Shown: piece by piece, positions 1 to 64,000 of the stretch
How the letters are laid out: each line of letters opens with the position of its first letter
Position numbering within the stretch: the stretch's first letter is position 1
DNA from: an uncultured virus (IMG/VR IMGVR_UViG_3300031566_000004)
Lineage: Duplodnaviria > Heunggongvirae > Uroviricota > Caudoviricetes
Strand: one strand, 5' to 3'
Length of the DNA stretch: 64,000 nt
IMG/VR virus record: IMGVR_UViG_3300031566_000004
Notes under the pieces: generated by a model
Seen by the model: only the letters and a program-made list of their open reading frames with translations
What the model was told of the DNA's origin: nothing
Database searches by the model: none
Program-made: the position numbers and the translations under genes

Positions 1-83
1 ATTAGGCATTGTTTTTTCTAAAAATTCTATAGTATCTACATACTTATTTTTAGATATTTCTTCTTCAATTTGTTCATTCATAA

Positions 84-491
84 TTAAAGTATTTCATAAT
101 TAGTTTCTCCATAAATACTGAAGGCCAGTCCATTTAATAAAGTTTGACCCACTCTTCTATCATCAGCATGTTTAGCATGAATTAATTCTAAAGTGTTCTT
201 ATTAGCTAATAATCTTTGGTATGGTCTGTCTAAGTTAATAGTAGACAAACTGCTTTTATTAAGTATACAAGCACTTTTTACATCATAATTTATGTAAACA
301 CAATTATACCAGTTGTTCCATGACATTTTACCTTTAAATAAACCATCATTACCAACTCTTATAAACATAAGGTGCTCTTTAGCTTTAATTTCTTCAAGAT
401 TATCCAAAATATTTTTAGATTGTTCAGCGATTGAATTAATTTTTTCAACTAAAAATTTTGTGTAATCATTATTATTGTTTATTTCACTCAT
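84..491 (-). CDS. hypothetical protein
   Basis: 135-aa ORF co-oriented with the replication genes; no motif recognised. Confidence 0.6.
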   Translation of the reverse strand: MSEINNNNDYTKFLVEKINSIAEQSKNILDNLEEIKAKEHLMFIRVGNDGLFKGKMSWNNWYNCVYINYDVKSACILNKSSLSTINLDRPYQRLLANKNTLELIHAKHADDRRVGQTLLNGLAFSIYGETNYEIL

Positions 492-531
492 AATTTATAA
501 ATATAGAGGGAGCCGTAACTCCCTCCTTAGT

Positions 532-1691
532 TTATATACTAAATTCATCACTAGAATCATCTTCTATTAAAGTAAATTCTTCATCAATAGATTCAACTAT
601 AGGCTCTTCCATTGTTAATGTTTCTTCTTCTGGTTGAGTTGCTAAGTTAAAAACATTAATAGGTGTTTCTATTGTTTCTTCAACTACTTCTTCAGAAGAT
701 TCTATAATATCTTCAGTTTTATCTTCAGCTTGAGCTTCCGGAGAAGGACAAACCGGGATATCTTCTTCTTCCACTTCCTCTGCTTTAACTTCTGTTACTA
801 TTTCACCAGAAGCTTCCATATCTTCTATTTGGTCTAAAATAGTTAACTGATTTTTATCAATAACTTCTTCTATTTCTTTTTCTTCTTTAATTTCTAATTC
901 TATGTTATCTATCATTTCTTCAGTAGTAATAGATAGTATTTCATTAGATTCAGAAGCGTCACTTAAGGTATTATACTCACTTACAATAGTTTCAGGTTCG
1001 TAATTTTCAAATACATTAACAACCCACTCATTATCTAAAAGATAATTTTGAGGATGTGTTTTACTCATAGATTTTAAAACAGAATTAAATTTTACCCAAA
1101 CAGACTCTATTGCTGCTGAATAATTATACTCAGGTTTAATAGATTCTTTTTTAGCTTGAGTAAGTTGTTCACCTTTAAGAGTGTTATTCATAAATAATTT
1201 ACCTAATTCAGCACCAAAATCTTCGTCTGTCATAAACATGTTAGACATTTTAAGGTACATTGTTTTAGATATATAATCTATATTTTCTATATTAGGCACT
1301 AACTTAGCTAAAATTTCTTCATAATCTTTTTTAATATCATCACTATTTTTTGCGTTATTATGAGATGACTCTGTAATAACAACGTTATGTCCGTTTGTTC
1401 CTTCTACATAAAAACCTATAGCCAAGTAAGCTCTAGTTTTTTTGTTATAATTATTAGACCAAATTAAAACAGGTGTAAAATCTCCTGTTTTATCTAAAAA
1501 GTGAATAGCATAAGCTGCATCACTTACTACACTTGATCTAAATACTGTATTTTTAATCTTATAACCTGCATCATTAAGAGCTTTTTGACAAATGTTATCC
1601 ATATCCTCATAAGAAATAATAGTCTTATTTTCAGGAACTTCTACATTAAATAAAGTTTCTTTTGATGTTTTATTTGTTGATACTCTCATAT
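532..1691 (-). CDS. possible DUF932-like protein with long acidic C-terminal tail
   Basis: N-terminal region (WSNNYNK...AIGFYV) loosely resembles DUF932; Glu-rich low-complexity tail; start codon uncertain. Confidence 0.4.
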
Positions 1692-1699
1692 TTATATTT

Positions 1700-3691
1700 T
1701 TAAAACAGACCAAATTGGCCTTTTTTGTTTTCTAAAATTATGTTATTTATTTCTTTATAAATGCTAGATATATAATATCTCTCATCTATCTTATAATCAG
1801 CCCACTTTTTCTCAATAACTTGATTATATATCGTTTGTTTCCATATCCCGGCTTCTAACCTATTTTCTCTACCATCTTCAGCAACTTTAACTATAACATC
1901 TCCTGATATAGAAATGAAATATCTTAATGTTTTTTGTAAAAGTTTATATTCTATTTCACCAGTCTTAGCTGATTTAATATAAAACTTCCAATCTTTGTTT
2001 CGTTGTCTTACACCAAGACAATAATCAAAAATATTTTTATTTGTTGGTAAATAATTTTCAGGTATTACACCATGTACAAAATAATTGTATATAGCTTTTC
2101 TTATTACTAACCCGGATTTATTTTTATGTAATGCTAAATTTTCAAACTCAAAACGCCCCTTACATTTTGTAGATGCGTAATAATAGGTGCCATTAAGCTC
2201 TTTAAATACAGCAATAGGATCTTTAATTTTTAATTCACTATATTTTTCTTTAGAAACTTCTTTAAACGTTTTAACAGCAATATAACTGTTTACATCTGAT
2301 ATAATCAATTTTTTGTAAGTGTCATGTTCTAACTCTAATAATGTTAATTTTTCCCACTCAGCGCATACTTCTAAATATTTCTTTTTGTATTTTCTAGGAA
2401 TTTTAGTTTCTAGACCGTCTGTATTTTGAAGTAAAGGTTGTGCTTCTGGAATAGCTTCACATATCATCTCTAATAGTAAAGTTAAACTAAGTTGACCATT
2501 TAGTGTTATACGCATTGTAAAGGACGGATCATACAAAAAGCTATGTCTATCATTACTCAAACCATAAGTACTGTTTAAAACAATCTTATATGTGTAATTT
2601 CTAGGATCTGTCTTAGGTATTTTACGTCTTTCATCAAAAAACCATTCATATAGCTCACAAAATTCTTTTTTAGGCATATGAGCTGGTGCCCATTTGTTAC
2701 GAATAGCTAAATTTGGGTAATAACTAACAACATCACTTGACATGATCACGTACTCTGAATCAGATTCATATACTCCTGAATTAGTTGCTCCATGTAAACC
2801 ACCAAGACCAAACTCTAAAAGAGAGCCTTTATAATTAGCAGCAACACTTAGTGAACCTTTAGTATTATTTGGATCAATAACTAAGTTATTAAATACATTT
2901 AATACATTTTTAAATTCAGGATCATTAAATTTCAAATAAGGCAATAATAGAGGTTTAGCCTCTATTCTATCAAGAATAGTTTTATTTTTCTTAATGTCTT
3001 TTACCTTTTGACCTGTCTTATTTGCTAAAAATAAAGCAAACAGGGATTTAGCAATCGTAGGTTCAGCAGCACTGTAAAGATTAATTTTGTATTCCTCAGT
3101 TAAACTAGCTCTAAGATCAATTTGATCTTTACTAATATGTAGTATTTTCTTAGTACTAGCAACGTCGTTAATACAGTAATTTATAACCATTTGAACTTCT
3201 TGTTCATTTTGAAGAACATAGTCATGTTCAATAGGCATATCTTCTAAGTGCTCCCAGTCCATACTAAACTGTATCCACTTAAGACTAGCACGTTTATTAG
3301 GGTTATTCCAATGATTAAGTTTATATAAGTCTATTTGATTTATATGAAATTCATAAGGAGCAAAATCAAGCCATTCATTATTATTACTTTTAGTAATAAC
3401 ATAATTAGCATGTTTTTTAATTTCCTTAGATAATTCTGAGCCAGAAAGAAGACTATATTGAGCTTCATTTCTTATTAAGTATTCTGTAATTTGAGAATCA
3501 AAAGAAATATTATTAAATCCTATATGATAAGAACCATCATCTTTACAGGATTCTAAAAAACTTAAAAATTTTTGATAATCATTAACATAATCATCTATTC
3601 TAAAAATTTTACGTTCTTCTTTTTTATAATCTTCAAATACAGCTACAAAACAATTTGGTAATGTTTCAAAGTCATAGACCCAATGTGACAT
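1700..3691 (-). CDS. polB: family B DNA polymerase with 3'-5' exonuclease
   Basis: ExoI DFET, ExoII GFNNISFD, ExoIII YCINDV; polymerase motifs DVVSYYP, KIVLNSTYG, NTDG; ATG at 3691. Confidence 0.93.
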   Translation of the reverse strand: MSHWVYDFETLPNCFVAVFEDYKKEERKIFRIDDYVNDYQKFLSFLESCKDDGSYHIGFNNISFDSQITEYLIRNEAQYSLLSGSELSKEIKKHANYVITKSNNNEWLDFAPYEFHINQIDLYKLNHWNNPNKRASLKWIQFSMDWEHLEDMPIEHDYVLQNEQEVQMVINYCINDVASTKKILHISKDQIDLRASLTEEYKINLYSAAEPTIAKSLFALFLANKTGQKVKDIKKNKTILDRIEAKPLLLPYLKFNDPEFKNVLNVFNNLVIDPNNTKGSLSVAANYKGSLLEFGLGGLHGATNSGVYESDSEYVIMSSDVVSYYPNLAIRNKWAPAHMPKKEFCELYEWFFDERRKIPKTDPRNYTYKIVLNSTYGLSNDRHSFLYDPSFTMRITLNGQLSLTLLLEMICEAIPEAQPLLQNTDGLETKIPRKYKKKYLEVCAEWEKLTLLELEHDTYKKLIISDVNSYIAVKTFKEVSKEKYSELKIKDPIAVFKELNGTYYYASTKCKGRFEFENLALHKNKSGLVIRKAIYNYFVHGVIPENYLPTNKNIFDYCLGVRQRNKDWKFYIKSAKTGEIEYKLLQKTLRYFISISGDVIVKVAEDGRENRLEAGIWKQTIYNQVIEKKWADYKIDERYYISSIYKEINNIILENKKGQFGLF

Positions 3692-3710
3692 ATATGTAAT
3701 GCTGGAAGCC

Positions 3711-3738
3711 AAAAAAAGAGGGGAATACCCTCTCTTTA
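3711..3738 (-). terminator. intrinsic terminator
   Basis: purine/pyrimidine stem (AGAGGG/CCCTCT) followed by a T-run on the minus strand. Confidence 0.6.
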
Positions 3739-3756
3739 AAGCTAAAATTAATAATA

Positions 3757-4158
3757 TTAGTCTACAATAAGTTTAGACTTAGGCTTCTCTGCAACAATAG
3801 CTTTGTCTTTAAGATAAAAATCTATGTCAAAGTTATCATTTACAGCAAAAGTTTTAATAAAACTTCTAATGTCACTATCTTCGTAAAGAACGTGTTCAGA
3901 AAATGTTTCTATTTTAACTCTTTGTTGTTGTACTTTATTTTTCATTTTGTCAACAATAGGTTCTCCATAAGCATCTAATTTAGTTACCATATGGTAAGCT
4001 TCTTTAGTTTGTTTCATGAAAATTACTAATTGTTTTGTTTCTGGGTCTAGAATAGCCTCATTATAAGGACATTCCATATTTAAAGGCATTAACCCAAATG
4101 TTTTTTTACCTTGCCATGCTGAATGTACGATTAGCATGTTATCGCCATATTTACTCAT
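3757..4158 (-). CDS. hypothetical protein
   Basis: 133-aa ORF in operon. Confidence 0.7.
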   Translation of the reverse strand: MSKYGDNMLIVHSAWQGKKTFGLMPLNMECPYNEAILDPETKQLVIFMKQTKEAYHMVTKLDAYGEPIVDKMKNKVQQQRVKIETFSEHVLYEDSDIRSFIKTFAVNDNFDIDFYLKDKAIVAEKPKSKLIVD

Positions 4159-4174
4159 ATTGGTTTTAATTTTT

Positions 4175-4759
4175 TTAGTAACTACTTAATTTTACAATTT
4201 TAGGACTTTTTTGGGAAACTACAAAATTTTCCTTAATTAAGTCCGGTTTATCACATAATTCCACAGTCTCTTTAAGCACATTTTCATTCATTAATAAAAA
4301 TTCAGCATAAAGAGCATACCAATTGTGTGGATATAAATAAGACAACAAATATGTTGAAACAGTTGTTGTTGCTTCATCTGTTGGCTTGTGATACTCCATT
4401 AATGATTTCTTATAGTCTAAACCCATCTTAGAATATCTACCTTCTGTAACACACTTATATTCATGTTTATATTTTGAAAAATCAAATATATATACACTTA
4501 TGTCTGGTGTTAAAGTATGACATCTAACGAATAGTTCATTGTCTAAAAGATATTTTTTTTCAAAAGTTTTAAATTCTACATCGTCCCTTGTGTAATATAC
4601 ACACAATAATTTGTTATCATTTAAACTATAGTTTCCTTCCCATGTAAGGTAAGTATCAATTGGTATAATACTTGACTTACGAGGAATTTTTAATGCAGGG
4701 TATAAAAAAATTCTAGACTTTTGAAAATAATTCTTACATATATCATCCATTCTTACCAC
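4175..4759 (-). CDS. hypothetical protein
   Basis: 194-aa ORF tightly packed in operon. Confidence 0.7.
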   Translation of the reverse strand: MVRMDDICKNYFQKSRIFLYPALKIPRKSSIIPIDTYLTWEGNYSLNDNKLLCVYYTRDDVEFKTFEKKYLLDNELFVRCHTLTPDISVYIFDFSKYKHEYKCVTEGRYSKMGLDYKKSLMEYHKPTDEATTTVSTYLLSYLYPHNWYALYAEFLLMNENVLKETVELCDKPDLIKENFVVSQKSPKIVKLSSY

Positions 4760-4760
4760 T

Positions 4761-5756
4761 TTAAAGGATTACACCTTCTGTAGCTAACTCATATGGTAAA
4801 GAATAATTTTTATTCGAGTAATGGTAGTTCACTTTTTCTAAAACACTATTTGTTTCTTCTTCCCATTTTCCTAAAGAGTTATCGCTAACAGGAAAAGGAT
4901 ACACCTGATTATACTTGTCTATTACTATAAAATTAAACATAAACTTCCAATTTTTCATAGATTCGTTTAAGTTATTATATAATAATTTTTTGTATAAGGA
5001 TGCTTGTAGCCAGTATTTATAATATTCAACGCTTTCCGGAAATTCTAATATTCCCTTACCTGTTGTCTTAAAATCATTAATAGTTATAATTTTATTAGTG
5101 TGGTCAATTGTATAATTATCTAGCACACCTCTTAAACCAAAATCATAACCTTTTAATTTACAACTTAATTCACGCTCATTATGTACTTCTACATTATTTG
5201 TAAATAAGTTTACACCATCTAAGTGTAAAAGTTTACGAACACTTTTATTTGATTTAATTATTTTTACAGCCTCTTCACATTTAGTAAGTAAGTCTTGATC
5301 AATAATCTCTTTACCTATTGTAGATTTCTTATGTTCAAAGTACTCAATATTAGCAGCTGTAATAACTTTTTCAAGTCTTCCTGCATCATCTTTGAGTGAT
5401 TGGTAAAGATTTATACCACTAAGGTATAATAAAATGTCATCTTTATGATCTTCAAGATTATTGTTATCATTAATATTTTTGTAAGCTATACTGTCAAGTA
5501 AAGGTTTTAATGTTTTTGTTGGGATTTTACTGTTAGAAACAGCATACTTAGTGTTAAACACATCAGGTTCTAATAATAGACAATGTATCAGCCTTCCTCC
5601 GATTAGGTGACTGTAGTCTCTATCTTCTCTTTCACGTAAAATGTAATGATCATAAAATAAAACAGGTGAATATAGTAATTTACTAATGCTACTATAGCTA
5701 AAACTAAACTCCTTTTTATAAAAATCATCTTCTTTAGATTTGTTACTCAGCATCAA
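4761..5756 (-). CDS. PD-(D/E)XK exonuclease (RecE/DUF3799-like)
   Basis: SYSSI, G.LIHCLLLEP, RGVLD, INDFKTT, YWLQASLY motifs. Confidence 0.85.
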   Translation of the reverse strand: MMLSNKSKEDDFYKKEFSFSYSSISKLLYSPVLFYDHYILREREDRDYSHLIGGRLIHCLLLEPDVFNTKYAVSNSKIPTKTLKPLLDSIAYKNINDNNNLEDHKDDILLYLSGINLYQSLKDDAGRLEKVITAANIEYFEHKKSTIGKEIIDQDLLTKCEEAVKIIKSNKSVRKLLHLDGVNLFTNNVEVHNERELSCKLKGYDFGLRGVLDNYTIDHTNKIITINDFKTTGKGILEFPESVEYYKYWLQASLYKKLLYNNLNESMKNWKFMFNFIVIDKYNQVYPFPVSDNSLGKWEEETNSVLEKVNYHYSNKNYSLPYELATEGVIL

Positions 5757-6855
5757 GCACCTCCAAATCTTCTGTTTTGTTAATTTTAGATCTGTTGGAC
5801 TTAATAGAACTTATAACAGGTTTACCCAAAGAAATTTTGTCAATAACTATTAAGTTTTTAAGTCTAAAGTCTAACTTACTGTCAAATTCTTTTTTAATAT
5901 GTTTTTTAATTAAATTAATGTTATGATCACCAATAAGATGACGTTCAGTACAATAATTTATTACATCAAGTGTTTGACTGTATTGAAATTCTTGATCAAA
6001 ACAATTTCTTAAAGATTTAAAATTAACAGAATTCCACATTCCAGAATAACGTAATTTATTATCATAATTACATAAAAAATAAGCTAGTTCATAAGCTGAT
6101 TTAATAGGATCAGAATTAGCCATCATCTCAGCAGCTAATTTTACATTATTTTCATCTGTAGACATTAGCATTAATTCTATTTGCTCAAAATTATTTTCAT
6201 CAAGAACACTTAGCTCATTGTTTAATATTTTAAGCAAACTTTTATCATCATAAAAAATCCCACCATTATCATAATGACTCTTAAGTTCATTATATAAATC
6301 TGTGTACCTTATAGAACTGTAATAAGCATAGCTGTAATTAAAATCATGATTTTCTTTTTTCTGTGATTTTAATGATTCTTTTAATTGACCAATTATATGA
6401 TAACTCATCATTATAGATTCATCATTAGCATTGTTTAAATCATTTATTACTTTTTCTGTATTATCAATTAAACGCAATGTGTTAATTAACTCTTTTTTGT
6501 AAATTTCATAACTACTTGCTGTTTTTTCTAAAAGATAATTAATAGTGTCATCACCAACAAAATAAGCATCTGCTGTTTCAGATTTAATAGTAATACTTAA
6601 ACAATCTCCATTAGCCGCAGAGTAGCTTCTAATTTTGTCTCTTAAAATATTACAACCTTTATAAAAGTATAATTTATCACCATTATTAATTTTATATTCA
6701 CTAGTAGGTATAGTACCATACTCACTTAAATAATTTCTATAACTACTACGTAATATTCCTTTAGTAGGCTTTAAAGAATATTCATTCGTTGTATCATCAT
6801 AAATTAAATTATTTCTTTCTTTTACTATATCGAAAAAATTTGTTGTTTTAGTCAT
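5743..6855 (-). CDS. hypothetical protein, possible BRCT-like segment
   Basis: 370-aa ORF; GDKLYF segment resembles the neighbouring ORF. Confidence 0.55.
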   Translation of the reverse strand: MTKTTNFFDIVKERNNLIYDDTTNEYSLKPTKGILRSSYRNYLSEYGTIPTSEYKINNGDKLYFYKGCNILRDKIRSYSAANGDCLSITIKSETADAYFVGDDTINYLLEKTASSYEIYKKELINTLRLIDNTEKVINDLNNANDESIMMSYHIIGQLKESLKSQKKENHDFNYSYAYYSSIRYTDLYNELKSHYDNGGIFYDDKSLLKILNNELSVLDENNFEQIELMLMSTDENNVKLAAEMMANSDPIKSAYELAYFLCNYDNKLRYSGMWNSVNFKSLRNCFDQEFQYSQTLDVINYCTERHLIGDHNINLIKKHIKKEFDSKLDFRLKNLIVIDKISLGKPVISSIKSNRSKINKTEDLEVLDAE

Positions 6856-7771
6856 CTATTAAATTATTTAAAAATTCTTGATTAAACTCTAGATCTTTTA
6901 CTGTAAAAAAATTACTAGAGATATTTTTTATTAGGTGGTTTTTAAAATCTTCTGTACATATTTCATTAAAACATTTCTTAGTAAGAACATCTCTGTTATG
7001 TAATACTTCTATTAATCTCCTTTTACTATAAGTTTCAATAATAAATTTATTTTTTTCATAAAATAATTTTTGAGACTTTGTTTTAAAATCATAATGGTAT
7101 AGATTAAGATATTTACAAAGACCCCATAATTTATAATAATCGTTTTTCTCATAAAAAGAGTTAGTTAATAGTGTCATAAATGTTTCTTTATTATCATGAT
7201 AGATTTCCTTTAACATAGGTAATTTATCTTTTGATATATCAAAGTAACTTTCTGAAATTAAGTTTTCCTCATTAATTATTTTTAAATTATTGTCAATCAT
7301 TGCAACATAAATGTCAATATACAAAGGTGTAACTGCTAGTTCATAAGAAGAATAATTGTTGTTTATATTTAGACTGTTAATATCACAATTAGTAACTAAA
7401 TTTATATTTTTCTGGTAAACAAAACCATAGCAAGATGCATGTAAACATCTTTCATTTAATATTATTTTATTGGCTGATTTTAATTTATTTACAATTATAG
7501 CTCCTTTATTTTTTATTTGTTCCTCTATAAATGTTTTATTATTAGTATAACCAGGGCCAATAAATATTTTATCCCCTGAATTTATATTTTCTGTGCTATC
7601 TTTTATTGTTTTTTCATTTATAAGATTACTAGTACTTACAATTGGATAAAATTCTGAGATTACACCTGTTAATTTATTTGTTAAAGACAGCGGTGATATA
7701 GATAGCTCGGTTATTTCGTTAAACCGAGCTATCGTAGTGTCACCAATGTCATAAAATATTATTTTAGACAT
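6848..7771 (-). CDS. hypothetical protein, possible BRCT-like segment
   Basis: GDKIFIG...IKNKGAIIVNKLKSANKIIL resembles the BRCT G-x-hydrophobic pattern. Confidence 0.5.
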   Translation of the reverse strand: MSKIIFYDIGDTTIARFNEITELSISPLSLTNKLTGVISEFYPIVSTSNLINEKTIKDSTENINSGDKIFIGPGYTNNKTFIEEQIKNKGAIIVNKLKSANKIILNERCLHASCYGFVYQKNINLVTNCDINSLNINNNYSSYELAVTPLYIDIYVAMIDNNLKIINEENLISESYFDISKDKLPMLKEIYHDNKETFMTLLTNSFYEKNDYYKLWGLCKYLNLYHYDFKTKSQKLFYEKNKFIIETYSKRRLIEVLHNRDVLTKKCFNEICTEDFKNHLIKNISSNFFTVKDLEFNQEFLNNLIDD

Positions 7772-7783
7772 ATTATTATTGTT

Positions 7784-9061
7784 TTATTTAACTAGCATTT
7801 TTGCTACATTTGGATCAAACATAAGTTTTTCAAACTTTTTCTTAGTTTCTGTGCTATCACCAAGTAATCGTTTAACAATTACATACTTAAGATCGCTTGT
7901 GAAGCAATCGTCTGTTGTACAAAGTAACTTTAGTCTAGTAATGTGATCAGCTGTAATAGGATTTTCTTTAGCATATTTAGTTGCAAAATTAATTAACCTT
8001 AAGGCTAAAATACCAGCAATGTCAGCTCTATAATTCCCATCTTCACCTTTACAATCCTCTATTATTCTATTAATAACTAATTTATGATCTTGCTTACTTG
8101 TAAGCATCTCTTCTGGGGACATTAATTTGTCCATTTTATTATTAATAAATATAGTAAATGTATTAGTAAAATCTGGACCTACACACCCTTCTCCAATATT
8201 AGTAATCATACCTAAGTTAGGCTCAAACGATTTAAAACTAGAAATAGCATTAAAAAATGTAGTTGATGATCTTGCATTTACATAAAAACCACTATTCTTA
8301 TCTTTAGCAGATTCTGTGATTAATTCAGGATGTTTAAGAATAAAATTAATACATCTAGTGTCAATTCCAGCATTTTCAGCCCATTCTGCCCAACATTCTT
8401 TATCAAACTTAAGTTTAACTGTAGTAAATCTAGTCTTTTGAGCAGGATCTAATTGTGTAACAAAATAATCACCATCATCAGGATTTGAAGTAAGAATGAT
8501 ATGAGAGTCTGCCGGCAATTTCCATGTACCATATGATTGTCTGTCAATAAGCTCCATACACGCTTGCGTAAATCTATTGTCAGCACGACTATAATCATCC
8601 AATAATAAAATTACACCTTTACCTGGTTTTAAGCTAGCAAGCCACTCAGGAACACAGTTATTAGTTCTATTTTTACCTGTTGGCTCCCATCCCTGACCAA
8701 TATAATAATCATAAGAATTCTCATCTACCCATTTACCCACTGCGTTACCCACAGGCTTACCATCTGAATCTTTCTCTTGATATTTAAGCATAAATTCTCT
8801 AATAGGGAAGCCTACTAAATCACCTATGTCTTCCATTTGAGATAAGTTAAGTTTAACCATTTGTAAGTTCATAGTTTGAGCTACTTGTTCTACTACAGAA
8901 GTCTTTCCAAGCCCCGCCTCTCCTTCAATATTCATACAAATAGGCCTAACACCTTTAGCTGCTAAATATCTATTATTAGTAATCATGTGATCCACATATT
9001 TAACTAATTCGTTAGTAGTTAATGCTAAACTATTATTACTATTTTTTGATTGTTTTGACAT
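7784..9061 (-). CDS. MoxR-like AAA+ ATPase
   Basis: Walker A GEAGLGKT, Walker B ILLLDD, sensor TSNP, LDPAQKTRF; near a VWA gene. Confidence 0.85.
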   Translation of the reverse strand: MSKQSKNSNNSLALTTNELVKYVDHMITNNRYLAAKGVRPICMNIEGEAGLGKTSVVEQVAQTMNLQMVKLNLSQMEDIGDLVGFPIREFMLKYQEKDSDGKPVGNAVGKWVDENSYDYYIGQGWEPTGKNRTNNCVPEWLASLKPGKGVILLLDDYSRADNRFTQACMELIDRQSYGTWKLPADSHIILTSNPDDGDYFVTQLDPAQKTRFTTVKLKFDKECWAEWAENAGIDTRCINFILKHPELITESAKDKNSGFYVNARSSTTFFNAISSFKSFEPNLGMITNIGEGCVGPDFTNTFTIFINNKMDKLMSPEEMLTSKQDHKLVINRIIEDCKGEDGNYRADIAGILALRLINFATKYAKENPITADHITRLKLLCTTDDCFTSDLKYVIVKRLLGDSTETKKKFEKLMFDPNVAKMLVK

Positions 9062-9084
9062 ATTTATTTTAATTATTTATTTGT

Positions 9085-9525
9085 TTAATTATTATTTTCT
9101 AAATTAGCGTTTATAGCTGCAATTTGTTGATCTGTTATTACAACAGGAGATAGTTTAAAATTTTTGTCATGCTCAAAATTATATCTACCATCTTGCATGA
9201 TTAAATTTAGATCTACTTCCTCATTTTCATCCATGGAATAAAAAAAATCTGTTCGCATGGCGTATTTAATAGCCTCCTTTAACCACATCTCTTTATTTAA
9301 CTGTTCAAAATATGAAGCAGAATCAGGATGAATCTCAGCTTTTAAAGTGTTATCATCTTGAATTGTAATAATAAACATTACATTTTCTAGCATTCTATCA
9401 CCAAAGCCATAACCATCTACCATAGCTTGTTTTCTTGGTTCTATTTTTTTAGAACCTCCATTGTTTACGTAATCTTTATTGCCTGCGTCTTTAAGACCAA
9501 AATGTGAAAAATTTTTGTTTTGCAT
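9085..9525 (-). CDS. hypothetical protein
   Basis: 146-aa ORF between the ATPase and VWA genes. Confidence 0.6.
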   Translation of the reverse strand: MQNKNFSHFGLKDAGNKDYVNNGGSKKIEPRKQAMVDGYGFGDRMLENVMFIITIQDDNTLKAEIHPDSASYFEQLNKEMWLKEAIKYAMRTDFFYSMDENEEVDLNLIMQDGRYNFEHDKNFKLSPVVITDQQIAAINANLENNN

Positions 9526-9531
9526 AATTCA

Positions 9532-10833
9532 TTAATTTAATTTAATTACTTGACCTGTTTGTTTTAATTCTTCATTCATGTTAGATTGTGATGATAATAC
9601 CCATAACATTCTACCTTTCGGTCTAGGTGGTACATTAGCTTCTCCATCTGTAACATAAACTAAGCATGTATATTCACTAGAATGTTCGTTATAGTAATCT
9701 AATACAGGCTCAAAATACGTACCTCCTCTACCATATACTTTAAACTCCATACCGGGTTTATATTCTTCTATTTTCTGAATAGTAGTATCACAATGAACAA
9801 CAGTGACTTTAGTACCAGCTTTATAGATATGATTTATTTCATGAAAAAATTCTTTTAGTTCATTATCACTTACAGAACCCGACGTATCTACACCAACTAA
9901 AATATGTTTTTTACGTTTCACCTTTCTTCCAGGATTCATGTTAAACCTTTTATTTAGCTTTCTTCTGCTTGATTTTCTATGATAATCAATAGAGTTACCT
10001 AAAAATCTTCTTAAGTAACCTTTCCAATCAAACTTAGGAGGGTCAGTATGCAAAAGAGCTTTTATAAGTCCTTGCATTTCACCAGGTATAGTACCTCTAG
10101 ATTTAGTAATACTATCTGCAACTTCTTTAAGTTCATGCTCTAATTGAGCTTGTAACATTTTTTTACTACCTTCATCTAATTCTTGAAGTTGTGACCATAG
10201 ATCATGTTCAAAAGATGTTGGGCCACCTTGACTTAGTAAATCATTTAAATTTGGACAATCACCATCTTCCTTAGCTTTTATTAATTTGCTATAATAGTAT
10301 CTTGCACCTTTATTAGGTTCCATGTTTAGTTCAGGAAAATCTTCTAAGAAAACACCTCTTGTGGGTATGTGGTTAACAAGTTGCTCCATTATTTTAGGCT
10401 TACTCATACCAACTTCTGTACATTCTTTTATTATAGATTCTCTAATAGGTCCATATTTCTCTTTAAATTCATTAACACTCATAGTGTCTGCCGGGAGTAA
10501 ACCTTTTTTTATATTCTGGTTAATTTCTATATCAGCAGCTATATTACCTATTTCTTTATCAGAAAAGTCATCCCACATAAATAAATGCATTAAACAAATG
10601 TGCATACATTCATGTTGTAAAACACCTATTTGTTCATCATCACTAAGACTATTCCAAAAAACAGGATTAATATTTAATTGAAAACCTAGAGCATAACTAT
10701 TCTTACTTACACATGCTGTTGATATTTCATCATTCCAACGTTTGTTAAGCATATTTAAGAATAAGCCGTAAAAAGACTGCGTTAATTGCAGTCTTTTACT
10801 TGCCCTAGATATACTTGATTGTATATCTTCCAT
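9532..10833 (-). CDS. DUF2201-type putative metallopeptidase plus VWA domain
   Basis: HEXXH (HECMH), NIAADIEIN, MIDAS DTSGS, GRGGT, TDG. Confidence 0.88.
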   Translation of the reverse strand: MEDIQSSISRASKRLQLTQSFYGLFLNMLNKRWNDEISTACVSKNSYALGFQLNINPVFWNSLSDDEQIGVLQHECMHICLMHLFMWDDFSDKEIGNIAADIEINQNIKKGLLPADTMSVNEFKEKYGPIRESIIKECTEVGMSKPKIMEQLVNHIPTRGVFLEDFPELNMEPNKGARYYYSKLIKAKEDGDCPNLNDLLSQGGPTSFEHDLWSQLQELDEGSKKMLQAQLEHELKEVADSITKSRGTIPGEMQGLIKALLHTDPPKFDWKGYLRRFLGNSIDYHRKSSRRKLNKRFNMNPGRKVKRKKHILVGVDTSGSVSDNELKEFFHEINHIYKAGTKVTVVHCDTTIQKIEEYKPGMEFKVYGRGGTYFEPVLDYYNEHSSEYTCLVYVTDGEANVPPRPKGRMLWVLSSQSNMNEELKQTGQVIKLN

Positions 10834-10836
10834 ATT

Positions 10837-11358
10837 TTATTGTTTTAAAGTAATATTTATTTCAGCATTTTCAGGAATATAACCTGATTTTTTAGTCTCT
10901 TTGATAATTACATTAAAAAATACATTAACATATTCTAACATCATGTTATGATGATCTGGACAATTATTAATTCTTTCTAATAACCATTCACCAGTCATTT
11001 CACTAGCAATATCTTCATCTGAAGAACTTTTAGTGATATCAAAATTGTAACATAACTTAGAAATTTCTTTTTGTTGTTTTTTATTTAAAATAGACTTAAG
11101 TGCTGTAATTATATTACATTTTGTAATTTCATTTTTGTTATCCTCTTTAATGTGAATAGGGTAACCTTTAGCTACCCATATGATGTAACTAACCCAAGAT
11201 TTAGTATTTAAACAGGAATAATCCATATTAACTAAATTTAAAATACCCAATTGAACATCATTAGGGTCTTCTGAAATAATTTGATAAATTAAGCTTTTAG
11301 CTTCCTCTTTGTCTAATTTAATTAACTGACTTATTTCTGCATTATTAGTTTTACTCAT
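10837..11358 (-). CDS. hypothetical protein
   Basis: 173-aa ORF; SEDPNDVQLG resembles STDENNVKLA of ORF 5743-6855. Confidence 0.6.
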   Translation of the reverse strand: MSKTNNAEISQLIKLDKEEAKSLIYQIISEDPNDVQLGILNLVNMDYSCLNTKSWVSYIIWVAKGYPIHIKEDNKNEITKCNIITALKSILNKKQQKEISKLCYNFDITKSSSDEDIASEMTGEWLLERINNCPDHHNMMLEYVNVFFNVIIKETKKSGYIPENAEINITLKQ

Positions 11359-11383
11359 TTTATTTATTTTTTATTTATTTTTT

Positions 11384-11812
11384 TTATACATAAATCCAAA
11401 CACCAGGATTATCTTTATCTAAACTATACCATAAACCATCTTTTTGTTTAGGCATTGGTATAAAGCAGGTCATATCATCATCTTCTATGATATCGTGAGC
11501 TACTAACAAATCTGCTATAATTTGTACTGCGTTATGAAAATCAAATCTTCTTTTACTATCTCTTACAAAATGAAAATAAACAACATTAGGTTTATCTTTT
11601 TCTATTACTTGTTTAAGAGGTGTTGAAGTCTTTCTGAATTCATTATCTCGTGTTTTATAGTCTTCTACTGTTTTTTTACTAACACTATAAGATTTAACAC
11701 CTTGTTTAGCTAAATATTTGCTAACTGTTTTACTTGGGAATATTCCTCTACTAGTTTTTACTTTACTGTTTTTTAATGATGGTACATTTCCTGGAATAAA
11801 TACTTTTATCAT
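11384..11812 (-). CDS. RusA-like Holliday junction resolvase
   Basis: IPGNVPS.KN start, RRFDFHN...DLL...IIEDDD. Confidence 0.7.
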   Translation of the reverse strand: MIKVFIPGNVPSLKNSKVKTSRGIFPSKTVSKYLAKQGVKSYSVSKKTVEDYKTRDNEFRKTSTPLKQVIEKDKPNVVYFHFVRDSKRRFDFHNAVQIIADLLVAHDIIEDDDMTCFIPMPKQKDGLWYSLDKDNPGVWIYV

Positions 11813-11813
11813 T

Positions 11814-12767
11814 TTATAAAAATTGTGTTAAAGAACTAATATGTTCTTTAGATTTAATTAATCCGTGATTTTTTACGCAATCTGCTACATCTTTATCTAG
11901 TGTTATCTTTATAGGTTTAGTTATATACAATGCTGTATATTTCTCCATTGATAATTTACCAGCTCTATCGTTATCAAATAGAGTATAAATATTTTCATAT
12001 TTATTTTTAAATAATAACATAATAGCAGGTTTTATCATACTATTTTCTGAATCAGGAGCTACTACTTCAGTGTTAAACTTTAATAGTTTAAAAGACATTA
12101 AATCCTTTAGGCCGGAACATATAACTAAATTTTTCTTGTCGTAAACTAACTGTTCAGAACCTTGTAAAAAATCTTTAACTTTTATAAATTTTTGTCTGAG
12201 CTTAAATGGTTGATATATTTTATATAATTCACCATCTGATCTAAAATAACCATAAATATGATTATCACTAAAAATAATAGTATCATCATTATTCGACATA
12301 GTAAAGCTTTTTAAAGGCCTCACATTATGCATTTCTAATAAAGCTGACCCTATCTGATACTCACCCCAATAATCAGCGTCTAACATGTTCCACTGTCTTA
12401 ACTCATAGCTTGTAACAGAGTATTTATCTTTAACAAAATTTACACCATTTAATAAGCTTATTTCATATTTCTCACTTTTATTATTATAAGTTTTAAGAAT
12501 CAAACTAACAGCAGCATGGTATGACAAATTTTTAAGATACATTACTAAATTTATAGCATTACCTCCGTAACCTGATGAAAAATCTTTAAATTTATACTTA
12601 CCTTGTGTGTCAATATAAATACTCATACTAGGTGTACGCTCTGTATTAAACACAGAATTAATCTTAACGTCTTGTCCTTTTAATTTTTCTGTTAAACCAC
12701 AAAAGTGTTCAAATATCCAAGTAATAGGTACATCATCAACATTCCAGCTTTTATTAGTTTTTATCAT
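11814..12767 (-). CDS. DNA primase (Toprim)
   Basis: ERTPS/FKDFSSG N-terminal domain, KD, FDND.AG, KDVAD. Confidence 0.8.
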   Translation of the reverse strand: MIKTNKSWNVDDVPITWIFEHFCGLTEKLKGQDVKINSVFNTERTPSMSIYIDTQGKYKFKDFSSGYGGNAINLVMYLKNLSYHAAVSLILKTYNNKSEKYEISLLNGVNFVKDKYSVTSYELRQWNMLDADYWGEYQIGSALLEMHNVRPLKSFTMSNNDDTIIFSDNHIYGYFRSDGELYKIYQPFKLRQKFIKVKDFLQGSEQLVYDKKNLVICSGLKDLMSFKLLKFNTEVVAPDSENSMIKPAIMLLFKNKYENIYTLFDNDRAGKLSMEKYTALYITKPIKITLDKDVADCVKNHGLIKSKEHISSLTQFL

Positions 12768-12779
12768 AATGCTAATATA

Positions 12780-12813
12780 AAAAAAAGGGATTGAAATAAA
12801 TCAACCCCTTTTT
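12780..12813 (-). terminator. intrinsic terminator
   Basis: GGGxTTGA/TCAAxCCC stem flanked by A/T runs. Confidence 0.55.
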
Positions 12814-12835
12814 AATAAAAGATTATATGTTGGTT

Positions 12836-13558
12836 TTAATCTTTCATACTGAATGGTGTAGGTGAGCCAGCCGCACTAGGTGCTGATTGATCAGCAGCTG
12901 GAGTAACTCCCCCAAAAGAAGATACTGTTTGTTCAGCTTTTTTATTTTTAAGCTTATCAATGTGATCTGTAATAGTAAACTTACATACTAATTCTTCATC
13001 CATAGAGAATGCTGGACCAGCTGTTCTATTATATTTAGGTAAATATAAGTTATGGTTAATATAACCATCTTTCTCCCATTCTTTACCTGCTACACACATG
13101 TGAATATACTTATCTTTAAATGGTTTATGCTCATTTAAAGCAAATACAATATCTTCTAAAGTATCAAATTTACCATCAATACTTAACCACCAATCTGTAA
13201 TGTCTAATTCTTTACAAAAACCTGCTAAAAATTTCATAACTTGATCAGTCATGTTAAGAAAAGTACCATCTTGAGTTTCATAGTCTTTATAAGTATACTT
13301 ACTTGAAGCTACTTTACCAATTTGACCAGAATATCTACCTAATTCAGGATTATTAGGGTCTCTGTAAAATCCTTCAAAATCACCATCAATAGGTTCTGTT
13401 TCTACATCAAGATATATGAATCTTTCTGATTCATGAGCTCCTTGCCATTTAGGTTTTTCCATAGTAATATTGTTAATTTTAACATATCTATTACCTGGTT
13501 CTATATTTTTACGTAGTTTACCTGATCCTACGGTTACATTTGCTGTACTTAATGCCAT
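12836..13558 (-). CDS. putative ssDNA-binding protein
   Basis: lies between the Sak4-like ATPase and primase; flexible C-terminal tail; function inferred from context. Confidence 0.45.
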   Translation of the reverse strand: MALSTANVTVGSGKLRKNIEPGNRYVKINNITMEKPKWQGAHESERFIYLDVETEPIDGDFEGFYRDPNNPELGRYSGQIGKVASSKYTYKDYETQDGTFLNMTDQVMKFLAGFCKELDITDWWLSIDGKFDTLEDIVFALNEHKPFKDKYIHMCVAGKEWEKDGYINHNLYLPKYNRTAGPAFSMDEELVCKFTITDHIDKLKNKKAEQTVSSFGGVTPAADQSAPSAAGSPTPFSMKD

Positions 13559-13570
13559 ATTTATTTAATT

Positions 13571-14278
13571 TTAGTCTTTTTCATAATTTAATATTGCCTC
13601 TCTAACTAACTGTAAGTTATTAGGTATAAATTCACTCTCAAACATTCCTTCAGGTGATTTACACGTATTCTTTGTGTTAGCTTTGGTGTCAAAACCAAAT
13701 TCTACAATATTTTTTTCTAAATTGTCTCTTTTTTTTCCGTATAATACTATAGGAAATAAACCTTCAAGAGTAAGCTTATCATCTACTAATCTACCTATTG
13801 TTTTAGCTTTTTGCTTACTTCTACCTGTTGAATCCGTGATTTCTTCAGAGTGAGTTAGGTAAAATACCATAAGATCATTTCTCAAATACATCGGTTTTTC
13901 AGCAGTTTTCATAATATTATTACCTATATCAGAAAATTTTTCATATCCCTTCTCATCTGATCTATGAAAAAATTCAAATGCTGAAATATACTGATAATCA
14001 TCAATAATAACATTTTTAATCTCAGGTCTGCTAGTATTAATATAATCTAAACAATCTAGTACATTTTTAGCGACAAATTTACCATTATCAACTTGTGAAT
14101 TAAATAGTCTACCTTCTTGGAATTTAGGTGTCCACTCAGGATACTTTGTTTTCCAACCTTTGAAAGGTAGATCTTTACTTGCTATGTTAATAATAAATGT
14201 TTCTTTAGGTTCTAAAAATTGCATACTATGCGACTTGCCGGAACCTGACTCGGCAATAATTAACACTCGTTTACCCAT
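13571..14278 (-). CDS. AAA_24 / Sak4-like ATPase
   Basis: AESGSGKS, IIDDYQY, LTHSE, CKSPEGMF. Confidence 0.8.
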   Translation of the reverse strand: MGKRVLIIAESGSGKSHSMQFLEPKETFIINIASKDLPFKGWKTKYPEWTPKFQEGRLFNSQVDNGKFVAKNVLDCLDYINTSRPEIKNVIIDDYQYISAFEFFHRSDEKGYEKFSDIGNNIMKTAEKPMYLRNDLMVFYLTHSEEITDSTGRSKQKAKTIGRLVDDKLTLEGLFPIVLYGKKRDNLEKNIVEFGFDTKANTKNTCKSPEGMFESEFIPNNLQLVREAILNYEKD

Positions 14279-14891
14279 TATAACTATTTAAACTTTTTAT
14301 ACGATCATTAATAAAATCTTTATCACTTATAGGAACTCTCCATGTTATTGCCATAAAGTCTTTAATGGTCAAGTGTGTGAAAGGTGCATCATTTTGTACT
14401 GTGTTAAATTCATCATTTGCAGTGAGTTTATCTGCGATAATTACATCTTGAGCTTTTAATTTTGTAGATGTTGTCTTAATAGCTCCTGTTGTACTTATAA
14501 GCTTTTTACCCACTTCCTGCGGTGTTTTACCTCCTACACTATCGTTTGCTAATTTAAGCGTGTCTATAGGTATAAAATACGTTTTAAAACTACCTCTGTC
14601 TACACAAGGGTTTTCTTCTTTAAAATGAGGGTTATACGCGTAATAATATAACTTACCGCTATCATTTTCTTTACGTATTAAATCTTTATCAACAAGTTCT
14701 ACATAGAACCCATTAGTGTCACTTATTTGTGACTCAAAAACACTAATACAAGCTCCTAACTCAGGAAACTCTTTAGGTTTATAAGCTAAGTGACCATAAA
14801 ACTTAACATTACCCCCCATCATTTCAAGAAAATCTTCATGAAGTTTGCGAAGCTCTGCTGTTTTTTGCTTTTTTTCTTCTGCTATTGTCAT
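14271..14891 (-). CDS. hypothetical protein
   Basis: 206-aa ORF overlapping both neighbours. Confidence 0.7.
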   Translation of the reverse strand: MTIAEEKKQKTAELRKLHEDFLEMMGGNVKFYGHLAYKPKEFPELGACISVFESQISDTNGFYVELVDKDLIRKENDSGKLYYYAYNPHFKEENPCVDRGSFKTYFIPIDTLKLANDSVGGKTPQEVGKKLISTTGAIKTTSTKLKAQDVIIADKLTANDEFNTVQNDAPFTHLTIKDFMAITWRVPISDKDFINDRIKSLNSYNG

Positions 14892-15868
14892 TTATTTTTT
14901 TGTTTTATTTGTGGTTCAGCGCTCTCAACCATCTCCATTGTTTCATATTTTGCCATAAAATGCATTAGACCTGTATCACCTGCTCTATTTTTTAATAAAA
15001 ATAAAAATATCATGTCTTTGTTGTCTATTATGTATCTATTGGGTCCATATGGGTTTAAGTTACGTTTAGCAGGTCTGTCTAAGGCTATTAATGTGTCAGC
15101 ATGCTGTAGCATAGCATCTGCACCGAATATATCTGAATCCTTAATATAGTTACCTGCTTTACCTGGCTCACACCTCAATAATTGGTCAACTTCTCTATTA
15201 AGCTGACTAACTATTATAAAACATATTGGAAATTTCTTTTTTAATTTAGTTAAAGTTTCCCCTAACCTGTACAACATTTCTGTTCTACCTTCTTTACCGT
15301 ATCTTACAAGAATAGTGTGATCTAATGTTACAATAGTATTTGTATACTGTAATCTACCACTACTATCTTTTCCTGAATATTGCTCCATATATTCTTCTAC
15401 TGTTTTTTCTAATTCATCTACTGTAGGAGCGTCTTCTACAATATGATGTGGTGGATGAATTTCACGGTTCATTACAGCTTTACACTTTTCAAAATCTTGA
15501 GCAGTTATATTAGGAGCATAAACATCATTACTAGCTGAACACAATTGTTTATAACTAAGACCTATTAAATTACTAAATTCCCTCATAGCCATAGTTCTTG
15601 CAGGCATTTCAAGTTGAAATTCAAGTACATTAAAAGGATCTTTATTTTTAATAAAACCCTCTCTTATAAGTTGATCTTTAAATAATGTTTTTCCTGTACC
15701 AGGTCTAGCTCCTATAATATTAGTAGTATGCCACTCAAATCCTCCAACTAAAGCGTCATTTAATGAAGGCCAAGGAAGCTCAAAACTTGTTATTTCCCCT
15801 TTATGCCTACCTGCAATATAAGCAACAGCTTCCCTGTAACCATCAAAGTTACTTTTCCATTTCGACAT
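14888..15868 (-). CDS. dnaB: DnaB-like replicative helicase (C-terminal domain only)
   Basis: GARPGTGKT, FQLEM, LDH, SQLNR, QHAD, KNRAG. Confidence 0.9.
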   Translation of the reverse strand: MSKWKSNFDGYREAVAYIAGRHKGEITSFELPWPSLNDALVGGFEWHTTNIIGARPGTGKTLFKDQLIREGFIKNKDPFNVLEFQLEMPARTMAMREFSNLIGLSYKQLCSASNDVYAPNITAQDFEKCKAVMNREIHPPHHIVEDAPTVDELEKTVEEYMEQYSGKDSSGRLQYTNTIVTLDHTILVRYGKEGRTEMLYRLGETLTKLKKKFPICFIIVSQLNREVDQLLRCEPGKAGNYIKDSDIFGADAMLQHADTLIALDRPAKRNLNPYGPNRYIIDNKDMIFLFLLKNRAGDTGLMHFMAKYETMEMVESAEPQIKQKNK

Positions 15869-15938
15869 ATATTTGATTGTATTTGTTGGTTTTTTTTACT
15901 TATGTAAATTTAAGTAAAATAGATGAATTTATCAAATA

Positions 15939-16514
15939 TTACACGAAGTGTTTTACCTCTTCTTCTTCGTCTATTCCACCATTTAAAATTAACTCACAAT
16001 AGTCTGCTAAATCACTCTGAGAACTCATCCCAGGATCAGTTTTCCTAATAAAATATTTTGATGTTCTTGTAAAAGGGTAGCTTATATCTTCTTCTTGGTT
16101 TAGATATAATTTAGTGGCTTGTAAAACTATTTCCCAATCAAAATTATAATTATTAAAAAACCATTTAAAAGCAGCTTCTAGATTTTTAGAACTATTCCAT
16201 AATCTTCTATTGTGAACACCAACTTTACCTTTTGGCCACATATCCTGATATTCTACAACTTTTTCTGAATAATTTGTTGTAAGACTCATTCTTTTAGCCG
16301 GATCATCACTAAGCATAAGATCTAATCTATTAATAACTTCAGATATACTAGGTATAACTTTATCATTTATTAGCATCTTATTGTTAATAAGTTTAATTTT
16401 TAATTCCTCAACATTAGTTAAAGAGCATTCTTGAGAGTGTTCTATACTCCATAATACGTAATATTCATCAGGAGTTAATTTTTTTTTGTTAAGTATGTCA
16501 TACAGTTTTTTCAT
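15939..16514 (-). CDS. hypothetical replication-region protein
   Basis: 191-aa ORF upstream of the helicase; possible initiator/loader by context only. Confidence 0.5.
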   Translation of the reverse strand: MKKLYDILNKKKLTPDEYYVLWSIEHSQECSLTNVEELKIKLINNKMLINDKVIPSISEVINRLDLMLSDDPAKRMSLTTNYSEKVVEYQDMWPKGKVGVHNRRLWNSSKNLEAAFKWFFNNYNFDWEIVLQATKLYLNQEEDISYPFTRTSKYFIRKTDPGMSSQSDLADYCELILNGGIDEEEEVKHFV

Positions 16515-16983
16515 AATTTGTTGTTTTTGAATATTTTTTCATTTTGTCAAGTATATCTTGATAGATATTCATATAAAGTGAGTCACCTATAGAAATCATG
16601 TCTTCTACTTTACCAATAGAGGACCAAACTAAACTCCTATCTTGACCAATTTTATTAGAAATAACTCCGTCTGAATTTATTTTTAAATATTTTTTACTTA
16701 TATAACAAAATAACTGCCTGTAAGCTACTATTTCAATTTTGCTAGTTTTATGCATTTTATAATTTAAACTAATTTTATGATTTTTAAACTTGGCGGAATT
16801 ACCCCATTGTTCAATAAGTAGATCTGAAACTATATTATATAGTACATCAATTGATAATAATTTATAATCTAATATAAAAACATTAACAATACATTGAAAA
16901 CCAAGAGTGTTTTCTAAGTCTCTTTTGAAATTTGTAGATAACTTATCTACAATAATACTTTTATTATTATTTTCTATTTCCAT
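16498..16983 (-). CDS. DnaA domain IV-like HTH protein
   Basis: EIVAYRQLFCYISKK...I.NKIGQDRSLVWSSIGKV matches the Bac_DnaA_C pattern. Confidence 0.6.
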   Translation of the reverse strand: MEIENNNKSIIVDKLSTNFKRDLENTLGFQCIVNVFILDYKLLSIDVLYNIVSDLLIEQWGNSAKFKNHKISLNYKMHKTSKIEIVAYRQLFCYISKKYLKINSDGVISNKIGQDRSLVWSSIGKVEDMISIGDSLYMNIYQDILDKMKKYSKTTNYEKTV

Positions 16984-17024
16984 CTATATTTTATATATTG
17001 GTATATAACCTTAATATTTAACTC

Positions 17025-17276
17025 ATGTCTAAATTTTCTAAATTTATAAAAGACCTATTTACTGAATTTAAAGTTGACAATAAAGTATCTTCTAAGAAAT
17101 TTATGGGTATATTAGTAGGCTTATTAGCTGCAATAGGCTCTATATTAGAAGGACTACATTTTTATGACGTTAACCCTACTATTCTTGATTCTATGTGGTT
17201 TTACTCAGGAGCAATGTTAGGAGCATCTGTTGTTAGACATTTTTCTAAAAACTCTAATATTAATGAAGAAAAATAA
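17025..17276 (+). CDS. putative holin
   Basis: 83 aa, two hydrophobic helices, charged termini, VSSKK motif. Confidence 0.55.
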   Translation: MSKFSKFIKDLFTEFKVDNKVSSKKFMGILVGLLAAIGSILEGLHFYDVNPTILDSMWFYSGAMLGASVVRHFSKNSNINEEK

Positions 17277-17571
17277 CATTATATTAACAATTTTACTTAC
17301 TATTATAGCAGTGTTGATCATTACTGTTATTTTAATGAGGAATAAAGAACCTATTAAATTATTTGATCCAAAACCTTATTTAGAAAATATTAACAAAGCT
17401 GAACAACAACGTGATAGTGCTATTACAGAATTAAAAAAACTTGAATTAACATTAATTTCATTAGATGAACAAAAAACTAAAGTTAAATATAAGTATAAAA
17501 CCATTTATGTTTATATTAACAACACTAATGACCCTGTCATTCTCGACAGTATCATACGAGCAAATTGGTAA
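17263..17571 (+). CDS. spanin-like membrane protein
   Basis: N-terminal TM helix followed by coiled coil; ATG at 17263. Confidence 0.45.
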   Translation: MKKNNIILTILLTIIAVLIITVILMRNKEPIKLFDPKPYLENINKAEQQRDSAITELKKLELTLISLDEQKTKVKYKYKTIYVYINNTNDPVILDSIIRANW

Positions 17572-17911
17572 TATTCCGGATAGTTTAACATCAGTAAGCT
17601 ATAATATACCTGAACTTCAAAAAATTTCTACAAAGCTTGTTAGAGCTAATGAACTAGAGATATTATATACTATTGCTGAAAATAAAATATGCACACTTGA
17701 TTCAATGATAATTATTAAAAATTATCAAATAGAACAAGATGGTGTTATAATTAATAATCAAAAAAGTATAATAACCGGTTTAACTGCTGATGTTAAAAAG
17801 CTTAACTTACGTTTAAATAAAGTAGAAGTTCAAAAAACTTGGTTCAAGATAGGTATAGGAGTAGCAAGCGTCTGTTTAGGCGGATTAATAATGTATGCTA
17901 TAGTTAAATAA
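17465..17911 (+). CDS. spanin-like protein with C-terminal TM helix
   Basis: overlaps the previous gene; coiled coil and hydrophobic C-terminus. Confidence 0.45.
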   Translation: MNKKLKLNISIKPFMFILTTLMTLSFSTVSYEQIGNIPDSLTSVSYNIPELQKISTKLVRANELEILYTIAENKICTLDSMIIIKNYQIEQDGVIINNQKSIITGLTADVKKLNLRLNKVEVQKTWFKIGIGVASVCLGGLIMYAIVK

Positions 17912-18223
17912 CTATTCATTAGAATAGTTAAAGATATACTTTATATCGTCAAGCTTATTAAGTAATTGATCATACTCTAATTGTTCATATTTTTTAATTA
18001 ATTTTTCTTTTTCTTCTGCATAATTGCTAAAAAACTCTTTATCTTTTAAACTAAATTCAGTAAATATACTATTTTGTCTAGAAGCTATTAAATAACTTTC
18101 TCCTACTTTCAACACTTTTGCTAAAGGATGATTATATAAGAAACCAGTTAATTCTTTTTCTTCTTTAATGAACCTTTGCTCAGCTTTTTTTCTTATTATT
18201 TTTTCTAATGTTGTTTTATCCAT
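17912..18223 (-). CDS. hypothetical protein
   Basis: 103-aa ORF. Confidence 0.6.
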   Translation of the reverse strand: MDKTTLEKIIRKKAEQRFIKEEKELTGFLYNHPLAKVLKVGESYLIASRQNSIFTEFSLKDKEFFSNYAEEKEKLIKKYEQLEYDQLLNKLDDIKYIFNYSNE

Positions 18224-18227
18224 AGTT

Positions 18228-18440
18228 TTATTTATTTAATTGACATCCCATTTTATGTACTTTTGTTTGTCCACACATAGGGCATTCTCTTTTTATTCTA
18301 TTGTGACAGGTTTTACCTGATTTAGACCAATCCGCCATATTAGACCACGATTGGAATATTCCATCTTCTGCTGTATATCTATAACAGAAATGTTTTAATT
18401 TACAGTCTTTTGCATCTAAGCATTTGCTGATGTCGGCCAT
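18228..18440 (-). CDS. small Cys-rich protein
   Basis: MADISKC...C...CYRY pattern plus CPMC. Confidence 0.6.
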   Translation of the reverse strand: MADISKCLDAKDCKLKHFCYRYTAEDGIFQSWSNMADWSKSGKTCHNRIKRECPMCGQTKVHKMGCQLNK

Positions 18441-18622
18441 AGTTTATTTGTTTAGTTTTTACTCCCATGATTTACTATAAAAATCTCTAAAAGAGTTTAA
18501 GTATTTAACCCTCCAAAGTTTACGTTTCTTTTTTGATTTGATTCTCTTTCTTACTTTGTGAATCTTAGCGTTAATTAATTTATTTCTCATTGGTTTATTT
18601 GTTTAGTTTGTTTTGCATCCAT

Positions 18623-19126
18623 TTAGCTCATAACACACGATTGAGTTGCATACTTCATTTTTGACACTAAGTCAGGTTTGCTTAATCCATTCTTACAATG
18701 TTCATTGATTAGCTTCATTAAATCCGTGTAGAAATATTCATCCAAAACACTTCTTTGATTGGCTAAGTTTAGGGCATCTTTTATAGCTTCTTTGATTGAT
18801 TCCTCTGCTGATATTGCAGATTCTCTCCACTTATGATTCCATTTATCATAGATTTTTTGCACTAACTCTTCAACGTCTTTAGGTTGTTCCAACTCTGAGG
18901 TTTTACCGCCTTGTTGGGGACTATCCCGTAAATCCGAAAAGAATGTTTCATCTTTACCATCTACAAGATTTAAAAACTTTTGTTTGTTTTCATCTTTTGC
19001 TTTTTGGAGGACTGAATAAACATAACTTTCAGCCATTCCTTCGACATCGTGATTCATATTCATTTTAGCAGATACAGAACCCTCTATAAATCCATTTTTA
19101 TACGCTTCAATTAATTCTTTTTTCAT
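18623..19126 (-). CDS. hypothetical protein
   Basis: 167-aa ORF. Confidence 0.55.
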   Translation of the reverse strand: MKKELIEAYKNGFIEGSVSAKMNMNHDVEGMAESYVYSVLQKAKDENKQKFLNLVDGKDETFFSDLRDSPQQGGKTSELEQPKDVEELVQKIYDKWNHKWRESAISAEESIKEAIKDALNLANQRSVLDEYFYTDLMKLINEHCKNGLSKPDLVSKMKYATQSCVMS

Positions 19127-19220
19127 AGTTCTTTTTATTTAATAAAAGGCTGCGAACTTACTGCTGTCATTTAACTCAGGCTCCACCCATACAGAGCACC
19201 TTTTAAAACTTATATTTTTA

Positions 19221-19427
19221 TTATGCAATGAACTCGCTTTCTGCTTTACATTCAACGTCAGGCATTATTCCAAACACTTCTCTTATTGTTTCTTTATCAT
19301 ACCCATCAAGTTCCAAAGCTAATTCAATGGCGTTTCTAATGGCGTACGGGTAAAAGCAAGTTTTAGTATCTATTGTTACTATTGGTGTTTGGCTTTCATT
19401 TTGGTTTTTTTCAATAATTATTTTCAT
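19221..19427 (-). CDS. hypothetical cassette-like gene
   Basis: ATG (MKIII) just downstream of a GTTACCC box. Confidence 0.5.
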   Translation of the reverse strand: MKIIIEKNQNESQTPIVTIDTKTCFYPYAIRNAIELALELDGYDKETIREVFGIMPDVECKAESEFIA

Positions 19428-19552
19428 TTTATCCGTAATTTTAAAAGTGGGTAACAATGTATAAATCAAATAGCCATCAAATAAGCTAAGTCAATGTTTA
19501 CCTACTGTGTTAGTGTTTAATTGTTAATTTTGTGTTTGTTTATCAAATAGGA

Positions 19553-19876
19553 ATTAAAACGCCTTTTGTTTTGGAGTTATAAACAATGCTACAACCTTTG
19601 CTTTAATTTATCAGGGTATTGAGTTACACCACTCGCTCTGTCATTTTCGTGTTTAAATTCAATCAAGAATACAAAGCCATCAAATAGTATATTAACCACT
19701 TTTACAGGTAATCGCTCTTTGCTTCCGTATTCAACGTAATCTAATTTATCACCTATTCTTATTTTATAATCAGTTATTTTATCCATCTTCATCATTTTTT
19801 AGTTAATAATCCGCACAGTTTACAACATCGTGTATACGCCATTAAAACGGCTTTTGTTTTGGCGTTGTAAGTAATG
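19553..19876. repeat. 36-bp direct repeat flanking ORF 19589-19795 (attC-like)
   Basis: 19553-19588 vs 19841-19876, 31/36 identical; TTACAAC/GTTGTAA inverted boxes at 19820 and 19864. Confidence 0.75.
19589..19795 (-). CDS. hypothetical cassette-like gene
   Basis: 68-aa ORF bracketed by the repeats. Confidence 0.55.
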   Translation of the reverse strand: MMKMDKITDYKIRIGDKLDYVEYGSKERLPVKVVNILFDGFVFLIEFKHENDRASGVTQYPDKLKQRL

Positions 19877-20095
19877 TTGGTTTATCCCATCGTTATTATA
19901 CCTTTTCGGGTATAATGATGGCTTTTATACTCATTTTATGCCTTATCGGGTATAGAAGTACTCATGATAAAAAATAGGGGCTGTTGTGTCACCATCTGAA
20001 GGTGTTAATGAATAGAGTTTGCAACCTCTCATCAAAACTGTTAGCCAATTTCCCCTAATCTTATATGCCAAACCGTTAGCAGTAATAATCAATGC

Positions 20096-20347
20096 TTAAA
20101 GTTTAATATTATTAATAATTTTTTCTAAATTACTAATATTTTTAATAAGTTCTTTAACATCTTTAGAAGGTTTAACAGCTTCTGTAATATATCTATTAAG
20201 GCAATTCTTTATAGTTCCGGAATACCAGACATTAGTTCTTATAGTATTTTTACCTGTTTTAGGATTTAATTCACCCTCTTCTTGAAAATGTAATATCCAT
20301 TGATTAGCATCATTTTCTAAATGAAATTTATTATCTAATTTTATCAT
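20096..20347 (-). CDS. hypothetical protein
   Basis: 83-aa ORF. Confidence 0.6.
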   Translation of the reverse strand: MIKLDNKFHLENDANQWILHFQEEGELNPKTGKNTIRTNVWYSGTIKNCLNRYITEAVKPSKDVKELIKNISNLEKIINNIKL

Positions 20348-20864
20348 TTTTATAAATTATTATATTATTAATTTTATCAATTAACTCTTGGTTAATATTG
20401 CTGACTTTATATACATGGTTAAAGTCATGTTCTACTAAATTAAAATATCTAGCAGATCTTTCTCCCTGAAATACATAAAATAATCCGGGAGTATTGTCTA
20501 ATTGCCTAAGTAAACTTTTAATAAAGTTAGACCAACCTTTCATATGTGATCCTGGAGTGTTTACTATTCTTGTTAGCTCAGGTGATATAATTAAGGTCCC
20601 TTTATCTAAGTTAGTAATACTACTAATATTAATATCATCTAGTATAAGTATACACTTTAAATCATTATAATTACATTGTTCAAAAGATTTAAAAATGTCG
20701 TTAACAAAAGGCTCAAACATAATACCTTTTTTATATTCATCGTATAAATACGATAAAATATTACGCAATTCTCTTGTATTAAACCAAGGATCTAATATTA
20801 TCTCCCAATTAGTTTTAGTAATTTTATTATAAAGTTTTTTCTCTATATTATCAATATCTATCAT
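20331..20864 (-). CDS. degenerate uracil-DNA glycosylase-like protein
   Basis: P..NDIFKSF..C...DLKCILI, ELT and GSH..GW resemble family-1 UNG; GQDPY and HPS are absent. Confidence 0.55.
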   Translation of the reverse strand: MIDIDNIEKKLYNKITKTNWEIILDPWFNTRELRNILSYLYDEYKKGIMFEPFVNDIFKSFEQCNYNDLKCILILDDINISSITNLDKGTLIISPELTRIVNTPGSHMKGWSNFIKSLLRQLDNTPGLFYVFQGERSARYFNLVEHDFNHVYKVSNINQELIDKINNIIIYKNDKIR

Positions 20865-20884
20865 TTTTTGTTTAAATTTACTTT

Positions 20885-21208
20885 ATGGCAGAGATTATAA
20901 CAGTAAAAGCATTTAAAAAAGACGCGACGCCTCTTGTAAAAATAGGTTTAAACGTGCATAAAGAAATATTAGCAAGTTATTTAATATTATTTGAAGAACT
21001 AACTAAAGAAGAACAAGAAGAACTTATTAAAGATCTTGGAAAAACTGAGTCATCTGGCGTTTTAAATCTTACATTAAAGAAATACCAACCTATAGCTACA
21101 CTATCTTATCTTATAGGTCTTATAGAGAAGTCTGCTGAAGAACAAAATTTAATGCAAGATACTGAAGTAGACGTAGATGAGATTAGAAAAAAACTTAATG
21201 TAAGTTAA
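20885..21208 (+). CDS. hypothetical protein
   Basis: 107-aa ORF filling the gap on the opposite strand. Confidence 0.6.
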   Translation: MAEIITVKAFKKDATPLVKIGLNVHKEILASYLILFEELTKEEQEELIKDLGKTESSGVLNLTLKKYQPIATLSYLIGLIEKSAEEQNLMQDTEVDVDEIRKKLNVS

Positions 21209-21557
21209 TTCCTAATTCATCACCTAATGTTATTGTTTCTTTAATAGCAAAATCTAGCTCATCATAACTAGCATTAGCAAAAGATTCACCGTCGTAACCT
21301 ATTCTACTTTTAATTTCATTTTTAATAGTATTAAAGTCATTACCAGTATCTTGTGCAATAATTCTTATACATTTATGTATTTTATTTAATTGACCTTGCG
21401 TATGATCATCATTTATTTCCTCTATAAATACTCGATATCTTTTATCTTGTTTTAAGCACTTGACAAATTTATCAAACATTGCTTCACGTCCTTTATTTTC
21501 AAATACTAGTTTATCACCTTCTTTTATAAAGAATGTTTCATGGAATACATCACTCAT
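21195..21557 (-). CDS. hypothetical protein, possibly NinB-like
   Basis: T.GQ.NKIH...IA..TG pattern weakly NinB-like. Confidence 0.45.
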   Translation of the reverse strand: MSDVFHETFFIKEGDKLVFENKGREAMFDKFVKCLKQDKRYRVFIEEINDDHTQGQLNKIHKCIRIIAQDTGNDFNTIKNEIKSRIGYDGESFANASYDELDFAIKETITLGDELGINLH

Positions 21558-21765
21558 TTACATGATTTTTTATTAAATTTATTAATTCAGAAGACCAATA
21601 AGAATGAATTATTGGGTTATCGGTTGCTTCTTTTAAAAACGTCAAAGCTACAAAATCATCATATTCTTGATAAATGCGTAAAGTATATTCTTTAAGAAAA
21701 TATTCATAGTCTATTATGTGTTTTAGTATATCTTTTCTATTTTTAATATCAGCTATTTTCATCAT
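21550..21765 (-). CDS. hypothetical protein
   Basis: 71-aa ORF overlapping its neighbours. Confidence 0.55.
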   Translation of the reverse strand: MMKIADIKNRKDILKHIIDYEYFLKEYTLRIYQEYDDFVALTFLKEATDNPIIHSYWSSELINLIKNHVNE

Positions 21766-22058
21766 AATTCTTCTATTTTTGACCTTAAACCTTTTTCTAA
21801 TAAAGCTTCATGAATAGGTTTTAATTTATTTAAATTACCCCTTTTAACATCACATTTCCCTTTAAAATGGATAATATTAGCGCATTGTTCAGCTTGTATA
21901 CTCGTATGAGAGCAGTACTTAACTAAACAATATATAACATGTTCAAAACTGTTAACATCATCATTATAAACTACAATAGCTCGCCCTAAAGAAGAGTTAA
22001 TTAATTCCTCTACAGCAATATCTACTTCTTCATCAATGTCTATACTGTTATTTTGCAT
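21762..22058 (-). CDS. clpS: ClpS N-degron adaptor
   Basis: VYNDDVNSFEHVIYCL, AEQCA.IIHFKGKC.VK.G. Confidence 0.9.
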   Translation of the reverse strand: MQNNSIDIDEEVDIAVEELINSSLGRAIVVYNDDVNSFEHVIYCLVKYCSHTSIQAEQCANIIHFKGKCDVKRGNLNKLKPIHEALLEKGLRSKIEEL

Positions 22059-22476
22059 TATATTTATTTTTTAAATAGTTGCATTGTTCACAAGAGCAAC
22101 CTGATTCATTACTAGATTTTGTTATACTATTAATATACTGACTTTTAGTTAAATCAGAAATTCTAACATACATTAATCCATCTGTTTCAAATTCACCCAT
22201 ATCTAGTATGTGTTCGTTAACATCATTTAAAAGTCCTAGCAAATCATTGTGCTTGTCTCTTTCATAAATATAAGTTTGTACGTGCTTTGTTTCAAAAACT
22301 ATTATACTACCGTCTGACGTAATAGCTTTTGCAGATATATGTTTACTTACTTTTTTAAATTTTATAATATACTTATATTTTTTTTTTAAATATTTATAAA
22401 AAGCAACTAGTACAACATACAAAAGGGGTAATACTAAAAGTACTACCCCAAAAATAATCCAATCTAATTTACTCAT
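22048..22476 (-). CDS. membrane protein
   Basis: N-terminal TM helix (MSKLDWIIFG...). Confidence 0.5.
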   Translation of the reverse strand: MSKLDWIIFGVVLLVLPLLYVVLVAFYKYLKKKYKYIIKFKKVSKHISAKAITSDGSIIVFETKHVQTYIYERDKHNDLLGLLNDVNEHILDMGEFETDGLMYVRISDLTKSQYINSITKSSNESGCSCEQCNYLKNKYNAK

Positions 22477-22826
22477 TTGACTATTAATAATATTGAGAAA
22501 ATAAAATGCATTAAAACAACAATCCAAAGACTCACACTAAGCATCCTCACATTTAAGATATTGTAATTAATATAATCTTTAAGATGTTTTGTTGTAGTAA
22601 CTACATCCGATAATACTTCTACCACATTACTCATATCTTCAGAATTTACAGATGTTTTACTAGCTCTATCTAAAATAATAGCATCTGCGATATCTTCGAC
22701 AAATTCATCTAATCTTTCATTATTAACCTTACTAGTGTAGAATCTTACATCATTTTCATTAATAGACTTATATATGAATTTTTGTAAATCTTCTTTATTA
22801 TCTATTTCGTTTATTTTTTTATTCAT
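22473..22826 (-). CDS. membrane-anchored protein
   Basis: C-terminal TM helix. Confidence 0.55.
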   Translation of the reverse strand: MNKKINEIDNKEDLQKFIYKSINENDVRFYTSKVNNERLDEFVEDIADAIILDRASKTSVNSEDMSNVVEVLSDVVTTTKHLKDYINYNILNVRMLSVSLWIVVLMHFIFSILLIVK

Positions 22827-22831
22827 ATCTT

Positions 22832-23971
22832 TTATTTATTTATAAAACATTTATTAATACTATCATAATACTTTATCTTATCTTGTGCATAAGCACTTAA
22901 AGCATTTTTAACCCATTTTTCATCAATAGTAGCTTGATAACATAATATATGTATAGTAGCTGTTTGATCAGGATTTAGACGCATTAGTCTACCAATTCGT
23001 TGTTGACTTTTAACATTATTACCATAAGCATGTAGTATTATACCAGATTCTAATTTAGGGATATTAACCCCTTCATTAAGTTGTAATACTGCAGATAATC
23101 TTGTAATATCACCATTTTTGAAAGATTCTAAATTTGTATTACTATTTGTATTACCGCTATGATAACTATGCTCACAAAGCCTGTCTGCTTGATCTTTATA
23201 ATTAGTAAATATTATAGTTTTACTACTTGGAGGCATTATATTTAATAATTCTTTTACATAATCTTCTTTACTTAGAAAATTTTGCATTTCTTTCATCCTC
23301 ATAACTCTACATATTTGTAAAGATTTAGCATTACCGCTTTCATCAGCTTTAGCAAGTCTACTTGTCCAATAATTATAACTATTTAACTCAGATGTGTACC
23401 AAGATTTACCTTTAACAGGTAAGTTTTTTCTATCATCTAGCGGTAACATATGAACTATTATTTTATAATCATTAAGCATGTCATCATTAACACCGTCATC
23501 TGTTGTATATTTATACACAGTAGGCATATATTTGGTAATTAAATCAGCTCTTACACCTTTTTCAGGCATTGTCCCGGATAAACCTAATATTTTCCCATTA
23601 AATAATATAAGAAATGGCTCATGACTTGCTTTTAAGCTATGACATTCATCAAAATAAACACAATGATAATCATATGAACTTTTCAATAATGATCTATAAG
23701 TGACAAAAGTTATACTATCTAATAGATAATCTAACTTAAGTACACTTATAGCCTCCGACCAGGAATCTTTTATTGACTTAGTAGGGTGAACAACTAGAAA
23801 TTTTCTAGTATTATCTGCCTCATATAATTTAAGCATGTGTTTTAGACCCAAATAAGTTTTACCTGAGCCTACAGACATATCTACGCTACATTTAAAATGT
23901 GGCCAAATAATATTAAGAGCCTCTTCTTGAAGTTTCTCTTGTTTTTCTAATTTAGTTTTTCCACTGTTCAT
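22832..23971 (-). CDS. superfamily 2 helicase
   Basis: GSGKT, DECH, LSGT, NEGVNIP, QRIGRLMR. Confidence 0.9.
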   Translation of the reverse strand: MNSGKTKLEKQEKLQEEALNIIWPHFKCSVDMSVGSGKTYLGLKHMLKLYEADNTRKFLVVHPTKSIKDSWSEAISVLKLDYLLDSITFVTYRSLLKSSYDYHCVYFDECHSLKASHEPFLILFNGKILGLSGTMPEKGVRADLITKYMPTVYKYTTDDGVNDDMLNDYKIIVHMLPLDDRKNLPVKGKSWYTSELNSYNYWTSRLAKADESGNAKSLQICRVMRMKEMQNFLSKEDYVKELLNIMPPSSKTIIFTNYKDQADRLCEHSYHSGNTNSNTNLESFKNGDITRLSAVLQLNEGVNIPKLESGIILHAYGNNVKSQQRIGRLMRLNPDQTATIHILCYQATIDEKWVKNALSAYAQDKIKYYDSINKCFINK

Positions 23972-23988
23972 AATTCACTTTTAATTTT

Positions 23989-24543
23989 TTAATAATTACA
24001 AATATCTTTTATTTTACCTATAGGTATCCAATCTCCGTCAGAACCATCATATTCAGGTGAATATTCAGCTTCATATGTAGTACTTTTAATTTCAGGAATA
24101 AAATCTTCAAAGTTTTTCTTTGGAAACTCACAATCTTGATAATTCTCAATATTTCCTACAATTTGTGTATAATGTAATGTAGAATAAAAAATACCACCAT
24201 CACCACAGGATACCCATAATTCTAATGTATAAGGGTTTAAATAAATCTGACCATAATCCCATGTATAAAAATTCTTAGCATGATTATTTACTTGATCTAT
24301 TATAGGTCTTAAAGTAGTTAGATTAAGATTAGTACATAAATATGTACATTCTTCAGCTAATACTACTGTAAGCTCTTCAGAACCATCACTAAATACTCTT
24401 ACTTGTACTTTATCTCTGTACTCAGCGGGAAGTTTAAACTTACTTATTCTTTTCCAATTTGAAACTTTATAGTTGTTATTAATAATTTCTACACACTCTT
24501 CTGTACTATCTGCTTCTTCAAAACAATATATTATTTTATTCAT
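23989..24543 (-). CDS. hypothetical protein
   Basis: 184-aa ORF. Confidence 0.6.
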   Translation of the reverse strand: MNKIIYCFEEADSTEECVEIINNNYKVSNWKRISKFKLPAEYRDKVQVRVFSDGSEELTVVLAEECTYLCTNLNLTTLRPIIDQVNNHAKNFYTWDYGQIYLNPYTLELWVSCGDGGIFYSTLHYTQIVGNIENYQDCEFPKKNFEDFIPEIKSTTYEAEYSPEYDGSDGDWIPIGKIKDICNY

Positions 24544-24564
24544 AATGTTGACTATTTAATTTAT

Positions 24565-24786
24565 TTATATTCTAAAGCCTGCTTTTTTTCTTATTATATT
24601 TACGTACTTTTTAATAGTGTTATCATTAACATTTTCACCTTCTAACCATTCTAAATACGAGAATGGTACGTTTTTTAAAGGTCTGTCTTTATATTTACCA
24701 AAAGGCATTTTATAGTTTTGATATGTTTTACCATATTCTCTCCACAATTCTCCTCCTGGTATAAAATCAGGTAACTTTTTATTCAT
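24565..24786 (-). CDS. small protein with MPFGKYK (DUF3820/ExoX C-terminal-like) motif
   Basis: MPFGKYKD.PL..VP.SYL.WL. Confidence 0.65.
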   Translation of the reverse strand: MNKKLPDFIPGGELWREYGKTYQNYKMPFGKYKDRPLKNVPFSYLEWLEGENVNDNTIKKYVNIIRKKAGFRI

Positions 24787-24790
24787 AATT

Positions 24791-25186
24791 TTAATATTTA
24801 GTATTACTAAATCCAAGATCTCGCGCTTCTTCAGGATGTTCCTCAGTCCAACAATGACAAGCTCTACAAGCAGGTTTCCATGTTTCTATTTTAAGATAAT
24901 CACACAAACGACCTGACATATGATGCACGTCTGTGGCATCATTTTGACATATACCCGGAATATGCATTTGACATTTAGGATTTTTAGTTAAGAATATTCT
25001 TCTAAGTTGTGAGTATTCATTATCTAAACTTTGTTTCTTAGCTGATACTTTTTTAATATTTTTTATAGGATTATCTTTGTGTTTATACCAACATTGTTGA
25101 CAATATTTATCTCCTTTGTAGTTTTTCCAAATATATTGGTCTTTTTCACAAGCTACACATAATTTTTTCTTTTTTTCAATCATCAT
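24791..25186 (-). CDS. HNH-like zinc-finger nuclease
   Basis: CxxC pairs, TDVHH, ACRACH. Confidence 0.7.
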   Translation of the reverse strand: MMIEKKKKLCVACEKDQYIWKNYKGDKYCQQCWYKHKDNPIKNIKKVSAKKQSLDNEYSQLRRIFLTKNPKCQMHIPGICQNDATDVHHMSGRLCDYLKIETWKPACRACHCWTEEHPEEARDLGFSNTKY

Positions 25187-25280
25187 TACTTGTTTTACTA
25201 TAATTTACAATTTCTTTATTAACAAGTTCTATTAATTTTCTAAGACAAGTTAGTTTTAATTTTTTGTGTATGTCAAAGTT

Positions 25281-25469
25281 TTATTTTTTATCTGATTTAT
25301 CACTAAGTAATTCAACTTTAAGAATATTTGATATTCCTAAAACAACCATCACAATACCTAAATATGCCCAGGAGCCTTCATTAAAAAGATCAAAACCCAA
25401 GCATGTAAAAATAGCTGTAGCTATTCCAAAAGAAAACCCTTCATAATAATCTTTACTTATCTTTTTCAT
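25281..25469 (-). CDS. small membrane protein
   Basis: two hydrophobic helices. Confidence 0.5.
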   Translation of the reverse strand: MKKISKDYYEGFSFGIATAIFTCLGFDLFNEGSWAYLGIVMVVLGISNILKVELLSDKSDKK

Positions 25470-25555
25470 ATTTAACAATTTTAATTAGTTTTTTAAGACC
25501 TTGTGTTAAATCATAAGGAATAAACTCTTTTTCTAGCATAATTTATTTGTTTTTT

Positions 25556-25641
25556 TAGGAGAGGTAGCAGGACTCGAACCTGCGATAGATACTTATTTTC
25601 ATAAGGTGACACAACCTCCGTGACATTATACTCTACCTCTC
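25556..25641 (-). tRNA. tRNA-like element (degenerate; anticodon not assignable)
   Basis: acceptor AGAGGTA/TACCTCT, perfect T-arm GCAGG-TTCGAGT-CCTGC; D and anticodon arms non-canonical. Confidence 0.5.
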
Positions 25642-25653
25642 ATTGTTTATATT

Positions 25654-26466
25654 TTATTTTAATTTTAAAGTTTTTTGAAATGTAACTTCTTTAGCATCAT
25701 CTATATTTAAAACACCACCTTTTATAAAGTATTGTTGTATAAGTGTGTTAATCATTCTAGCTCCTAAAGTATTTTTATCAAAAAACTTCTTAATATAACC
25801 TTTAATATAAATGCTTACTTTTTCAAAATCTTCATTAAATAACTTACAATATTTATCTAGTAAATCACTTTTATCAACTATTCTGTTAAGATCTTCTAAC
25901 GTTAGAGGTTTAGTATTGTAAATTAACCCTACTCTGCCTAAAAATTCAGTTTTTAATCCTATTTCACGTAATCTATCTAAAGTAATGTCTTCTTCATTGT
26001 TAAAAGCACCAGCAAACACAAATAAAACGTTATTAACAGGTACAGACACATATTTACCATAATCGCCAAATACTTGTGTAGTTCTTGATTCTAAAACTTT
26101 TAAAAACTCATTTTGTACACCTGTTGTTGACTCATGCGCTGAACTATCATTTGAATTACCTGATATAAATAATTTATCAAATTCATCAACAAATACAACA
26201 GTTAACTGTTTTTGTGTATTAGCTAACGGTGATAAAGCTTTAGATAAACTATTACCACTTGTACCTTCTTTAGTTAATTGAGCAGCATTTACTTCAATAA
26301 AATTCATTTTGTATTTTACAGAAAGATTATTTATAGTAAATGTTTTACCACTACCACTTTCCCCTGTTAAAATAAAATGCGGTTTAATTTCACCTTCTGA
26401 TGCTTCAAAAATACTAAATATTTTTTCTATTTCTTTCACTAATTTATCTTGACCCACTATATTCAT
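25654..26466 (-). CDS. truncated ClpX/HslU-like AAA+ ATPase
   Basis: GESGSGKT, VFVDEFDK, GVQNEFLK, AGAF, EFLGR, LGAR; no Zn-binding domain and no IGF loop. Confidence 0.8.
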   Translation of the reverse strand: MNIVGQDKLVKEIEKIFSIFEASEGEIKPHFILTGESGSGKTFTINNLSVKYKMNFIEVNAAQLTKEGTSGNSLSKALSPLANTQKQLTVVFVDEFDKLFISGNSNDSSAHESTTGVQNEFLKVLESRTTQVFGDYGKYVSVPVNNVLFVFAGAFNNEEDITLDRLREIGLKTEFLGRVGLIYNTKPLTLEDLNRIVDKSDLLDKYCKLFNEDFEKVSIYIKGYIKKFFDKNTLGARMINTLIQQYFIKGGVLNIDDAKEVTFQKTLKLK

Positions 26467-26477
26467 TTTATTATATT

Positions 26478-26711
26478 TTAAGTTAAACTATCATTTACTT
26501 CACTATCTTTATTTTTATCCACTATGTTACTTTCTGTAGAACTAATTAATAAACCAGAACTTATAGTTTTATGAACTAAAGCTGCTGTACCTCTTATTTC
26601 TACAATCTCATTTTTTTGTTGTAATATTGATTTTAATATTTCTTCATCTAAAGATGTTTCCGGAGTAATAATCAAAGTTACTTTACCATTGCAAACTGCT
26701 TCTACCCTCAT
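26478..26711 (-). CDS. hypothetical protein
   Basis: 77-aa ORF. Confidence 0.55.
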   Translation of the reverse strand: MRVEAVCNGKVTLIITPETSLDEEILKSILQQKNEIVEIRGTAALVHKTISSGLLISSTESNIVDKNKDSEVNDSLT

Positions 26712-26712
26712 A

Positions 26713-27177
26713 TTATTTTAAATTTAATTCATAAAAATCTTCAGGTAATACGTTGTTAGCAACAAGTAAATTAATAATTTCTGTTTTAGTTATACCTAAA
26801 TCTTCATTTTTTAACGTTACTTTATACTGTTTGCCCCATCTAGATAATTCTGGTGTAAGTAGCTCACTAGTAACTCTTCCTTTAGGAAACATAGCTGTTA
26901 ATAAACCATTACTTAATTCAATAACTTTTTTCTGTTTGTAAACACTAATAACACGTAATGCTTTCTTTTGATTACGTATTATAGTAGTAATTTCTTCTTC
27001 TTTCATTCTTTTAACGGCATTTTGGTTATATATTTTTAAACCTAAAAGTGCCTTTTTATATAGAAAATTTTGATATTTACTATAATCTACAACAATGCTG
27101 TCAAGAGCTTTAGCTCGTTTACCATTATTTGTGTTGTATTCTGAATTTCTTCCTCTGTAATAAGCTTCTTGTTTCAT
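26713..27177 (-). CDS. hypothetical protein
   Basis: 154-aa ORF. Confidence 0.65.
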   Translation of the reverse strand: MKQEAYYRGRNSEYNTNNGKRAKALDSIVVDYSKYQNFLYKKALLGLKIYNQNAVKRMKEEEITTIIRNQKKALRVISVYKQKKVIELSNGLLTAMFPKGRVTSELLTPELSRWGKQYKVTLKNEDLGITKTEIINLLVANNVLPEDFYELNLK

Positions 27178-27266
27178 ATATTTATTTTTTTATAACAAAA
27201 AAAGAGGGCCATTACAGCCCTCCTCACACAAACAAATAAAAGATTAACTAACTAACCCTTATTCAA

Positions 27267-27548
27267 CTAATCTTCATTGTCTTCATCAAAGTCTTGATCT
27301 AACATTTTAAACTCAGATGGTATTTCACTAACATCTTTAGTTTCAAAATCATCCTCATCAAAACCTAATTCTTCTTTTTCTAAATAACTATCCCCTCTTG
27401 AATCACTTGCTGATTTAAAAAAAGGATTTCTTATTTCTGCTCCATAATACTTATTAGCCATAAGATTTTGAATACCAGCATGGTCTAAGTTTAAATAATC
27501 ATCTAAACTTATCTCTACTGTTCTGCCATCTGGTAGTTGATATAACAT
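27267..27548 (-). CDS. acidic hypothetical protein
   Basis: 93-aa ORF starting MLYQLPDGRTV with an acidic tail. Confidence 0.65.
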   Translation of the reverse strand: MLYQLPDGRTVEISLDDYLNLDHAGIQNLMANKYYGAEIRNPFFKSASDSRGDSYLEKEELGFDEDDFETKDVSEIPSEFKMLDQDFDEDNED

Positions 27549-27621
27549 ATGTAAATATACGATATATAAAACTATAAGATGTTTTAAAATTCAAAATTAA
27601 CTTATTATATAGCTAAAACTT

Positions 27622-28032
27622 TTATTCAAAATATTGCGTTACTAGTTGTTTAACTTTATCGTTATAATCAAGCGCGGTAGCATAATTTATTTTAGTTAAA
27701 AACTTATAATAATTACCCCCTTTATAGCGTTTATCTTGCCAACGCTTATAGTAAGCTATACTAAACACCCAATGATCGAATGAGATATATCCAGAACTTA
27801 TGCAATTATTTTCTGCATCTCTTTCTTTACATATAAAAAAACCAAATAAGTTATTATAATCTAAAGAACAATTTTCACATTCAAGATTACCTGTTTCTAA
27901 ATAAGCTTGAGCAGCAACTATTTTTGGATGTTTTATCTCATATGCTATACAAGCTTCATATACATTTTCTTTTGTTAATTCTAAGTTAAACCCCATTAAA
28001 ATAAATAATGGGGTTATAAGTAAATTTATCAT
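27622..28032 (-). CDS. GH73-like glucosaminidase (peptidoglycan hydrolase)
   Basis: AQAYLETG, NNLFG, YAT..DY motifs; hydrophobic N-terminus. Confidence 0.8.
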   Translation of the reverse strand: MINLLITPLFILMGFNLELTKENVYEACIAYEIKHPKIVAAQAYLETGNLECENCSLDYNNLFGFFICKERDAENNCISSGYISFDHWVFSIAYYKRWQDKRYKGGNYYKFLTKINYATALDYNDKVKQLVTQYFE

Positions 28033-28421
28033 TGTTTTTTATATTTAGCATTACAGAAATCATAATCTCCTTGAGCATAGTAAATAGCATTAAAAGACAA
28101 TCTAACTATAATAAAATCATTATTAATAATTTGAACATCACCTATTTGTTGTGCATTAATTCCTCCGGTTAGTTCATAAATTTTACCTGTAGCTATAGAA
28201 TAAGGGTAATTATTTATCGTTAGATCAATTGACCCTTCAGGTGTGATAGAAGTTATATAACCTTTCTGGATAAATGCAGTATTACCTGAACCATTTGTAG
28301 GAGAATAATCTTCATATATATTCCATATACCTGTCATAGAATTTGCTGTAGGTGTTACATCATCTTTGTCACATCCCATTAAAAATAGACTTACAATAAG
28401 TCCCACTATGTACTTTTTCAT
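28029..28421 (-). CDS. lipoprotein
   Basis: signal peptide MKK..LFLMG-C followed by DKDD. Confidence 0.75.
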   Translation of the reverse strand: MKKYIVGLIVSLFLMGCDKDDVTPTANSMTGIWNIYEDYSPTNGSGNTAFIQKGYITSITPEGSIDLTINNYPYSIATGKIYELTGGINAQQIGDVQIINNDFIIVRLSFNAIYYAQGDYDFCNAKYKKQ

Positions 28422-29995
28422 AATTTTAATTTTTCACTATTTAAACTTATTAATTCTGGTTCAAACGCTTGAACACTCTTTTTAAACATATAAACTCTCA
28501 TTGGAGAACCTCCTTTACTTAAGTAATGATAGATATTAACTAATTTTAGATCAGGCACAAGCCCACAAATATCATTAGGTATGTCTACATTCCTTATTTT
28601 GTCGTTCTCTCCTGAGAATGCACTTAAATCATCTCTAGCACCTAATAGTGTAATAGCAAGATAACCTTCTTGCTCTAAAAGATTTCTACTGGCAATAGAC
28701 GATATTGTATCTTTAACATATTGACTATAAACTCCACAAAAGTCTAACCACATATTAGTATAACTATTTGTAGATATTTTCAACATGTCTAGACAATCAG
28801 CTTTAATATAACTTATATTATGATTTACTGCTTGAACTAATCCTTTACTGTAAGTATGTTGATTTTTTTCAACACATACCATCTTAAGTCCGGGATTAAT
28901 CTTAAGCATGTCTAATTCAAATATAAAATTATCTGCAGGTAACGAAAGAATTCTGCTATTTCCATTTATATTTTGGTTAAAATAACTCATTACTATTTTT
29001 CTAGTAATGTCTTTTACATTACTTTCTTCATTAGTAAACGGTAAAATAACGTTATTAATTGGTTTGTCTTCTATACGCGCACTACTTACTTCTACTATTT
29101 TATTAGATGTTGCTTTATTAAGATTTTTAGTGTTTATTTTAGAATTCACTAAACCATCTTTTTTTAATTTACGTAGTTTACTACAAACACTATAATAAGT
29201 TCTTTTAGGGTATTTCTCTATAAAAACTTTTACAGCCTTTTTATCTGTTAAATTAGTCTCACATAATAGTTTTAAGTCTGCTACCTCTTCATTAGAATAA
29301 AAATGAAAATTATTAGATTTTGTGGGCTTAGTAACATTATTTTTTGCTTTTTTCAATTGTTTACAGTTAATTTTATTTTGTTTTTTTAAACTATTGACTT
29401 TAAACTTAACAGAAAAATAGCTTCTATTTGGATATTTTTTAACAAATTCTCGTATACCATCTGCTGATGTTTTATGATTTTCACATAATAAAATTAAATC
29501 GTTAATCTCTTGCTTAGAATAAGTTTGGTATTTAGATCTAATTTTAGAATGAACACTTTTTGCATATTTACTATATTTATGCGCATAACTATCTTTTGTT
29601 CTCCCTGGATATTTTGCATTAAATAACTTATATGATTCTCCAGAGTTTAACCCCTCACTGGCATGCTTTTCTATCATGGCAGTTTCATTACTTGTATAAC
29701 TATTTTTCATCTTATTCACTTTTTTGTTTAAGTATTCATCTTTTATTTCTTGGCATAAGCCGAATATTTTAGTACTATTACCGTTTAAATTTCTTAGTTT
29801 TATTTTGTATTTATATACTATGTGTTTATCAGCTTTATTTAATAGTTCTCTATTTACAAATCTATTTCTTATTTGACAAGCTTTGTAATCTGTGTCTAAA
29901 GTATGTCTAAGAAACATATTAGTAGTTATATCTTGATATGTAGGGTATAGCACTTCTATGATAGTATCTTCTATCAATCTTTGATTTTCAATCAT
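28418..29995 (-). CDS. three Myb/SANT-like repeats fused to a SAM-methyltransferase-like domain
   Basis: Y[ST]..E...F..KYP.R[ST]..S three times; ILSLPA, VCVEKN, MWLDFCG. Confidence 0.55.
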   Translation of the reverse strand: MIENQRLIEDTIIEVLYPTYQDITTNMFLRHTLDTDYKACQIRNRFVNRELLNKADKHIVYKYKIKLRNLNGNSTKIFGLCQEIKDEYLNKKVNKMKNSYTSNETAMIEKHASEGLNSGESYKLFNAKYPGRTKDSYAHKYSKYAKSVHSKIRSKYQTYSKQEINDLILLCENHKTSADGIREFVKKYPNRSYFSVKFKVNSLKKQNKINCKQLKKAKNNVTKPTKSNNFHFYSNEEVADLKLLCETNLTDKKAVKVFIEKYPKRTYYSVCSKLRKLKKDGLVNSKINTKNLNKATSNKIVEVSSARIEDKPINNVILPFTNEESNVKDITRKIVMSYFNQNINGNSRILSLPADNFIFELDMLKINPGLKMVCVEKNQHTYSKGLVQAVNHNISYIKADCLDMLKISTNSYTNMWLDFCGVYSQYVKDTISSIASRNLLEQEGYLAITLLGARDDLSAFSGENDKIRNVDIPNDICGLVPDLKLVNIYHYLSKGGSPMRVYMFKKSVQAFEPELISLNSEKLKL

Positions 29996-30288
29996 TACTT
30001 TTTATTAATTACATAATCATTAACGTGTAACCATTCAAGAAATCCGCCTGTTGTAACTGACTCAGATCTTGTTCTAGCGTATAATTCATACATTTGATGT
30101 AGTTTATATATATTATAAACAGGTTCCTTTTCTTTAATGTTTTCAATTATATATTTACGTATATTGTATAATACAATAGCAAAACCAAAAATAATTAAAG
30201 CTAGTATATAGTCACTCGCCATTAAAGATATTACCATACTAATCAAATAACATCCAATTATAGCTGTTAATGTATTTTTTATATTCAT
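29995..30288 (-). CDS. membrane protein
   Basis: two N-terminal TM helices. Confidence 0.55.
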   Translation of the reverse strand: MNIKNTLTAIIGCYLISMVISLMASDYILALIIFGFAIVLYNIRKYIIENIKEKEPVYNIYKLHQMYELYARTRSESVTTGGFLEWLHVNDYVINKK

Positions 30289-30337
30289 AATTTATTTTTT
30301 AAGTTTATTGGTTTATCGTATATCGAGATACGCAATA

Positions 30338-30550
30338 TTAGCTATTATTTTTAGCTGCTTTAAGTAAATCTCCAATAGTATTAATACCTTGATTACTATT
30401 GTCTATTGCTTCTACTTCTATTTCATGCGGTAATAGTTCAGCTAATTCATCTGTAAACCATACTGACACTTTACCACCCCCTATACCTACTCTTCTTGCT
30501 ATAGGTTTAACTTCTCCTGAAGGGAGTTTAATACCAAATGTTGTACTCAT
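30338..30550 (-). CDS. hypothetical protein
   Basis: likely start MSTTFG at 30550. Confidence 0.55.
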   Translation of the reverse strand: MSTTFGIKLPSGEVKPIARRVGIGGGKVSVWFTDELAELLPHEIEVEAIDNSNQGINTIGDLLKAAKNNS

Positions 30551-30551
30551 A

Positions 30552-30704
30552 TTAATAAGGATTAAATAAAAGTTCATCATATTTATCAGAACCTTTTATG
30601 TAAAGAAAATATTGATATTTATAATGTTGTCTAGAATAATCATTAGGCTTATAGATTATTGAGCCCATGTAATTAATTTTAATAGTTATTCTTAGTATAT
30701 TCAT
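30552..30704 (-). CDS. orphan mini-protein family member (50 aa, MNILRI...FNPY)
   Basis: hand-translated; same termini as the 38-43 kb array. Confidence 0.65.
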   Translation of the reverse strand: MNILRITIKINYMGSIIYKPNDYSRQHYKYQYFLYIKGSDKYDELLFNPY

Positions 30705-30716
30705 AATAATGTAATT

Positions 30717-30746
30717 AAAAAAGGGTGATCTTATTTGACCACCCTT
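30717..30746 (-). terminator. intrinsic terminator
   Basis: AAAGGGTG/CACCCTTT stem plus T-run. Confidence 0.55.
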
Positions 30747-30831
30747 TAAAGTTTAATTCTGACCGGGAGACTTTTCGCGATTAAAACTGTAAACCCTACA
30801 TTAATAATAAAGTCTCACCGGTAGTTTTATA

Positions 30832-31308
30832 CTACATTTCGTTTAATTCTGCTTGAATTTTAAGCATATCATTTGCTAATTTTTGATCAGCAGATAAGTT
30901 TTCTTCAAGAGTAGACTTAATTCTGTTAAGTCTTTCTAGTTGACTTTGGAATGCTACTTCTTGAATACGCATAGCAATATCTTCTTTCCAAACATTTGCA
31001 GAAAAACCAGCAATAGTAAACTCTGGTGTTTTAATACTAAGATTAAGATTAATAATTTCTTGATTATACGCCTTTTCTTTAGTTGTTATAGTAGCACTTA
31101 ACATAATTAGATCATCTAATTTGTTTATATGAGCTACTTCTGATAACCCTGGATAAGCCACGCCTAGTGTGCTTGCTTTTTTCGCACCGCTGCCTGTAAG
31201 TTTTTTAATTTGCGCGTTTACGTCATCTAACATAGCAGGAATCTTATCTGCTGAATACTGAGTAACTTTTGCCACTTCGGTCTTTGCTGTTGTTTTTTTC
31301 TTAACCAT
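30832..31308 (-). CDS. hypothetical coiled-coil protein
   Basis: 158-aa ORF. Confidence 0.65.
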   Translation of the reverse strand: MVKKKTTAKTEVAKVTQYSADKIPAMLDDVNAQIKKLTGSGAKKASTLGVAYPGLSEVAHINKLDDLIMLSATITTKEKAYNQEIINLNLSIKTPEFTIAGFSANVWKEDIAMRIQEVAFQSQLERLNRIKSTLEENLSADQKLANDMLKIQAELNEM

Positions 31309-31335
31309 TTTACTTTTTGATTTTATTTGTTTATA

Positions 31336-31572
31336 TTAAAAAATTGATAATGTTTCTACACTTATTTTTTTCATTAATTTAAAGGATTCAAGAGCTTTAT
31401 GTCTTTGATTCTTTGTAATATTAGTACCACGAATAAGAGTGTTTGCGCTTGTTATTAAACTATCTTCTTCTACTAAAAGTTTGTCTCCAAAATTCATACT
31501 AACTGAATATTTAGTAGCGTATAAGATTTCTCCTTTTTCTATAAGTTCCCCTATTTTTATTTCTCTGTACAT
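31336..31572 (-). CDS. ExLxIF-tail protein
   Basis: ends VETLSIF. Confidence 0.7.
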   Translation of the reverse strand: MYREIKIGELIEKGEILYATKYSVSMNFGDKLLVEEDSLITSANTLIRGTNITKNQRHKALESFKLMKKISVETLSIF

Positions 31573-31575
31573 AAT

Positions 31576-31887
31576 CTAGAATATTTCTAATGTTTCTACA
31601 ATACTCATATTAATATCATGATATGGTATAAACTTCTTTGCTTTAACACATTGTTGAAACCATATTTTTTGTTCATGTGATGCTAGTTTACATGAGTCTA
31701 TTCCATCATACATATAACTATTACCACAGTTGAAGTTTCCCATAACCTTAGTAAAGTTTTTGTTATTATATGAAATATAAGAATCTATGATATCTTTACC
31801 ACTATAACGGACGGTACCTATGTAGGTTTTATTATCATTAAAATGAAATGTGTATATTTCACCTTCTTTTAAATCTTCTTTTTTCAT
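31576..31887 (-). CDS. ExLxIF-tail protein
   Basis: ends VETLEIF. Confidence 0.7.
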   Translation of the reverse strand: MKKEDLKEGEIYTFHFNDNKTYIGTVRYSGKDIIDSYISYNNKNFTKVMGNFNCGNSYMYDGIDSCKLASHEQKIWFQQCVKAKKFIPYHDINMSIVETLEIF

Positions 31888-31889
31888 AG

Positions 31890-32153
31890 TTAAAATATTT
31901 CTAGTGTTTCTATCTGTGAATAATTATTTAGATATTTTTCAAACGCATTTACTGATTTAAAGTGTATACCCCAAAAATTATCCCTACAATGAAAGGAAGC
32001 TTTATTGTTACAATAACCATAATAAGTACCGCTTCCATTATATGTTTTTTCCTTTAATACACCATAGAGTAAATTATCTAATTTTGTAAATTCATCTTGA
32101 CAAGAGCCGACGTATACACTAAAAGCTCCTAATTCTTTTATTTTTTGTTTCAT
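31890..32153 (-). CDS. ExLxIF-tail protein
   Basis: ends IETLEIF. Confidence 0.7.
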   Translation of the reverse strand: MKQKIKELGAFSVYVGSCQDEFTKLDNLLYGVLKEKTYNGSGTYYGYCNNKASFHCRDNFWGIHFKSVNAFEKYLNNYSQIETLEIF

Positions 32154-32162
32154 AATGTTATT

Positions 32163-32399
32163 TTAAAATATTTCAAGTAATTCTATTTTACGTATTTTAC
32201 ATAGCACAAAATTAGGATACCAATAGTGATTATTTAGTTTAATATCTTTATAGTCATGACTAATATTATGAATATCAATAATTTTATATTTTTTACCTAT
32301 TGAATTACTCATACTACTAATCCAAGAAGTGTCATATTCCTCATCTTCAGTAGGTTTACGTAAAACTATTACTTCATCACCTATGTTAAGCTCTTCCAT
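32163..32399 (-). CDS. ExLxIF-tail protein
   Basis: ends IELLEIF; apparent paralog of 37167-37394. Confidence 0.7.
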   Translation of the reverse strand: MEELNIGDEVIVLRKPTEDEEYDTSWISSMSNSIGKKYKIIDIHNISHDYKDIKLNNHYWYPNFVLCKIRKIELLEIF

Positions 32400-32401
32400 A
32401 A

Positions 32402-32743
32402 TTATTTATTAAAATCTGTTAGTTTCTTGATGTGTTTCCAAGGGTCTTCACCACCATCAGGGTCTTCGCATAAATCACCTTCTATGTATTTTACAACATA
32501 CCAATGACTACCGCCATCACTCGCAGCAACCCATTCCCCTTTCTCAAATGTTACTGGTCTTATTTGGCTAAACCCCTCTAAGGTGTATTCTGTGAAGGAA
32601 ATTAGGTCGTTGTGGATTGCACGCTGCACTCCTTCAAAAATAATATAATGAAATTTATTCTCTGTTCTAGAGGGCTTATCATACTCACCCCACCCAAAAG
32701 GATAAACAAACACTCTATCGCCTTTTTTAAATATTGTTTTCAT
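32402..32743 (-). CDS. hypothetical protein
   Basis: FKKGDRV start; SFTEYTLEGFSQ.RP. Confidence 0.6.
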   Translation of the reverse strand: MKTIFKKGDRVFVYPFGWGEYDKPSRTENKFHYIIFEGVQRAIHNDLISFTEYTLEGFSQIRPVTFEKGEWVAASDGGSHWYVVKYIEGDLCEDPDGGEDPWKHIKKLTDFNK

Positions 32744-32747
32744 AGTT

Positions 32748-33164
32748 TTAGTTTTTTTCAAACATACTTTTTAACTTTTCTTCAAGTTTTGGAAACACCT
32801 TATAGATTTGGTTTTTGTAAGCATCAGATATTTCTAATATTTTACCAGTTGTAATCTTTTCAAAATCTTCTTTCCACTCATCAGGTACGCTAAAAATATA
32901 CGTTCCATAAGTGCTATCATAACTATCATCAAAAGTTGTTACGAAATTTGGGTGCTTCATTAATTCTTCTTCGCCAAAATCACAACCTCTATTGCCGCCA
33001 CCTACACGAGTATAAACGTGCAAATAATTGTCGTATTCAGGATGCTCTTCGTCTTTTAAAAAGAAGTTTCTAAATCTTGGATACTCGTCAGGGTGTTTCC
33101 CTAACATTGGCAATACAAAGAAAGTCAACTGACTTACTCCGTTCATCATATTGTACATACTCAT
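32748..33164 (-). CDS. hypothetical protein
   Basis: likely start MSMYN; YTRVGGGNR, DDSYDSTY. Confidence 0.65.
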   Translation of the reverse strand: MSMYNMMNGVSQLTFFVLPMLGKHPDEYPRFRNFFLKDEEHPEYDNYLHVYTRVGGGNRGCDFGEEELMKHPNFVTTFDDSYDSTYGTYIFSVPDEWKEDFEKITTGKILEISDAYKNQIYKVFPKLEEKLKSMFEKN

Positions 33165-33213
33165 AGTTTTAGTTTTAATTATTTTAATGTTTTTAATGTG
33201 GTTTATGCGGTTG

Positions 33214-33477
33214 TTACCCAACATACTCAGGGAAGTACTCTTTTACTAATTTAGAGTTTCCGTTGTTTGGGTTGTACCATATTAGCTTTTGCCGTTCATT
33301 CATATCCTCTTTTATACAATGTGGATGACAAGCCCATATAAATATGTAAACACCACCTTCTTCAAGTATTGCGTTTATTGCCATTGTATCTTTTCCCCAT
33401 CCACTACTGTTTTGGAATTTAATTCTTTTATTTGGGTCTAGTTTAGGTAGTATTTCTAGTAATTGTTTTGCCTTCAT
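33214..33477 (-). CDS. hypothetical protein
   Basis: 87 aa; stop lies inside a GGGTAAC box. Confidence 0.6.
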   Translation of the reverse strand: MKAKQLLEILPKLDPNKRIKFQNSSGWGKDTMAINAILEEGGVYIFIWACHPHCIKEDMNERQKLIWYNPNNGNSKLVKEYFPEYVG

Positions 33478-33512
33478 TTTGTTTAGTTTTTATCGTGGAT
33501 GTTTCCATACCC

Positions 33513-33746
33513 CTAAAATTTACCTGAGTTTAAATGTCCTCTGAAGTTATAAACAATACTAGCTCTATTATTCCAACAAACAAAGTAATCTAATTCGTCT
33601 ATTGTTTCTCTATACATTACATTGTCCCAACCATTAGGTTTTATTCCTGGTGACCACCATGCTTGTTTTTCCTCATCCCAACACTCCAAAAACTCAACAG
33701 GCTTTTCGTTCTCTTCTTTCTTGTCTAATCTTAATACTTTTCTCAT
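33513..33746 (-). CDS. hypothetical protein
   Basis: 77-aa ORF. Confidence 0.55.
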   Translation of the reverse strand: MRKVLRLDKKEENEKPVEFLECWDEEKQAWWSPGIKPNGWDNVMYRETIDELDYFVCWNNRASIVYNFRGHLNSGKF

Positions 33747-33747
33747 A

Positions 33748-33972
33748 CTAAATATTGTTTTCAGATTGACAACCTGAACAAAGTTTCACTATATTTTTCT
33801 CAAAAATACCACCACAAAAATCACAAGTTTCTTTTTTATAATTTATAGAGTTTTCTATTTGTAAATGTAGCCAACTAACAAAAGTCTGTAAGTATTCAAC
33901 TCTTCCTACTCCTTTTATTGTAGGTGTTTGTTCTTCAAATTTTTTCTGTAATTCAGTTCTGTTGTCTTTCAT
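33748..33972 (-). CDS. small zinc-ribbon protein
   Basis: CDFC...CSGC. Confidence 0.55.
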   Translation of the reverse strand: MKDNRTELQKKFEEQTPTIKGVGRVEYLQTFVSWLHLQIENSINYKKETCDFCGGIFEKNIVKLCSGCQSENNI

Positions 33973-34022
33973 TATTTTTAGTTTTTATTAGTTTAACGTT
34001 ATTAATGTGGTTTATACAGTTG

Positions 34023-34178
34023 TTATGCACCATTATAGTTTTGTGCATATTTATAATTACTCTCGTGCGTTTCAGTTAATGTGGTACATCCACATTTGCA
34101 TTTTTCTTTTGGTGCTATCCAAATATCTTTACAGTTGTTGCAAATCAATACTTTTTTGTCATTCCAATTTGTTATCAT
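34023..34178 (-). CDS. small zinc-ribbon protein (51 aa)
   Basis: hand-translated MITNW...CNNC...CKCG...NGA; stop lies inside a GCATAAC box. Confidence 0.55.
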   Translation of the reverse strand: MITNWNDKKVLICNNCKDIWIAPKEKCKCGCTTLTETHESNYKYAQNYNGA

Positions 34179-34232
34179 AATTATTTGTTTTGAATTATTA
34201 ATAAAACAAAAGGCAATTAAGCCTTTTGTTTA

Positions 34233-34979
34233 TTATAAGTTTTCTTCTATAAATTTATCCATTTGCTCTTTAAATACTTCTCTTAATTTAGGATGAGAAG
34301 TTTTAGTTGTATCTAAAGATTTATAAAGTAGTTCAATCACTTCTTCTCTATTCCAACTATCCTTAATAGCATGAATAGTGATAGTATTGTGTGAGTCTGT
34401 TTTTAGAGATAAAACCCTATGCTCAGGCAACCAAGCTTTATTATTAAAATGAACCCTATACTCCACATCCACTTCATCAATACCACCTACTTTACAATAC
34501 TTCTCGATGAAGGCTTGTGATGGTTGCGGTAAAGTAAGCTTAGGGTCAGTAGATGCTATGATTTTTCTACAGTCGTTTAAATATATCTTTTTTCTATTTT
34601 GAGTATAACTTCCATCAATATTATAAGGTACAAAATAATTAGGTTTATTTAAAAACTCTGCTAAAAGAGGGAAATCTCCTTTATAATTAGCATGACTATT
34701 TGAAGTTATTTTCCCTATACCATAATATTTAGAATATATATTATCATCTTTCTTTATCTCTTCATCTGTTGTGAAGTATAGGTGGTTTATATGTGTTTTA
34801 ATACCAATACCATTCCATGCATGCCCATTAACTGTAACTCTTTCACATTTAAGTGCTTCAAGCTTACCCCAGTTATATTTTCTTGAATCATTAATAAAGA
34901 ATTTTCCTTCCTTTACTTGATACTTTTGATCTTCTACTGGTAACATAACCACCTTACATCTTTTTCTATTACTTTCCAT
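34233..34979 (-). CDS. hypothetical phage protein
   Basis: 248 aa; HLYFTTDEEIK, KIIASTD, LPQPSQAFIEKY, SWNREEV blocks. Confidence 0.7.
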   Translation of the reverse strand: MESNRKRCKVVMLPVEDQKYQVKEGKFFINDSRKYNWGKLEALKCERVTVNGHAWNGIGIKTHINHLYFTTDEEIKKDDNIYSKYYGIGKITSNSHANYKGDFPLLAEFLNKPNYFVPYNIDGSYTQNRKKIYLNDCRKIIASTDPKLTLPQPSQAFIEKYCKVGGIDEVDVEYRVHFNNKAWLPEHRVLSLKTDSHNTITIHAIKDSWNREEVIELLYKSLDTTKTSHPKLREVFKEQMDKFIEENL

Positions 34980-35015
34980 TTGTTTAAGTTTTAGATTAAT
35001 AATTAATAAATAAAA

Positions 35016-35171
35016 TTATTCAGCGTTTAAAAAGTCTTCATATAATTTTACTTTCGCCTCTAACTTTCTAATGTGTTTACCTTTAGTAATATCACCTTTC
35101 TTAAGTCTTGAGGCTTTTTGCCTTCTCAATTCTTCTTTGTAATTTTCTAACTTATTTTTAATATCTTCCAT
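35016..35171 (-). CDS. small basic coiled-coil protein
   Basis: start MEDIK follows a duplicated leader sequence. Confidence 0.55.
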   Translation of the reverse strand: MEDIKNKLENYKEELRRQKASRLKKGDITKGKHIRKLEAKVKLYEDFLNAE

Positions 35172-35262
35172 CTGTTTAAGTTTTAGATTAATAATTAGTA
35201 TTAGCACCCTCTTTCTTACATCTTAACATACAACGCAGAGGTCATAAGAGTAGGGTGCCTCA

Positions 35263-35694
35263 CTATTTAAGTATATTATTTTCTTCAATATAAGTTTCTC
35301 TTGCAATCCTACATTCGTCAATAGTTTCAAAATATCCTAATGATATATTTTTACCATCAACTTTGATTTGCTGTCTATATTTACTAGCTCTTTTTTCATA
35401 GTAACAACCTTTAACTCCTGTTTTATTAGTAGTTCTAATAGTTGCATTTCTATTTTGAATCTGTCTAGTAGCCCATCTACAATTAGAAGGACAATAATTT
35501 AATGCTGAATTTAATCTATCAATTTCTAGATCATCAGCATATCCATTAGATAATGCCCAAATTTCAAAACCTTCAAAATTAACCCATTCTACAGTTATTC
35601 CTTTAGCTCCATAATAACTATAACTGTTGTGATTAGGGTTATTACATCTTTGCTTCATACCATTATAGATATTATATAATCTTTTATTTTTCAT
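35263..35694 (-). CDS. HNH homing endonuclease with AP2-like domain
   Basis: MKQRC.NP, YGAKGI, IDRLN...YCPSNCRWA, TGVKG, LGYF. Confidence 0.85.
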   Translation of the reverse strand: MKNKRLYNIYNGMKQRCNNPNHNSYSYYGAKGITVEWVNFEGFEIWALSNGYADDLEIDRLNSALNYCPSNCRWATRQIQNRNATIRTTNKTGVKGCYYEKRASKYRQQIKVDGKNISLGYFETIDECRIARETYIEENNILK

Positions 35695-35719
35695 ATTACA
35701 AATATAAGTATAAACAATG

Positions 35720-36380
35720 GTAATTCCTAATACGTGTGACCCTATTATTAGCACCGTCAACATTACTTGGTACGGTCACGTAGTTACTTCGGGTCTTTCG
35801 AGGTTTCTGTTAATTCCTAGGAACTTAATATGAGGTAAACCTTTACCTTAATCATATTTTTACAGCTTCACTATAACTACTTGCTGAGAACTCCCAATAG
35901 TGTGAATTATCCTTTCTTGCGATTAAATCCAAGAGCCTTATAATCATATTAAGATTATCTTCCTAATTCACTAAGCAACATATCTCATTTAGTATCACTG
36001 GCTAACAGTTATGTTCTCACCTTGCTAAACTTTAAAATTGTGAGACTCATTATACTAATACAGTTGCATCTATTCCTAATTGTAATTTTATAACAGGTTT
36101 AAACATATAGAGACTGGTAAACTCAAATTCTCGGTTTAAATACTGTATAACTTAATACACAGCCCTTACTTCTGGCGTGTCTTAACTGTTGTAGTTTCGT
36201 CCTTCCTATACTGCCATAATTACAATCTTTACCATTACTGGTAGGTTATCTTTGATTTATGTGAGATAAGGGTTTTGCTCACAACAACTTATACGTAGTT
36301 GCCAAACGTGTGTAATACAACACAATATTAATAGTATCAATACATTATAACACTTATTCTAACCTGATTAATTCCAGATG
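35720..36380 (-). ncRNA. candidate large structured ncRNA (~650 nt)
   Basis: ORF-free and dense in hairpins and long-range inverted repeats; strand inferred from context. Confidence 0.5.
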
Positions 36381-36388
36381 TATATAAT

Positions 36389-36583
36389 TTAATCTTTTGG
36401 TTCAAAATTAATACATTCCTTTGTTTTCCACACAGGATCAAAGTTTATAGGATAATTAAACCATCCATTTTTCTTTCCATGCTCATGTCCTGTCATCTCA
36501 GGATCTGGTTTAGAACATGCACTATGAGCACTACCAGGAACCTCTCTTCTATGTTTACATTTATAACAATTTGTATTTTCCAT
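36389..36583 (-). CDS. small Cys-rich protein
   Basis: CYKC...HSAC...GWF.YP.NFDPVW...C. Confidence 0.65.
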   Translation of the reverse strand: MENTNCYKCKHRREVPGSAHSACSKPDPEMTGHEHGKKNGWFNYPINFDPVWKTKECINFEPKD

Positions 36584-36604
36584 AATTTCTAAGATTTTAA
36601 TTAA

Positions 36605-36712
36605 TAATCAGGTTCTATCAAGAACGCGGGTCTCAATGATAGATTATGCCTAAGTAGTCTTACCTACCCTGCACCAAAAGGTCTACGAAGCGTCCGTCTC
36701 AGCACCTGATTA
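36605..36712. ncRNA. candidate small structured RNA
   Basis: closing stem TAATCAGGT/ACCTGATTA with internal hairpins; GC-enriched. Confidence 0.4.
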
Positions 36713-36985
36713 AGTCCATAACTGAAGTCTAATTTTCATTAGTCTTAATAACATTTCGTCATCTTGTGCATCATCATCAGAATACTTTGGTTTTTTACGT
36801 TTTTTCCACCATTTATTTAGAAATCTTATCTCATCTACAAACTCTTTGTTGGCTTTATAATCACAGTGAGTATCACCTTTTTCTTTTTCAATATAATCTT
36901 GTAATATCTGAAAACAAGCATGTAACATTAATTCGTCACGATCAACGTAATGTTTTTTATTTAATGATTTTATTTTTAATTTCAC
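36710..36985 (-). CDS. hypothetical protein
   Basis: 91 aa; LMLHACFQIL, ends LWT. Confidence 0.65.
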   Translation of the reverse strand: MKLKIKSLNKKHYVDRDELMLHACFQILQDYIEKEKGDTHCDYKANKEFVDEIRFLNKWWKKRKKPKYSDDDAQDDEMLLRLMKIRLQLWT

Positions 36986-37166
36986 AATTTATAGTTTATT
37001 TAAACTCTTCTGGAATATGTTTATAGGTAATTTTTGCTTTAGCGTTTCTTTAAGTTCGTGCCATATTTCGGGTTCGTGTTCTTTTAAGCATTTCATTATT
37101 CTTATTGCAGTAGTTCCGTTTAACTGCATTTCACTTATTGTTATTTCTACTTTTTTACTCATAATT

Positions 37167-37394
37167 TTAAAATATATCTAGTTCTTCTATTATTGATGCT
37201 TTCTCCACTACTACACTTGGTATATAAAGACCAGTCTCTTTAAAACAAGGATTTCCATATGGACTAATATCCTGTACAGTCAAGGTTTTACCAATGTATC
37301 TGTCCATAGCTGGCATCCACTGGCAGCTACAACTACGTCCTTCAGAGTATGTTGCTCTTCTTGTTATAATTACTTTATCTCCTTTTTTTAACAT
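37167..37394 (-). CDS. ExLxIF-tail protein
   Basis: ends IEELDIF. Confidence 0.7.
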   Translation of the reverse strand: MLKKGDKVIITRRATYSEGRSCSCQWMPAMDRYIGKTLTVQDISPYGNPCFKETGLYIPSVVVEKASIIEELDIF

Positions 37395-37412
37395 AATAAG
37401 TTTTATTTAATT

Positions 37413-37706
37413 TTAAAATATGTCTAATTCTTGTATATTACTTGTAGTACCATAATTCTCACCAAAATATTCTTTTTCTGCTTTAAGAAATCTAATAACT
37501 TCAGAATTAGTCATTTCTCTTATAGGATAATTTCGATTAGGATCATATAATGCACTATCAACAATATAAGGTTTCTCTTCACCGTTTTTTAAATAAAATT
37601 TTTTAACAGGAACTACAGCGTCAGACTCATTTAAGTGAGAGTATCTAAAATAATAATCATGTATATATCCGTTTACCTTGTATAATTTATTTTTTACTAA
37701 TTCCAT
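37413..37706 (-). CDS. ExLxIF-tail protein
   Basis: ends IQELDIF. Confidence 0.7.
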   Translation of the reverse strand: MELVKNKLYKVNGYIHDYYFRYSHLNESDAVVPVKKFYLKNGEEKPYIVDSALYDPNRNYPIREMTNSEVIRFLKAEKEYFGENYGTTSNIQELDIF

Positions 37707-37745
37707 TGTTTATAATTTTAGTTTAAAATTTAGTTTTATTTTATA

Positions 37746-37826
37746 TAGTCGCAACAGCTAGATTCAAACTAGCCCTGTCATATTATTTAGACGTGTCAAC
37801 CTAACCCTTAAAGAGCTTTGTTGCGA
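37746..37826 (-). tRNA. tRNA-like element (degenerate)
   Basis: acceptor CGCAACA/TGTTGCG, T-arm GCTAG-TTTGAAT-CTAGC, D-like hairpin; no clear anticodon arm. Confidence 0.4.
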
Positions 37827-37876
37827 AATACTAGACTTTCCTATCTAGCAGCAGATCTTTGTCTGAGGTTTATTAT

Positions 37877-38044
37877 TTAAATAGATATGATTCTTGGGTT
37901 TTACTATAGGTTATTACCCTATGCCTGATGTCTTGCAAAACAGAGCAGGGCCCTCAACAGAGTATCACTGGTGGTCTCGGTGATCAAATCCGGGATTAAG
38001 TGATTCCTTTCAATATCCATTATATCTTCTGTATATCTATTTAA
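37877..38044. ncRNA. candidate structured RNA
   Basis: 12-bp closing stem TTAAATAGATAT/ATATCTATTTAA enclosing GC-richer hairpins. Confidence 0.4.
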
Positions 38045-38066
38045 TAAAGTCTTAAATTATGTGATG

Positions 38067-38204
38067 TTAATATAGTCTCATGGGTTTCATTCTAAATACT
38101 GTAGTCATAGGTCCTCCTGTAGTTACAAAAAAACCATAAGCATAAGGATCATAAAAATGCATACGTATATCTCTAGAGTATTTTCTTAATTTTAAATTTA
38201 TCAT
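38067..38204 (-). CDS. array mini-protein 45 aa MINLKL...MRLY
   Basis: hand-translated. Confidence 0.75.
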   Translation of the reverse strand: MINLKLRKYSRDIRMHFYDPYAYGFFVTTGGPMTTVFRMKPMRLY

Positions 38205-38215
38205 ATGTTATACGT

Positions 38216-38392
38216 TTAGTAAGGTCTTAACCCGGATAATTCCCCATGATATGCACTAGTACTATTACTAAATATTATAAAAACCGCTTGATGCCCGTAG
38301 TGATCTAATAATATGTCAGTATACTCGTCAACTCCGTATAACACTAAGTTTAAGGTTATCTCATCTTTTACAAAAAATTTTAAATTTATCAT
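38216..38392 (-). CDS. array mini-protein 58 aa MINLKF...LRPY
   Basis: hand-translated. Confidence 0.75.
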   Translation of the reverse strand: MINLKFFVKDEITLNLVLYGVDEYTDILLDHYGHQAVFIIFSNSTSAYHGELSGLRPY

Positions 38393-38403
38393 GTTAATTT
38401 AAT

Positions 38404-38514
38404 TTAATAGCATTGAACATACTTATTATATTCATAATCACTTTCTTCATATATAAGCCAAATAAGTGATTTTATAATAATTATGTCATCGTTGTCTATA
38501 TAAAATATTCTCAT
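38404..38514 (-). CDS. array mini-protein 36 aa MRIFYI...VQCY
   Basis: hand-translated. Confidence 0.6.
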   Translation of the reverse strand: MRIFYIDNDDIIIIKSLIWLIYEESDYEYNKYVQCY

Positions 38515-38515
38515 A

Positions 38516-38677
38516 TTAATAAGGTTTAAACATTTTTTGATTAAGTACACTTATATTTTTAAAGTAAACAAGCATAAAGTAACAATCGTATGAATAATTC
38601 ATAAGAGAAGATTGTTTGTAAATATTATTAAGTTTAATATATATAGAAGGTAGAGGATAAATGTACCTGTTAGTCAT
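38516..38677 (-). CDS. array mini-protein 53 aa MTNRYI...FKPY
   Basis: hand-translated. Confidence 0.7.
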   Translation of the reverse strand: MTNRYIYPLPSIYIKLNNIYKQSSLMNYSYDCYFMLVYFKNISVLNQKMFKPY

Positions 38678-38692
38678 GTTAAATTAGTTTTA

Positions 38693-38860
38693 TTATGAAT
38701 TAATACTATATAATCTTATGGCATTAACCACGATGTATTCATCCACTGTAAAATATGTTAAAAGGTATTTCCCGTTAAATAAGTCTATAGAAAAATTTGA
38801 AAAATCATCCAACCATATGTCTAATTTATTGTCAGACTTGTTTAATCGTATATTAATCAT
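38693..38860 (-). CDS. array mini-protein 55 aa MINIRL...IRLYSINS
   Basis: hand-translated. Confidence 0.7.
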   Translation of the reverse strand: MINIRLNKSDNKLDIWLDDFSNFSIDLFNGKYLLTYFTVDEYIVVNAIRLYSINS

Positions 38861-38883
38861 ATGTTTTTATTGTTTTTAAAAGC

Positions 38884-39030
38884 TTAGTATAAAGAGCTTC
38901 TATTTATAGTAATAGTCATTATTTTAAGGGCACTAAACCCACCATGATCCCAGTTTACTATAATATATTTATAGGCGTATATTACATTGAATGGTTGGTC
39001 TTCTATTATTTTAAATTCAAGATTAATCAT
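38884..39030 (-). CDS. array mini-protein 48 aa MINLEF...SSLY
   Basis: hand-translated. Confidence 0.75.
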   Translation of the reverse strand: MINLEFKIIEDQPFNVIYAYKYIIVNWDHGGFSALKIMTITINRSSLY

Positions 39031-39031
39031 G

Positions 39032-39196
39032 TTAATAAAGTTTTAAATACATTCTGCCGTTTAATTCATGATATTGATATAATCTGTTTATATAAAAAGC
39101 CATTATACGATGAGCCAGATAATCTTCAGGATATTTTATAGCGCTTACATAATAAGGTGATTTTATTTTTAGTTTTATATATGTATTTTTAGTCAT
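39032..39196 (-). CDS. array mini-protein 54 aa MTKNTYIKL...LKLY
   Basis: hand-translated. Confidence 0.75.
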   Translation of the reverse strand: MTKNTYIKLKIKSPYYVSAIKYPEDYLAHRIMAFYINRLYQYHELNGRMYLKLY

Positions 39197-39347
39197 ATAT
39201 TTTAAAATTTTTTATCATTAAATTATCTGCTATTGTTTCCTTGTCTTCTTCACTTATTTCTTCTATAAGGGTGTAAAAATTACTACAAGGTGTTATTATT
39301 CTTATATAGCGGGGTACTAAGTAAAATATTTTTATATAACTGCCCAT
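39189..39347 (-). CDS. array mini-protein 52 aa MGSYIKI...FKIYD
   Basis: hand-translated. Confidence 0.7.
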   Translation of the reverse strand: MGSYIKIFYLVPRYIRIITPCSNFYTLIEEISEEDKETIADNLMIKNFKIYD

Positions 39348-39358
39348 AATTAGTTGAG

Positions 39359-39499
39359 TTAATCGTAAAGTTCAAAGTTATCAATAGTAACTATGTAACG
39401 TTGTATATTACCATATACAAACTCCCCTTTTACGTACCATTTATAACCTTTATAAGTAAAATCATACACTAAAGTGTCTTCTATTATTAATTTTATCAT
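39359..39499 (-). CDS. array mini-protein 46 aa MIKLII...FELYD
   Basis: hand-translated. Confidence 0.75.
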   Translation of the reverse strand: MIKLIIEDTLVYDFTYKGYKWYVKGEFVYGNIQRYIVTIDNFELYD

Positions 39500-39501
39500 G
39501 T

Positions 39502-39648
39502 TTAATATAAGTTTATGGCTATGTATTCAAGATTATCATAGTTAAATCTAAAGAGCGACCCATTAAATAAATCATACCTACGATGATTTTCTATTGAATC
39601 ATATATGTCTATGTATTCGTTATGTATTACTATATCTAGTTTAATCAT
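39502..39648 (-). CDS. array mini-protein 48 aa MIKLDI...INLY
   Basis: hand-translated. Confidence 0.75.
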   Translation of the reverse strand: MIKLDIVIHNEYIDIYDSIENHRRYDLFNGSLFRFNYDNLEYIAINLY

Positions 39649-39650
39649 AA

Positions 39651-39803
39651 TTAGTATAATTTAGTATTAGTTTCTTTAAGTCTTCCTGTAAAGTATGTTC
39701 TAGCAATTTTACGAGTAATAAATACTCGTATACGGCTATTATAAATTTTGTCTGTTATTTTCCACCCATATTTCTCGCTGGATAACATCCTGATATTTAT
39801 CAT
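39651..39803 (-). CDS. array mini-protein 50 aa MINIRM...TKLY
   Basis: hand-translated. Confidence 0.75.
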   Translation of the reverse strand: MINIRMLSSEKYGWKITDKIYNSRIRVFITRKIARTYFTGRLKETNTKLY

Positions 39804-39812
39804 AATGTTTAG

Positions 39813-40022
39813 TTAGTAAGGTTTAAAAGAGTCAATGATTCCTTGGTTAGGTTTATATCCATTTATACAAGGTGTATACTCGAAAGTAATAGCATTATTC
39901 TCTTTAAACCCATAATTATAAACTATTGTTAGATAATTTATACTAAAAGGATTAGAATTATTATGTCTATTATGATTTCTCATTAGAGCTTTATTATATA
40001 TGTTTATCTTAAGTACATTCAT
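39813..40022 (-). CDS. array mini-protein 69 aa MNVLKI...FKPY
   Basis: ORF track. Confidence 0.75.
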   Translation of the reverse strand: MNVLKINIYNKALMRNHNRHNNSNPFSINYLTIVYNYGFKENNAITFEYTPCINGYKPNQGIIDSFKPY

Positions 40023-40033
40023 AATATTTAATT

Positions 40034-40174
40034 TTAGCTATATAATTTAAGCGATTTATTTGCATACTTAAAATAATAATTTTTATAAGACGTATAATAT
40101 CCTATTTTATTATCGTATATACTAATAGCAACACCAAAAGGTTCACGACAATGTATTCTAATGTAGTTTTTCAT
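40034..40174 (-). CDS. array mini-protein 46 aa MKNYIRI...LKLYS
   Basis: ORF track, start moved to the ATG 1 nt after the upstream stop. Confidence 0.7.
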   Translation of the reverse strand: MKNYIRIHCREPFGVAISIYDNKIGYYTSYKNYYFKYANKSLKLYS

Positions 40175-40175
40175 T

Positions 40176-40358
40176 TTAATATAGTTTAAGTAAACCCCGA
40201 TGATATATATCGTGTCTTTCATTATAAACAAAATAAATATTATTAACAATAATCATATGCATAGTAGGATCACCTAACCATTTATAATTAACAATATTTA
40301 AACACATATAACCATATACTATAGGACCTTCATCTTGTATTTCGAAGTTTAAATTCAT
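40176..40358 (-). CDS. array mini-protein 60 aa MNLNFEI...LKLY
   Basis: ORF track. Confidence 0.75.
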   Translation of the reverse strand: MNLNFEIQDEGPIVYGYMCLNIVNYKWLGDPTMHMIIVNNIYFVYNERHDIYHRGLLKLY

Positions 40359-40387
40359 AATTAAGTGAGATTTCTAGTTAATATTAT

Positions 40388-40498
40388 TTAGTATGGTTTA
40401 AGGTAAATTTTAATATATTTTGGGTCATTATTTCTCATATAAAACGTGATATTATCATTATATGTAAGACAGTTTATAATTATATATGAATTATTCAT
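40388..40498 (-). CDS. array mini-protein 36 aa MNNSYIII...LKPY
   Basis: hand-translated. Confidence 0.7.
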   Translation of the reverse strand: MNNSYIIINCLTYNDNITFYMRNNDPKYIKIYLKPY

Positions 40499-40664
40499 AA
40501 TATTTAATTTCTGGGTTTACTATATCATTACTATAATTATTGTTAATAAAGAAATGATGTCTAGGATAGTAAGCAGTTGTATGGTAAGTTACTACATGCA
40601 TAAGCGTGTACGCTATATGCTTTTCAAAACGATAGTTACCTATGTAGATTTTTATATAGCTCAT
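40491..40664 (-). CDS. array mini-protein 57 aa MSYIKI...IKYYE
   Basis: hand-translated. Confidence 0.7.
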   Translation of the reverse strand: MSYIKIYIGNYRFEKHIAYTLMHVVTYHTTAYYPRHHFFINNNYSNDIVNPEIKYYE

Positions 40665-40709
40665 GTTTGTTTATTTAAATGAAATTTTATAGATTCCCGG
40701 TTTACCCTA

Positions 40710-40895
40710 CTAGTAAAGATTAATCTTAGATACATCATATATACTTATAGGATTATAACAGTTATTTATCATACACATTATCTCATAATTATAATCTGTT
40801 ACCTCATAACTATAACCTGTATGATAACCTCTATTGATAGTGATATAATGACAAGAACGAATTTTAGTGCTTTTGCTGAATTTAATTTTATGCAT
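40710..40895 (-). CDS. array mini-protein 61 aa MHKIKF...INLY
   Basis: ORF track; paralog of 40941-41105. Confidence 0.75.
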   Translation of the reverse strand: MHKIKFSKSTKIRSCHYITINRGYHTGYSYEVTDYNYEIMCMINNCYNPISIYDVSKINLY

Positions 40896-40940
40896 AATAT
40901 AAGTTTTAGTGGTGGATGAATAATCCCGGTTTACTGTAGA

Positions 40941-41105
40941 CTAGTAAGGATTAACCTTAGATGCATAATATAAACTTCTAGTATCATAAGAGTAATTTAT
41001 AAAACATATTATATCATTAGTAAAATCAGGTCGAAAAGTTCTTCGAATAACAAGATAATGAGAAGAACGAAGACTAACGCTTTTTTTAATTTTAATTTTG
41101 TACAT
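40941..41105 (-). CDS. array mini-protein 54 aa MYKIKI...VNPY
   Basis: hand-translated. Confidence 0.75.
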   Translation of the reverse strand: MYKIKIKKSVSLRSSHYLVIRRTFRPDFTNDIICFINYSYDTRSLYYASKVNPY

Positions 41106-41148
41106 AGTATATATAAGTGTTAGTGGTGAGTAAATAATCCCGGTTTAT

Positions 41149-41301
41149 CTAATACTCAGAATAAAGCTTAGTATAAATAAACAGTGTATGATAGTTACGA
41201 TAGTCACTATGATAAGTTGTTAGACACATACGTATTCTGGTCTTTCTATTGATGACCATTATGCATAAGTAGTCATGTTTAGCTATATTAATACTTGTCA
41301 T
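41149..41301 (-). CDS. array mini-protein 50 aa MTSINI...TKLYSEY
   Basis: hand-translated. Confidence 0.7.
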   Translation of the reverse strand: MTSINIAKHDYLCIMVINRKTRIRMCLTTYHSDYRNYHTLFIYTKLYSEY

Positions 41302-41389
41302 AGTGAGTGGTTTTTAGAAAGAGTTTAAAGTGATGTTTTATGTAGGTGGTTTTCACGTGCAGTCTGCAACACCCATAAACACTAGGGTT

Positions 41390-41530
41390 TCATGAGTTTT
41401 CATTAGGAATATTATATAATCTAACAGGTATATTAAGTATACTCACATAGTAACCACCATATACGTCTAAATAACCTGAATAATGCGTATATGTCCCATA
41501 ATTATCAAAAAAAGTAATAAGTTTTATCAT
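41390..41530 (-). CDS. array mini-protein 46 aa MIKLIT...VRLYNIPNENS
   Basis: hand-translated. Confidence 0.7.
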   Translation of the reverse strand: MIKLITFFDNYGTYTHYSGYLDVYGGYYVSILNIPVRLYNIPNENS

Positions 41531-41618
41531 AATTTATCTGTTTTTAGCAGGTATTATACCCATATTTAACACTTGTTAAAAAATGAACACCGCATAAACA
41601 CTGGGCTGAGTCAACTTG

Positions 41619-41663
41619 TTACACACGGTGGAGACTCACATTTAGTGCTTTTATATTAATCAT
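41619..41663 (-). pseudogene. truncated array unit MINIKALNVSLHRV*
   Basis: family start followed by an early stop inside a TGAGTC/GACTCA inverted repeat. Confidence 0.5.
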
Positions 41664-41808
41664 ATGTATATAGTCTATGGTTACGTTTAGTATAATAATT
41701 ACGGTGATATGTTAAACATATTACTGTTATGAAGCTTATAGGCAAAGCTCCGTAAGTTAGATATACTTTTCCGCTGTATGTAATATCATGTATATTTATA
41801 TTCATCAT
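41656..41808 (-). CDS. array mini-protein 50 aa MMNINI...HRLYTYD
   Basis: hand-translated. Confidence 0.7.
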   Translation of the reverse strand: MMNINIHDITYSGKVYLTYGALPISFITVICLTYHRNYYTKRNHRLYTYD

Positions 41809-41809
41809 A

Positions 41810-41959
41810 TTAGTAAAGTTTTAAAGGGATGTACCCAGGTGTTACATATGTAATGTTTCTATAATTTAATCCATTATCTAGTTTAAGATCTAATAAAATA
41901 GTGGTAGTAAACCCAGAAAAAGGTAAACTCCTATAACTAATCAACTTTATATTTATCAT
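41810..41959 (-). CDS. array mini-protein 49 aa MINIKL...LKLY
   Basis: hand-translated. Confidence 0.78.
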   Translation of the reverse strand: MINIKLISYRSLPFSGFTTTILLDLKLDNGLNYRNITYVTPGYIPLKLY

Positions 41960-41964
41960 ATATT

Positions 41965-42141
41965 CTAGTATAAGTGAAGTTTAATTGGAGCATTAGGAAA
42001 TACAAAGATATATCTATAATTCACTTCCTTAGTACCAGTATAACTTTTTATTAGAAGTTCTAAATATATATCAAACCCTCTATAACTATCATGATTTTGT
42101 TTAAAATACCCTTCTAATACATTAGCTTTTATATTCATCAT
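41965..42141 (-). CDS. array mini-protein 58 aa MMNIKA...LHLY
   Basis: hand-translated. Confidence 0.78.
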   Translation of the reverse strand: MMNIKANVLEGYFKQNHDSYRGFDIYLELLIKSYTGTKEVNYRYIFVFPNAPIKLHLY

Positions 42142-42157
42142 AGTATTGTTTTATTTT

Positions 42158-42310
42158 TTAGTATAAGTGAAAAGGAACTGAAAAGTCACCAAATATATAT
42201 ATAGAATCTTCCCCATATATATCCCTATACTTGGCCATACACAGATCAAATGTTATACCCGTTATATTATCAAAATGCTGTCTATACAAATAAAATTCTA
42301 GTTTTATCAT
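42158..42310 (-). CDS. array mini-protein 50 aa MIKLEF...FHLY
   Basis: hand-translated. Confidence 0.78.
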   Translation of the reverse strand: MIKLEFYLYRQHFDNITGITFDLCMAKYRDIYGEDSIYIFGDFSVPFHLY

Positions 42311-42311
42311 A

Positions 42312-42455
42312 TTAGTACATATTAAATTTGTTAGTAGGTTTTATTGGCGCATCGTTGTAGTATGTAAATAATGATATCCCCATAATGGCGTTGCTCTCTA
42401 CATTAAGCCGGATCATCATACCCCATTTATGTGTCTCTGCTTTTATATTTATCAT
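42312..42455 (-). CDS. array mini-protein 47 aa MINIKA...FNMY
   Basis: hand-translated. Confidence 0.78.
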   Translation of the reverse strand: MINIKAETHKWGMMIRLNVESNAIMGISLFTYYNDAPIKPTNKFNMY

Positions 42456-42467
42456 AGTGTTGTTTGT

Positions 42468-42599
42468 TTAATATAGTTGTAACTTAATAGCACGTCTTGT
42501 TAAGTAGTATCTACTATAAAACGTATTTTCATAATAAATATCCATCTCTCTATACAAAGTATAATCACCATAATAAGTTTTAAATTTCAAATTTATCAT
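42468..42599 (-). CDS. array mini-protein 43 aa MINLKF...LQLY
   Basis: hand-translated. Confidence 0.78.
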   Translation of the reverse strand: MINLKFKTYYGDYTLYREMDIYYENTFYSRYYLTRRAIKLQLY

Positions 42600-42604
42600 A
42601 AGAG

Positions 42605-42730
42605 CTAATATAGTTTACGTCTGGTAAAAGTGCATATATGTTCATATTTTACAGGCATCTCAATAAGCCATGTAATCTCAGGATAATAGTTTAGACAATG
42701 GTTAAATCGATATGAGAGTAATTTTATCAT
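42605..42730 (-). CDS. array mini-protein 41 aa MIKLLS...RKLY
   Basis: hand-translated. Confidence 0.75.
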   Translation of the reverse strand: MIKLLSYRFNHCLNYYPEITWLIEMPVKYEHICTFTRRKLY

Positions 42731-42750
42731 AGTGTTATAGTTTAAATTTA

Positions 42751-42885
42751 TTACCAGTTTCTGTTATGGTCATATATACGATAATTATTTATGTTGCATA
42801 TAAAGATGGTTGTTACTTTACTATACGTTTGTCTATACATAACAAGATATGTTCTACCTGATGGGAACTTATAGTATTTTATCAT
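42751..42885 (-). CDS. array mini-protein 44 aa MIKYYK...YRIYDHNRNW (first unit)
   Basis: hand-translated. Confidence 0.65.
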   Translation of the reverse strand: MIKYYKFPSGRTYLVMYRQTYSKVTTIFICNINNYRIYDHNRNW

Positions 42886-43048
42886 AGTGTTTAATTATAT
42901 ATTATTCTTTCTGATGGTAGCCTCGCTTCGCTCGCCCGCCGCTATTTCACACCGCTATGTCTAGCATATATAAAGACCCTTCATCAAAAAAAAATAATAG
43001 CATAATACCCGAAGGCATTACACTATTATCTTCTAGAATAATCTTCTA

Positions 43049-43450
43049 CTACTCTTCTCCAGAGCTAGGTGCAACAGGGGCTGCTTTCACGGGAGCTTTA
43101 CCTCGAGCTTTAGCAAGCATTTCGTTAGCCAATTGGCTAGCAAGAGCATTTCCAAGAGCTGTTCCAGCGTGCTTTTCTAACAACTGGTTAACACGTCTTG
43201 TCTCAGTTTGGTCAATAATATAACCAATACCGTCTTTTTCAACAAACGTAATATCTACAGTGTCACCTTCATAGATACCATTGGCTTGCTTAGTAGCATA
43301 GAACAAAGGTTTTCCACTTTCTTCGTCCGCTCTAAAGTTTGCACCTTGGTGTGCCTCGTATGCAGATAATTCTGCTGGCGTTCCACTTAATTCAAAAACA
43401 CTAACAACATTCCCGTTTTTAGTGTACTCGTTCACTTTTCTACCTTTCAT
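43049..43450 (-). CDS. hypothetical early protein
   Basis: 133 aa, preceded by the repeated motif and followed by a hairpin plus T-run. Confidence 0.75.
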   Translation of the reverse strand: MKGRKVNEYTKNGNVVSVFELSGTPAELSAYEAHQGANFRADEESGKPLFYATKQANGIYEGDTVDITFVEKDGIGYIIDQTETRRVNQLLEKHAGTALGNALASQLANEMLAKARGKAPVKAAPVAPSSGEE

Positions 43451-43549
43451 AATAAAGATTTTTAAATAATAAATAAATAATTAATTTAAAATTAATGAGG
43501 GAAGTAGACTATCTTTATGAGAGTTATTGTATACAAACCCAAGATAATC

Positions 43550-43714
43550 TCAGGCTTGTATAACAATATATTTAGTTCTATCTGGTTGTCTAGAACTCAT
43601 TTCAGTATAAGCTTTGTCCATAGCCTCATACTTACTTCTTGCCATCTTTCTAACAGAGAGCTTTCCTCCGCTATCTAGTATGATGTTTACAATAAATGTT
43701 TTAAAGTCGCTCAT
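43550..43714 (-). CDS. small early protein (54 aa, MSDFKT...)
   Basis: hand-translated; downstream of a motif copy. Confidence 0.6.
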   Translation of the reverse strand: MSDFKTFIVNIILDSGGKLSVRKMARSKYEAMDKAYTEMSSRQPDRTKYIVIQA

Positions 43715-43886
43715 ATGCTTGTGTATTAGTTAGTATTAGTCAGAAAATTGTGCTACCCTCTACAGCTTATAGAGAGTAGCAGCATTTAACTAAATTAAAA
43801 TTAAATCAGTATTAGTGAGGGCTGTAGACTATCTTTAAGTACACTAAGTAAACCGCGAGAACTTTCCCACGGTTTACAACTATATA

Positions 43887-44135
43887 CTAAAACAATAGCT
43901 TTACTAGTATACCTTTAGCTACTCTAGATACAGGACTAACTAATCCTTGATATCTAATGGCTAAATATACTTGTTCTGTGATAACAGTATAACCTGGTTT
44001 ATAATCATCTACAGATAATATCTCTTCAGGTATACCATTAGCATTTAATACTCTAACGTGTGATTTACTCCTTGTATCACATCTTTCTAGAAGTCTCATT
44101 TGACCTTCTATTTTTGCTCTAACAAATGTGCTCAT
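43887..44135 (-). CDS. small early protein (MSTFVR...)
   Basis: ATG downstream of the motif copy at 44174. Confidence 0.6.
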   Translation of the reverse strand: MSTFVRAKIEGQMRLLERCDTRSKSHVRVLNANGIPEEILSVDDYKPGYTVITEQVYLAIRYQGLVSPVSRVAKGILVKLLF

Positions 44136-44218
44136 AATTTCTTGGTTTTTAGTAAATAATAGTTTAATAATAGTAAGGGAAAAACACGAGATATTTAAAA
44201 AAGAGAGCACTAAGCTCT

Positions 44219-44356
44219 CTAATTATATATAATTAATACTTTCTGTAATGCTCTATACTTATAGAACATACCTCCTTCAACTTCTTCTATTACACAAGGT
44301 GCAAAGATCATGAAGTGTTTAAATGGTATAAAGTCTAAGACTATTCTTTTCTTCAT
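44219..44356 (-). CDS. small early protein (MKKRIV...)
   Basis: ATG after the shared leader AAAACTATATATT. Confidence 0.55.
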   Translation of the reverse strand: MKKRIVLDFIPFKHFMIFAPCVIEEVEGGMFYKYRALQKVLIIYN

Positions 44357-44396
44357 AATATATAGTTTTAGAGGTAATAAGGGAAAGACAACCCTG

Positions 44397-44666
44397 TTAC
44401 AGGTTATCTCTTTCAAAGAAACCTTCAATAGGTGACATACAACCTCTGTCTATACTATAAGGTATAGTGTCAACGTTACCGCCTTTAGAATAAACTATTA
44501 TATAATTAGGCTTGAGGTCTACCTTGTAGTCATGTTTAGGTTCAGTTTTGTCTATATGTATATCTGATCTAATCTCCTTAAATCTATTATCCATATATAA
44601 TAATAACGCTATATTTATTATACAAATATAACCCATCATCATCATTAATACAGTTACTGTTTTCAT
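44397..44666 (-). CDS. small membrane protein
   Basis: N-terminal TM helix. Confidence 0.6.
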   Translation of the reverse strand: MKTVTVLMMMMGYICIINIALLLYMDNRFKEIRSDIHIDKTEPKHDYKVDLKPNYIIVYSKGGNVDTIPYSIDRGCMSPIEGFFERDNL

Positions 44667-44692
44667 AACTTTTAATTTAAAAATATAAGCCC

Positions 44693-44899
44693 CTATTTAC
44701 GAGGCTTATATATGTTTTTACTCTGTTTGTCTACCTGCTTACGCCTAACGTCTAAGTCTTCAGTCGTTGTAACATGCACTAAATAGAACAATAATATTGT
44801 CCCGTTAATACCTGTCATTATAACAGCCATAGTTTCGCTGCCTAATACAATCATGGCTATACTAAGTACACACCAGTTAATCAATAATAAATACTTCAT
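44693..44899 (-). CDS. small two-TM membrane protein
   Basis: hydrophobic helices; shared leader. Confidence 0.6.
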   Translation of the reverse strand: MKYLLLINWCVLSIAMIVLGSETMAVIMTGINGTILLFYLVHVTTTEDLDVRRKQVDKQSKNIYKPRK

Positions 44900-44955
44900 A
44901 ATATATAGTTTTAATTAATATTTAAAAATAGTAAGGGAAGAAGAATGTGGATGCA

Positions 44956-45066
44956 CTAAGCACACATCCACATTACAAATATGTCAAGAGTTAACAACAC
45001 TGCTAACGTCTGAATCTTTTCTTTTCTTGTACCAGAGAATACTGGCATAATACATAATGTTAACAT
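44956..45066 (-). CDS. small hydrophobic protein (36 aa)
   Basis: hand-translated; downstream of a motif copy. Confidence 0.4.
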   Translation of the reverse strand: MLTLCIMPVFSGTRKEKIQTLAVLLTLDIFVMWMCA

Positions 45067-45124
45067 AATAATTGTTTTAAATAATAAATAGTTTAGAAAT
45101 AATAAGGGAAAAAGAACAAGGTTA

Positions 45125-45298
45125 TTACACCTCGCTCTTTAATACTATGTACTCTACTAGTACTAGCTCACTGTTAACTGGAGTAATCTTCCAGCTCTTA
45201 ATGTGCCCTATAGTAATCCATTGGTTAATCTTTTGCTGAACCTTACTTAAGTGTTCAGTGCTAACCATCTCTAATATAACTTTAACGTTGTTGTCCAT
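45125..45298 (-). CDS. small early protein (57 aa, MDNNVK...)
   Basis: hand-translated; shared leader. Confidence 0.6.
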   Translation of the reverse strand: MDNNVKVILEMVSTEHLSKVQQKINQWITIGHIKSWKITPVNSELVLVEYIVLKSEV

Positions 45299-45351
45299 AA
45301 TATATAGTTTTAAAACTTATAAGGGAAGAACACTCCCCTTATATAGTATTA

Positions 45352-45507
45352 TTATACAAAATCTGCCATATACTTACATAGCAACCTGTTTTGAATTCTG
45401 TTACTTAGTTCTTCTCTAACTAATTTATACAGAGTGTCCTTGTCTATCTCAGATACCTTTTCTAAGTTATCATTAATATACTTCATAACATTTTTAAGTG
45501 TGTACAT
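45352..45507 (-). CDS. small early protein (51 aa, MYTLKN...)
   Basis: hand-translated; first gene of the leftward arm. Confidence 0.55.
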   Translation of the reverse strand: MYTLKNVMKYINDNLEKVSEIDKDTLYKLVREELSNRIQNRLLCKYMADFV

Positions 45508-45798
45508 AGTCCTAGTTTTAAAAATTAATTTAAAATTAATAAGGGGGGAGCACCAAATTTTTTTTTAAGCTGGGGTTTAATTGTTATTACCCCTACACAA
45601 AGACAACAACATATTATATGGTATTTACCCATAGCATACACACGCCTATTATAAACTAGCAAAACTTACGCAACATCACTTAAGTTACAAATTACTAAAC
45701 TAAGTCTAAAAATGGGGGGGGTCTAAAATAACTTATCTAATGCCCGGGGAATATTTAAATAATTTTTGTATATTTACAGTGAACTTAAAAAATAGAAC

Positions 45799-45960
45799 AT
45801 GATCAATATAAACATTATCACAACGCCTAGAACCTATAGACCTATAAATAAACACATCATACGGTTAAAGAACACTTGTCCTATTATTAAAAGGCGTCAT
45901 GCAGAATACATGAGAGAGATGGAAAATCTAGTAATGTACGGTAATAAAAATATATTATGA
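45799..45960 (+). CDS. MINI-start mini-protein (53 aa)
   Basis: MININIITTPRTYRP...LVMYGNKNIL; hand-translated. Confidence 0.55.
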   Translation: MININIITTPRTYRPINKHIIRLKNTCPIIKRRHAEYMREMENLVMYGNKNIL

Positions 45961-46121
45961 TAAATATCAGTATAAATATAAAACCTGAAACATACAAACC
46001 ACCTTTAATTTCTTCAGATTTATCAGCACAAATGTTAAAATATTATAATGACTTAGGTATTATGCCTATTGACACTACTAAATATTATAATCAAAAAAAA
46101 AATAATATAAACATTATATAA
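45957..46121 (+). CDS. MINI-start mini-protein (54 aa)
   Basis: MINISINIKPETYKP...; ATGA overlap with the previous ORF. Confidence 0.55.
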   Translation: MINISINIKPETYKPPLISSDLSAQMLKYYNDLGIMPIDTTKYYNQKKNNINII

Positions 46122-46122
46122 T

Positions 46123-46461
46123 ATGAGCAAATTTCACCAAACTAGACTATTAACAAGAATAATAACACGCAATAATAAAGAGTCTGCTGAAGATAAGCAG
46201 CGAAAGTATTTAGAAGAGTTAGGTATATCTATGGATGATGAGAATTCTAACTCAAAATCAATTGAACTAGAAGAAGTTTGGACGGAATTTAGTTTAGACT
46301 TATCTGCTGTTTCTGGTTTTTATAAGACTATTAAAATGAACGAAGATGATTCTGAACAAGAATGTACACATGTTTATTGGGATGGCATTGACGTTATTAT
46401 TGAGGATACGTATAAAATATTTTTTGATGTTATTGAAGAATATAATAAAGTTCAGAGGTAA
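46123..46461 (+). CDS. hypothetical acidic protein
   Basis: 112-aa ORF followed by a terminator. Confidence 0.65.
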   Translation: MSKFHQTRLLTRIITRNNKESAEDKQRKYLEELGISMDDENSNSKSIELEEVWTEFSLDLSAVSGFYKTIKMNEDDSEQECTHVYWDGIDVIIEDTYKIFFDVIEEYNKVQR

Positions 46462-46495
46462 ACGTTCTTTAGATTGATTCATGTTCATACTACGC

Positions 46496-46526
46496 ACCCT
46501 CCCTTATACCTCGGGGAGGGTTTTTT
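46496..46526 (+). terminator. intrinsic terminator
   Basis: ACCCTCCC/GGGAGGGT stem plus T-run. Confidence 0.7.
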
Positions 46527-46603
46527 ATATCTAGTTTTTATTGGTAAACTCCTAAAATTTTTATATATTATTATATAAAGAAGAAACTAAATAATATTAT
46601 ATA

Positions 46604-47866
46604 ATGAGTACAGGGAACACTAAAACTAAAGGTAATAAGGGTAATAACTTTCCTTTTCAGCATAAGGTGCTATTAGCTATGAAGGACTTACTAGCGTCTT
46701 CAGGTGGACCACAACCTCCAGGCGGATGGGCTACTGAATCTACACTGAATAGTGTACTTAATAGTATACTTGCTACTCAAGATATTGAAATATTATTAGT
46801 AAGAGATACTGGTAATTCTGATCAAGTAGTTCAGCAAATTAGGGAATATGACCAAGGAACAGGAACATGGATTACTAGATACGAAGATGTTAGTGGCGCA
46901 GCATATGTACCTGTAGGTCCTTTAGAATATTTAGATCCTTCTGCAGTACTAAACTTAATGCTCTCTGAATTATTAGCACTTAACGCAGGCGGGCCTTTGT
47001 TAACAGAAGCTACATTTGCAGCAGAAGACTTTGCTACAGAGCTTACATTAGCAGGAATTAAAACACAAACGGATTTATTTAACTTCTTAGGTACAGCTTT
47101 AGAAGTTAATGTTACATCATCTGTGTTACCAACAGGAGCTGCAACGGAAGCTACTCTTAACTTAGTAGATAGCAGTCTTGCAGCAATTAACACAGATATA
47201 CAATTAACTAATATTGAGCTTGGTAATATTCTTTCAGCTTTTAATGCTGAGGATTTTGCACAAGAAGCGACTCTTGCAGCTTTTAGTGCTAAATTGAATA
47301 CTCTAGGTCAAAAGCTTTCATCAGCTTCTACACCAGTAGTCTTATCTACAGAACAACAAGTTATTCTTGACGCTATTAAGACGGCTGTTGAAAATCTAGA
47401 CCTAGATGTTGACGGTTTAGCTACTGAGACTACTCTAGAAGCTATTAGAGTTTTAACTGTCGGTATTGATAATGTATTAGACGCTATTAAGGCAGATACT
47501 GGAAATATGCTTACCAGCTTAGCTACTGAAGCTACCTTGTTAGACGTTGAAACAGCTATTGATGCAGTTAAATCAGACACTGGTGCAATGGTTATTGATC
47601 TTGCAGCTATTGAAGCAAATACTCAACCTGCTTTATTACAATCATGCGGTCATATAGATCTAAGTAATACTACAGGAATATTTGGTAATGGTAGTAAATC
47701 ATTTACTATTATTATAGAGTCTGGTACTGCATCAATCGGAGGCTTAACTAAACCAGCACCTTATGGAGTAACTTTTAGTGCAGATAGTAATGGTACATTA
47801 GGAGGTATAGCATATGATGCAACAGTGGACGCATTAGCGGTAGTAACTGCAGTAAGAGTACAATAA
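46604..47866 (+). CDS. putative virion fibre/structural protein with ATExTL repeats
   Basis: about 7 copies of ATExTL-like motif; first gene after a late-type promoter. Confidence 0.6.
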   Translation: MSTGNTKTKGNKGNNFPFQHKVLLAMKDLLASSGGPQPPGGWATESTLNSVLNSILATQDIEILLVRDTGNSDQVVQQIREYDQGTGTWITRYEDVSGAAYVPVGPLEYLDPSAVLNLMLSELLALNAGGPLLTEATFAAEDFATELTLAGIKTQTDLFNFLGTALEVNVTSSVLPTGAATEATLNLVDSSLAAINTDIQLTNIELGNILSAFNAEDFAQEATLAAFSAKLNTLGQKLSSASTPVVLSTEQQVILDAIKTAVENLDLDVDGLATETTLEAIRVLTVGIDNVLDAIKADTGNMLTSLATEATLLDVETAIDAVKSDTGAMVIDLAAIEANTQPALLQSCGHIDLSNTTGIFGNGSKSFTIIIESGTASIGGLTKPAPYGVTFSADSNGTLGGIAYDATVDALAVVTAVRVQ

Positions 47867-47878
47867 AAACACTAAGAT

Positions 47879-48352
47879 ATGTCAGGATCAGGAATAGCCT
47901 TTTTAGGCCATGATAAAAATATAGTAGAAGATAGTTTAGTACAAGATGCTAATCAAACACAAGACTTCAACAACTTTCAACAAGAATTTAAAGATGGTAA
48001 GCTGTATCTTAATAATACTATGCTATATGTTGAAGAGCAAGACTTAGGTAACTTAGGTGCCACTCTTAACTTAGATTTTACGCAAGGTTCTAATAGTAAA
48101 CATGGCAACTTAAATAATGCGTCTTTAACTATCAATGTTCCTACATTAAATATTAAAGGAGCTTCTTCGGGTAAAATCTGGATTACTAATACTGTTGGTG
48201 CTAATACTGTTACTAAAGGGACTAATGTTGTTACTAGTGACGGAGACGCAATAGAATTATCCCAAACTATAGGGATGGTGGATGTGTTATACTGGTCAGC
48301 ATCTGAAGTCAAAGGTTTAGTTTTAATATCAGTTGTAAAAAATGTAGCTTAA
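47879..48352 (+). CDS. putative tail-associated protein
   Basis: beta-rich, GMVDVLYW motif, operon context. Confidence 0.5.
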   Translation: MSGSGIAFLGHDKNIVEDSLVQDANQTQDFNNFQQEFKDGKLYLNNTMLYVEEQDLGNLGATLNLDFTQGSNSKHGNLNNASLTINVPTLNIKGASSGKIWITNTVGANTVTKGTNVVTSDGDAIELSQTIGMVDVLYWSASEVKGLVLISVVKNVA

Positions 48353-50043
48353 TGTTGCCTATTGAAGACATAGCAGGAAGAACAGGAAGTATTCCATTAA
48401 TAGCATCTGTTGTATTAAAGACAACTGCAGTGGGCCCTATAACTTTTAATTTTCTTAAAACAGGTTCTCCTTTGTATTATGATATGGGTGATGGTTCTAC
48501 TTATACAAGTAATTTTGTTCTTCATAATTATGTTCTTGCTGGAGAAAAAACAATTACTATATATGCTGATGATCCAGCTCTTATAACAGGAAGTGGTTTT
48601 AATAACGGGAGAAATCTAACTTATGTAGATTTATCAATGACTACTAATATGACGGGTGCGTTTAATTTTAGTACTAATAATATTACAACTTTTATTCCAC
48701 CTACATCTACTGCAGGGTTTAGTAACTTTAGAATGGATAACAATCCATATGCTGGAGTATTAGACTTAACACCGTTTAGAATATCAGGTTTGCTTTATTT
48801 GTATAGCATGCCTAGTATTACAAGTATTGACTTAAATACTGATGTTTCCCAAGTATGTACAGATTTTAGAGGATATAACTCTGGATTTACTGGAACTTTT
48901 GATTTTAAAGGAGTGTCAGTAAATGGTAGTAACTGTTGGTTACACCAATGTCCTAATTTAACACAAATATCTCATAAAATAGCAGCGGGTCAAAGTATAA
49001 CAAGTTATGCCTGCCATCAGTCTAATATTACAGGAGTTCTTGATTTATCGCAAATAGAAATTAAAACTTTTTATTCTTTCTATGATAACCCTAACATGAT
49101 TGATATCTTACACAAAGCTACTACAACAATAGCAATGAATAGATATTTTGCTTGGAACACTGGTCTTGTCAATCTTGATACAAGTATGATTGGAGCTATG
49201 GGTGGTAGTATTAGAGTATACAATTGCCCTGATTTAGAAAGTATTACTTTCCCTTTAAGTACAGCAACACCAACTACATCTGCATGGTTACATAATAACC
49301 CAAAACTGGAAGAGGCTAACTTAGCAGGATTTGCTAATATTAATGGTGGTTTAAGTCTATATTCTAATGGATCTATGACTGATGTATATTTTCCACCAAT
49401 ACAAGGTACTGGATCTATAAGTATAGCAGCTTATGATTGTGATTTAATGTCCACTTGGGATTTAAGTAAGGTTAATCTGACCGGCCCTCAAAACATGGGT
49501 GATTTATCCCCTGGAGGAATACCTGGAGTTAGTAATGTTACTAACTTTATTTTTAATCCTACTAACGGAAATGGTATAACTTTATGGAATACCCAGTATT
49601 TAGAAAATCTTATTGGGTTAGATTTTTCAGTAATGCCTGTTGCATCTCTAGATAATTTAACGTCTTTTTCCACTTTTCGGCATGATAATATGAGTGCTGG
49701 GATACAATTTCCTTTAAGCTCTTGTGTGTTAAGTGGATTCGCAGTATATCAAACAAATATTAGTAATACACCAGGCGGTGGTGTAGGTATTATAGATATT
49801 ACACAATTACCTAATATGACAGATACCAATAATCATTATTCTACTCTAATATATAATGGTTGGACTACAGCTCAAGTAAACGAAATGCTTGTACTTTATG
49901 ATACTATATCAGTTGGTGGTTATACAGGAAGAACTATACAAATAAATAATAACCCAGCACCAGACAGTATATCGGGTGGTTTTGATGGATTAACAGCCAA
50001 AGCTAATTTAATAGCAAAAGGATTTAATGTAATAACAGCATAA
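48352..50043 (+). CDS. leucine-rich-repeat-like putative receptor-binding protein
   Basis: repeated L..(I/L)DL(S/T) and N..L..I units; PKD-like DMGDGS at the N-terminus. Confidence 0.6.
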   Translation: MLPIEDIAGRTGSIPLIASVVLKTTAVGPITFNFLKTGSPLYYDMGDGSTYTSNFVLHNYVLAGEKTITIYADDPALITGSGFNNGRNLTYVDLSMTTNMTGAFNFSTNNITTFIPPTSTAGFSNFRMDNNPYAGVLDLTPFRISGLLYLYSMPSITSIDLNTDVSQVCTDFRGYNSGFTGTFDFKGVSVNGSNCWLHQCPNLTQISHKIAAGQSITSYACHQSNITGVLDLSQIEIKTFYSFYDNPNMIDILHKATTTIAMNRYFAWNTGLVNLDTSMIGAMGGSIRVYNCPDLESITFPLSTATPTTSAWLHNNPKLEEANLAGFANINGGLSLYSNGSMTDVYFPPIQGTGSISIAAYDCDLMSTWDLSKVNLTGPQNMGDLSPGGIPGVSNVTNFIFNPTNGNGITLWNTQYLENLIGLDFSVMPVASLDNLTSFSTFRHDNMSAGIQFPLSSCVLSGFAVYQTNISNTPGGGVGIIDITQLPNMTDTNNHYSTLIYNGWTTAQVNEMLVLYDTISVGGYTGRTIQINNNPAPDSISGGFDGLTAKANLIAKGFNVITA

Positions 50044-50045
50044 TT

Positions 50046-50429
50046 ATGATAACAAAGACAATAGAAAGAAATACTGGTACTGGATTTACTGAAGTAAGTT
50101 TTGAAGAAACTGTACATAATAGTACTGATATTCTTAAAGCTAGATGTGTGAAATCTATATATGATTATGATAATAACAGAATAGAGCATATATTTAAGGT
50201 AGACATCTACAATTCATCTAATGTATTTCAATCAACATATTACGCTACTTATATGGATTACAACAAACCAGCAGTTATAGAAGCAGAATATGATGAGTCA
50301 GGAGACTGGGTTCAGGACATTGAAACAATAGAAGAGGCTGATAACAGGATAGATCAATTAGATGCTTTATTTGCATCACAAATTAAACCGTTATTAATAG
50401 CGGGTATGAAAAAACACTTAGGATATTAA
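50046..50429 (+). CDS. hypothetical protein
   Basis: 127-aa ORF in operon. Confidence 0.6.
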   Translation: MITKTIERNTGTGFTEVSFEETVHNSTDILKARCVKSIYDYDNNRIEHIFKVDIYNSSNVFQSTYYATYMDYNKPAVIEAEYDESGDWVQDIETIEEADNRIDQLDALFASQIKPLLIAGMKKHLGY

Positions 50430-50431
50430 TT

Positions 50432-51271
50432 ATGGCAGAGTCAAGTATAATTTTCACAGCACCTCAAGGTTTACAGTCTGTATTAGATACAGGTAGTATA
50501 GCTACATTAACAGGCCCTTTAACTATTAATAGTGGAGGACAACCTATTATATTTAACAATATAGAGATTACTGATAATTTTGGTGCAAAATATGATGCTG
50601 ATTATTCAGCAACAGGGACATTAGACCCTAGATGGATACCTGATTATGAAGCAGTACAAACATTGGTTTCAGGGCATGATCTACAAGCAGTGCTTGATAC
50701 AGGTTCTTTCGCTCTAACTGTAAATGATATATTCTGTTATACAGGTACAAATGGTAATGATAGATCTGGTTTCTATACTAAGTATGGGGCAGGTAATAGT
50801 GTAGGAGTAAGTTCTTATAAAAAAGTAGGAGCTAATTCAGAAGTGTCTACTGCATCAGATGCAACTAATGAAAGTATATTAGCTGAATTAGTTGATGACA
50901 ATAATCAAAAAGCTTGGTTTAGAATGCAAGTTACAGGTACTGGAGGCGCAGCTGTTCCTGACGGTGTTTGGGCTATGACTAATGCAGTAACAGGAACATA
51001 CATAAGCTTAGATAAAGATACATTTAGAATTAACACAGATGGTGGTACTTACCAATCTGTAGGTCAGTATATTGTAAATGGTGCTTTTGTGGATGAGTCT
51101 TTTGTACCGAAGCTTTATGTAGATCAATTATTTGCTACCGGTCAAACTTATACTGTATCTAATGCAACATTAGACAGAACATTTGATGCTGATAGTACTA
51201 CTCTTAATGAACTTGCTGATATAGTAGGGACTTTGATTACAGATTTAAAAACAGTAAACATTATATTATAA
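50432..51271 (+). CDS. putative tail fibre protein
   Basis: LQxVLDTGS twice; C-terminal LADIVGTLITDL helix. Confidence 0.55.
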   Translation: MAESSIIFTAPQGLQSVLDTGSIATLTGPLTINSGGQPIIFNNIEITDNFGAKYDADYSATGTLDPRWIPDYEAVQTLVSGHDLQAVLDTGSFALTVNDIFCYTGTNGNDRSGFYTKYGAGNSVGVSSYKKVGANSEVSTASDATNESILAELVDDNNQKAWFRMQVTGTGGAAVPDGVWAMTNAVTGTYISLDKDTFRINTDGGTYQSVGQYIVNGAFVDESFVPKLYVDQLFATGQTYTVSNATLDRTFDADSTTLNELADIVGTLITDLKTVNIIL

Positions 51272-51678
51272 TGGCTGTACTTGGGCAAATAAATTCAACT
51301 ACTACTATCCTTGAAGATGGTGATTTTACTGTATGTTGGGCATCAGCTAATAACTCTACTAGTAATCCTGATAATACATGGCTAGATAGACAAAATGGGA
51401 CGCCTACAGTTAACTCTCCTTATGTAGCTGTTGAAGATATGACAATAACAGGAATAGCAATTTCATCAAATGCCGTTGATACTTGGGGCATTGCTATATG
51501 GCTAGACGGTGGAGGAGGATTTGTTGTAATTCATACAGTAAGCGCTGTTAATTCAAAAAGTGCTCAAGATACAGGATTGAGTATTGATATAAACCAAGGA
51601 GATAGGTTAGCCATGAGAGTTTCTGGTGGAGGTAACCCTGACTATCCCAACTGTGATATTTATTTAAAATCAAGATAA
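51271..51678 (+). CDS. beta-sandwich tail-associated protein, paralog A
   Basis: aligns with the next ORF (EDGD...CW, P.VAV.DMTI, DTGL.IDINQGD, CDIYLKSR). Confidence 0.7.
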   Translation: MAVLGQINSTTTILEDGDFTVCWASANNSTSNPDNTWLDRQNGTPTVNSPYVAVEDMTITGIAISSNAVDTWGIAIWLDGGGGFVVIHTVSAVNSKSAQDTGLSIDINQGDRLAMRVSGGGNPDYPNCDIYLKSR

Positions 51679-52082
51679 TGCCAGAAGAATTAGGAAATAT
51701 AAATACAAATACAATTATAGTAGAAGACGGGGATATCATTTCATGCTGGTCTGTTGCTAAGAATAATGTCACAGCTACCGGAGAATGGTTCAGGAGGCAA
51801 GCAGGGACTTCTTCTGATACTTGTCCTTTTGTGGCTGTTACTGACATGACTATAATAGCGGTAGGTATTACTAATCAAGTAGTGACAACATGGTCAGTAG
51901 AAATTTTAGCAGATAGTGGTACTGGTCCTGTTCTTATACACACTATAACAGGAACAGCAGATAATAAACAAACAGATACGGGTTTGGCAATAGATATAAA
52001 TCAAGGTGATTTGATATCAATTAGACAAGGTACAGGGACTAGCACAGACCCTAGTTGTGATATATATTTAAAATCAAGATAG
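51678..52082 (+). CDS. beta-sandwich tail-associated protein, paralog B
   Basis: tandem duplicate of the previous ORF. Confidence 0.7.
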   Translation: MPEELGNINTNTIIVEDGDIISCWSVAKNNVTATGEWFRRQAGTSSDTCPFVAVTDMTIIAVGITNQVVTTWSVEILADSGTGPVLIHTITGTADNKQTDTGLAIDINQGDLISIRQGTGTSTDPSCDIYLKSR

Positions 52083-52634
52083 ATGAGTAATGCATTAAAT
52101 AGAACTACTAAACAATTTGTTAAAAATATTGTTCTAGAAAAATACAGCACTGACGATTGGATTATAGATCCGGACATGTCAGGTGTAAATGGGGTATTAA
52201 ACAAATATTGGAAAATAGTAGGAGATAATATCTCTGAGATGAATCAAGCAGAAAAGAATGCTGTAGATGATTTAACACCTTTATCAGAATACAAACACAT
52301 CCGGTATGTAGAAATTGATGATAAGACAGAAGAATTAATTCTTACAGGATATACTTTTGCTGGTAAACAGTTTTCTTTATCTGCTAATGCCCAAACAAAT
52401 ATATTAGCTTTATATACTACTAAAGATCATCCGGCAATATCTTACCCTATTAGTTACAACACTAAAGATGATGAAGAAGTTTTTAATATTCCGGATGCAT
52501 CTACATTAGAAGGAATGTATTTAACGGCCCTTGGTACTAAAAAAGCATACTTAGACTCAGGTACATCTATAAAAGAAGCAATACGAGCAGCTATAACAAA
52601 AGCTGAAGTAGACGCTATAATAGATCCAAGATAA
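52083..52634 (+). CDS. DUF4376-like tail fibre-associated protein
   Basis: AQTNI, KEAIRAAITKAEVDAI C-terminus. Confidence 0.55.
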   Translation: MSNALNRTTKQFVKNIVLEKYSTDDWIIDPDMSGVNGVLNKYWKIVGDNISEMNQAEKNAVDDLTPLSEYKHIRYVEIDDKTEELILTGYTFAGKQFSLSANAQTNILALYTTKDHPAISYPISYNTKDDEEVFNIPDASTLEGMYLTALGTKKAYLDSGTSIKEAIRAAITKAEVDAIIDPR

Positions 52635-52654
52635 ATATTAAATAAACCAACAAT

Positions 52655-52957
52655 ATGAAAACTTTCGTAAATAAAAGTACACTAATTAAAAATGAAGAGG
52701 GGAATACTTTAGGTTATTCTGATCTTGTTAAAGTAGGTTTAAATAAAGCTCCTCAAGGAGGATGGACACCTGACGAAATGAGAATGAGTATTAGAATATT
52801 AGATAAACTTGAAAATGTAGACTTAGACTCATCTGTTGAGTTTGAGGATACTGAATATACTTATATAGTTAAAACTTGCTTAGGTCTACGTTGGCCTTTT
52901 ATACACAAAAATGTAATAGAATTTGACGATTACTTAAAACAATTAAATGTAAAATAA
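52655..52957 (+). CDS. hypothetical protein
   Basis: 100-aa ORF. Confidence 0.6.
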   Translation: MKTFVNKSTLIKNEEGNTLGYSDLVKVGLNKAPQGGWTPDEMRMSIRILDKLENVDLDSSVEFEDTEYTYIVKTCLGLRWPFIHKNVIEFDDYLKQLNVK

Positions 52958-53262
52958 TGAACACAGAAACACTAACTTTGTTAATAGCCGTAGCAGGATC
53001 AGTAATACTAATATGCTTTACCATTATAGGATTTTTTATTAGTAGAGTAATTAGCGACGTTAAAAGTAACACGGGAAACATAGGTGAAAACAAAGGTAGG
53101 ATTGATCTTGTTAAACAGCAGCAACAGAATGATATCAAGCGTATAGAAGAACGTACAGAACTTGAGATACAAACTATGTCTAAAAAAATAGGAGAGTTGA
53201 GCTCAAGTATTGATCTTTTTGTAAAAGCTGCTATAGGTGGGAACTTAAACATTAAAAAATAG
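52957..53262 (+). CDS. membrane protein with coiled coil
   Basis: single N-terminal TM helix. Confidence 0.6.
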   Translation: MNTETLTLLIAVAGSVILICFTIIGFFISRVISDVKSNTGNIGENKGRIDLVKQQQQNDIKRIEERTELEIQTMSKKIGELSSSIDLFVKAAIGGNLNIKK

Positions 53263-53268
53263 TGAGAT

Positions 53269-53697
53269 ATGCCTGAATCAAAAGACAACAGTTGGACTGT
53301 TAAGAAGATATCTGCTACTATAGCTCTAGCTATTGGTCTTATTGTAGGTATTAACACTTTACAAGGTTATATCAAAGGATGGCTTCATGATGATGATTTA
53401 GTAAAAAAAGAATTAGTAGATGAAATTCGTAGAGAGTTATTAGATTCTATACATATACATAGAGTTGATACTTATAGATTAAAAAGGGAGGTTAAGACTT
53501 TTATTAAACATTATACAGATCAAGAAGTTAAAGGACAGCAATTTTTTGCGCTAAGCTTAAGAGTAGATACTGCGGGGGATCTTTGGTATAGAGATAAACA
53601 TGGCGATGTATATAGAGTAATTCCTGATTATGAAAGATGGTCTTATTACTATTATGATAAAACAGGTAAGTTTAAAATATGTTTTTGGGAACATTAA
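53269..53697 (+). CDS. membrane protein
   Basis: single N-terminal TM helix. Confidence 0.55.
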   Translation: MPESKDNSWTVKKISATIALAIGLIVGINTLQGYIKGWLHDDDLVKKELVDEIRRELLDSIHIHRVDTYRLKREVKTFIKHYTDQEVKGQQFFALSLRVDTAGDLWYRDKHGDVYRVIPDYERWSYYYYDKTGKFKICFWEH

Positions 53698-53717
53698 AAA
53701 AATTAATATAAATAATT

Positions 53718-54164
53718 ATGCCTTATAACGAACTTTATTCAGGATATTCAGCACCTGCAAATATTAAAAGAAAAAATGGTGCTAGATACTTATGGAAAAA
53801 AAATGGATTAATATATACACAAACGAGTGTACCAGAAGGTAATACTTGGGTAGTGGAAAGAGACGTTAATTTAAAAATTAATAAAGAAGTAGATACAGGG
53901 AATACTTGGGTTGACGGTAAACCAATATATAAAAAATTATTAACAGGCACTGGTTTTAGTGTATCAGGGTCTTACTCTATTATAGCTCATGGAGTAGATA
54001 ACTTAGAACAACTAATATCTAGTTCAGGTTATGTTGGTACGTCAGGAGGTCCGCAGTATTCTACATATGCTAACTACGTAGATGGTGTTGGTAATTTTAG
54101 ATTTTTTTGGACAGGAGGCGGTGCTTATGACTATGCTTTTTATATTGAATATACTAGAGCATAA
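53718..54164 (+). CDS. tail fibre C-terminal-like domain protein
   Basis: EVDTG.TWVDGKPIYKK...IEYT pattern. Confidence 0.6.
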   Translation: MPYNELYSGYSAPANIKRKNGARYLWKKNGLIYTQTSVPEGNTWVVERDVNLKINKEVDTGNTWVDGKPIYKKLLTGTGFSVSGSYSIIAHGVDNLEQLISSSGYVGTSGGPQYSTYANYVDGVGNFRFFWTGGGAYDYAFYIEYTRA

Positions 54165-54324
54165 TGGCTGAAATATTATTAAATGAGGAAAATTTCCCAA
54201 TATACCCTGGGATACCTCACAGAGAAGACATAAAAATATATGAAGATGACGTAGATGACTGTTATAAAATTTATGATAAGGAATCTAATGAATTAATAAT
54301 ATGCATACCTAGACAAACAGAACT

Positions 54325-54876
54325 ATGAAAGATTTAAAAATATATACAGGAGATTTAATAACGTTTAGGTTTAAGTTTAAATTATTAAAACCTAGAACAT
54401 GGGGTAATGGTTTAGTAGGATCTTGGTTAAAATTCAGATATAAGGAAAATTACAGCCATTCAGGGATATATGCTTATGTGTCAGGTCAACCTTTAGTTTT
54501 ACAGTCTAGTATGTTGAAAGGAGTTAATCTAGAGAATATGAAATTAATAGATCCTGAAACAGAAATAATAATTACAAGAGATAAAAACTCTAAAGGAGCT
54601 GTTAGACGAGGTCTAAAGTACTTAGGGAAGAAATATGGTATATTGACCATACTTAGCCATTCTATCTTCATACTAACCGGTAAATGGGTTAAAAGACCTA
54701 AACAAAATGATAGTTATATTTGTTCAGAATTAGCAGCAAGTGTATTTGGATATAACCAACCGTATAAATATAACCCGGTTACGTTATATAGAGCTTCTAA
54801 AGATAATACTATTTATAAAGGTACAGTAGGCGACTTGCTCTCAATTTTAAATAAAAACACTTTTAAAAGTAAATAA
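54325..54876 (+). CDS. permuted papain-like (NlpC/P60, YiiX-type) enzyme
   Basis: GDLI, YSHSGI, LGKKY, YICSEL. Confidence 0.75.
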   Translation: MKDLKIYTGDLITFRFKFKLLKPRTWGNGLVGSWLKFRYKENYSHSGIYAYVSGQPLVLQSSMLKGVNLENMKLIDPETEIIITRDKNSKGAVRRGLKYLGKKYGILTILSHSIFILTGKWVKRPKQNDSYICSELAASVFGYNQPYKYNPVTLYRASKDNTIYKGTVGDLLSILNKNTFKSK

Positions 54877-54935
54877 AAATTTGTATATTATTAATATATA
54901 GGAATCAACGCTATATAACAGAAAGATTAGAAATT

Positions 54936-55223
54936 ATGGGAGATTTTACAAGAAACGGTTTATTGAAAAGATACAGGTTTATCGAAACATACGCTATACA
55001 GTTTAAAGCTGAAGGTAAGCTTGACGAGTTAGCTGAACTTACTGCTCTTTTACAAATTAAATTAGATACTTGGGGAGAACCATTTATAGGTACAGGCTCT
55101 ACAGATAATCTTGATACTAGGATGCAACAAGTAGGTAAAGAACTCTTAGATAACATTAAAATGGAAACAAGAGAAGATTATAATAGTTTTGTAGAACTAG
55201 TAAATTTTGTAACTGCTTTATAA
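54936..55223 (+). CDS. hypothetical protein
   Basis: 95-aa ORF with its own promoter-like motif and terminator. Confidence 0.6.
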   Translation: MGDFTRNGLLKRYRFIETYAIQFKAEGKLDELAELTALLQIKLDTWGEPFIGTGSTDNLDTRMQQVGKELLDNIKMETREDYNSFVELVNFVTAL

Positions 55224-55246
55224 GACTTTATAAGTTAATAATATTT

Positions 55247-55274
55247 AAGGGTACTGTTTTGCAGTACCTTTTTT
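55247..55274 (+). terminator. intrinsic terminator
   Basis: GGTACTG/CAGTACC stem plus T-run. Confidence 0.65.
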
Positions 55275-55352
55275 ATTTCATATAAACTTTTAAACTTGCA
55301 AAGTTTAATAATTATATATATCTTTATATAATAAACTTATAAAAATAATTTC

Positions 55353-55643
55353 ATGAAACAAACCAACGAACAACCTCAAGAAAAGCAGGTTGAATTAACT
55401 ATTGAGGAATTAAAAGCTCAATCAGAAGAACTAAGAGTAAAATTTGAAGCTAGACTTCCTATGTTAGAAGCTCAACTTAAGTATGAGGAACTACTTACTA
55501 AAATTGATGAGCAACGCCACGTTAGATGGGAGAAGATGGCTCAAAAAGCCTACACAGAGAACAATATTGCTAGTGCTTTAGAAGAAGAGGCAAGACAATC
55601 AGCACCTATCAAGCAAGGAACTCAAATTAAAAAATCTAAGTAA
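55353..55643 (+). CDS. coiled-coil hypothetical protein
   Basis: 96-aa ORF. Confidence 0.65.
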   Translation: MKQTNEQPQEKQVELTIEELKAQSEELRVKFEARLPMLEAQLKYEELLTKIDEQRHVRWEKMAQKAYTENNIASALEEEARQSAPIKQGTQIKKSK

Positions 55644-56248
55644 TGAGCTTTAGTTATGAAAATTTAAGAAATGTATATACCAGTAAAGGTTATGCGTTTT
55701 TTGATAAGGGAGAGTATAACTTAAACATTGGTGGTATTCGTGTAGAAGTAGACTATAATGTTTATGATGACTTTATTTTCGTAGCGTATAGGGATGATAA
55801 TGGTACGGCTAAACTTAAAGTTTATGAAGCTACTACTGATCCGGGTAAGTATTGGTTAAATAATCCAATGAACCCTAAAGGTTGTGCTATATTAATTCCT
55901 GGACAATACAGAAAATCTCATTCTGTAGGTTTACACAGAGGTGAATATGAAGCTTTAGTTCAAGTAGGTAAAGTAAAAGTATATAGAGATAACGACAGAG
56001 ATAATGAACATAACGTAAACCCTGAAGAAGTAACTACTGATGAAGGTATGTTTGGTATTAATATTCATAGATCTAATCCTTATAAAGCTAGTAACATTGT
56101 AGATAAGTGGTCTGCAGGATGTCAAGTATTTGCAGATCCTAATGATTTTAAAGAATTTATGAGCATTGTTAATAAAGCTAAACATAAGTGGGGTAATAAA
56201 TTTACTTATACCCTTTTGGAAATGGAAGACATTACTAATTATGGCTAA
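55643..56248 (+). CDS. putative endolysin with L,D-transpeptidase-like His/Cys motif
   Basis: TTDPG, GINIH, WSAGCQV. Confidence 0.65.
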   Translation: MSFSYENLRNVYTSKGYAFFDKGEYNLNIGGIRVEVDYNVYDDFIFVAYRDDNGTAKLKVYEATTDPGKYWLNNPMNPKGCAILIPGQYRKSHSVGLHRGEYEALVQVGKVKVYRDNDRDNEHNVNPEEVTTDEGMFGINIHRSNPYKASNIVDKWSAGCQVFADPNDFKEFMSIVNKAKHKWGNKFTYTLLEMEDITNYG

Positions 56249-56654
56249 ATTAAATAAAATACAAAAATCTGGAATATTAAATTTAGATGAAATGATAAAG
56301 GTGCAGTTAATTCTGCACTTTTATTTCGCTAATATTAAAGTTTCAGAATATGACTTAGAAAGTCTAGTTTTACTTTCAATACTTGGCCCTTCTGACTTAA
56401 GTCAGTTTTGTGATGCTGTTTCTTCAAAAGATTATAGAAACAGTGACGTTATAACAAGTATTTCTAAAGAAATATTTAAAACACCTCAAAGTGCACGTAA
56501 TGCTTTAACTAGACTGGAGAATAAAAATATTATAGTTAAAGAAGGTACTAGTAAAAAGAAAATTAAAATTAATCCTGATATCAATGTAGTAGTTAAAGGT
56601 AATATATTACTTGATATAAAGTTCTTAAGAAAAGATGACACCCCAGAAAGCTAA
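56241..56654 (+). CDS. winged-helix-like protein
   Basis: QSARNALTRLENKNII; start MAKLN. Confidence 0.55.
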   Translation: MAKLNKIQKSGILNLDEMIKVQLILHFYFANIKVSEYDLESLVLLSILGPSDLSQFCDAVSSKDYRNSDVITSISKEIFKTPQSARNALTRLENKNIIVKEGTSKKKIKINPDINVVVKGNILLDIKFLRKDDTPES

Positions 56655-57027
56655 AACATACGTTAAAAAGATTGCTGAAAAGAAAAATCTTGACTCAGTG
56701 CTTGTTGATGACATAATAAGTTTTTATTATAAGAAAGTTAGGAATTCTTTAACAACTTTAGAGTATAGTCGTGTTAAATTAGATAACTTAGGTACGTTTT
56801 CATTAAAAGAACCGTCTCTTGATAAAGAGGAACATAAGTTAACAAAAATGTTAGGTTACATAGATGTTAATGAGATGACTTTTATGAAACATACTAAAAT
56901 TGACCAAATATCTAAAAAATTAGATTACATAAAGAAAGTTAAAGAAATAATAAACTTAGAAAAAGAAAGGCTAGACGAAGTAGCTAAAACTAGAACAAGT
57001 TATGACAAAAATAAGAAAGATAATTAA
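56635..57027 (+). CDS. HU/IHF-like DNA-binding protein
   Basis: IAEK..L...LVDDII...VKLDNLGTF. Confidence 0.65.
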   Translation: MTPQKAKTYVKKIAEKKNLDSVLVDDIISFYYKKVRNSLTTLEYSRVKLDNLGTFSLKEPSLDKEEHKLTKMLGYIDVNEMTFMKHTKIDQISKKLDYIKKVKEIINLEKERLDEVAKTRTSYDKNKKDN

Positions 57028-57280
57028 GAACAGAAGAAATATAATCACCGGAATAAAGAACTGGTTGATTAGAAAAAACTATACTGAACAACTATATAAA
57101 GAACGAATGTCTATATGTGCTAAATGCCCTCATTTATCTAAAACAGATGAAGGGTGTATGATGCCTAAAACACAACCTTGCTGTTCTTTATGTGGTTGCT
57201 CTTTAAAGCTCAAGTTAAGAGATCCAGCTTCTGCTTGTGATATAAGTAAGTGGAAAGCTATTCAAAACCAAATTAAATAA
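57002..57280 (+). CDS. Cys-rich zinc-binding protein
   Basis: RM.IC..CP, CCSLCGC.L.LK.R, C...KW. Confidence 0.65.
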   Translation: MTKIRKIIKNRRNIITGIKNWLIRKNYTEQLYKERMSICAKCPHLSKTDEGCMMPKTQPCCSLCGCSLKLKLRDPASACDISKWKAIQNQIK

Positions 57281-57281
57281 T

Positions 57282-58091
57282 ATGTCTTTAAAGTTTAGGG
57301 AAGAAGATCATAGTTATACTTCAGATGATGGTATAATATGGACAAGTGTTACAAGTTTAGTAAGTAAGTATAAGCAACCTTTTGACGTAGACGCAGTTGC
57401 TATTAAATCATCTAAAAATAAAAAATCTAAGTGGCACGGCCTAGAGCCTGCTAAAATAAAAGATTTATGGAATAAAGAAGGTAAACGCGCTACTGACCTA
57501 GGTACATGGTATCATAATATGCGAGAAAAAGACTTACTTTCCTGTTATACTATAGGTGAAAATTCTTTACTTGTAAATAAACCTATTATAGAGGATAGTG
57601 GCTTAAAAATTGCCCCTGAACAAAAACTTAAAAATGGTGTTTACCCAGAGCATTTTATATTTTTAAAATCAGCAGGAGTATGTGGTCAAGCTGACTATGT
57701 TGACGTAATTGATAATACAATAAATATAACAGACTATAAAACAAATAAAGAAATAAATACAGAAAGTTATAAGAATTGGGAAGGTATACACAAAATGATG
57801 AAAGGTCCTCTTTCTCATTTACAAGATTGTCATATGACACATTATACTTTACAGATGAGTATATACATGTATATGATGTTGAGACATAACCCAAAATTGA
57901 AAGTGGGTAACTTAGTAATACAACATATTACTTTTGAAAAAGAAAAAGATGATCAGTATGGTTATCCTATTACTAAATATGATGACATGGGTAACCCTGT
58001 AGTTAAAGATATAACAAACTATAATGTACCTTATTTAAAAGAAGAAGTTATAAACTTAATAAGTGAATACAATGCTAATAAAACTGTTTGA
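57282..58091 (+). CDS. PD-(D/E)XK nuclease
   Basis: SVTSLV, GT..H, GQAD, DYKTN, YTLQMSIY. Confidence 0.85.
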   Translation: MSLKFREEDHSYTSDDGIIWTSVTSLVSKYKQPFDVDAVAIKSSKNKKSKWHGLEPAKIKDLWNKEGKRATDLGTWYHNMREKDLLSCYTIGENSLLVNKPIIEDSGLKIAPEQKLKNGVYPEHFIFLKSAGVCGQADYVDVIDNTINITDYKTNKEINTESYKNWEGIHKMMKGPLSHLQDCHMTHYTLQMSIYMYMMLRHNPKLKVGNLVIQHITFEKEKDDQYGYPITKYDDMGNPVVKDITNYNVPYLKEEVINLISEYNANKTV

Positions 58092-58599
58092 TATACAAGA
58101 TAATAAAGTAATACCTTCAGAACATTGTTATACGATAACATGGTTAAAAAACATAATGGAAGAGTACGCCGAAGATGAAGAATATCTTAAAGTATTTACA
58201 TATATACATTATATGACACACCCTTCTCCTGATGTAAACCCTTTTCATAATCTTCCTGATCTTATAAAAGCTGACAGAATTTATCAACACTTAGATTGTG
58301 AATTTTCGCTAGAATGCGAGATGATAATACATGCTCTTAAAAATACCAAAGAATTATTTGAAACACCTACTGTACGTATGTATAATGGTGTGAAATCAGC
58401 AATGGATAAGTTAGCAAAATATCTTGAAACGCACAGTATAGACGCTGGAAGAGATGGTAATATAAAAGATTTTATAGCTGTATCTGAAAAGTATCCTAAA
58501 TTACGTGATAGTTTTAAATTATTAGAAAGTGATTTAGAAGAAGAAAATAAGACAAGAGTAAGAGGTGACTTAGAAATTGGTTATGACCAAGAAATATAA
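58072..58599 (+). CDS. hypothetical protein upstream of TerL (possible small terminase)
   Basis: abuts TerL; C-terminal TRVRG; function inferred from position. Confidence 0.5.
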   Translation: MLIKLFDIQDNKVIPSEHCYTITWLKNIMEEYAEDEEYLKVFTYIHYMTHPSPDVNPFHNLPDLIKADRIYQHLDCEFSLECEMIIHALKNTKELFETPTVRMYNGVKSAMDKLAKYLETHSIDAGRDGNIKDFIAVSEKYPKLRDSFKLLESDLEEENKTRVRGDLEIGYDQEI

Positions 58600-60806
58600 T
58601 GGACATATATAAAGATCATAATATCCCTACTTACAATGCTGATTTAGATACGTGGGACGTTACTACATTTAGTAGTAGAGAAGAATTTAGAAATTACTTA
58701 CAAGCTATTTTTAAGGAGCCGGGTAAATATGAGTTTAACGAAACTAGTAGAAAATTTAATGAACAAGGTAATTATTTTTTAAAAAATAAATTTTACTGTA
58801 GTAAGCCTTTTAAATCTAAAGATTATATCACTTACTGGGACTCTGAAAAAGAAAAAAATCGTAAAGGTGTAATATTTATTTCAGGTAAACATATATGGTA
58901 TCTTCCTAGAGAATATTACATGTGGTTAAATTTTTTACCTATTTATGATAAGACTAAAAAAATCTATACATTTCCTGAAATATATGATACGCAATATCAT
59001 ATGGCTCTTTATGAGTTTATAGCTGAATTACGGTACGAACATGCTAGTATATTAAAGAAAAGACAGATAGCTAGTAGTTACTTCCACGCAGCTAAACTAC
59101 TTAACCAGTTTTGGTTTGAACAAGGAGCTAGACTTAAGATGGGGGCATCACTTAAAAAGTATGTTAATAGTAAAGGTACATGGCAATACTTACAAGAATA
59201 TGCTAATCATTTAAACCAACATACTGCATGGGTTAGACCTATTAAAGGTTCTGCAGGAGCGTGGGAGCAAAAAATAGAAGTTAGAAAAGAAGGTAGAAAT
59301 ATAGAAGTAGGTTTAAAATCTCTTATGGAATTTACTTCTTTTGAAAAAGACGCCACTGCCGGTGTAGGTGGGCCTGCAACTTACTTCTTTCACGAAGAGG
59401 CAGGTATTGCACCTAAGATGATGGATACTTATGAATACATGCGACCAGCTTTACAAGATGGTATGATAACTACAGGGCAGTTTATAGCAGCAGGGTCTGT
59501 TGGTGATCTTGATCAGTGTGGACCACTTAAAGAATTTATATTACGTCCTGAAAGATATCAAATGTTTGCTGTAGAAGATAATCTTTTAGATAAAGAAGGT
59601 ACTACATCAAAGCATGCTTTATTTATACCAGAGCAATGGTCTATGAGACCACACATAGACGAATATGGTAACAGTCAAGTAGATGAAGCCTTAAAAGCAA
59701 TACTACTACAAAGAGAAGAAGATAAAAAGTTATTATCCCCTGAGCAATATCAACTTAGGATATCTCAAAAACCTACTAATATAGAAGAAGCTTTTAATCA
59801 TAGAAAAGATTCTCCTTTTCCTTTACATTTAATAGCTAAACAAAGAGAACGTATAAAAGAAGGATTATATCCTTATGAAAGAATAGAATTATATAAAACA
59901 GAAACAGGGGTAGAATATAAGACATCTAATAAAGCTCCTATATTACAATTCCCTGTAGATAAAAAAATGGAAGATAAAACAGGTGTTTTACAAGTGTGGG
60001 AAAAACCAAGTAAAAATACTAAGTTTGGTTCATACTATGCTTCCATAGATCCCGTATCAGAAGGTAAAACTACAACAAGTGATTCACTATGTTCTATATA
60101 TGTATATAAAGCAGATACAGAAGTAACTAGAAAATTAGAATCAGGAGAAATGGAAAGCTTTGTAGAACCAGGTAAAATAGTAGCAGCATGGACAGGTAGA
60201 TTTGATGATATTAACAAAACACATGAAAGACTTGAACTTATTATAGAATGGTATAATGCTTGGGCAATAGTTGAAAATAATATTTCTTTATTTATACAAT
60301 ACATGATTCACAAACGTAAACAGAAGTATTTAGTACCTAAAGATCAGATTATGTTTCTTAAAGAACTAAAATCTAATATGAACGTCTTTCAAGAGTATGG
60401 TTGGAAAAATACAGGAACATTATTTAAAGCTCACTTATTATCTTACGGTATAGAGTTCTTAACAGAAGAAATTGATCAAGAAACAAAAGAAGATGGTACA
60501 GTGGTAAAAACCACCTATGGTATAGAAAGAATACCAGATGATATGTTATTAGAAGAAATGACACAGTATTATTTAGGTTTAAACGTCGATAGATTAGTTA
60601 CATATTGTGCTTTAGTTTCTTTTATAAGAATACAACAAAGTAATAGAGGTTTCAATAGACGTAATGAAGATCTAAGCAAGAATAAATTGGAAAACTCAAA
60701 AAATTTATATAAATTAAATGTAGGAGCTTTTCGTAATTTAGGGCAGTCTAAGAAGAACTCTAACGGTCATAATAAGCATAAAAACGCTTTTAGAAATTAT
60801 AAATAA
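58599..60806 (+). CDS. terL: terminase large subunit
   Basis: LKKRQIASS Walker A variant, FFHEEAG Walker B, ASIDPV nuclease, IVENN, NVDR. Confidence 0.88.
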   Translation: MDIYKDHNIPTYNADLDTWDVTTFSSREEFRNYLQAIFKEPGKYEFNETSRKFNEQGNYFLKNKFYCSKPFKSKDYITYWDSEKEKNRKGVIFISGKHIWYLPREYYMWLNFLPIYDKTKKIYTFPEIYDTQYHMALYEFIAELRYEHASILKKRQIASSYFHAAKLLNQFWFEQGARLKMGASLKKYVNSKGTWQYLQEYANHLNQHTAWVRPIKGSAGAWEQKIEVRKEGRNIEVGLKSLMEFTSFEKDATAGVGGPATYFFHEEAGIAPKMMDTYEYMRPALQDGMITTGQFIAAGSVGDLDQCGPLKEFILRPERYQMFAVEDNLLDKEGTTSKHALFIPEQWSMRPHIDEYGNSQVDEALKAILLQREEDKKLLSPEQYQLRISQKPTNIEEAFNHRKDSPFPLHLIAKQRERIKEGLYPYERIELYKTETGVEYKTSNKAPILQFPVDKKMEDKTGVLQVWEKPSKNTKFGSYYASIDPVSEGKTTTSDSLCSIYVYKADTEVTRKLESGEMESFVEPGKIVAAWTGRFDDINKTHERLELIIEWYNAWAIVENNISLFIQYMIHKRKQKYLVPKDQIMFLKELKSNMNVFQEYGWKNTGTLFKAHLLSYGIEFLTEEIDQETKEDGTVVKTTYGIERIPDDMLLEEMTQYYLGLNVDRLVTYCALVSFIRIQQSNRGFNRRNEDLSKNKLENSKNLYKLNVGAFRNLGQSKKNSNGHNKHKNAFRNYK

Positions 60807-60809
60807 ATT

Positions 60810-63572
60810 ATGCAAATACTTAACGCACTAGATTTAAAAAACGGTAAGACAGCTAAACCCGACCGTAATAAGATGGGTACTCTTACACAACCTATACAGA
60901 TGATCTCAGCTTTTGATAAAGATGAAGAGTGGACAGCATGGAACTTAGACTGGTTAGAGTGGCAAGGGGTAAGACAGCTTTCTCGTAACGCCAGAAGATT
61001 ATTAAAAAATTATAAACTTGCTGAAGGTATTATAGATAAGTCAGATTATATTGTCGAAGATGACAACGAATATGTGGATGTAATAGACACACTTACTGAT
61101 GAAGACAGTACAGCATTTGACTTAAAGTTTTACCCTATTATACCAAATGTAGTAGATACATTAACTACAGAATTTGCACAAAGAAATTCTAATATAGTTT
61201 ACTATGCTACAGATGACACTAGCTATAATGAACTAATGGACCAAAAGTATTCTGAAGTAGAAAATAATCTACTCAGAAATGCTGAAGCTAAAATAGTAGA
61301 AAAGATGATCTCTATGGGTGCTGATCCTAATGATCCTGAATTACAAGCTAAATTACAACCAGAAGCCCTTAAAACTTTACCAGAAATACAAAACTTTTAT
61401 AATAAAGACTATCAAGCTATTTGCGAACAGTGGGCTACTAAACAACATAATGTAGACAAAGAAAGGTTTAGAATGGACGAACTTGAAACTAGAGGTTTTC
61501 GTGACATGCTAATTACAGATAGAGAATTCTGGCACTTTAGAATGCTTGAGGATGACTATGACGTAGAACTATGGAATCCTTGTCTTACATTTTACCATAA
61601 AGCTCCTATGAATGATTATATTTCAGAAGGAAACTGGGTAGGTAAAGTAGATATGATGACTATAGGTGATGTTATAGATATTCACGGATGGAAGATGAAT
61701 GTTGAACAACTAGAAGCTTTAGAGACATTATACCCTGCTAAATCTGCTGGATACAGCGTAACTGGTTATCAAAATGATGGATCTTTTTATGACCCTACTA
61801 GATCTCATGACTGGAATGTAGGAGGACCTTCGTTAGCCTTTAGACAATATACTTCAGAATTAGATGGAGGAACTAATAGTATAAATGGAGATATTGTTAA
61901 TTTTATTATTAATCAATCAGAAGATCAACAAGATTATGGTTATGGTTATTTATTAAGAGTAACTACTACTTATTGGAAATCTCAACGTAAGTTAGGACAT
62001 CTTACTAAAATAGATGATGCTGGAACACTTACACAAACTATTATAGACGAAAATTATAAGATAACACAAAAACCTGTATATGATCTAACTCTATATAAGA
62101 ACAAGACTAAAGATACTTTAGCTTACGGTGAGCACATAGATTGGTTATGGATTAATGAAGTCTGGGGAGGTATTAAAATAGGACCTAATAGACCATCTTG
62201 GTGGGGTATGTCTAATCCAGGTGGTGTAGATCCAATATATATTGGTGTAAATGGTAATAAACCGGATAAGCTTAAATTTCAATTTAAAGGAGATAATAAC
62301 TTATACGGCTGCAAACTTCCAGTAGAAGGTAGAGTATTCTCAGATAGAAATACTATGTCTAGATCTCTTGTAGACAGGATGAAACCTTACCAAGTAGCTT
62401 ATAATATGGTTAATAACCAAATAGCTGATATATTAGTTGATGAAATAGGTACAGTATTATTATTTGATCAAAATGCGTTACCTAAACATTCATTAGGTGA
62501 AGACTGGGGTCCTAATAACTTAGCTAAAGCTTATACAGTTATGAAAGATTTTAGTATGTTACCATTAGATACATCTTTAACTAATACAGAGAATGGTTTA
62601 AATTTTCAACATTACCAAACACTAAACTTAGAGCAAACTAATAGACTTATGTCTAGGATACAGTTATCTAACTATTTTAAACAACAAGCTTTTGAAACAA
62701 TAGGCCTTGCCCCTCAAAGAATGGGACAAGAAATAGAAGCTGCTACCGCTGAAGGTGTGAGACAAGCTAGAGAATCTTCATATGCTCAAACAGAATTATA
62801 TTTTATTAATCACTGTGATGAGTTAATGCCAAGAGTTCACGAAATGCGAACAAATCTAAGTCAGTATTACTATTCTAATAAACCGTCGGTAAGGTTACAA
62901 GGTTTAGTTAATTCAGAAGAGAAGATGAACTTTGAAATTAATGGCACATCATTAATGCTAAGAGATCTTAGTATACACATTGCTACTAAGGCAAACTATA
63001 GAGTTATTATGGAAAGACTTAGAGGTTTAGCTTTAAACAATAATACCACAGGAGCTAGCATATATGATTTAGGTAAAGTAATCAAAGCAGAGTCTGTTTC
63101 AGAAATAGAATCTATTATGAAAGACGCTGAGGTTAAAACAGAACAAAAAATTCAAGAAGATAGAGCGCATCAGCAAAAAATGCAAGAAGACATGATTGCT
63201 GCTAAAGAAAGAGATAAACAACTTGAACAACAGTTTGAAGCTTCTGAAAATGCTAAAGATAGACAAGCTAATATTGTTATGGCAGAAATCAAAGCTGCCG
63301 GTTATGGTTCTATGATGGATATTAATGAAAATAAACAATCAGATTATAGGGATGCTATGGCTGACATACAACAACAAGCTAATTATCAAGAATCTATTAA
63401 TGTTAAACGTGAGGGTGACATTATGAAACAAAGAGAGCATTCTGATAAAATGTCTATTAAACGTGATGAGTTAGATGTAAAGAAATATATAGCCGACAAA
63501 CAGCTTGAAGTAGCTAAGGCTAACAAAAATAAATATGACGTAAAATCTAAGAAAGAAGATAAGAAAAAATAA
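60810..63572 (+). CDS. portal protein
   Basis: 920 aa directly after TerL; YPIIPN, SLVDRMKPYQ..YN, G..PQRMG, coiled-coil tail. Confidence 0.8.
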   Translation: MQILNALDLKNGKTAKPDRNKMGTLTQPIQMISAFDKDEEWTAWNLDWLEWQGVRQLSRNARRLLKNYKLAEGIIDKSDYIVEDDNEYVDVIDTLTDEDSTAFDLKFYPIIPNVVDTLTTEFAQRNSNIVYYATDDTSYNELMDQKYSEVENNLLRNAEAKIVEKMISMGADPNDPELQAKLQPEALKTLPEIQNFYNKDYQAICEQWATKQHNVDKERFRMDELETRGFRDMLITDREFWHFRMLEDDYDVELWNPCLTFYHKAPMNDYISEGNWVGKVDMMTIGDVIDIHGWKMNVEQLEALETLYPAKSAGYSVTGYQNDGSFYDPTRSHDWNVGGPSLAFRQYTSELDGGTNSINGDIVNFIINQSEDQQDYGYGYLLRVTTTYWKSQRKLGHLTKIDDAGTLTQTIIDENYKITQKPVYDLTLYKNKTKDTLAYGEHIDWLWINEVWGGIKIGPNRPSWWGMSNPGGVDPIYIGVNGNKPDKLKFQFKGDNNLYGCKLPVEGRVFSDRNTMSRSLVDRMKPYQVAYNMVNNQIADILVDEIGTVLLFDQNALPKHSLGEDWGPNNLAKAYTVMKDFSMLPLDTSLTNTENGLNFQHYQTLNLEQTNRLMSRIQLSNYFKQQAFETIGLAPQRMGQEIEAATAEGVRQARESSYAQTELYFINHCDELMPRVHEMRTNLSQYYYSNKPSVRLQGLVNSEEKMNFEINGTSLMLRDLSIHIATKANYRVIMERLRGLALNNNTTGASIYDLGKVIKAESVSEIESIMKDAEVKTEQKIQEDRAHQQKMQEDMIAAKERDKQLEQQFEASENAKDRQANIVMAEIKAAGYGSMMDINENKQSDYRDAMADIQQQANYQESINVKREGDIMKQREHSDKMSIKRDELDVKKYIADKQLEVAKANKNKYDVKSKKEDKKK

Positions 63573-63689
63573 GACCTCTCTTATAGCTATATAGTCAGAT
63601 TTTACTTATATTTTTTTATAAGTTTATAAACTATCATAGTTTATTTGATCTTAAGATTTTATATATTATTAATATAAACCAATAATTAA

Positions 63690-64000
63690 ATGAGTAAAAA
63701 CACAACAGTTGAATCTGCTACTACAGAAGTAGAAGTAGATTCTTTAGATGATTTATTAGCTATGCCCGGCGTAGGGGATACTACAGAAAAAAATAAGTTC
63801 TTTGAAAAACCTGCTGAAACAGATCTAAGCTTTCTAGATAAAGCTGACGAAGATAGTGACGATGATGATGGTGAGTCTAAAGCTAAAGGAGATGAATCTT
63901 CAGATTTAGACACATTACTTGACGACATCATTGGCGAAGTAGAAGAAGAGGAAGAAGAGGAAAGCTTTTCAGGTAGGCCAAAAGAAACTAAGGAAGTTGG
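63690..64000 (+). CDS. acidic protein, possibly capsid scaffold (partial)
   Basis: ATG at 63690, open to the window end, Asp/Glu-rich, follows the portal. Confidence 0.55.
   Translation, partial: MSKNTTVESATTEVEVDSLDDLLAMPGVGDTTEKNKFFEKPAETDLSFLDKADEDSDDDDGESKAKGDESSDLDTLLDDIIGEVEEEEEEESFSGRPKETKEV

Follow-up and report, generated by a model that had tools for sequence, protein, structure and literature searches.

A tandem array of 28 mini-genes occupies a 4.8-kb apparent desert of open reading frames (ORFs) in the genome of a crAss-like soil phage of approximately 119 kb. Judged from its sequence, the array is a genuine gene family of an unusual kind, in which the ends of the products are kept while their middles change very fast. 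We are highly confident that this is a fast-evolving coding family, and our best overall explanation, to which we give a little under an even chance, is that it comprises duplicated, rapidly diversifying early host-interaction mini-proteins with a common terminal module. The window analyzed spans 64,000 nucleotides of this genome, and its matches to the phage hallmarks terminase, portal, PolB, primase, and helicase, together with its crAss-like relatives, bear out the earlier view that the array is phage-encoded. The array, its members (m01 to m28, numbered in the direction of transcription), a dispersed 29th member, and a nearby hairpin are located as follows:

38067-42885, minus strand: whole tandem array of 28 mini-genes, m01 to m28
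42990-43033, minus strand: terminator-like hairpin of 20 pairs with a trailing T run, separating the array from the upstream gene (43049-43450)
42751-42885, minus strand: m01, 44 aa, MIKY start, ...YRIY and then a 6-residue extension
42605-42730, minus strand: m02, 41 aa, MIKL...RKLY
42468-42599, minus strand: m03, 43 aa, MINLK...LQLY
42312-42455, minus strand: m04, 47 aa, MINIK...FNMY
42158-42310, minus strand: m05, 50 aa, MIKLE...FHLY
41965-42141, minus strand: m06, 58 aa, MMNIK...LHLY
41810-41959, minus strand: m07, 49 aa, MINIK...LKLY
41656-41808, minus strand: m08, 50 aa, MMNIN...RLY plus 3 residues
41390-41530, minus strand: m09, 46 aa, MIKL...VRLY plus 7 residues, the sole TGA stop
41149-41301, minus strand: m10, 50 aa, MTSINI...TKLY plus 3 residues
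40941-41105, minus strand: m11, 54 aa, MYKIKI...VNPY, recent duplicate of m12 (33 bits on middles)
40710-40895, minus strand: m12, 61 aa, MHKIKF...INLY, duplicate of m11
40491-40664, minus strand: m13, 57 aa, MSYIKI...IKYYE, 8-nt overlap with m14
40388-40498, minus strand: m14, 36 aa, MNNSYIII...LKPY
40176-40358, minus strand: m15, 60 aa, MNLNFEI...LKLY
40034-40174, minus strand: m16, 46 aa from the ATG at 40174, MKNYIRI...LKLYS
39813-40022, minus strand: m17, 69 aa, MNVLKINI...FKPY
39651-39803, minus strand: m18, 50 aa, MINIR...TKLY
39502-39648, minus strand: m19, 48 aa, MIKLD...INLY
39359-39499, minus strand: m20, 46 aa, MIKLI...FELYD
39189-39347, minus strand: m21, 52 aa, MGSYIKI...FKIYD, 8-nt overlap with m22
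39032-39196, minus strand: m22, 54 aa, MTKNTYIKL...LKLY
38884-39030, minus strand: m23, 48 aa, MINLE...SSLY
38693-38860, minus strand: m24, 55 aa, MINIR...IRLY plus 4 residues
38516-38677, minus strand: m25, 53 aa, MTNRYIY...FKPY
38404-38514, minus strand: m26, 36 aa from ATG, MRIFYID...VQCY
38216-38392, minus strand: m27, 58 aa, MINLK...LRPY
38067-38204, minus strand: m28, 45 aa, last member, MINLK...MRLY
30552-30704, minus strand: 29th member, lying apart from the array 7.4 kb downstream, 50 aa, MNILRITIKI...FNPY

The original prediction held that 28 minus-strand ORFs of 36 to 69 aa tile the desert, most of them less than 25 nt apart, about half with an MI[NK]-type start, and nearly all with hydrophobic-x-[LP]-Y at or near the end. 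A count of minus-strand ORFs in 38067-42885 that begin with ATG and reach at least 30 aa gave exactly 28, of 36 to 69 aa (median 50), with a coverage of 89.0%, against 5 ORFs and 14% on the plus strand. The null for these statistics was a set of 500 dinucleotide-preserving shuffles, which contained 4.8 +/- 2.0 ORFs (maximum 11) at a coverage of 0.12 +/- 0.05 (maximum 0.26). MI[NK][ILY] starts were present in 14 array ORFs (0.05 expected from shuffles, maximum 1), a terminal Tyr in 20 (0.47, maximum 4), and [LP]Y within the last few residues in 22 (0.49, maximum 4); other 4.8-kb segments of the window contained 0 to 2 such starts and 0 to 3 ends of these kinds. Shuffled sequence, which had been named beforehand as one of three tests that could refute the prediction, reproduced neither the tiling nor the motifs. 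The predicted ORF set was correct save for one start: the ORF at 40034 reads better from the ATG at 40174 (46 aa) than from the upstream ATG at 40222 (62 aa), which would overlap m15. Spacing was as claimed, 21 of the 27 junctions being shorter than 25 nt (19 gaps of 1 to 23 nt and 2 overlaps of 8 nt), and the remaining 6 gaps, of 29 to 125 nt, are all central (40359-41655). The ORFs occupy all three frames and end in TAA (22), TAG (5), or TGA (1). Their start context resembles the one at 53 further genes in the window (A at -13/-12/-11, 0.79/0.75/0.64 vs 0.72/0.70/0.62; A at -3, 0.82 vs 0.72; T at -1, 0.79 vs 0.55), and a Shine-Dalgarno-like G run is absent from both sets.

The 28 array members and the member at 30552-30704 (n = 29) were aligned on their conserved Tyr, which occupies position -1 in 29/29. 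Position -2 is L (18) or P (6), position -3 is K (12), R (6), N (5), Q (2), or H (2), and position -4 is L (8), F (7), I (4), or V (3); these last four residues are the best-conserved part of the members. The C-terminal module often consists of an Asn turn and then hydrophobic-[KRN]-[LP]-Tyr, which is carboxyl-terminal or nearly so, and the N-terminal motif is M-I-[NK]-[IL]-x-hydrophobic or a Y-I-K-I variant. Among MI[NK] members, the residues at positions 5 and -3 tend to like and not opposite charge (as read from the ORF list), so pairing of the ends by salt bridges gets no support. Information content at the ends has a 3-nt period: in codons 2 to 6 the first and second positions hold 0.15 to 0.83 bits and the third 0.04 to 0.25, and the Leu/Pro codon preceding Tyr holds 0.96, 0.72, and 0.19 bits and occurs as CTA, TTA, CTT, CCT, and CCA. 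What is conserved at the ends is the protein sequence. The LY end is retained by m28, beyond which there is no array gene, and by members followed by gaps of 43 to 125 nt. That the region is instead non-coding, either a DNA or RNA repeat (promoter/terminator cassettes, iterons, or an RNA array) or fragments of a larger gene under another code, is extremely improbable. Conserved sequence does lie at the unit junctions, as in the T4-type promoter-terminator cassettes that flank small ORFs in the available text of PMC2839356 and PMC4122927, and the early region of Cellulophaga phage phi14:2 has highly transcribed "non-coding" stretches according to the available text of 10.1101/2020.03.07.982082. 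However, the conserved positions follow codons with silent third positions, the short junctions leave no room for cassettes, and the phi14:2 non-coding stretch is without such ORF tiling. No known stop reassignment merges the ORFs because their frames alternate and 22/28 stops are TAA. DNA repeats within the array are restricted to the junction codons and the m11/m12 pair, ARAGORN found no tRNA, and Rfam reported no hit within the array at gathering score; when searched by E-value it gave only a Y_RNA match (E 0.52). The non-coding reading is already largely refuted by the codon periodicity, the tight junctions, and the TAA stops; from these sequences, we conclude that the ORFs are coding and selected to stay open.

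The middles (members trimmed by 6 residues per end) were compared pairwise against 20 shuffles, and similarity rose above the shuffles in only 1 pair, m11 and m12. Leave-one-out profiles of the middles ranked a single member of the 28 among the top 5 against 100 shuffles, in agreement with the earlier statement that the middles cannot be aligned. They had also been described as Tyr/Ile-rich segments of one family with conserved termini, and Tyr indeed makes up 13.5% of residues, vs 7.2% predicted by base composition and 5.1% for the large ORFs of the window; Asp, Gly, Pro, and Thr are enriched and Leu, Lys, Gln, and Ser depleted, a composition that is not neutral. Hydrophobic periodicity of the middles was neither strand-like (lag 2, z 0.76) nor helix-like (lag 3-4), so their residue order looks random, and AlphaFold2 with paralogue alignments gave models of m18 (pLDDT 52) and m20 (pLDDT 50) in which secondary structure is nearly absent. 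One reading of these results, which we consider unlikely, is that the sequence of the middle is irrelevant, the products being RiPP-like precursors, substrates, or decoys for a host protease or Tyr-directed enzyme that their ends make recognisable, or translation of a long early transcript being what matters. Unalignable middles of random-looking order, the lack of a predicted fold, and the tight coupling of the ORFs are all consistent with it, as is a ratio of nonsynonymous to synonymous differences (N:S) at or above neutral (see below), and only ends, length, and Tyr content appear selected. Precursors are nevertheless disfavored because a Pfam scan of 61 neighbouring ORFs detected no modifying enzyme (radical SAM, YcaO, lanthipeptide synthetase, or peptidase) and no transporter, and because the members have no signal peptide or long leader, and each conserved end extends over no more than about 5 residues. 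If translation alone mattered, the array would need neither a conserved C-terminal Tyr nor twice the expected Tyr content. In RiPP precursor arrays (prochlorosins, cyanobactins), conserved recognition sequences surround hypervariable cores that tolerate almost any sequence. The array resembles them in its many tandem or multi-copy small genes with conserved flanks around hypervariable cores, and differs in the missing modifying enzyme, the brevity of the conserved parts, and its location in a phage early region.

Related strains carried 8 variant alleles of 7 members, of equal length save one (+1 codon) and with open frames; preservation of reading frames at homologous loci was a second of the tests named beforehand, and the prediction passed it. 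None of the 8 alleles differs within the first 4 or last 4 residues. Length is unchanged in alleles of m05 (P0026, 7 differences), m20 (two alleles, 2 differences each), m22 (P0006, 4 differences), m25 (1 difference), m26 (3 differences), and m27 (1 difference); the m23 allele P0030 (49 aa) is 71% identical, with its first 5 and last 13 residues invariant. In addition, strain variants of m06 have a 12-nt in-frame insertion at 42028-42029. Among the 40 of 444 strain differences that were listed, 18 lie in array ORFs, of which 16 are nonsynonymous and the other 2 synonymous; the adjacent gene at 43049-43450 has a split of 3:11 (Fisher p = 1.9e-4). As many as 11 of these 18 come from a single gene in a single contig, and in m08, 10 of the 11 listed substitutions are nonsynonymous. 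The neutral expectation for the array is an N:S of 2.8-3.9, and the m11/m12 paralogue pair has a dN/dS of about 1.5. The middles evolve fast by these comparisons, and relaxed constraint would fit them as well as diversifying selection because 16:2 is not significantly above neutral.

Near-neutral N:S would also be found in a young gene accordion, in which one small gene was amplified and its copies drift almost neutrally, most with little or no present function. Consistent with this are the limitation of the family to one lineage, the many residues close to base-composition expectation, a flat codon-position GC (0.289/0.257/0.222 vs 0.402/0.315/0.172 in large ORFs), and 2 hints of unit gain or loss in the strain comparison (the joint 41636/41653, which encloses 160 other letters, and one of low depth that links 39020 to 39587). 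Drifting copies would soon break, however, because 9.1% of random codons at the array base composition are stops and 3.5-6.1% of random substitutions create one, and yet 28/28 ORFs are open, none of the 8 variant alleles contains a stop, the frame and ends of m23 survived approximately 29% amino-acid change and an indel in its allele, and paralogues diverged beyond recognition have fixed ends. We therefore regard functionless drift as quite improbable. Gene accordions shaped by an arms race, such as those of poxviruses, arise by tandem amplification of a host-interaction gene and then rapid divergence. The array shares both features, but accordion copies stay alignable, whereas here all but one pair have passed beyond recognition and are still open.

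The same leftward block contains a second set of small genes (n = 6), unrelated to the array, that have only the C-terminal tail E-[TL]-L-[EDS]-I-F-COOH in common and dissimilar bodies, which suggests that this phage makes repeated use of portable C-terminal tails. The hydrophobic-x-[LP]-Tyr-COOH terminus of the array members could be a short linear motif that docks on a hub such as a sliding clamp or AAA+ protease, with the mini-proteins serving there as adaptors, competitors, or decoys. Besides this second set, the strong conservation of the last four residues points in this direction, and both tails have the form hydrophobic-x-hydrophobic-aromatic-COOH, resembling the bacterial clamp-binding pentapeptide consensus, QL[SD]LF. 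The array tail, however, has no Gln, carries a basic residue where the consensus has Ser/Asp, and terminates in Tyr, and a clamp gene did not turn up in the scanned ORFs. Moreover, 28 different binders for one pocket are hard to rationalise and the conserved N-terminus would be left unexplained. We rate hub docking as distinctly unlikely.

The array lies in a leftward block of small orphan genes, with replication genes on one side and a divergence point near 45.7-46 kb on the other. This block is probably expressed early, as suggested by synteny with phi14:2: a homologue of its g004 (35% identity, E 4e-25) is located 3.1 kb downstream of the array on the same strand, and transcripts of the phi14:2 left-end region, where g004 resides, are described as early in the available text of 10.1101/2020.03.07.982082. 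An early position would be compatible with host takeover, which the original prediction put forward, next to anti-defence, as a plausible role. The terminator-like hairpin (42880-43050 folds with an MFE of -48 kcal/mol, z -4.2) suggests that the array begins its own transcription unit.

The original prediction recognised no described system, and the family is indeed absent from all family libraries searched and from a search of 1.84 billion proteins. It was not found in two complete relatives (about 60% portal identity) either, and by these searches is confined to one phage lineage. Among known systems, the T4 internal-protein locus encodes polymorphic small proteins that have a common N-terminal capsid-targeting sequence, are cleaved by the prohead protease, and are late and virion-associated. 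These also share only a short terminal signal, carried on bodies that are otherwise unrelated, but in T4 it is N-terminal only, whereas here both ends are conserved, an early position is suggested, and no protease link was seen. T4-type hyperplastic regions and PeSL cassettes, as far as described in the available text of PMC2839356 and PMC4122927, are likewise variable, with many small novel ORFs, conserved sequence at the ORF borders, and turnover between close strains; what they conserve is a promoter with a stem-loop, intergenic and at the DNA level, whereas here the conserved element is within the ORFs, at the amino-acid level, with gaps mostly of 1-23 nt. Closest in phage group are the short orphan gene blocks of crAss-like phages, for which the available text of Yutin et al. 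2021 (PMC7886860) gives runs of short genes without homologues beyond close relatives and a counter-defence role that is suspected only. The genes of those blocks are described as unrelated to one another, whereas the 28-29 genes here form one family recognisable by nothing but their termini, in strict head-to-tail tiling and mostly below usual annotation cut-offs.

In the preferred explanation of diversifying host-interaction mini-proteins, tandem duplication expanded the family, m11/m12 being the youngest visible pair, and selection holds each ORF open at about 36-69 codons with both end motifs preserved, while the Tyr-rich middle of approximately 35 residues is replaced through substitutions and in-frame indels at or above the neutral rate. 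The products would be early small proteins targeting host components, in which the conserved ends may act together as a module that closes the small protein or docks it on a single common partner, and the variable Tyr-rich middle may be the source of differing specificities. The function of the family cannot be general to the phage group because the searches found it in no other phage, the two complete relatives included. We give somewhat less than an even chance to the array being a diversified host-interaction set; with such differing specificities in its middles, we propose that it would work as a diversified set maintained by an arms race with the host.

The 4.8-kb region at 38067–42885, an apparent ORF desert, was predicted to be tiled on its minus strand by 28 ORFs of 36 to 69 aa, mostly separated by fewer than 25 nt. 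Calling ATG-initiated ORFs of at least 30 aa on this strand returned exactly 28 (36 to 69 aa, median 50), here named m01 to m28 in the direction of transcription, which together occupy 89.0% of the region; on the plus strand, 5 such ORFs occupy 14%. Spacing was as described, with 21 of the 27 inter-ORF gaps below 25 nt, including two 8-nt overlaps, and the other 6, all at the centre of the array, measuring 29 to 125 nt. The ORFs occupy all three frames and end in TAA (22), TAG (5), or TGA (1). As a null model we used 500 dinucleotide-preserving shuffles of the region, and these reproduced neither the tiling nor the terminal motifs: they contained 4.8 ± 2.0 ORFs of at least 30 aa (maximum 11) versus the 28 observed, and reached a coverage of 0.12 ± 0.05 (maximum 0.26) versus 0.89. 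MI[NK][ILY] starts, found 0.05 times in the shuffles, open 14 of the 28 ORFs, in agreement with the prediction that about half of them carry a start of the MI[NK][IL] type. A terminal Tyr is present in 20 ORFs (0.47 in shuffles), and [LP]Y occurs among the last few residues of 22 (0.49 in shuffles). The remaining 4.8-kb segments of the window contained 0 to 2 array-type starts and 0 to 3 array-type ends. One further member of the family lies outside the array:

30552–30704, dispersed 29th member, MNILRITIKI...FNPY

Aligning the 29 sequences on the conserved Tyr bore out the proposed hydrophobic-x-[LP]-Y end: position -1 is Y in 29 of 29, position -2 is L in 18 and P in 6, position -3 is K in 12, R in 6, N in 5, Q in 2, and H in 2, and position -4 is L in 8, F in 7, I in 4, and V in 3. 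The conserved ends comprise approximately 5 residues each.

The array ORFs very probably form a coding, fast-evolving family. Given the array's base composition, 9.1% of random codons would be stops, so that open frames of fifty codons are not expected without selection. Information content varies with a clear 3-nt period both near the starts and close to the conserved Tyr: in codons 2 to 6, the first and second positions carry up to 0.83 bits and the third positions approximately 0.04, and the three positions of the Leu/Pro codon preceding the Tyr carry 0.96, 0.72, and 0.19 bits. Synonymous codons are freely mixed at the ends (CTA, TTA, and CTT; CCT and CCA; TAT and TAC; ATA and ATT). The LY end is present in the last gene of the array (m28, 38067–38204) and in genes that precede long gaps, and is thus not a by-product of the start region of the next gene. 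The context upstream of the 28 starts agrees with that of 53 other genes in the window: both are rich in A from -13 to -11, favour A at -3 and T at -1, and lack a G-rich Shine-Dalgarno sequence. At the DNA level, the region contains no repeats beyond the junction codons and one recent duplicate pair. These data show that the array is a tandemly duplicated family in which selection maintains the open frames, the short N-terminal motif, and the C-terminal hydrophobic-[KRN]-[LP]-Tyr motif; a non-coding reading of the region is largely excluded.

Known RNA genes did not account for the array: ARAGORN predicted 0 tRNA genes, Rfam gave 0 matches at the gathering score, and an Rfam search by E-value within the array returned nothing credible, just Y_RNA at E 0.52. 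We also considered a single long gene with a reassigned stop codon, as found in crAss-like phages, which would be recognised by in-frame TAG or TGA codons whose read-through yields one long ORF. Because most stops are TAA and adjacent ORFs lie in different frames, the array is not such a gene. The PeSL cassettes of T4-type phages (PMC2839356 and PMC4122927) are reported to consist of an intergenic promoter and a hairpin between ORFs, conserved as DNA. The array differs from such cassettes in its tiny gaps (21 of 27 below 25 nt) and in its codon-periodic conservation, and is therefore not of this type; no terminator-like hairpin was found on the coding strand inside the array. Directly after the last array gene, 37899–37959 (minus strand) matches the Rfam freshwater-1 sRNA over model positions 1–62 of 62 with 50.3 bits (E 1.7e-8 for the whole window), under the gathering score of 72. 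This match overlaps a probably spurious 33-aa ORF (37919–38020), and the literature searched yielded no paper describing the motif.

The genomic setting is that of a crAss-like (Crassvirales-type) phage, as judged by related TerL, portal, and family-B DNA polymerase genes and by oppositely oriented replication and structural blocks. PHROG matches in the window include TerL (5.7e-57), portal (1.7e-78), and DNA polymerase (1.6e-132), as well as primase, helicases, and an HNH endonuclease. By tblastn, TerL matched 147 phage records, all below 60% identity (best 24%), with names referring to Bacteroides, Flavobacterium, Cellulophaga, crAssphage, and IAS, and about 600 relatives of the portal protein at approximately 60% identity were found in IMG/VR. 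The sequence of the window is identical to two abutting viral records (1–28736 and 28759–64000), and the longest contig listed by the protein collection has 119,092 bases. Genes lie on the minus strand up to approximately 45.7 kb and on the plus strand from approximately 45.8 kb; the array, on the leftward strand, is 3 to 8 kb from the divergence point near 45.7–46 kb and within an 18-kb block of small orphan genes. At the divergence point, 45799–45960 and 45957–46121 (plus strand) are small ORFs with a MINI start and no LY end. Elsewhere on the minus strand, 28418–29995 encodes a 525-aa orphan protein with three internal KYP-x-R-[ST] repeats and no Pfam or PHROG match, and 27622–28421 encodes a glucosaminidase-domain protein (PF01832, E 6e-11) that adjoins a small protein with a lipoprotein-like start, the two being a probable lysis pair within the leftward block.

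Downstream of the array and on the same strand lies a homologue (35% identity, E 4e-25) of g004 of the Cellulophaga phage phi14:2. In the phi14:2 preprint (10.1101/2020.03.07.982082), the region around g004–g006 is placed among the earliest transcripts of infection, made by the virion RNA polymerase. By analogy, the array genes may be expressed early. The early region of phi14:2 described as long non-coding was considered as a hidden homologous array, and it has no ORF tiling. Upstream of the array, the segment 42886–43048 folds at -48 kcal/mol (z -4.2) and contains a GC-rich patch (approximately 42920–42965, in a genome of 28% GC) and, at 42990–43033, a strong terminator-like hairpin of 20 pairs followed by a T run.

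Bacteroidetes-type promoters have the consensus TTTG, 17–23 nt, TAnnTTTG. With this consensus, the whole window gave 0 matches versus 5.0 ± 2.0 expected, and hence no promoter for the array; a scan for sigma-70-type promoters was not above shuffles (93 versus 77 ± 11). Within the central gaps of the array, TAAACCGGGAWT occurs in exactly three copies (minus strand, 40693–40704, 40922–40933, and 41136–41147), each just past the stop of m12 (40710–40895), m11 (40941–41105), and m10 (41149–41301), respectively, in gaps of 43 to 45 nt. A fourth match with 1 mismatch is located at 36127, which makes 4 matches at up to 1 mismatch versus 0.32 expected. A second pair of related, GC-richer elements occupies the gaps of 88 and 125 nt (41368–41383 and 41587–41602). 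These gap elements could represent internal promoters or vestiges of units that were lost.

Six further small genes in the same block have dissimilar bodies and nothing in common but a C-terminal tail, E-[TL]-L-[EDS]-I-F-COOH:

31336–31572, minus strand, second-tail gene with the shared C-terminal tail
31576–31887, minus strand, second-tail gene with the shared C-terminal tail
31890–32153, minus strand, second-tail gene with the shared C-terminal tail
32163–32399, minus strand, second-tail gene with the shared C-terminal tail
37167–37394, minus strand, second-tail gene with the shared C-terminal tail
37413–37706, minus strand, second-tail gene with the shared C-terminal tail

None of them had a Pfam or PHROG match, and a strain allele of 37167–37394 (93% identical) retains the tail. 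This set lends some colour to the idea that the array tail is a motif for docking on a hub, as both tails have the form hydrophobic-x-hydrophobic-aromatic-COOH found in clamp-binding peptides. Such peptides are pentapeptides resembling Gln-Leu-[Ser/Asp]-Leu-Phe that bind the cleft of the beta-clamp. To judge from sequence, the hydrophobic-[KRN]-[LP]-Tyr tail of the array resembles this consensus only in part, and we consider hub docking rather unlikely.

We then turn to related strains, represented in the protein collection and in public soil runs, which differ by approximately 4% to 9% in DNA over the array; two of the soil runs contain 15% to 27% of the array's words. Exact-sequence look-up of 22 members gave a variant allele in the 90% cluster for six of them, and an allele of a seventh, m23 (38884–39030), was located by direct search. 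The 8 variant alleles of these 7 members keep the reading frame and both ends, as would be expected of homologous coding loci: their lengths are those in the window, except for one with an additional codon, and all of their differences lie outside the first four and the last four residues. They differ at 1 to 7 residues, with the exception of the m23 allele, which differs at about 14 of 48 (71% identity overall) and is identical in its first 5 and last 13 residues. That the array is merely a drifting accordion is doubtful, because all 28 frames are open and because this reading is hard to square with the m23 allele. At the DNA level, we compared strain contigs from four runs over 37000–44000. 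Of 444 differences, the 40 best supported include 18 in array ORFs (16 nonsynonymous, 2 synonymous) and 14 in the upstream gene at 43049–43450 (3 nonsynonymous, 11 synonymous; Fisher's exact p = 1.9e-4 for 16:2 versus 3:11). In this same best-supported set, a single contig contributes 11 of the 18 array substitutions, all in m08 (41656–41808), and the 16:2 ratio does not significantly exceed the N:S of 2.8 to 3.9 calculated under neutrality for these codons. Random substitutions would be expected to create a stop in 3.5% to 6.1% of cases. An in-frame insertion of 12 nt is present in m06 (41965–42141) in strain variants. Two joints between strains, both on low-depth contigs placed at 80% likeness, hint at gain or loss of units. 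A metagenome scan with P0006, the variant allele of m22, gave no confirmed hit, and 0 of the 5 runs listed for the array are RNA.

A search of related phage genomes for syntenic arrays had been suggested. None of five related viral records matched the family profile, and two of these records have a completeness of at least 98%. These two complete relatives (one of 118 kb, with terminal repeats and a completeness rating of 100%, the other of 115 kb and rated 98%) have approximately 20 kb less than the window between the replication and structural blocks and carry ordinary genes at the syntenic place of the array; one of them (G002) has two tRNA genes in its early region (L082 17145–17428), and the window has none. 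In IMG/VR, the synteny anchors 43049–43450 and 37413–37706 returned the window's own contig alone, and a scan for the junction pattern gave at least 116 single, chance-like matches, with an array at 0 of 80 loci inspected. DNA of 38000–43000 matched none of 50,697 phage records. A word-index search of 5.8 billion clusters matched 7 of 39 candidates, every one either a protein of this phage itself or a strain allele. A profile search of 1.84 billion representatives gave 0 hits at E <= 0.001, which says little because the profile is weak, with the best member itself scoring just 37 bits. Membership in a known family was rejected for want of a significant profile match: none of the 28 members reached E <= 0.01 in PHROGs (best 0.021) or Pfam (best 0.094), and none of 34 sequences did so in NCBIfam or PADLOC. 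So far, the family is confined to one lineage of uncultured soil phage.

The middles, approximately 35 residues between the ends, had been described as not alignable by eye, and computation agreed. In all-against-all BLASTP with 6 residues cut from each end, one pair (m11/m12, 33 bits) exceeded 20 shuffles, and the mean score was 13.4 bits versus 12.4 in shuffles. With leave-one-out profiles, 7 of 28 members ranked within the top 5 of 100 shuffles when taken at full length, but only 1 of 28 did so when reduced to its middle. No hydrophobic periodicity was found in the middles at lag 2 (z 0.76) or lags 3–4. AlphaFold2 with paralogue alignments gave pLDDT values too low for use, 52 for m18 (39651–39803) and 50 for m20 (39359–39499), and the top score in the ESM Atlas (0.87) was under the lead level of the tool. 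Residue composition is biased: Tyr reaches 13.5% in the array versus 7.2% expected from the bases and 5.1% to 5.3% in other window proteins, Asp, Gly, Pro, and Thr are raised, and Leu, Lys, Gln, and Ser are lowered. Between the paralogues m11 and m12, dN/dS is approximately 1.5 across 54 codons. The middle thus turns over at the neutral rate or above and remains Tyr-rich. The main rival to a function in host interaction holds that the sequence of the middle is irrelevant, the genes encoding end-recognised substrates, precursors, or decoys, or translation itself being the function. The random-like residue order, the lack of a predicted fold, and the near-neutral N:S all fit this reading, but the Tyr excess and the strict C-terminal Tyr indicate that the product is selected, beyond translation alone, and we hold the rival to be unlikely.

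Our preferred interpretation, held tentatively and at somewhat less than even confidence, is that the array is a diversified set for host interaction. The genes would be expressed early and act on the host, with the ends forming a common module that closes the small protein or docks on one partner and the middles supplying diverse specificities. A more specific version, which we regard as a long shot, is a combinatorial set of proteins of approximately 50 residues whose ends dock on one machine shared by all members, for example a host protease, a clamp or another hub, or else a phage protein, and whose Tyr-rich middles bind differing host proteins. The phage would then deploy about 29 adaptors or decoys at once, renewing them by duplication and near-neutral sequence turnover, and the E-[TL]-L-[EDS]-I-F-COOH family would form a second such set directed at a different hub. 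If true, this would be a natural counterpart of synthetic binder libraries or of adaptors for targeted degradation.

Comparison with known systems supported the statement that the array is not a described one, as no description was found in the literature or the libraries used. RiPP loci pair precursors that carry a leader or follower recognition sequence with a cognate modifying enzyme or protease encoded close by. Such a locus is not obvious here: Pfam detected no radical SAM, YcaO, lanthipeptide, cyclase, or peptidase protein among 61 neighbouring ORFs, and the conserved ends of the array span about 5 residues each. Anti-CRISPR and other known anti-defence proteins would be recognised by homology to a characterised inhibitor or by a neighbouring aca-type regulator; no helix-turn-helix regulator adjoining the array was found among 61 ORFs scanned. 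Blocks of short orphan genes with a suspected counter-defence role are reported for crAss-like phages (PMC7886860). We rate the array as belonging with the small-gene families of phage hyperplastic regions; what appears to be new is a family of this size that is recognisable by its termini alone and evolves in this way. There is a small chance that it represents a new principle, that of sets with constant ends and a free middle.

Short orphan genes are abundant in phage genomes and are dropped by annotation pipelines, and their roles and evolution are poorly understood. The array combines purifying selection on ORF integrity and a few terminal residues with near-neutral or positive turnover of the middle, a pattern that, to our knowledge, has rarely been seen with such clarity in phages. 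Should the ends prove to form a docking or closure module, minimal binder scaffolds could be modelled on the locus as a natural template, and other hidden families could be found through their common termini rather than their bodies. If the middles are irrelevant, the array would exemplify peptides, or the act of translation, working early in infection in a way that does not depend on sequence. In both cases, the ORF deserts of AT-rich phages can be densely coding.
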